Source: an uncultured Chloroflexia bacterium (GTDB lineage: Bacteria; Chloroflexota; Limnocylindria; Limnocylindrales; CSP1-4). Taken from it: DNA of 23,327 nt. The stretch spans positions 1-23,327 of the forward strand of contig CAVPPB010000005.1 in NCBI GenBank assembly GCA_963707215.1, in the 5' to 3' direction. The position numbers were made by a program, and so were the translations under genes. This document shows positions 1-23,327 of the stretch, in pieces (the first letter of the stretch is position 1; each line of letters begins with the position of its first letter). The notes beneath the pieces were generated by a model, which made no database searches, was not told where the DNA came from, and was given only the letters and a program-made list of their open reading frames with translations.

Positions 1-160
1 CTGTCCCTGTGCTGGACTCATCGTATTGCTCCCGTGTCTTGTGCAACCGTCAACCCGGCCACAGTTTCTTGCACGCCTGCCCGCCCCGCCGGACTACAAT
101 TCGGGTGGCACGGATGTGCCGTGGCGGACCGATTCAAGAACCTTGGGCTAGGAGGGCTCG

Positions 161-990
161 ATGGCGTCACGACACCCTTTGCTGCGCCCGCTCGCGGCAC
201 TCACCGTGGCCGCGGCCGTCCTGTCCGCATGCGCCGAGTCTCCCAGCCGCCCGCTGGACGACGCGCATGTGCACGACAGCGCGGACGCGGCGTCGCCCGG
301 ACTCCGTCGCGGACGGGTCCGGCCCGGCGACGTCGGGCCGGGCAGACCAGAAGGTCACGCCGGTGGGATCCAGCCGGCATCCCCACCGATCGGCTCACGA
401 CCTGGAGCCCCGGCATCCTGGGCGACACCCCGCTCAAGCTGCCCCTCGGCGCCGATGGGCTGCCGCAGCGCAAGACGGTCTGCGCCACGCTCAATCCGGG
501 CCAGGACGTCCAGGCCGCGATCAACGGCTGCCCCGCCGGCCAGGTGGTCAGTCTGGGGCGCGGGTCGCTCACCAGCTCGTCCACGTTGCAGCTCAAGAGC
601 GAGGTCGTCCTGCGCGGCTCGGGCTCGGACGGCGCGGCCAAGGACGGGACGACCATCGTCAAGACCGGCGGGTCGAGCGTCGTCGCAATCGGGTCGAGCG
701 AGGACCAGCCGTGCAACGGCGGCTGGGGACGGCCCGGCGTCCCGCGCGGACGCGCTCAACGGCTCGAAGATCGTCAAGGTCGGCGCCAACGCGACGAAGT
801 TCTCGGCGGGCGACCTCGCCTGATCGACGTCGTCGACGGCAGCGTCGTGCAGCAGGGCGACTGCTACTACTTCAAGCGCGTCAGCGGGCGGTCCGCGACC
901 CAGCGGGTCGAGGTCGCGTCCGTGAGCAGGCGCGCCGGGACTCTGACACTCTCGTCGCCGCTGCACTGGGACTTCAAGTCGGCGACCGGA
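161..990 (+). pseudogene. Frameshifted, 3'-truncated lipoprotein with a pectate-lyase-3/GH55-like beta-helix N-terminal region
   Basis: AGGAGG RBS at 150-155, then a signal peptide with lipobox (AAAVLSA-C). Coherent protein is recovered only by switching frames near 297, 366, 728 and 820: IPTDRLTTWSPGI...DVQAAINGCPAGQVVSLGRG...LKSEVVLRGSG, typical of beta-helix N-caps. It ends where the DUF4432-like sequence begins. The indels may be sequencing errors. Confidence 0.6.
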
Positions 991-1578
991 CTGCCAGACA
1001 GCGCCAACGCCACAATTCGGCCGTGACGTTCCTCAAACGACCGAGGATTGGGGAAATTGGTGCCAGGCTCGATGCCGGTCACATATCCGTCGGACGGTGC
1101 CTGCGTGTTGCCGCACCTGAGTAAACCACGGCAAGATCTGCAAGTTGAACGATAGACCCACACCCAAGTTCGCACGTGGGTTTCGCAGCATGACTTGCGT
1201 ATGACCGGAGGAATCGCCTCGCAATTGCAGGAAGTACACTTGCTCCCATGAATCGGCACGCGGAGCAGGGTAGGTCTGCCAATGCTCCACGCCGGCTTGC
1301 ATCGCGACTTGGTCACGCGGACAAAGCCGGGCCACTGCACGACGACTTGCCAGCCAGGTGCCAACAACGGTGCGCACCGATGTTGGTGTGATACATCATC
1401 TGCATCCGGGCCTCGACGCCACCGAAATTTTCCACCCTGTCCTGCCAGGTGATCGAGTCCATCAAAGTCGGCGGTGTACTCCACCGTCAGCCGCAGTTTC
1501 TGAAACAGAAAGCGGCATTCTTCGACCTCCGGCCGCGGACCGCGATGCTCCCGGCCACATCATCGACGGTCACCTCGA
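990..1578 (-). pseudogene. Internal/C-terminal fragment of a DUF4432 (aldose 1-epimerase-like) gene, frameshifted, lower GC
   Basis: Minus-strand pieces across frames read EVTVDDVAGSIAVRG-EVEECRFLFQKLRLTVEY, APLLAPG, EQVYFLQLRGDSSGHTQVMLRN, LPWFTQ and DGYVTGIEPGTNFPNPRSFEERHGRIVAL, which I recognise as DUF4432 C-terminal motifs. Hand-counted GC is 32/60 for 1141-1200 and 33/60 for 1201-1260. Boundaries are approximate. Confidence 0.7.
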
Positions 1579-1995
1579 AGAGCGCTGAGGCGAGCTGGAA
1601 CCCGGCCTACGGGAGTCGCGGCGGCTATCCGTACGGTGGGGCGTGCCTTCCGAAGGACACGACGGCCTTCCTGTCGTACGCTTCAGAGCATGGGCATGGA
1701 CCTGCCGCTGCTGGCGGCCACGATCGCGGTCAACGGCCGGATGGAGCAGCTCACGAGCGGTCCAGGGATCCCCGTCATGGAGTTCGAGCCGACCGACCGG
1801 CCCGTCGCGACCCCGTCCGGGGCCGTGCCGGTCGGACCCGGTCGCCACAACGGGTCGGCCGAGGATCTAGGAGAGCCCGGACCCGGACAAGGGTTCGGGG
1901 CCTTCGAGGCGGCGGGATCGGCAGGGGTCGGTCGCGCGGTCGGTTCCACCCCGGGACCCGCGAGCTTCATCGGGGAGACCGACTCCGAGCACTGA
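1577..1995 (+). pseudogene. 3' fragment of a UDP-glucose/GDP-mannose dehydrogenase family gene
   Basis: Catalytic motif YGGACLPKD (family GxGGxCxPKD). After a frameshift near 1688 it continues MDLPLLAATIAVN, then a low-complexity tail to TGA at 1995. The N-terminal NAD-binding domain is missing at the junction. Confidence 0.75.
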
Positions 1996-2001
1996 TCCGA
2001 C

Positions 2002-3705
2002 GTGGCACCTTCGGTTCGCCGGGCCATCCGGATCCTCTGGCCGATCGCATTCGTCGCCCTCATCGGGGGGGCGGCGCTCGCGTCCATCGGCATCCTGAGC
2101 ACGGCGTCCGCCTTCTCCTCGCTCGTGCCGCTGGGACTGTTCGGGCTCTATCGGTGGTCGATGTGGCTGGCCCGGAAGATCCCCGCTGCCTTCTACGCGC
2201 CGTACGGCGGCGATACACGGCGACCGCCTCGATCATCGTCCCGGTCTACCGCGAGGACCCGGAGATCTTCCGCCGAGCGATCGAGTCGTGGCTGGCCAAC
2301 GACCCCGACGAGGTCCTCCTGGTCATCGACTCGACCGACGAGCCCTGCATCGCGGTCGCCAGCGAGTTCCCGTCGCTCCGCGTGCTCATCACCGACGTTC
2401 CGGGAAAGCGACCGGCCCTCGCGCTCGGGATCGCCGAGGCGACGTGCGAGATCGTCGTCCTCGTCGACTCGGACACCATCTGGGAGCCCGGCGTCCTGGC
2501 GAGCATCTATCGCCCGTTCGCGGACCCGAAGATCGGCGGGGTCGGGACCCGACAGAACGTCTATCGTCCAGAGTCGATCTGGCAGAAGCTCGCCGACATC
2601 TACCTGGACATCCGGTACGCAGATCGAGGCGCCGGCCTACACCGTCGTGGGACGCGCCGTGTCGTGCCTGTCCGGGCGGACCGCGGCCTACCGGAGGGAC
2701 ATCCTGGTCCCTGCTCTCGGCGAGTTCCTGGATCAGCGCTTCATCGGCCAGCTCTGCATGAGCGGCGAGGACAAGCGGCTGACCTCGCTGGTGCTGAAGG
2801 CGGGGTAACGACGTATCACCGGACGATGCCCAGGTGTGGTCGACGTTCCCGACGACTACCGCACGACGGTCGCCGAGCGGACCCGCTGGGCCCGCAACGC
2901 GTTCCGCTCCGACCTGCGGGCCTTCTGGGAAGGCTGGATCCTGCGGCACCCCTACCTCGCGATCATGCTCCTCGACCGGATGATCTCGCCGTTCGCGCTC
3001 CTCGTGGCGCTCGCCTACGGGATCGCGGCCCTCGTCACCGGCCAGTGGCTGTGGCCGTCGTCCTGGGCATGTGGTGGCTCGTGAGCCGGGCCGTGAAGGC
3101 GATCTCCCGCACCTGGTGCGCAGACCCGGGATATCATCGTCCTGCCGGCATTCGTCGTCATGAACTTCGGGATGGCCATCCTGAAGATCCGCGCCCTGAT
3201 CACGGTGCATCACCACAAGTGGCTCACCCGGCCGGTCGAGGTCGTCGATGGACAGATCGTCCGCATCGACCCGTCGAAGGAGCGGCGGGTCGACCATCCG
3301 CCGCTCCGGGCGCGTCTCGCTGGGACAGGCGTCGCGCTCAGTCTCTTCTTCGCCGTGCAGTTCCTCCTGCTCGGGTTCGGCGGCGCCGGCTACTTGCCGC
3401 GCGCCGACACGACCCGGCCCGAGGTCGCCGCGGCCGTTCCCGCTTCGGTCCCGGCCGGCAGCCCCATCCTGGCCGGCGTCGTGGTCACCGGCGAGGATGA
3501 CAGCGCAGGGCTCAGCTACGTCTGGACGCTCCAGGGCGCCTATCTCGGATCCGCACCCGAGGTGATGCTGCCGCCGGACCTGGCTCCCGGTCGGTATCTC
3601 TGGGCCGTCCACGTCCGCGACGGGTCGGGCAACACGACCAGCCGTGACGGGGTGCTGGTCGTGACGGGCGGGTCCGAGGCGAGCAGCGAGGCGGCCGCTC
3701 CGTGA
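2002..3705 (+). CDS. Processive GT2 glycosyltransferase, hyaluronan synthase/NodC-like, with C-terminal TM plus Ig-like domain (multiple frameshifts, probably sequencing errors)
   Basis: Two N-terminal TM helices, then SIIVPVYREDP, GKRPAL, VLVDSDT (DxD), VSCLSGRTAAYRR, SGEDKRLT and ERTRW (QxxRW position), then more TM helices. Frame switches occur near 2212, 2622, 2805-2850, 3048 and 3100-3130. Confidence 0.8.
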
Positions 3706-5396
3706 GCGGCGCGGGCCTGGGGATGCCCCCCGACCCGGAGGAAGCGGTCGAGCCGGCCGATCCATCGAGCCTGGAGCCGGCCGGTGACTCGCCCGAGGCG
3801 ACCGACACGTCTGACGCTGCGTCCGCGACGTCGGACCTTCGGTCGCGGGCATGGGCCCTGCTCGAGCACCCGTGGGCCGTCCCGGCGCTCCTGACCGCTC
3901 TCGCGGCGCTCACCTTCGTCTGGGAGATCGGCGATCGCAGCCTGTGGCTCGACGAAGCCACGAGCGTCACGTTCGCGCGCCGGTTCGTCACCGACTTCCC
4001 GGTCTTCTCCGACTACAACATGACCCTCTACTACGGGCTGCTCTACGTCTGGACGAACCTTGGCGTCGGCGAGTCGGAGGCGGCGGTCCGGCTGCTCTCC
4101 GCGATCTTCGCGACGGCGTCGGTACCGATCCTCTATGGGCTGACCCGGCGGCTCTTCGGTCCAGGGACCGCCGCCCTGGCGGCCCTCCTGCTCATCGTCA
4201 ACGCCTTCGTCGTCTACTACGCTCAGGAGACCCGCGGCTACGCGCTCCTGATGCTGCTGACGGTATCGGGAGCCTGGCTCGTGCTCCGGGCCATCGAGCG
4301 GCCCACGTGGCCTCGATGGGCTGCCTTCGCCATCGTCGCCGTCCTGGCGATGTACACCCACTTCTTCGCCGGTCCCGTCCTGGTCGCCTTCGCCGTCTTC
4401 GCAGTGCTCGTAAGGGGCCCCCGCGGCCTGGCCGGCTGGGCCTCGGTCGCGGCCACCGGGATCCTCGTGAGCACCCTGCCGCTGGGCGTGGCGATCATCG
4501 CCCGCGGCGCCTGCCAGATCGACTACCTGCCTGAGCTATCCGTCGCCACGCTCGCCGTTGCCCTGCAGGAGGTGACCGGAGACCAGGGCCTGGGGCGTCC
4601 GGAGGATCAGGCGTTCCTCTTCGGATCGGCCCTGCTTGCGACGTATGCCGTCCTCGTCGGCATCGGCGTGTTCGCCGGGATCCGCGCCATCCGGACCCGC
4701 GCGGCCGAACGCGACGGCTACCTCCTCGCCATCCTGGCCCTGTTCGTGCCGATCGGCCTCGTCATCGTCACGTCGGCGCTGGTGACACCAGTCCTGGCTC
4801 CGCGCTACCTCATCATCCTAGCGCCCTGGCTGGCGTTGATCGCCGCACTTGGCATCGAGGCGGTGAGGCCGCGGTGGATGGGGACGATCCTCGGCGTCGG
4901 GCTGATCGTCCTGTCGGTCGCCGGGACCCTCCACCTGTACTCGCTGCCTGGCCGAGAGGAATGGCGGACAGTGGCCAGCGTGATCCTCGATGACGCGCAG
5001 CCCGGGGATGGCGTCATCTTCTACACGAGCTCCGGGGAGAAGCCGTTCGCCTACTACACGCGCCGAGATGATGCCGTCGCGCGGGCACCCGTCCAGATCG
5101 AGCTACCGAGCGACAACGCTTGCCGGATCGACGAGCGGTACGAGTCGAGGCTCCTCGCCGGCCTCGCTCGCGTGGACCCGCTCTACCACCAACGGATCTG
5201 GGTGGTGCTGACGCACCAGGCTGAGGGCGCCGAGCAGGAGAGGTTGATCCTCGAGCAGCTCGAGGGATCCTACGAGGTCGTCGAGCGACAGCGGATCGGC
5301 GAGAAGATCGAGGTCGTCCTGTTCGCGGCGACCCCCCCATCGTCCACGGCCGCACCCGGCTCGGGGGGAACGCCACGGTCCGGACTGACGGGCTGA
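3702..5396 (+). CDS. GT-C fold membrane glycosyltransferase (GT39/PMT_2, ArnT-like)
   Basis: Intact 564-aa ORF with a GTGA overlap on the GT2 stop. Contains SLWLDEA, RLLSA, YYAQETRGY, YTHF and PRYL motifs, about 11 TM segments and a C-terminal soluble domain. Confidence 0.88.
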   Translation: MSGAGLGMPPDPEEAVEPADPSSLEPAGDSPEATDTSDAASATSDLRSRAWALLEHPWAVPALLTALAALTFVWEIGDRSLWLDEATSVTFARRFVTDFPVFSDYNMTLYYGLLYVWTNLGVGESEAAVRLLSAIFATASVPILYGLTRRLFGPGTAALAALLLIVNAFVVYYAQETRGYALLMLLTVSGAWLVLRAIERPTWPRWAAFAIVAVLAMYTHFFAGPVLVAFAVFAVLVRGPRGLAGWASVAATGILVSTLPLGVAIIARGACQIDYLPELSVATLAVALQEVTGDQGLGRPEDQAFLFGSALLATYAVLVGIGVFAGIRAIRTRAAERDGYLLAILALFVPIGLVIVTSALVTPVLAPRYLIILAPWLALIAALGIEAVRPRWMGTILGVGLIVLSVAGTLHLYSLPGREEWRTVASVILDDAQPGDGVIFYTSSGEKPFAYYTRRDDAVARAPVQIELPSDNACRIDERYESRLLAGLARVDPLYHQRIWVVLTHQAEGAEQERLILEQLEGSYEVVERQRIGEKIEVVLFAATPPSSTAAPGSGGTPRSGLTG

Positions 5397-5402
5397 CCGA
5401 CG

Positions 5403-5428
5403 GGCTTGGACTCGCCGCGGTCCGAGCC
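5403..5428. terminator. Stem-loop between convergent genes, putative bidirectional terminator
   Basis: GGCTTGGAC (5403-5411) pairs with GTCCGAGCC (5420-5428) with one G-U pair and an 8-nt loop. No U-tract. Confidence 0.4.
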
Positions 5429-5445
5429 GCCATCTGCCGGCCTCG

Positions 5446-6201
5446 CTAGCCGTCACCGGTGGCGCTGAAGTCATCGAAGACGACGTCGAAGGCCCGACCA
5501 TCGTTGTTGTCGCCGAGTTGGACGCGTCCGACCGGCTCGGCTCCCAGGTCCTGGGTGCCCGAGAGCGCATCGACCAGCTGCCCGTCGAGCCCGACCTCGA
5601 CCATCCCAGCCGCCCCGGCGATCACCTGACGCAAGGTCAGCTCGTGCCATGCGTCGAGCGTCGGAAGCGCGTCGCTCGTCGTCGTGGTGCCGGCAAGGCT
5701 GTTTCGGAAGGCCAGGGTGCCTGAGTTCGTCAGGTAGATGCCGGCACCGTAGGTGCCGGTCGCCGACGCCGTCCGCATCAGGTATGTCGACTCGCTGGGA
5801 ACGGCGAGGACCTTGAACCTGACCCGGATCGTCAGGTCCGTCTGGCCGGCGATCTCACGGAAGATGAACGCCTGCCCGTTGGCGGTGGACGCCCTGGCCG
5901 CGTATCTCCCCGAGTATGGATCGGCTGATTCGATCGACATCCCCTCGGACTCCGTCCAGGCGTCGAGGTCGCCTGACTCGAAGTCGTCCTCGAAGGGCAG
6001 ACGGCCGCCGTCCTCGCCGGGGCTTGCGACGGAGCCTGGCGAGGGGGACGAGGGGCCCGAGCCCGTACCGTCCGGGGCGAGCCCGGCGGCAGCCAGACCG
6101 AGAACGCCAACGACGACCACGACGACGGTCAGAATGGCTCCGACCCGTTCGGGGCCCAGAGCTCGGCGGACCCGGTAGGACCACGGGCCCTGATCAGACA
6201 T
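5446..6201 (-). CDS. Membrane-anchored protein with a LamG/concanavalin-A-like beta-sandwich domain
   Basis: ATG at 6201 overlaps the upstream stop. One TM helix and a Ser/Pro linker precede a beta-rich domain from FEDDFESGDLDAW through WHELTL to VVFDDF. Confidence 0.65.
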   Translation of the reverse strand: MSDQGPWSYRVRRALGPERVGAILTVVVVVVGVLGLAAAGLAPDGTGSGPSSPSPGSVASPGEDGGRLPFEDDFESGDLDAWTESEGMSIESADPYSGRYAARASTANGQAFIFREIAGQTDLTIRVRFKVLAVPSESTYLMRTASATGTYGAGIYLTNSGTLAFRNSLAGTTTTSDALPTLDAWHELTLRQVIAGAAGMVEVGLDGQLVDALSGTQDLGAEPVGRVQLGDNNDGRAFDVVFDDFSATGDG

Positions 6202-6970
6202 CGGCCCCGCCCTTGACCGGCGAAGAAGTCTGCGCACGCTCGACCGCCTGCTCGATCACTTCGGGGCTCGCTCCACTCAGCCCACGGAACATCAGCGCGA
6301 ACGCTGGCGTCGAGCCGCCCCTGCTGCTGATGGCGAGGCGATCGGTCAGGCCGCTGGCATCGATGGAGGACAGTGCCCAGCGGCCGATCAGTTCATCGGG
6401 CCCGATGTCGACTGGCCCTCGAACCTCCAGATCGTCGCCGTCGACCACGATGATGTAGCGGCCGCCGATGTCGAGCGGCCGCGAGCCGCCGATGAAGATG
6501 CCGGTGGCGAGGACCCTGGTCGTCGGTGGGGCGGCATGATCCTCCCCGCCGCCCGCCGAGCGCCTGTCCTGCGCCCTTGTCGGCCGTTGGGCCGCCGCCG
6601 TGTCCTGTACGTGATCGCCGCGCGGCCCCTCGGCGGCCGGGATCGACGTCTCGGGGATGATCTCCATGGTCTCCGGTGAGTCGGGCTCCGCTCGCGGCTC
6701 AGCCGTCGGCGGCCGATCGCGTGCTCGCCCTGTGTCCTGCCCGCACGACGGGCACATGTAGACCCAGCCCTCGGTTCGTGCGCCGCATGAGGGGCACCGG
6801 CCCGGTGGCGCGAGCTGGAGGATCACGAAGGCGATCGGCCCGAGGATCGAGCCAAGCACGATCCAGGCAGGCACGCTCCGTCGCCGTCGGTCGGCGATCA
6901 CGGCCGCGCTCAAGCCGAACGCCACCACCCAGACGACGATGAGCACGGCGATGGTGAGCCATTGGCTCAT
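6194..6970 (-). CDS. Hypothetical membrane protein with a zinc ribbon
   Basis: GGGAGGG RBS-like sequence upstream. Two N-terminal TM helices, CPSC-x10-CPSC, a disordered linker and a C-terminal beta-rich domain. Confidence 0.7.
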   Translation of the reverse strand: MSQWLTIAVLIVVWVVAFGLSAAVIADRRRRSVPAWIVLGSILGPIAFVILQLAPPGRCPSCGARTEGWVYMCPSCGQDTGRARDRPPTAEPRAEPDSPETMEIIPETSIPAAEGPRGDHVQDTAAAQRPTRAQDRRSAGGGEDHAAPPTTRVLATGIFIGGSRPLDIGGRYIIVVDGDDLEVRGPVDIGPDELIGRWALSSIDASGLTDRLAISSRGGSTPAFALMFRGLSGASPEVIEQAVERAQTSSPVKGGADV

Positions 6971-7103
6971 GATCTCGATCTACCCTCCCGGACCGGACTC
7001 GCATCGTACCGGGCATCGGATGGTGTTGGCGATCGCCCGGGCGGGCATGTTGCTTGCGGGCACCAGATGAGGGGGCGCTGACCATGCGGATGCCTGCCTC
7101 CGC

Positions 7104-7832
7104 CTACCGCAGCGTCCCGCCCGGCTCCAGCTCGTGGACCGTGACGTCCGAGAGGCCGCGCGCGGCCAGCCGCTCGCGCAGCTCGGCCGGCGTCCCGGCC
7201 AGGATCGGGAACGTCCCGTAGTGGATCGGCAGGACGTGCTTCACGCCCAGCATCTCAACGGCGACGGCCGCCTCACGTGGGCCCATCGTGTAGTGGCCCC
7301 CGATCGGCAGCATCGCCAGGTCGGGCTCATACAGGTCGGCGATCAGCTCCATGTCGCCGAAGACGGCCGTGTCGCCGGCGTGGTAGATGCGGAAGTCGTT
7401 CTCGAGCTGGACGACGAAGCCGGCCGGCTCGCCCAGGTAGAGGGTGGTGTTGCCGGGCTGGCTCCAGTCGCCGGCGGAGTGCTCAGCCGGGGTCATCGTC
7501 ACCTTGAGGCCCTCGACCTCGACGGTCCCGCCCTTGTTCATCCCGATGACCTGGTCCGAGCCGCTGCAGTTCGGCCCCAGCCAGAGCGAGCACTCGTGGA
7601 TGGCCGGCCAGGCCGGGCGCAGCCGGTTCGCGATGTCGACCGCCTCGCCCATGTGGTCCGAGTGGCCGTGAGTGACGAGCATGACGTCGCAGCGGTCCAC
7701 CTCGCTGGCCGCCTTGGGACTCTTCGGGTTGCCGAACCAGGGGTCGAACAGGATGACCTTGCCGCCGGGTGTCAGGACCTCGACGCAGGCGTGGCCGTAC
7801 CAGGTGATCGACGTGTCGCGACCGAGCGTCAT
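7104..7832 (-). CDS. UPF0173-type metallo-beta-lactamase-fold hydrolase
   Basis: ITWYGHA, DPW, THGHSDH (HxHxDH), AEHS, YHAGDT, LPIGGHYTMGP and PIHYGTFP. GGAGGT RBS at 7844-7839 and TAGGAT -10 at 7857-7852. Confidence 0.92.
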   Translation of the reverse strand: MTLGRDTSITWYGHACVEVLTPGGKVILFDPWFGNPKSPKAASEVDRCDVMLVTHGHSDHMGEAVDIANRLRPAWPAIHECSLWLGPNCSGSDQVIGMNKGGTVEVEGLKVTMTPAEHSAGDWSQPGNTTLYLGEPAGFVVQLENDFRIYHAGDTAVFGDMELIADLYEPDLAMLPIGGHYTMGPREAAVAVEMLGVKHVLPIHYGTFPILAGTPAELRERLAARGLSDVTVHELEPGGTLR

Positions 7833-7923
7833 GTGGGTACCTCCGGCGGCCATCCTAGCGGGGGCGACGGGGGCGGGGAGGGCCGAGCGGACCCGCCGTG
7901 CCCGGCGCCCGTACACTCCTCGC

Positions 7924-8772
7924 GTGGCAGCCCAGTCGATCGGCCTGAACCTCGCGTACATCAACTGGACGGTGCTCGTCGCCCTCTCGGCGGGCGCGTT
8001 CGCGGCCGCCGTCCTCCTTCGCCTCCGGACCCCGGCCACCAAGGGCTTCCTCGGCTTCACGGCGACGTCGGCGCTGGTGATCGGGCTGCTGGCCTTCCTC
8101 TCCGACGTCAACCTGCCGCCGGCCCCGGTCGACTCACCGGTCACCGCCGACGCGGCCTTCGACCCGATCCGCCGTGGGGCCTTGGCCGGGTACCTGGTCG
8201 CCGCCGCCGTCACGACGTGGATCATGTACCGGGCAGGTCGGGTGGAGCGGGTCGGGCTTCTCGGCGTCGGCCTGGCGCTGGCAGCCCTCGGACTGTCGGC
8301 GCTGACCTGGGGCGGACCCTTCCCCGGGCTGGGGCCGATCGTCCTCCTGGTCCAGCTCCTGCTCCTGTCCGCCGCCACCGGCGGCGTCTTCGCGGCGATG
8401 ATCCTGGGCCACTGGTACCTGGTCACCCCGAAGCTGCCCGAGGCGCCGCTCATCCTGCTCTCCCGGTTCCTCATGGCGATCGTCGCCGGCCAGCTCGCCT
8501 TCTTCGTCGCCTGCGTCGGGCTGGGCGTCTCGGCGCCGGGGCTCGAGCTCGGTCCCCTCGAAGCGCTGGCCGGCCCGCAGGCGCTCTTCGTGTGGCTGCG
8601 CCTGATCATCGGCCTGGTCTTCCCGCTCGTCGTCAGCTGGATGGCGCTCCAGACGACGAAGACGCGCTCGATGGAGTCGTCCACCGGCCTCCACTACATC
8701 AACGTGGGGGTCATCACCGCCGGGACGATCGTCGCGGCCGGCCTCTACTTCGGCGCCGGGCTCTTCGTGTAG
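7924..8772 (+). CDS. Conserved hypothetical polytopic membrane protein (GHWYL motif), about 8 TM
   Basis: Hydrophobic ORF with AMILGHWYLVTPKL and S-TGLHY. GTG start 6 nt after a TACACT box (7912-7917). Confidence 0.8.
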   Translation: MAAQSIGLNLAYINWTVLVALSAGAFAAAVLLRLRTPATKGFLGFTATSALVIGLLAFLSDVNLPPAPVDSPVTADAAFDPIRRGALAGYLVAAAVTTWIMYRAGRVERVGLLGVGLALAALGLSALTWGGPFPGLGPIVLLVQLLLLSAATGGVFAAMILGHWYLVTPKLPEAPLILLSRFLMAIVAGQLAFFVACVGLGVSAPGLELGPLEALAGPQALFVWLRLIIGLVFPLVVSWMALQTTKTRSMESSTGLHYINVGVITAGTIVAAGLYFGAGLFV

Positions 8773-8846
8773 GGTCGAGCGATGCACGTTCCAGCAGCGA
8801 CGGAACAGTCCGCGCGAAGCCCCGGTCAGGCGTTGGCGAAGCTGTC

Positions 8847-9539
8847 GTGAAGACGGACGAGACCTGGATCCCGACCGAGCGCGACCTCGACTACATCGAG
8901 GCTGCGGCGGGCTCTGTCCACCCGGTCCTGGCGGCGATCGAGCATGCCGCCGAGCCCGACGGCATCCCGATCCTCGATCGACCGAGCGGCCGGCTGCTCG
9001 GGGTGCTCGCCACCGGTCGCCGACGGGTCGTCGAGGTCGGGACCGCGATCGGCTACTCGACCCTCTGCATGGCGCTGGCGATGCCGGAGGACGGCACGAT
9101 CGTGACGATCGACCCCGATGAGCGCAGGACCGGCATCGCCCGGGGGTTCTGGCGGCAGGCCGGCGTCGCCGACGCGCGGATCGAGGTCGTCGACCGGCCC
9201 GGGCTCGAGGCCCTGGGCGTGGATGGGGCGCCGGCCGACCCACGGCTGGTGGGCCCCTTCGACCTCGCCTTCATCGATGCCCTCAAGCATGAGTACCTCG
9301 CCTACGTCGAGGCCCTGGTGCCCCGCCTGCTGCCAGGCGCGCTGGTCGTCGCCGACAACGTCCTGCGGAGCGGCCAGGTCAGCGGGGCGCGCGAGGCGCT
9401 CGCCGGCTGGGAGCGGGGCAACGAGGCGATCCGCGCGTTCGACCGCGCCATGCTGGCCGACCCCCGCTTCCGGGCCACGATCCTGCCGGTCGGCGATGGG
9501 CTTCTCGTCGCCGCCTTCCTGGGTGGGGGTCCCTCGTGA
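8847..9539 (+). CDS. SAM-dependent O-methyltransferase (Methyltransf_3, CCoAOMT/COMT-like)
   Basis: VVEVGTAIGYS (motif I), TID, FDLAFIDALK, LVVADNVL and ILPVGDGL. The start codon is uncertain. Confidence 0.9.
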   Translation: MKTDETWIPTERDLDYIEAAAGSVHPVLAAIEHAAEPDGIPILDRPSGRLLGVLATGRRRVVEVGTAIGYSTLCMALAMPEDGTIVTIDPDERRTGIARGFWRQAGVADARIEVVDRPGLEALGVDGAPADPRLVGPFDLAFIDALKHEYLAYVEALVPRLLPGALVVADNVLRSGQVSGAREALAGWERGNEAIRAFDRAMLADPRFRATILPVGDGLLVAAFLGGGPS

Positions 9540-10027
9540 CGAGTCCTGGCGATCGCTCGGAGACCGACGCTGCCACGGGCGGGGTCGACCCCGCGGCGGC
9601 CGGGCCCGCCGGCGGCATCCGCGTCCGCGTCCGGCTCTTCGCGATGCAGCGCGAGCAGGCAGGCACCCGGGAGGTCTCCCTCGTGATGCCTGTCCACGCA
9701 ACGGTCGAGGACGCCTGGTCGGCGCTCGTCGAGCGGCATCCGGTCCTCGCGCCCGGGCGTTCGGCCGTGCAATTCGCCCGCAACGGCGCGTACACCGACC
9801 CGGACACGCCGCTGGCCGACGGCGACGAGCTCGCCTGCATCCCGCCCGTCAGCGGCGGCTCGGCGGACGGTCCCGTGGCTCCGTTCCCGCCGCCAGGGCC
9901 GCCCGTCCGGCCTTCGTCGCCGAGCAGCCATGCGGGGTCATGGGGTCGGTCGCTCCCATGCGTCTATGCCCAGAGCCGACTGGGCCCACCGATGGCCTTC
10001 GCCCCAGCCATGACCCCCTGGGCATGA
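9536..10027 (+). CDS. moaD: MoaD/ThiS ubiquitin-like sulfur carrier with a 55-aa extension after the Gly-Gly
   Basis: VRVRLFAMQRE...FARN...LADGDELACIPPVSGG, with GG ending at 9859. GTGA overlap with the methyltransferase stop. Confidence 0.85.
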   Translation: MTSPGDRSETDAATGGVDPAAAGPAGGIRVRVRLFAMQREQAGTREVSLVMPVHATVEDAWSALVERHPVLAPGRSAVQFARNGAYTDPDTPLADGDELACIPPVSGGSADGPVAPFPPPGPPVRPSSPSSHAGSWGRSLPCVYAQSRLGPPMAFAPAMTPWA

Positions 10028-10545
10028 GCGCCGAGCGCACGCGCATCCTGGAGCTGCGAGCGGACCCGTTCGACGCGGCCATCCTGGCCCAGCTGGCCGA
10101 CCGGCTGGCGACGGACGAGGACGGCGCGGTCGTCGGCTTCCTGGGTCGGACGAGGATCACGGCCGGGACCCCAGCACCGGGCCAGGAAGAGGAGGCCCAG
10201 CGGTTCGCCGACGAGGCGGTGACCTCGCTCGAGTACGAGGCGCTCGAGTCCATGGCCCTCGGCGAGCTGGAGCGCATCGCCGAGGAGATCGCGGAGCGCT
10301 TCGCGGTGACCCGCCTGGCGATCGTCCATCGGACCGGCGAGGTCCCGCTGGGCGAGCCGAGTGTCGCCATCGTTGTCTGCGCGCCGCATCGCGGCGAGGC
10401 CTTCGAGGCCGCGGCCTATGCCATGGATGAGACGAAGGCACGGGTCCCGATCTGGAAGGCCGAGCGGTTCACCAGCGGCAAGGTCTGGATCGGCCAGCTC
10501 GCTCGCGAAGGGCCCGTCAACGAGGGACCGGAGGAACGATCGTGA
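10024..10545 (+). CDS. moaE: Molybdopterin synthase catalytic subunit
   Basis: GAVVGFLGRTR, LEYEA, HRTG, HRGEAF and DETKARVPIWKAE. ATGA overlap with the moaD stop. Confidence 0.92.
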   Translation: MSAERTRILELRADPFDAAILAQLADRLATDEDGAVVGFLGRTRITAGTPAPGQEEEAQRFADEAVTSLEYEALESMALGELERIAEEIAERFAVTRLAIVHRTGEVPLGEPSVAIVVCAPHRGEAFEAAAYAMDETKARVPIWKAERFTSGKVWIGQLAREGPVNEGPEERS

Positions 10546-11360
10546 AGGCCTACGTCAGCGTCGACATGGAGGGCCTCGCCGGGGTCTCGCACGCCGACCC
10601 GACCGAGCCGGGCAAGCCCGGCTACGAGGCGGCCGTCCGGCTGATGGTCGGCGAGACCAACGCCGCCGTTGATGGGGCCATCCGTGGCGGTGCCCGCGAG
10701 GTCGTCATCAACGACAGCCACTGGCACATGTACAACCTGACCCCGGTCGACCTTGACCCGCGGGCCACGGTCATCCAGGGCCGCAAGCCGTGGTCGATGG
10801 TCGAGGGCGCCGGACCCGATCGGGGATTCGACGTCGCCCTCTTCGTCGGCTATCACGCCCGGGCCGGCCACCCGACCGGCTCGATCGCCCACACGTACTC
10901 CGACGCCCCGGTCGAGGTCCGGATCAACGGCCGCAAGGCCAACGAGGCGGCGCTCAACGCGATGGTCCTGGGCTCCTGGGGGGTGCCCGTGGGCATGGTC
11001 GCCGGCGACGATGCCCTGGCCGAGGAGACCGAGGAGTGGCTGCCCTGGGCCGGGCGGGTCGTGGTCAAGCGGGCCGTGAGCCGGTACGCGGCCGCCTCGG
11101 TCCACCCGACCGTCGCCCAGCAGCTCATCCGGAACGCCGCCCACTCGGCTGTCGAGCGCGCGAAGAGCGGCGAGCTGGCGCTGCTCGACGTGGGGTCGCC
11201 GGTCGTCGTCGAGGTCGACTTCTGCGACGGCGGCGAGGCCGACATGGCCGCCATCGTGCCGGGCGCCGAGCGCTTCGACGATCGCAGCGTCCGCTACGTC
11301 GCCCCGGATCCGGTCGCCGCCTACCGAGCCTTCCTGGCGGGCATCCGGATCGTCGGGTAG
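10542..11360 (+). CDS. dppA: M55 family D-aminopeptidase (Bacillus DppA-like)
   Basis: MKAYVSVDMEG (DxE), NDSH, GYHA, AHTY, NEA and GDD show the zinc-ligand motifs intact. GGAGGA RBS and GTGA overlap with moaE. Confidence 0.92.
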   Translation: MKAYVSVDMEGLAGVSHADPTEPGKPGYEAAVRLMVGETNAAVDGAIRGGAREVVINDSHWHMYNLTPVDLDPRATVIQGRKPWSMVEGAGPDRGFDVALFVGYHARAGHPTGSIAHTYSDAPVEVRINGRKANEAALNAMVLGSWGVPVGMVAGDDALAEETEEWLPWAGRVVVKRAVSRYAAASVHPTVAQQLIRNAAHSAVERAKSGELALLDVGSPVVVEVDFCDGGEADMAAIVPGAERFDDRSVRYVAPDPVAAYRAFLAGIRIVG

Positions 11361-11382
11361 GCACGGGCGCATACTGGCGGCC

Positions 11383-12990
11383 ATGACCCACCCGCTCACC
11401 GGTCTCGACCGGCTGGCGGCCCTCGCGGAGCCGCTCTCGGGGGCCTGGTCGTCACGCGCGTTGGCCAGTACCACGATCGGGCGAGAGCGGGCGATCCTGC
11501 GCGCGATGGGCGTCGGGGGGCTCGATCGGGACGGCCTGCCGCTCGCCTGGTCGGTCGTGGACCGCTGGCTCGCCGGGATGCCCGATGGGCTCGGCGCCGG
11601 CATCGCCCTGCCGTTCGCGATGGCCGTACTCGAGTACGACGCACCACCCCAGCTCATCGCGCTCGACGTCGCCTCCGGGGCGATCGAGCTCGGGATGGAG
11701 GCGAAGCTCCTCGACGAGTCCGACCGTCGGGCTGCCGCGGAGGAGGAGGCCCGGGCACTCGAGCGGGCGGCCCTGGAGCGGATCGATGCCAATCGAACGG
11801 CTCGCGGCGAGCTCCTGGCGGTCCTCGGCGATGCGCCGCGCCCTGGCCTCGGCATGCGCCTGCGGGCGACTGCGACCAGGGACGCCCTCGACGAAGCCGG
11901 GATGCTGGTCCGGGGTGGGGTCGACTGTCTCCGGGTCCGGGTCCCGACGGGGCGGGAGCTGGCGATGCGGCTCCTCGACGTCGGGAACGAGGCCCGGACG
12001 GCCGCCGCCGGCCGGATGGCCGCGCTCGCCGACATCGACCCGGCATCCGGGACCCTCGGCGACGCCGGTGACGACCCGGCCGCCGTGCCAGTGGGATCGC
12101 AACGCGGCCTGGCGGCGCTCCGGGTCCGGGTCGACGAGCTCGCCGCCGAGCGCGGTGCGTACGTCCGCCTGGCGACCGCCGCTCCGGCCCTGTCCGCGCC
12201 CGAGCAGGCCATCGTCGCGGCCTTCGAGCGCGTCGATCTCGTCGAGGCGGACCCCTTCGCGGAGATCGTCGAGGTTGGCGTCGATCCGGACCGGGCGCTG
12301 GCCGACCATGCCGCCGCACACCGGATCCACGCACGCTCCGGCGCGCTCCTCTGCATCGGCGCCGGCCCACTCGTCGTCGCGCCCGACCTCGCCGTCGGCG
12401 TCCCGTCCGATCCTGCTACCCGCGCTGGCCGAGCCCTGGCGCTGCAGCTGCTCTCGGCGCGCTTCGCGGTGGCCAACGGGCTCGAGCCTCGTTCGATCGC
12501 GATCGGCGTCCTGCCCGGCTGGTTGACCGAGGAGGATGACCTGGCGGCCCGCGTCCTGGCGGAGGTGGCCGTCCGGCGGGCCCTGCTGGCCGACCACCCG
12601 GTCGTCATCGGCGGCCCCGGTGACGATGCTGGGCCGGGCCGCCGAGCGACCTGGCGGCACGTGGCCGCGCTGGCCATGGCGGCCATGCCGGGTTCCGAGA
12701 TGGTGCTCCACCCGGCGTCGGACGCGGCGGAGGCAGGCCTGGACCACCGGGCTGCGGCGCAGGTGGCGTCGGGCGTGGCCGCGGGCTCCGAGCAGGGCTC
12801 CCTGCGGGGCGTCGCCGAGGAGCACGCGAGGTCGACGATCACCGCCGCGGCCGACACGCTGGAGCGCCTCACGGCCGAGGGCTGGACGTCGATCCTGGGC
12901 CCCGGACCGGCCGAGCTGGTCCGGGCGGGCCTGGGCGCCGAGGCGGTCGCCGAACGAGCGGAGCGCCTGGGGCTCCTCGACGAGGCCTAG
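11383..12990 (+). CDS. Divergent lysine 5,6-aminomutase alpha subunit (KamD)-like TIM-barrel protein with a degenerate active site
   Basis: Colinear with KamD as I recall it: TTIGRERAILRAMGVGGLDRDGLPLAWSVVD vs TTVTVERAVCRLLGIDGVDTDEVPLPNIVVD; RIDANRTAR vs KIKNNRSIR; DELAAERGAYVRL vs DKVGAEVGKYIRL; LSAPEQAIVAAFERVD vs LCMPEIAAMGAIERLD. 535 aa, similar to KamD. Confidence 0.8.
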   Translation: MTHPLTGLDRLAALAEPLSGAWSSRALASTTIGRERAILRAMGVGGLDRDGLPLAWSVVDRWLAGMPDGLGAGIALPFAMAVLEYDAPPQLIALDVASGAIELGMEAKLLDESDRRAAAEEEARALERAALERIDANRTARGELLAVLGDAPRPGLGMRLRATATRDALDEAGMLVRGGVDCLRVRVPTGRELAMRLLDVGNEARTAAAGRMAALADIDPASGTLGDAGDDPAAVPVGSQRGLAALRVRVDELAAERGAYVRLATAAPALSAPEQAIVAAFERVDLVEADPFAEIVEVGVDPDRALADHAAAHRIHARSGALLCIGAGPLVVAPDLAVGVPSDPATRAGRALALQLLSARFAVANGLEPRSIAIGVLPGWLTEEDDLAARVLAEVAVRRALLADHPVVIGGPGDDAGPGRRATWRHVAALAMAAMPGSEMVLHPASDAAEAGLDHRAAAQVASGVAAGSEQGSLRGVAEEHARSTITAAADTLERLTAEGWTSILGPGPAELVRAGLGAEAVAERAERLGLLDEA

Positions 12991-13271
12991 TGGGCCAGGA
13001 CGCCCTGGGCGCCTCCCGACACCGCCGGGATGACGTGGACGACCGAGTCCGGGCGGACCGGCGTGGCGGCCGTCGCCAGCTCCCCGTCGACGAAGACGTT
13101 GATGTGCTCGCGGATGCGCGGTCCCGGCTCGACCAGGCGGTCGCGCAGGCCCGGAGCCGATCCGTCAAGCGCCTCGAGGAGCTCGCCGACGTCGCTCCCG
13201 ACCACCTCGACCCGGCGGGGCAGCGACGGGAACAGGGCGACGAGCGAGCGAGGCAGGTGGACGGTCGCCAT
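12987..13271 (-). CDS. MoaD/ThiS family ubiquitin-like protein with a 7-aa tail after Gly-Gly
   Basis: MATVHLPRSL...HINVFVDGE...VHVIPAVSGG-AQGVLAH. Its stop shares the CTAG at 12987-12990 with the convergent gene. Confidence 0.88.
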   Translation of the reverse strand: MATVHLPRSLVALFPSLPRRVEVVGSDVGELLEALDGSAPGLRDRLVEPGPRIREHINVFVDGELATAATPVRPDSVVHVIPAVSGGAQGVLAH

Positions 13272-13321
13272 CGAGGTCGTTTCGGCTGGCAGTCGTTCGA
13301 CGGCGGGACTCGTGGTCGCCG

Positions 13322-14407
13322 TCAGCCGACCGTGTCGTCGAGCACGACGACTCCGACCGACTGGATCGGTGGCAGGTGCTCGGCGAGCGCGCGCCAGGTG
13401 ACTCCCTCGTCGGCGCTGGCGTAGAGCTGGCCCGCGCTGGTCCCCACGTAGATCCCGGCGGGGTCCAGCCGATCGACCGCCATGCCGTCCCGCAGCACGC
13501 CGAGGTAGGCGTCCCGTTGCGGCAGACCATCGCCGTGGCGCTCCCACGACGCGCCGCCGTCACGGGTCCGCCAGACGGCCATCGCCGCGTCGGGGACGTA
13601 GCGACCACGGTCGTCGCCGTTGAGGGGCACCAGCCAGGCCGTCTCCGGGTCGCGAGGGTGTGCCCCGATCGGGAAGCCGAACCGCGACGGCAGGCCGTCC
13701 GAGATGTCGACCCACTGCCGACCACCGTCGTCGGAGCGGTACATGCCGCTGTGGTTCTGCTGGTAGAGGCGCTCGGGTCGGCCTGCGGCCATGGCGACCT
13801 TGTGGACACACTGCCCGAAGTCGGGATACGGGTCGGGCAGATGGCCGACCCGGACACCCTTGTTCCGCAGCTCCCAGGTCGCCCCGCCGTCGACCGTCTC
13901 GAGCGACCCGACCGCCGAGATGCCGACCCACATCCGGTCCCGATCCTCGGGGTGGGGCACGATCGTGTGGAGGCAGAGGCCGCCGTTGCCGGGCTGCCAT
14001 TCCGGGCGGCTGGGATGCTCACGGAGGCCGGCCACATGGGACCAGGTCACCCCGCCGTCGTCGCTCCGGAACAGGCCGGCTGGCTCGACTCCCAGGTAGA
14101 GCGCACCGTGCGCGGGCGCGACCTTCCAGGGCTTGATGATCGTCGGTCCGTCGTCGCCGTAGGTGAGTCCCTCCGACGAATGGGACCAGGTAGCCCCGAG
14201 GTCGTCGCTCCACCATGCCGCCGAGCCGTACCAGGGGCTCGCGCCGACGGCGACGATCCGCCGGGTCGCTGGATCGAAGGCGATGTCGAGGATGGGCCAG
14301 CCCTCGCAGGACGGGCCACGCAGCTCCCAGCGGTCGCGCCCGGCATCGCCCTCGAGGATGAACGCACCCTTCTTGGTCCCGGCCAGCAGGAGCACGCGTT
14401 CGGACAT
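13322..14407 (-). CDS. Cytoplasmic BNR/Asp-box beta-propeller protein
   Basis: Six Asp-boxes (SDDLGATW, SDDGGVTW, TVDGGATW, SDDGGRQW, TRDGGASW, SADEGVTW). Starts MSERVLLLAGTKKG with no signal peptide. GGAGGG RBS. Confidence 0.9.
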   Translation of the reverse strand: MSERVLLLAGTKKGAFILEGDAGRDRWELRGPSCEGWPILDIAFDPATRRIVAVGASPWYGSAAWWSDDLGATWSHSSEGLTYGDDGPTIIKPWKVAPAHGALYLGVEPAGLFRSDDGGVTWSHVAGLREHPSRPEWQPGNGGLCLHTIVPHPEDRDRMWVGISAVGSLETVDGGATWELRNKGVRVGHLPDPYPDFGQCVHKVAMAAGRPERLYQQNHSGMYRSDDGGRQWVDISDGLPSRFGFPIGAHPRDPETAWLVPLNGDDRGRYVPDAAMAVWRTRDGGASWERHGDGLPQRDAYLGVLRDGMAVDRLDPAGIYVGTSAGQLYASADEGVTWRALAEHLPPIQSVGVVVLDDTVG

Positions 14408-14452
14408 CGTTCCCTCCAGTGTGTCGGGAGAGGGTACCGCCTCCGTCGCTGC

Positions 14453-14459
14453 TACCCTA
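14453..14459. promoter_or_regulatory. Overlapping bidirectional -10 boxes
   Basis: TACCCT on + (14453-14458) and TAGGGT on - (14459-14454), both TANNNT, between the divergent BNR and M23 genes. Confidence 0.4.
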
Positions 14460-14536
14460 GCCGACCCAGCGCCCGACCCACGGAGCCCGCCACGGCGGTC
14501 CGGGCCGGGTGGCGCCTGACGGAGCCGACCCATCGC

Positions 14537-15685
14537 ATGAACCACCGCCCGCTCGTCACGGCCCTGCTCGCCCTCCCGGTCCTCGCCCTCGTCTACTTGC
14601 GGGCCGCGCTGCGCCCGGGTCCGGCGATCCGCCTGGGCGCGATCGTGGCGATCGGGGCCATCGCGTCGGCCCTTGCGATCTCGGCGACGACCACCGGATC
14701 CGGGCGCGCCGGTGAGGCTGTTCGCCCGGCCCCGGCGTCCGAGTCCTATCGGCCGGTCCCGGCGGCGGAGAGCCTGGGGGGCGCCTCGGCCGACGGCCCG
14801 ACGTCCGCCCGCGACTCGCTCGCCCTGACCCGCACCGGGGAGGCCTCCCATGTCCGTCCGCCGGACGACCGGACCGGAGAGGCGGCACTCGCTGCGGCCG
14901 CACTGCCGCCCCCCGGGGTCATCCGCTTCCGCCCGCGAGATGGCGCGACCGACGTGGATCCGCCGCTGGAGGTCTCGGTCCGCTTCAGCCAGCCGATGGA
15001 TCCGTCGGCTTCGACCGGTGCCTTCACGGTCGACGTCGATGGCGCCGCCTGGAGCGGGAACGCTCGCTGGGCGGAGGCAAACACCGTCCTCGTCCTGCGG
15101 CTGCCCAGGCGACTGCCGTTCGGCGCACCGGTGACGCTCGCCGTGTCCACCGACGCTCGCTCCTTCGACGGCAGGCCCCTCGCGCTCGCGAGCCGCTCGT
15201 CGTTCACCCTGGCGCCGCCACCGCCGACACCCACGCCCCGACCGGCCGCGACGCCCCCGCCCTCCGCGACCCCGCGACCGGCCGCGACCCCGAGGCCGTC
15301 GTCCTCCGGCTGGGGCTGGCCGCTCGTCGGCCCGCTCACCCAACGCTTCGGGGAATCCCTGACCAAGTACGGCTACCACCAGGGCATCGACATCGACGGG
15401 GACACCGGCGACCCGGTCCGGGCCGCCCGGACGGGACGGGTGATCCTCGCCGGCTACGGCGACAGCTGCGGCGGCATCCAGATCCAGCTCGACCACGGCG
15501 GCGGCCTCCAGACCTGGTACCGGCACCTCTCGGCCGTCTCCGTGAAGGTCGGCCAGCAGGTCGACCTGGGCCAGATCGTCGGCCGGGTCGGCAACACGGG
15601 CTGCAGCCTGGGCTCGCACCTCCACTTCGCGGTGCGGGCCGGCGGGACCTTCGTGGACCCGCTCCGCTACCTGCCGAGGCGCTAG
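14537..15685 (+). CDS. Membrane-anchored M23 family peptidase with an Ig-like (Big_5-like) domain
   Basis: N-terminal hydrophobic helices, then PRDGATDV...VRFSQPMD (Big_5-like), a Pro/Thr linker, WPLVG, HQGID (HxxxD), YRHLS and GSHLHF (HxH). Confidence 0.9.
   Translation: MNHRPLVTALLALPVLALVYLRAALRPGPAIRLGAIVAIGAIASALAISATTTGSGRAGEAVRPAPASESYRPVPAAESLGGASADGPTSARDSLALTRTGEASHVRPPDDRTGEAALAAAALPPPGVIRFRPRDGATDVDPPLEVSVRFSQPMDPSASTGAFTVDVDGAAWSGNARWAEANTVLVLRLPRRLPFGAPVTLAVSTDARSFDGRPLALASRSSFTLAPPPPTPTPRPAATPPPSATPRPAATPRPSSSGWGWPLVGPLTQRFGESLTKYGYHQGIDIDGDTGDPVRAARTGRVILAGYGDSCGGIQIQLDHGGGLQTWYRHLSAVSVKVGQQVDLGQIVGRVGNTGCSLGSHLHFAVRAGGTFVDPLRYLPRR
15214..15298 (+). repeat. Pro/Thr-rich linker with a duplicated TPRPAATP unit
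   Basis: PPPPTPTPRPAATPPPSATPRPAATPRP. The DNA unit cgaccggccgcgac occurs twice. Confidence 0.6.
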
Positions 15686-15739
15686 TCCCTCGACGAAGGA
15701 GCCCGACCAGGGGCGGCCGACGGGCCGTGCGGCGGGCGA

Positions 15740-16201
15740 TCAGAGGGTGGCGACCTCGTCGAGCTCGGGGTCCTCCACCACGCGGGCGCAGGTCGGGCAG
15801 TACCAGTGCGCTTCCAGCGGCGTCCCGCATGGTCCGTGGCGGAGCGTCTCCACACCCGCCGTGCGCCGAGCTCCCCAATCGGCGAGCAACCGCAGGGTCC
15901 CGGCGAGCTCAAGGCCGTCGGCCGTGAGGGCGTACTCCATCCGGGGTGGTCGTGTCGAGTAGGGGGTCCCCCGGACGATCGCCGCCCGCTCGAGCCGTCG
16001 AAGACGATCGGTCAGGGTGTTCGGGGCGATCCCGGGGACCATGTCGGCGAGCTCGCCGAAGCGCCGGGGTCCGGCGAGGAGCGCCTCGACGACGAGGAGG
16101 CTCCAGCGGTCGCCGACGCGGTCGAGCGCAGCCGCGAGTGGCGACGGCTCCGGGGCATCCGCCGCTGCCGCCGGCGCCTGGCTGCCGGCTGATGGGTCCA
16201 T
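15740..16201 (-). CDS. HxlR-family winged-helix regulator with a C-terminal putative zinc ribbon
   Basis: ALDRVGDRWSLL, RRFGEL, LTDRLRRLE and PPRMEYALT, with a C-terminal HGPC...CPTC. Confidence 0.9.
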   Translation of the reverse strand: MDPSAGSQAPAAAADAPEPSPLAAALDRVGDRWSLLVVEALLAGPRRFGELADMVPGIAPNTLTDRLRRLERAAIVRGTPYSTRPPRMEYALTADGLELAGTLRLLADWGARRTAGVETLRHGPCGTPLEAHWYCPTCARVVEDPELDEVATL

Positions 16202-16223
16202 GAGACCAGTGTAGCGGCGCGGC

Positions 16224-16252
16224 TTGCGCCATCCGCCACGTACTGCTAACTT
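16224..16252 (+). promoter_or_regulatory. Sigma70-type promoter for the S1C protease
   Basis: TTGCGC (16224-16229), 17-nt spacer, TAACTT (16247-16252), with an extended -10 TG at 16244-16245. Confidence 0.6.
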
Positions 16253-16265
16253 GCAAGTCGCAAGT
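16249..16265. promoter_or_regulatory. Inverted-repeat operator, probably bound by the HxlR regulator
   Basis: Perfect IR ACTTGC-N5-GCAAGT overlapping the -10 and start site. It also contains the palindrome ACTTGCAAGT (16249-16258). Confidence 0.65.
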
Positions 16266-16316
16266 AACTACCTGGAGCCGGCCCCGCCGCTCCTCCGCAC
16301 AGAGGATCCGATCCAA

Positions 16317-17210
16317 GTGAACACACTCGAAAGCCTCCAGGCGGCGATCGGCACGATCGCCGGGTCAGTCGGCCCCGCGGTCGTCGGCATCGGCCGCCGC
16401 CACCGCGGCTCGGGCGTCGTGGTCGCCGAGGGCCGCGTCGTCACCAACGCCCACAACCTCCGCGGCGAGGAGGCGACCGTGACCTTCGCCGACGGCCGTG
16501 TGGCCCGCGGGCAGGTCGCCGGCGCCGACCTTGAGGGAGACCTCGCCGTCGTCCTCGTCGACACTGCGGACGTCGCCCCGGTCGAGTGGGCTGAGGCCGC
16601 CAGCCCGGCGATCGGAGCGGCGGTGATCGGGCTGGCCGCCCTCCCCGGCGGTGGCACCCGGGCGACGGTCGGCTTCGTCTCCGCTATCGAGCGCTCGTTC
16701 CGGGGTCCGGGCGGCCGACGGATCGGCGGTTCGATCGAGCACACCGCGCCGCTCGCCCCGGGCTCGTCCGGCGGCCCCCTCGTCGACCTGGCCGGTCGGC
16801 TGGTGGGCATCGACACGAACCGGATCGGCGAGGGCTTCTACCTCGCGGTCCCGGCCGATGTGGCGCTCCGCGATCGGGTCGAGGCGCTCGCTCGCGGCGA
16901 GTCGCCCCGGCGTGAGCGCCTCGGCGTCGCCGTGGCCCCGGCGCACGTCGCCCGGCGTCTGCGAGCCTCGGTCGGGCTCCCGGAGCGGGACGGGATCCTG
17001 GTCCGGGGCGTCGAGCCGGGCAGCCCGGCCGACCGAGCCGGGCTGCGGGAGGGCGATCTGATCGTCCGGGCCGGCGACCGCCAGATCTCAGGGGTCGACG
17101 ATCTCCACGACGCACTCGAGGCGGGCCTGCCGCTCGCCGTGATCATCGTCCGTGGCGCCGAGGAGCGGACCGTCCAGGTCGGCGACAACGAGGCGACCGC
17201 CGACACCTAG
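16317..17210 (+). CDS. Trypsin-like S1C (HtrA-like) serine protease with a C-terminal PDZ domain, no signal peptide
   Basis: VVTNAH, GDLAV and PGSSGGPL give the catalytic triad. PDZ shown by RLGV...VEPGSPADRAGLREGDLI. AGAGGA RBS before the GTG at 16317. Confidence 0.9.
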   Translation: MNTLESLQAAIGTIAGSVGPAVVGIGRRHRGSGVVVAEGRVVTNAHNLRGEEATVTFADGRVARGQVAGADLEGDLAVVLVDTADVAPVEWAEAASPAIGAAVIGLAALPGGGTRATVGFVSAIERSFRGPGGRRIGGSIEHTAPLAPGSSGGPLVDLAGRLVGIDTNRIGEGFYLAVPADVALRDRVEALARGESPRRERLGVAVAPAHVARRLRASVGLPERDGILVRGVEPGSPADRAGLREGDLIVRAGDRQISGVDDLHDALEAGLPLAVIIVRGAEERTVQVGDNEATADT

Positions 17211-17245
17211 GATCCTGGCAGCCACGTCGGCACGCGCTCGGGGCG

Positions 17246-17647
17246 TCAGTTCGCTGTGCCCTCGTCCAGCCCCAGGATCCGGCGGGCCCGGGCCACGTCG
17301 TCGACCGTGATCGCGACCTCGCTCCGCTGGCCGACGCGCCCGAGGACGAGGACACCGAGGATCTGGATGCCCTCGTCGCCGAGGCGCTCCGCGACCTGGG
17401 CGAGCTCGCCCGGGCGATCCGGCACCTCCAGGACGAGCGCCCCGCCCTCGACGAAGTCGTAGCCCGAGCCGCCGAGGACGTCGCGGGTGGCGTCGGGGTC
17501 GTCCGTCGTCAGGACCGCGTAGCCATGGTCGCCCGCTCCACCACCGGCGAGACGGACGATGTTGATGCCCCTCGCGGCGAGCCCTCGGGCCAGCCGCCCC
17601 AGCGAGCCGGGCCGGTTCGACAGCTGGATCACGAACTGCTGGGACAT
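17246..17647 (-). CDS. Tandem ACT-domain protein
   Basis: Two ACT starts: NRPGSLGRLARGLAARGINI and DRPGELAQVAERLGDEGIQI. GGAGGTGA RBS. Confidence 0.88.
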   Translation of the reverse strand: MSQQFVIQLSNRPGSLGRLARGLAARGINIVRLAGGGAGDHGYAVLTTDDPDATRDVLGGSGYDFVEGGALVLEVPDRPGELAQVAERLGDEGIQILGVLVLGRVGQRSEVAITVDDVARARRILGLDEGTAN

Positions 17648-17720
17648 GGTCACCTCCCGCGGTCCGAGGCGAGCGTGGCTCTGCCCGGGCCCGGCCGGTA
17701 GGGCCGTTCGTCCCGGTCGG

Positions 17721-18176
17721 CTAGCGGCCGGCCTTGAACGGGTAGACGACCCAGGCAGCCGTCTCGACCACGTGATGGTCCGGGACGAGGTCGACCGTCG
17801 AGTGGGCCGGCTTGTAGTGGAGGACCGCGGTGACCGGATCGCCCCCGGCCTTGCGGATCCGCTCGGCGACCGCGGCGATCGTCGTGCCCGTGTCCCAGAC
17901 CTCGTCGACGATCAGGACCCGCTGACCGTGGAGCAGCGTGTCGGACGGGAACTGGAAGAAGATCGGGGCCTCGCCGGGACGACCCTCGTCGTCGTAGAAG
18001 GCGACCGCCGCGACCAGGATGTCGCGCATCCCAAGGCGGTAGGCGAGCATCCCGGCCGGGACCATCCCACCGCGGGTGATCGCCAGGAGGACGTCGAACC
18101 GCTCGTCCGCGAGGCGATCCGCCAGGACGTCGATGAGCCGGTCGAGGTCGTCCCAGGAGACGTGGTCGCGCTCCAT
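17721..18176 (-). CDS. Type I phosphoribosyltransferase (xanthine-guanine PRT-like)
   Basis: SWDD, AITRGG, PRPP loop VLIVDEVWDTGTT and C-terminal WVVYPF. Confidence 0.9.
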   Translation of the reverse strand: MERDHVSWDDLDRLIDVLADRLADERFDVLLAITRGGMVPAGMLAYRLGMRDILVAAVAFYDDEGRPGEAPIFFQFPSDTLLHGQRVLIVDEVWDTGTTIAAVAERIRKAGGDPVTAVLHYKPAHSTVDLVPDHHVVETAAWVVYPFKAGR

Positions 18177-18379
18177 GAGGGGGTAGGGTAGCGCGCTGAC
18201 GGGGTCACGCGATGGCCGAGCGCACCGTCGGCGTCACGATGGCCCGCCCCGCGTGGCGAAGCGCCCCGGGCGGACCCGAGGAGCTTCGCCGTCGGCGACC
18301 GGTGGGGGGAGACCGGCCGGACGACCCGGTGACTCGCCGGACGGAGGATCGCGAGTGCCCTCCGGTCCGACCTTGCCGG

Positions 18380-19777
18380 CTAGTTCAGCGGGTCGCCGTC
18401 GCCAGCCTGGAGCAGGCCGAGCGCGCCGCGACCGACGAAGTTGAAGGCGTGGGTGACGACGGGGTACAGGCCGTCCTCGGGCATCGTGAACTCGATGATC
18501 GCGCCCTGCGCCGGGGCCAGGTCGACGGCCTGGGAGCCCCAGGAACCCTCGTTTCCCTTTCGCAGGACCACGCCCTCCTTGATGACCGTGTCGAAGATCG
18601 TCCCGACGATGTGGAACGAGCTGTCGACGCTCGGCCCGGCGTTGAGGACGAAGACCCGGACCCGGCCACCGGTCTCGACCGGCAGCGGGTTGTCGAGGTA
18701 CTGGTTGGCGATGCCGTTGAAGACGACGAAGTCGGGCGCCGGGGCAGCGGCGGCGGCCTTCGACAGGGAGGCCGGCTCCCCCTGGGGTCCCAGGTACCAC
18801 TCGCTCTGGACCAGGGCGTACTCGCGCTCGATGTCCTCGCCGAGGCCCTCGCGCGGCTCGACGATGACCATCCCGTACATGCCGTTGGCGATGTGGTGCA
18901 GGGCCGGGGAGGTCCCGCAGTGGTACATCCAGACGCCGGCGTAGTCCGCCGTCCACTCGTAGATCTTCTCCTCGCCGGGGTTGATCGAGGTCATCTCGTC
19001 GTTCCAGGCGACCTGGCTGGCATGGAAGTCGACCGAGTGGGGCAGCTCGCTCGTTGCCGGGTTGATGAGGTGGATCCGGATCGTGTCGCCGACCTTGACG
19101 CGGATGACCGGCCCGGGGACCGACCCGCCGAACGTCCAGACCTTCTGGACGAAGCCCTCGGCGACGGTCATCTCCTTCTCTTCGATTACGAGGTCGATGT
19201 CGTGGACCTCGCCCTCCAGCAGGTCCGGGGCTTCCGCCGGGTTGAGGGTGTAGGCCGGCGCGTTCGGGTCCTTCTCGACCTCCGTGGCCGTGGCCGGACC
19301 ACCGTGGTCGCCCCCGGACCCGCCGCTGCTGGCGCTGCCCTTGACCGAGATCGCGCCCTCCATCCCCGCGTCCTTGTGGCCCGGGATGGAGCAGATGAAG
19401 TGGAGCCCCTCGGCCGGGACATTCACCACGGCCTCGGCTGCCTGGCCCGACTCGGCGACGATCTTGGTGCCGTCGGCGAAGGTGACGTCGTGGATGATCG
19501 AGCCGGTGTTGGACAGTTTGACGAGGTAGGCGCCCGGCTCATCCACGAGCAGCTCGCTGGGGCTGAAGCCGAGGTCGACGCTCTCGATCGCCACCTCGCC
19601 CAGGACCTCCCCGGAACCCGCCGATGGGACGGGGGTGGGCGATGCGACCGAGACCCCGCCGTCGGGCGAGGCCGCGGGTTCGAAGGTCCAGCCTGGTGCG
19701 GCCGCCCTGCCGCAGGCGGCGACGACCAGAACCACCGACAGGAGCAGGCCGACGAGGCCCAGTGTCCGTGTGCGCAT
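18380..19777 (-). CDS. nirK: Copper-containing nitrite reductase, lipoprotein, with a fused N-terminal cupredoxin
   Basis: Lipobox VVAA-C. Cupredoxin HDV...CSIPGHKDAGM. The CuNiR core has PHSVDFH (T1 His, catalytic Asp, T2 His), YHC...HHIANGM, SSFHIVG (catalytic His) and VTHAF. Confidence 0.88.
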   Translation of the reverse strand: MRTRTLGLVGLLLSVVLVVAACGRAAAPGWTFEPAASPDGGVSVASPTPVPSAGSGEVLGEVAIESVDLGFSPSELLVDEPGAYLVKLSNTGSIIHDVTFADGTKIVAESGQAAEAVVNVPAEGLHFICSIPGHKDAGMEGAISVKGSASSGGSGGDHGGPATATEVEKDPNAPAYTLNPAEAPDLLEGEVHDIDLVIEEKEMTVAEGFVQKVWTFGGSVPGPVIRVKVGDTIRIHLINPATSELPHSVDFHASQVAWNDEMTSINPGEEKIYEWTADYAGVWMYHCGTSPALHHIANGMYGMVIVEPREGLGEDIEREYALVQSEWYLGPQGEPASLSKAAAAAPAPDFVVFNGIANQYLDNPLPVETGGRVRVFVLNAGPSVDSSFHIVGTIFDTVIKEGVVLRKGNEGSWGSQAVDLAPAQGAIIEFTMPEDGLYPVVTHAFNFVGRGALGLLQAGDGDPLN

Positions 19778-19968
19778 CTCGCGATCCTCTCCGCTGTCTC
19801 CGGCCGAGTCAGAACCGTAGAACAGCAACTAGCTTGGTATTAGATTAGCGGCGAGCGCGATCGGGTCCATGGGCCGAATGGCCCGAATCTCGGCCGGCCG
19901 TCGGGCGCCCGACCCGCGCCGTGCGACCGACCGGACTCGCGCTGAGGACGCCCCCGTACGCTGCGGAC

Positions 19969-21258
19969 ATGCGCGTCGTCGTGGCCGGAGGGGGGTTCGC
20001 TGGGCTGGCGGCCGCCGAGGCGCTCCTCCGAGCCGGGCTAGAGGTCGTCGTCCTCGAGGCCCGGGATCGCGTCGGCGGGCGTGTCTGGTCCCAGGCCCTG
20101 CCGAACGGAACCGTGATCGAGCGTGGGGCCGAGTTCATCCTGCCCGGTGACGATGTCCTGCGGGCGACCGCCGAGCGCCTCGGGCTGCGCTTGTTCGAGA
20201 AGGGGACCCTGTACGGCGCTCGCGAGCCTCGCGGCGGCGCGCCGGTGTCGCCGGGCCAGCTCGACGGTGCCCTTGGGGCGATCCGGGCCGCTGCCACCGA
20301 GGGCCGTCTCTCCGGGACGGTCGCGACGACGCTCGACGGGCTGCCGATCCATCCGGGCGCCCGCGAGGTCATTCGAGCCCGGATCGAGGTCTCGACGGCC
20401 TACCCGGCCGACGACCAGGAGGCCCTGGTCCTGGTCGAGACGGGGACCGGCTTCGGGCGATTCCCGACCCACACCGTCGTCGGCGGGAACCAGGGCCTCG
20501 CGCTGGCCCTGGCCGCTCGGCTGGGCTCCGCCGTTCGGTTGTCGAGCCCGGTCCGCCGCATCGCCTGGTCGGACGCGGCGAGCGACGAACGCGATGGGGC
20601 ACTGCAGGTTCCTCCGGTCAGGTCGCGCGGCGATCGTGACCCTGCCATACGCGTCGCGACCGACGACGCCGAGCTCGATGCCGACGCCGCCGTCCTCGCG
20701 GTGCCCGCGAGCGTGACCGACCGGATCATCTTCGAACCGCCGCTGCCGGGATCCAAGCTTGCGGCCCTCCGGGCGGTCCGCTACGGCCAGGCCGCGAAGC
20801 TCTTCCTCCCGCTCGTCGCCGTGACGACCCCGAGCGCCACCCTCAGCGTGCCGGGCCGCTTCTGGACCTTCACCCAGTGGACGGCGGACGGACGGTCGGC
20901 ACCGGTCGCCGGATCGTTCGCCGGGACCCCGGCGGGGCTCGATCGCCTGGGGCTTGTCGACGGCCCGGGTCGGTGGACGGCCGCGATCCGGCGCCTCCGG
21001 CCCGATCTCGCCATCGACGATCGGAACCCGGTCCTGGCGACCTGGCAGGACGACCCCTGGGTCCTGGGGGCCTATTCCGCCCGCTCGGCCGCGTCGCCGA
21101 TGGACGACGACGCGCTGGCCCGGTCGGTCGGACCCATCGCCTTCGCCGGTGAGCACACGGCCGGCGAGCGCCACGCCCTGATGGACGGCGCGCTCCGGAG
21201 CGGGTTGCGGGCCGCCGACGAGGTGCTGGTCCGGCTGGGGGTGCCGCGCCCCGGGTAG
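19969..21258 (+). CDS. Flavin monoamine oxidase family protein
   Basis: VVVAGGGFAG, LEARDRVGGR, GAEFI, W-DDPW..GAYS and FAGEHT...MDGALRSG. ATG 6 nt after TACGCT. Confidence 0.9.
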   Translation: MRVVVAGGGFAGLAAAEALLRAGLEVVVLEARDRVGGRVWSQALPNGTVIERGAEFILPGDDVLRATAERLGLRLFEKGTLYGAREPRGGAPVSPGQLDGALGAIRAAATEGRLSGTVATTLDGLPIHPGAREVIRARIEVSTAYPADDQEALVLVETGTGFGRFPTHTVVGGNQGLALALAARLGSAVRLSSPVRRIAWSDAASDERDGALQVPPVRSRGDRDPAIRVATDDAELDADAAVLAVPASVTDRIIFEPPLPGSKLAALRAVRYGQAAKLFLPLVAVTTPSATLSVPGRFWTFTQWTADGRSAPVAGSFAGTPAGLDRLGLVDGPGRWTAAIRRLRPDLAIDDRNPVLATWQDDPWVLGAYSARSAASPMDDDALARSVGPIAFAGEHTAGERHALMDGALRSGLRAADEVLVRLGVPRPG

Positions 21259-21306
21259 GGGAGCGACGCGCAGCGGGGAGGACCGCCGGCCGGGTCTCGG
21301 CCTTGG

Positions 21307-23289
21307 TCAGATCGCGCTGCCGACCCGGAGCCCCTCCAGGACCGCCTCCTCGACCGTCCGCGGCGAGAGGCAGTCGCCGATCCCATGGACCTCGCCGTCC
21401 CAGGTCGTCTCCAGCTCGCGGAGCAGGGCGTCCTGGGCGACATGTCCCTGGGCCAGCACGAGCGCGGCGACCCCCTCCACGACCACCGCGTCGCCGGTCA
21501 GGACCTGCTGGAGGAAGACGGCCTCGCCGTCGTAGCCGAAGAGTCGCACCAGGGGCAGCGGCTCGACCCCGGCCCGGAGCGCCGCGGCCGTCATCGTGTC
21601 ACGCACGTACTGCTGGATCCGCTGACCGGCCATGTAGCCGGTCGAGGCGAGCGTGACCCGGCGGCCCCGCCGGCCCAGCAGCTCGGCGATGCCCAGGCCG
21701 ACCCAGTCGCACCGCCAGTCGGCGACGACGACCCGGCCGTCGGGGACGTCGGCCCCGCCCAGGACCTCCCAGGCGTCGAGGACGAGCGGCTCGCCGACCA
21801 GTTCGAGCGGCGGCCTCCGTGGCGTGGCCCCGGTCGCCACGATGACGGCGTCGGGCGCAAGCCCGTGGATCGTCGCGGCATCCACCCGCACGCTCGTCTC
21901 GATGGCGACCCCGGCCCGTCGCGCCTCGCCGAGCAGGTTGATGGCCACTCCGCCGAACTCGGCTCGACCGGGCAGCTTCTCGGCCAGGAGGACCTGGCCG
22001 CCGACCCGGCGGGCCGCCTCGAAGAGGGTCACCCGATGGCCGCGCTCGGCGGCCACGGCCGCCGCCTTGAGCCCTCCCGGACCGCCACCGACGACGACGA
22101 CGTCCCGCGCCGGTCGTGCCGGCACCCGACGACCGTACTCGAGCTCACGGCCGGACTCCGGGTACTGGATGCAGGAGATGGGGTAGCCGGCGTGGAAGTG
22201 GCCGATGCAGGCCTGGTCGCAGCCCACGCAGGCGCGGATGTCGTCGAGCCGGCCCTCCAGGGCCTTCCGCGGCAGGAGCGGATCGCTGATGAGCGCCCGG
22301 GTCATGGCCACCGCATCGGCCTGGCCGGCCGCCAGGATCGCCTCGGCCTCCTGGGGCTGATTGACCCGCCCGGCGACGATCACCGGGACGGACACGGCCG
22401 CCCGGACCCGTGCCGCCAGCGGAGCCGTGTAGGCGTTCGGCTCGCTCATCGGCGGGACGATGTGGACCGAGCCGGCGAGGGTCGCCGAGGAGCCGGCCGC
22501 GACGCTGACGTAGCTCAGTCCGCCATCGCGGTCGAGGGCGGTCACGGCGGCCAGGAACTCTTCGGCGGTCAGGCCGTCGTGGCCGATCTCGTCGAGCGAG
22601 ACCCGCAGGCCGACGACGAGCTCGTCGCCGACCACCCCGCGCACCGCGGCGATCGTCTCGCGGAGGAACCGCAGGCGGCCCTCGTCGCCGCCGCCGTAGC
22701 GGTCGGTCCGCAGGTTGACCCGCGGGTTGAGGAACTGGGCCGGCAGGTAGCCGTGGCTGGCGATGATCTCGACCCCGTCGAGGCCGGCGACCTGGAGCCG
22801 GCCGGCGGCCGCGGCGTAGCCGGCGACGATCTCCTCGATCAGCGGGATCGGCATCGCCATGGGGATGACGTGGAAGCGCTCGCTCGGCACGGCCGACGGG
22901 GCGACGGCGAGCGCGAGCGACCCGTCCTCGGAGTCCATGACCTCGCGCCCCCCGTGGAAGATCTGGCCGAACACGGGCACCCCGTGGCCCTGGATCGCCC
23001 GGGCCAGCCGCCGGAAGCCCGGGATGCAGGCGTCGTCGTGGGCCATCAGGGCATGCGAGGTGTACTCGGCCGTCGGGTGGACCCCGGCCACCTGGATGAC
23101 GATCAGCCCGACCCCGCCGGCCGCCCGGGCCTCCTGGTAGGCGACGAGCCGGTCGGTCACCAGGCCGTCCGCCGCCATGACGGTGTCGTGACCCGTCGAG
23201 ACGATCCGGTTCGGCAGCGTCACACCGCCGATCCGGAGGGGCGCGAACAGGCGGGGGAAGGGGGGTGCCGAGGGTGCGCCGGCGGCCAT
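21307..23289 (-). CDS. Old-Yellow-Enzyme family FMN/4Fe-4S/FAD oxidoreductase (FadH/TMADH-like architecture)
   Basis: LPNRIV, QIFHGG, DGVEI..SHGYL..QFL, NLRTDRYGG, CVGCDQAC-x11-C and VVGGGPGG...EAARRVGGQ. Confidence 0.92.
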   Translation of the reverse strand: MAAGAPSAPPFPRLFAPLRIGGVTLPNRIVSTGHDTVMAADGLVTDRLVAYQEARAAGGVGLIVIQVAGVHPTAEYTSHALMAHDDACIPGFRRLARAIQGHGVPVFGQIFHGGREVMDSEDGSLALAVAPSAVPSERFHVIPMAMPIPLIEEIVAGYAAAAGRLQVAGLDGVEIIASHGYLPAQFLNPRVNLRTDRYGGGDEGRLRFLRETIAAVRGVVGDELVVGLRVSLDEIGHDGLTAEEFLAAVTALDRDGGLSYVSVAAGSSATLAGSVHIVPPMSEPNAYTAPLAARVRAAVSVPVIVAGRVNQPQEAEAILAAGQADAVAMTRALISDPLLPRKALEGRLDDIRACVGCDQACIGHFHAGYPISCIQYPESGRELEYGRRVPARPARDVVVVGGGPGGLKAAAVAAERGHRVTLFEAARRVGGQVLLAEKLPGRAEFGGVAINLLGEARRAGVAIETSVRVDAATIHGLAPDAVIVATGATPRRPPLELVGEPLVLDAWEVLGGADVPDGRVVVADWRCDWVGLGIAELLGRRGRRVTLASTGYMAGQRIQQYVRDTMTAAALRAGVEPLPLVRLFGYDGEAVFLQQVLTGDAVVVEGVAALVLAQGHVAQDALLRELETTWDGEVHGIGDCLSPRTVEEAVLEGLRVGSAI

Positions 23290-23327
23290 GGCGGGCAGGA
23301 TGGCCGAGCGCCGGGGGTCGCGGGCCG

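Follow-up and report, generated by a model that had tools for sequence, protein, structure and literature searches.

The alpha subunit of lysine 5,6-aminomutase, KamD, acts on D-lysine and β-lysine together with KamE, the B12-binding beta subunit, which is composed of OAM_dimer and B12-binding domains and is usually encoded beside kamD. A mutase that has kept a subunit without activity is also known. In heterodimeric methylmalonyl-CoA mutase, the inactive beta subunit is encoded with an active paralogue and works beside it. As listed in section 4.1 of PMC3958899, PLP in the lysine enzyme is contacted by S238, Y263, N299, R184, R268, S189, and Y236. The conserved Glu341 has been proposed to stabilize the 5'-deoxyadenosyl radical (PMC3958899, section 7).

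A KamD-like gene occupies positions 11383–12990 (plus strand) of the window, the whole 23,327-nucleotide stretch of DNA analyzed here. The gene is an uninterrupted 535-amino acid frame that opens with ATG, ends at TAG, and contains no internal stops. Its product matches Pfam PF09043 (93.1 bits, E = 1.8e-26, cut-off 25) and, in a PDB search by phmmer, 1xrs_A (E = 2.1e-16). Alignment of the clade against four canonical KamDs by hhalign gave a probability of 99.8% over 493 colinear columns. An AlphaFold model (pLDDT 80.8) superimposes on 1xrs_A with a Z-score of 36.3 (rmsd 3.0 Å, 455 residues), with residues 3–514 of the model matching residues 5–491 of the chain. A preliminary description of this DNA had reported an intact 535-amino acid ORF colinear with KamD, and the frame, the PF09043 match, the hhalign result, and the superposition on 1XRS all bear this out. 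The KamD architecture is whole, consisting of the N-terminal domain and the eight-stranded barrel, and the fold and domain order are common to KamD (PF09043; PDB 1XRS, 8T0V, and 9Q1A) over the full length. By its PF09043 match and its KamD fold, the protein belongs to the KamD homology family. Forty-six conserved positions are common to the clade and canonical KamD, among them the N-terminal T-x4-ER-x3-R-x2-G-x2-G-x-D, the ERxD motif, and D260. However, the protein is only about 20–22% identical to KamD, and its score against the NCBIfam equivalog NF052384 (83.6 bits) is below the cut-off of 600. Related barrels occur in ornithine 4,5-aminomutase OraE (PDB 3KP1, Z 28), whose alignment is restricted to residues 136–517 of the KamD-like protein, and in glutamate mutase E (PDB 1CB7, Z 24). 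Both of these enzymes use B12 and possess a domain or a subunit that binds it, whereas the KamD-like protein has neither. Searches of Pfam, NCBIfam, and the ESM Atlas gave no match to other enzyme families, and the ESM Atlas returned PF09043 clusters only.

All seven PLP-contacting side chains are changed in the window protein, as seen in the HMMER alignment: R184, S189, Y236, S238, Y263, R268, and N299 are replaced by V, E, A, P, A, V, and P, respectively, and the equivalent of Glu341 is Gly. The same alignment contains the four motif replacements put forward earlier, namely IRTTGQS to RVPTGRE (R184V, Q188R, and S189E), NYCSG to TAAPA (Y236A and S238P), NDALYGILFR to ADPFAEIVEV (Y263A and R268V), and GEDN to GAGP (D298G and N299P). 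The KamD numbering used there agrees with the PLP contacts given in the cited section of PMC3958899. Residues were tallied in 149 distinct clade sequences and 12 canonical KamDs. R184, S189, Y236, S238, Y263, R268, N299, D298, and E341 are each present in 12 of 12 canonical KamDs. In the clade, R184, Y236, Y263, R268, and N299 are retained in none of the 149 sequences, S238 in 5, and D298 and E341 in 1 each; the position of S189 is Ser in 0 and Glu in 149 of 149. His338 occurs in none of the clade sequences. The PPTK lysine, likewise said to be missing, is Lys in 11 and Arg in 1 of the 12 canonical proteins and is Lys in none of the 149. The earlier claim that the PLP site is erased thus extends beyond the window protein, with each contact kept in only 0–5 of 149 relatives. 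Relative to KamD, replacement affects every PLP ligand as well as Glu341, His338, and the PPTK lysine. Two sets of sequences were considered as possible links from the clade to canonical KamD and were rejected. Divergent full-length representatives (38–44% identity) also lack the PLP residues, and seven low-scoring, apparently full-length matches were frameshifted junk. The branch separating the clade from canonical KamD is 4.7 changes per site in a quick tree.

The absence of kamE from the window, as first reported, holds, and PF16554 has no match in the genome from which the window comes (85% complete). This genome has five PF02310 matches, all on other contigs, and no BKACE (kce) gene was found in it. 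A search of 61 family genomes for OAM_dimer, the signature domain of KamE, gave no match; as a positive control, the search detected it in two genomes (G316 and G332) in which kamE follows kamD. PF09043 occurs at a single locus in the window's own genome and has a match in 41 of the 151 sampled genomes of the class, with one locus each and scores of at most 113 bits; canonical KamDs score 807–863 bits. A check for canonical kamDE in genomes carrying the clade, proposed in the preliminary description, was therefore negative among the family genomes. Unlike kamD, the KamD-like gene is not accompanied by kamE, and among its neighbors neither a reactivase-like gene nor apparent lysine-fermentation genes are seen. 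Judged by equivalog score, PLP residues, Glu341, and KamE, the KamD-like protein is not a functional KamD enzyme. Carriers make up 40 of the 44 sampled genomes of its family, which belongs to the Limnocylindria-type Chloroflexota; the gene was found in 0 of 106 sampled genomes from the rest of the class, and in a sample of the phylum strong matches were restricted to this family (22 of 23). Among sampled genomes, only one family of uncultured Chloroflexota carries the gene.

The gene is passed on vertically, occurs in single copy, and evolves under purifying selection. Values of omega (dN/dS) were 0.020–0.201 in 22 pairs, as anticipated by the earlier suggestion of a dead subunit under selection. 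Having lost its cofactor motifs and being under purifying selection, the KamD-like protein is a pseudoenzyme in the broad sense. It evolves much faster than KamD: its identity within one bacterial family is 37–77%, whereas canonical KamDs of Anaerolineae and Clostridium are 71% identical. At least 95% conservation is seen at 91 of 535 positions, 41 of which are polar or aromatic, and 72 conserved positions are clade-specific. By region, the positions conserved at this level number 35 in residues 1–150, 51 in residues 151–470, and 5 in residues 471–535; they account for 12 of the 64 positions directly after strand ends and 11 of the 64 directly before strand starts. The equivalents of Y236, Y263, R268, and E341 vary freely across the clade. 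The loop following strand 2 is an invariant V-P-x-G-R-E, such that the former PLP-phosphate loop retains its Gly and has gained an invariant Arg-Glu. A set of charged residues at the barrel mouth (R191, E192, D290, E294, D335, and E384) is invariant or at least 95% conserved.

The KamD-like gene is the last of a translationally packed, co-directional cluster whose order is O-methyltransferase, MoaD, MoaE, variably present M55 and S58 aminopeptidases, and the KamD-like gene, with junctions that overlap or span 22 nt. The first gene (8901–9539, plus strand) encodes a class I SAM-dependent O-methyltransferase (Methyltransf_3, 114.7 bits) and is upstream in 71 of 90 loci. A MoaD/ThiS-family domain (9629–9859, plus strand; PF02597, 56 bits), ending in PPVSGG, corresponds to residues 32–108 of a frame that runs from 9536 to 10027 and overlaps the start of MoaE. 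MoaE, the large subunit of molybdopterin synthase (10024–10545, plus strand; PF02391, 105 bits), is the most constant upstream neighbor, preceding the KamD-like gene in the same orientation at 88 of 90 loci. An M55 DppA-type D-aminopeptidase (10542–11360, plus strand; PF04951, 296.9 bits) has a start overlapping the MoaE stop and ends 22 nt before the KamD-like start; its score against the DppA equivalog is 199 bits, below the cut-off of 430. M55 lies between MoaE and the KamD-like gene in 59 of 90 loci, S58 in 21, and neither in 26. Stop and start codons overlap at some of the loci with an aminopeptidase gene, and at two loci (L115 and L147) the KamD-like gene comes immediately after MoaD-MoaE. 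Downstream, a second MoaD/ThiS-like gene (12987–13262, minus strand; PF02597, 32.9 bits) converges on the KamD-like gene, the two stops overlapping within CTAG. A MoaD-like gene is downstream on the minus strand in 56 of 91 loci, and a gene for a BNR/Sortilin-type repeat protein (approximately 13325–14401, minus strand) is downstream in 57 of 91. Rfam matches at the gathering threshold numbered zero over the whole window, Moco riboswitch included, and a promoter and terminator scan of 8500–13600 gave no sites. Eight longer representatives were considered as fusions that might serve as Rosetta-stone evidence, but these look like frameshift run-throughs, containing partial M55, MoaE, or KamD pieces only, and two of the eight have no Pfam match. 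In one genus, three genomes keep the O-methyltransferase and MoaE but have no KamD-like gene, and hence the gene is dispensable for these two. Co-loss of other genes was not apparent in this genus, as synteny merely stops after MoaE. Since the gene order is seen in a single bacterial family, it may mirror shared ancestry more than function.

The product of the KamD-like gene thus descends from the alpha subunit of lysine 5,6-aminomutase, stands alone, and is restricted to one lineage; it has kept the whole fold and lost every PLP-holding side chain, the adenosyl-ribose Glu, and the B12-carrying beta partner. Because the PLP ligands, Glu341, and KamE are lost, the protein is not an aminomutase, nor is it the inactive companion of such an enzyme. 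With cofactor residues and an active partner missing and selection strong, it must do another job. We favor a repurposed KamD scaffold that serves as a non-radical, putative binding or accessory module, with a probability of about 0.5. The preliminary description had offered a repurposed scaffold or regulator as its alternative, and this is compatible with everything found. Such a module would work without radical or PLP chemistry, and the surfaces that formerly gripped PLP and KamE, which comprise the N-terminal domain and the V-P-x-G-R-E loop following strand 2, may have been taken over by another ligand or a protein partner. The candidate partner would most plausibly be linked to the protein's own operon. 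Surface and pocket are assigned here from secondary structure and alignment only. A binding or accessory role is favored over a new catalyst because conserved positions show no clustering at the barrel's catalytic face and because the positions of the old PLP pocket vary freely. As a counterpoint, the invariant charged set at the barrel mouth may just as well represent a new active site.

A new enzyme on the old scaffold is the alternative that deserves the most attention, and we regard it as possible. The barrel mouth would have been rebuilt as a cofactor-independent or metal-dependent active site, with R191 and E192 after strand 2, D290 and E294 after strand 4, D335 after strand 5, and E384 after strand 6. 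The substrate might be a small zwitterionic molecule, with a D- or β-amino acid released by the putatively co-transcribed M55 and S58 aminopeptidases as a candidate, or else a pterin intermediate of MoaD/MoaE. The strong conservation of charged residues in the post-strand loops is consistent with this, as are the Gly kept and the Arg-Glu gained in the PLP-phosphate loop, the low, enzyme-like omega, and the proximity of M55 (59 of 90 loci) or S58 (21 of 90), with stop/start overlaps at some loci. However, the catalytic face is no more conserved than elsewhere (12 of 64 versus 91 of 535 positions), the equivalents of Y236, Y263, R268, and E341 are free to vary, 26 of 90 loci have neither aminopeptidase, and no further enzyme family is matched.

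A role as an accessory in molybdenum cofactor synthesis, with cPMP or molybdopterin as a pterin phosphate held by the barrel or with MoaD/MoaE as its docking partner, is suggested chiefly by the neighborhood: the near-constant MoaE upstream (88 of 90 loci), the convergent second MoaD-like gene (56 of 91), and the direct MoaD-MoaE junction at L115 and L147. After the B12 mutases, the structural neighbors of the model include pterin-binding barrels, such as dihydropteroate synthase (Z about 17.5); this is weak support, as scores of this level are common among barrels. We consider this role doubtful. MoaE is retained in the same-genus genomes that lack the KamD-like gene and is present without it in other families of the class, the window has no Moco riboswitch match in Rfam, and within one family neighboring genes may simply have been inherited in this order. 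A predicted complex of the KamD-like protein with MoaE scored 0.10, as compared with a mark of 0.32, and is not evidence either way.

Very unlikely is a B12-dependent mutase without PLP, which by analogy with glutamate mutase would use an unlinked B12-binding subunit. The five PF02310 matches elsewhere in the genome could supply such a subunit, glutamate mutase E is a structural neighbor (Z 24), and another Chloroflexota family has canonical-type KamDs without a recognizable KamE. Against this, Glu341 is found in 1 and His338 in 0 of the 149 clade sequences, there is no reactivase-like gene nearby, and the number of B12-binding domains is alike in same-genus genomes with the gene (2 and 3) and without it (3, 3, and 2). 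Almost no weight can be given to the asymmetric complex proposed in the preliminary description, in which an inactive subunit would pair with an active KamD/KamE as in heterodimeric methylmalonyl-CoA mutase: the complete KamD architecture, N-terminal domain included, and the mutase-family barrel retained after loss of cofactor binding resemble the inactive beta chain (PDB 1REQ chain B; 1req_B is a structural neighbor at Z 18.5), but none of the 41 carrier genomes has a second PF09043 locus, the OAM_dimer search of 61 family genomes gave no match with its positive control detected, no BKACE gene was found in the window's own genome, and the next gene downstream is convergent and MoaD-like rather than kamE. 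The active paralogue is absent from the genomes searched, and the KamD-like protein is thus not a pseudoenzyme subunit of the paired kind.

In public annotation, many proteins of the clade are named "lysine 5,6-aminomutase subunit alpha." This name is functionally wrong and would falsely predict B12-dependent lysine fermentation in an abundant family of uncultured Chloroflexota. Literature searches, whose scope lay outside subscription journals, returned nothing on PF09043 or on aminomutase with Limnocylindria, nothing relevant on 6-aminomutase with pseudoenzyme, and nothing on it with D-aminopeptidase. The clade provides a clean case of a subunit of a two-cofactor radical enzyme that lost both cofactors as well as its partner, survived, and was then placed under new constraint, although its reach is limited to one bacterial family. 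It also provides a defined target, a KamD barrel and clamp without PLP or B12 that is 535 amino acids long, conserved at about 90 positions, and set in a fixed operon. If the protein were a new enzyme, it would be a radical-enzyme scaffold whose active site has been replaced in full.

A KamA-like radical SAM gene is located on another contig of the same genome and occurs also in genomes without the KamD-like gene; neither this gene nor the B12-binding domains track the KamD-like gene within the genus, and both were dropped as co-varying candidates. Two plus-strand frames downstream of the KamD-like gene were likewise set aside: a 144-amino acid ORF considered as a kamE remnant is antisense to the minus-strand MoaD-like and BNR genes, and the N-terminal ~400 amino acids of a 769-amino acid M23 ORF are an antisense artifact of the same two genes.

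The KamD-like gene (11383–12990, + strand) is a real open reading frame that runs from an ATG to a TAG and encodes 535 amino acids. Because the G+C content of the window is ~72%, frame artefacts account for most of its 113 listed ORFs. The KamD-like protein matches Pfam PF09043 (Lys-AminoMut_A) in two stretches (93.1 bits), as well as the solved KamD chains 1xrs_A, 9q1a_C, and 8t0v_A (E 2e-16 to 3e-14). In a profile–profile comparison, 27 relatives aligned colinearly with four canonical KamDs over 493 columns (probability 99.8%, 22% identity). An AlphaFold model based on this alignment (pLDDT 80.8, pTM 0.85; low confidence at 69–71, in an inserted loop at 202–230, and near the C-terminus at 508–529) was superimposed on KamD by VIA-align (Z 36.3; rmsd 3.0 Å; 455 residues; model 3–514 on chain 5–491) and Foldseek (E ~1e-20, TM 0.71–0.75). 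These superpositions indicate that the predicted structure retains the eight-stranded barrel of KamD as well as its N-terminal domain. The kinship to KamD claimed in the preliminary description was thus recovered by both HMM and structural comparison. Against the NCBIfam equivalog for the enzyme, the protein scores 83.6 bits (cut-off 600).

As described in PMC3958899, the PLP phosphate in lysine 5,6-aminomutase (5,6-LAM) is held by Arg184, Arg268, and Ser189 of the α subunit, while Ser238 contacts the pyridine nitrogen, Tyr263 stacks on the ring, Asn299 contacts the phenolic oxygen, and Tyr236 makes a hydrophobic contact. Residues 187–189 provide main-chain contacts, the conserved Glu341 is a likely stabilizer of the adenosyl radical, and the Schiff-base Lys144 is located in the β subunit (PMC3958899). 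In a HMMER alignment, the seven side-chain positions (R184, S189, Y236, S238, Y263, R268, and N299) are occupied in the window protein by V, E, A, P, A, V, and P, respectively. An alignment was then built from 149 distinct clade genes, all taken from loci, and 12 canonical KamDs (eight named or unnamed proteins and four from Chloroflexota genomes). R184, S189, Y236, Y263, R268, N299, and H338 are kept in none of the 149 clade members, S238 in five, and D298 and E341 in one each, whereas every one of these is kept in all 12 canonical proteins; position 189 is Glu throughout the clade. The lysine of the PPTK motif is likewise kept in 0 of 149, as compared with 11 of 12 canonical KamDs (Arg in the remaining one). 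The erased PLP/substrate site proposed earlier therefore stands, residue numbering included. The KamD-like protein is not an aminomutase.

The gene is alive and selected for something. Nei–Gojobori dN/dS ranged from 0.020 to 0.201 in 22 non-independent clade gene pairs (21 chosen among the closest, at 90–99% identity with those above 99% left out, and the window gene paired with that of locus L008), in agreement with the purifying selection anticipated in the preliminary description. Among the 149 clade sequences, 91 of 535 positions are ≥95% conserved, 41 of these being polar or aromatic. Comparison with canonical KamD yields 46 conserved positions common to both and 72 conserved in the clade only, the latter including V187, R191, E192, P268, E294, H309, G328, R350, W380, E384, R398, W424, H481, and W501. 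The branch between clade and canonical KamD amounts to 2.76 + 1.96 changes per site (SH-aLRT 100) in a quick-search tree without an outgroup, built from the 12 canonical rows and a random sample of 39 clade rows. Canonical KamDs of Anaerolineae and Clostridium are 71% identical; identity among clade members is only 37–77%. The pattern is one of old constraint lost, rapid change, and new constraint.

As to mechanism, we infer with a probability of about one-half that the protein is a binding or accessory module, which would now grip another ligand or protein. It is possible, if distinctly less probable, that the barrel mouth now houses a new active site and the protein is a new enzyme: the PLP-phosphate loop is now an invariant V-P-x-G-R-E, and conserved residues follow strand 4 (D290 and E294), strand 5 (G328, L330, V332, and D335), and strand 6 (E384). 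However, positions ≥95% conserved make up 12 of 64 just after strand ends, compared with 11 of 64 just before strand starts and 91 of 535 overall. They are densest in the N-terminal 150 residues (35, with 51 in 151–470 and 5 in 471–535, as counted from the position list), and PLP-ring positions 236, 263, 268, and 341 vary freely. The N-terminal part of KamD, reportedly according to the 2004 1XRS paper, belongs to an accessory clamp that holds KamE. For these reasons we favor the binding or accessory module.

The genes upstream of the KamD-like gene are on the + strand and packed head to tail. An O-methyltransferase gene ends at 9539; the MoaD frame (9536–10027, ThiS domain at 9629–9859) overlaps the ATG of MoaE (10024–10545), the stop of which overlaps the GTG of M55 (10542–11360), and 22 nt separate the M55 stop from the KamD-like ATG. 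Within 9536–10545, MoaD and MoaE are in different frames, and MoaD continues for ~55 in-frame residues beyond ...PPVSGG; such a tail past GG would need processing. Either the two are distinct genes that overlap here, or the window carries a frameshift. The ThiS and MoaE domains share one open frame, as a MoaD-MoaE fusion, in relatives L088, L115, and L147. The stop of a second, convergent ThiS/MoaD-like gene (12987–13262, − strand) overlaps the KamD-like stop within CTAG, the product of this second gene ending, by eye, in GG and seven further residues.

Neighbors were tallied in 160 loci from two pattern scans, not de-duplicated and all from the one family that carries the clade: at the 90 loci with ≥3 kb upstream, MoaE occurs on the same strand in 88, O-methyltransferase in 71, a divergent metallo-beta-lactamase-fold gene in 65, M55 in 59, and S58 (DmpA-type) in 21, and at the 91 with ≥2.5 kb downstream, a convergent MoaD-like gene occurs in 56 and a BNR gene in 57. 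S58 follows M55 or MoaE and precedes the KamD-like gene, with a stop/start overlap in locus L014. A molybdenum-cofactor accessory role for the protein is improbable; the KamD-like gene is missing from three genomes of a single genus that retain the beta-lactamase-fold gene, O-methyltransferase, and MoaE, with synteny breaking directly after MoaE, and MoaE is present in other contexts in sister families.

In some divergent members (L088, 7261–8661, − strand; L115, 9047–12103, − strand), the convergent downstream genes encode two CoA-transferase subunits along with an aminotransferase of class III, which recalls amino-acid breakdown clusters; the L115 aminotransferase query has a downstream match in only 1 of 91 loci. 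Elsewhere in the genome of the window (L199, G000:C3:1598000-1612000), a KamA-like radical SAM gene (Radical_SAM + LAM_C) adjoins genes for an S41 peptidase, an aldehyde dehydrogenase, and a sulfite-oxidase-type molybdoenzyme; this genome may therefore make β-lysine, and it uses Moco. Within the window, a long open frame at 18212–19843 (543 aa on +, 482 aa on −) has no Pfam match on +.

A word-indexed search returned at least 1366 relatives, of which the best 120 are all 51–77% identical, and an exhaustive profile search returned 577 clusters at E ≤1e-3 and 158 at E ≤1e-30. Eighty genome loci with relatives are nearly all labeled Limnocylindria/Limnocylindrales or unclassified Chloroflexota MAGs. 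In a sample of the class, PF09043 is matched in 41 of 151 genomes (40 of 44 in the carrier family, 0 of 106 in four other families); in a phylum sample of 401, strong matches are confined to the carrier family (22 of 23), with weak matches in seven genomes of other families. The four of these seven genes that were fetched are canonical-type KamDs with intact PLP residues (807–863 bits to PF09043 where scanned). Loci L181 (G457:C6), L180, and L183, from genomes G408, G457, and G227 of another Chloroflexota family, hold such KamDs; that of L181 (807 bits, PLP residues intact) has no adjoining kamE, and OAM_dimer, the KamE signature domain, is matched in none of the three genomes, leaving these canonical KamDs as orphans. 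In databases, clade proteins bear the name 'hypothetical' or 'TIM-barrel domain-containing'; others are called 'lysine 5,6-aminomutase subunit alpha', which is wrong. Many database 'relatives' (P0176, P0185, P0193, P0220, P0245, P0252, P0268, P0138-P0266) are frameshifted or run-through gene calls, with Arg/Pro-rich out-of-frame stretches or partial M55/MoaE pieces fused to partial KamD-like pieces, probably from error-prone assemblies of high-GC genomes. No publication on such a clade was found in the openly searchable literature, subscription journals being outside this scope.

Each of the 41 carrier genomes has one PF09043 locus, at ≤113 bits; paired rows are two stretches of one gene. OAM_dimer has no match in the genome of the window, which is 85% complete, nor in any of the 61 family genomes searched. 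The same search matches G316 and G332, where canonical kamD is followed by kamE (OAM_dimer and B12-binding domains), a MutS-like gene, and CoA transferases. The own genome has five B12-binding-domain matches, all on contigs other than that of the KamD-like gene. It is very unlikely that the protein is a PLP-free B12 mutase. The pairing with an active KamD/KamE put forward in the preliminary description, modeled on heterodimeric methylmalonyl-CoA mutase, can be dismissed almost entirely, given the lone PF09043 locus of each carrier, the OAM_dimer result with its positive control, B12-binding-domain counts within one genus of 2 and 3 with the gene versus 3, 3, and 2 without it, and a following gene that is not kamE; the protein is not the partner of an aminomutase.

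Directly after the KamD-like gene, kamE is absent and convergent MoaD/ThiS-like and BNR-repeat genes are found instead. A 144-aa ORF at 12990 is an antisense reading of these minus-strand genes, as are the first ~400 aa of a '769-aa M23 ORF', the true M23 peptidase starting near 14564. Of 80 loci, tblastn shows the antisense frame 12990–13424 (+) as 'conserved' in 39 and the antisense frame 13376–14560 (+) in 58; such conservation of antisense open frames is a trap in high-GC DNA.
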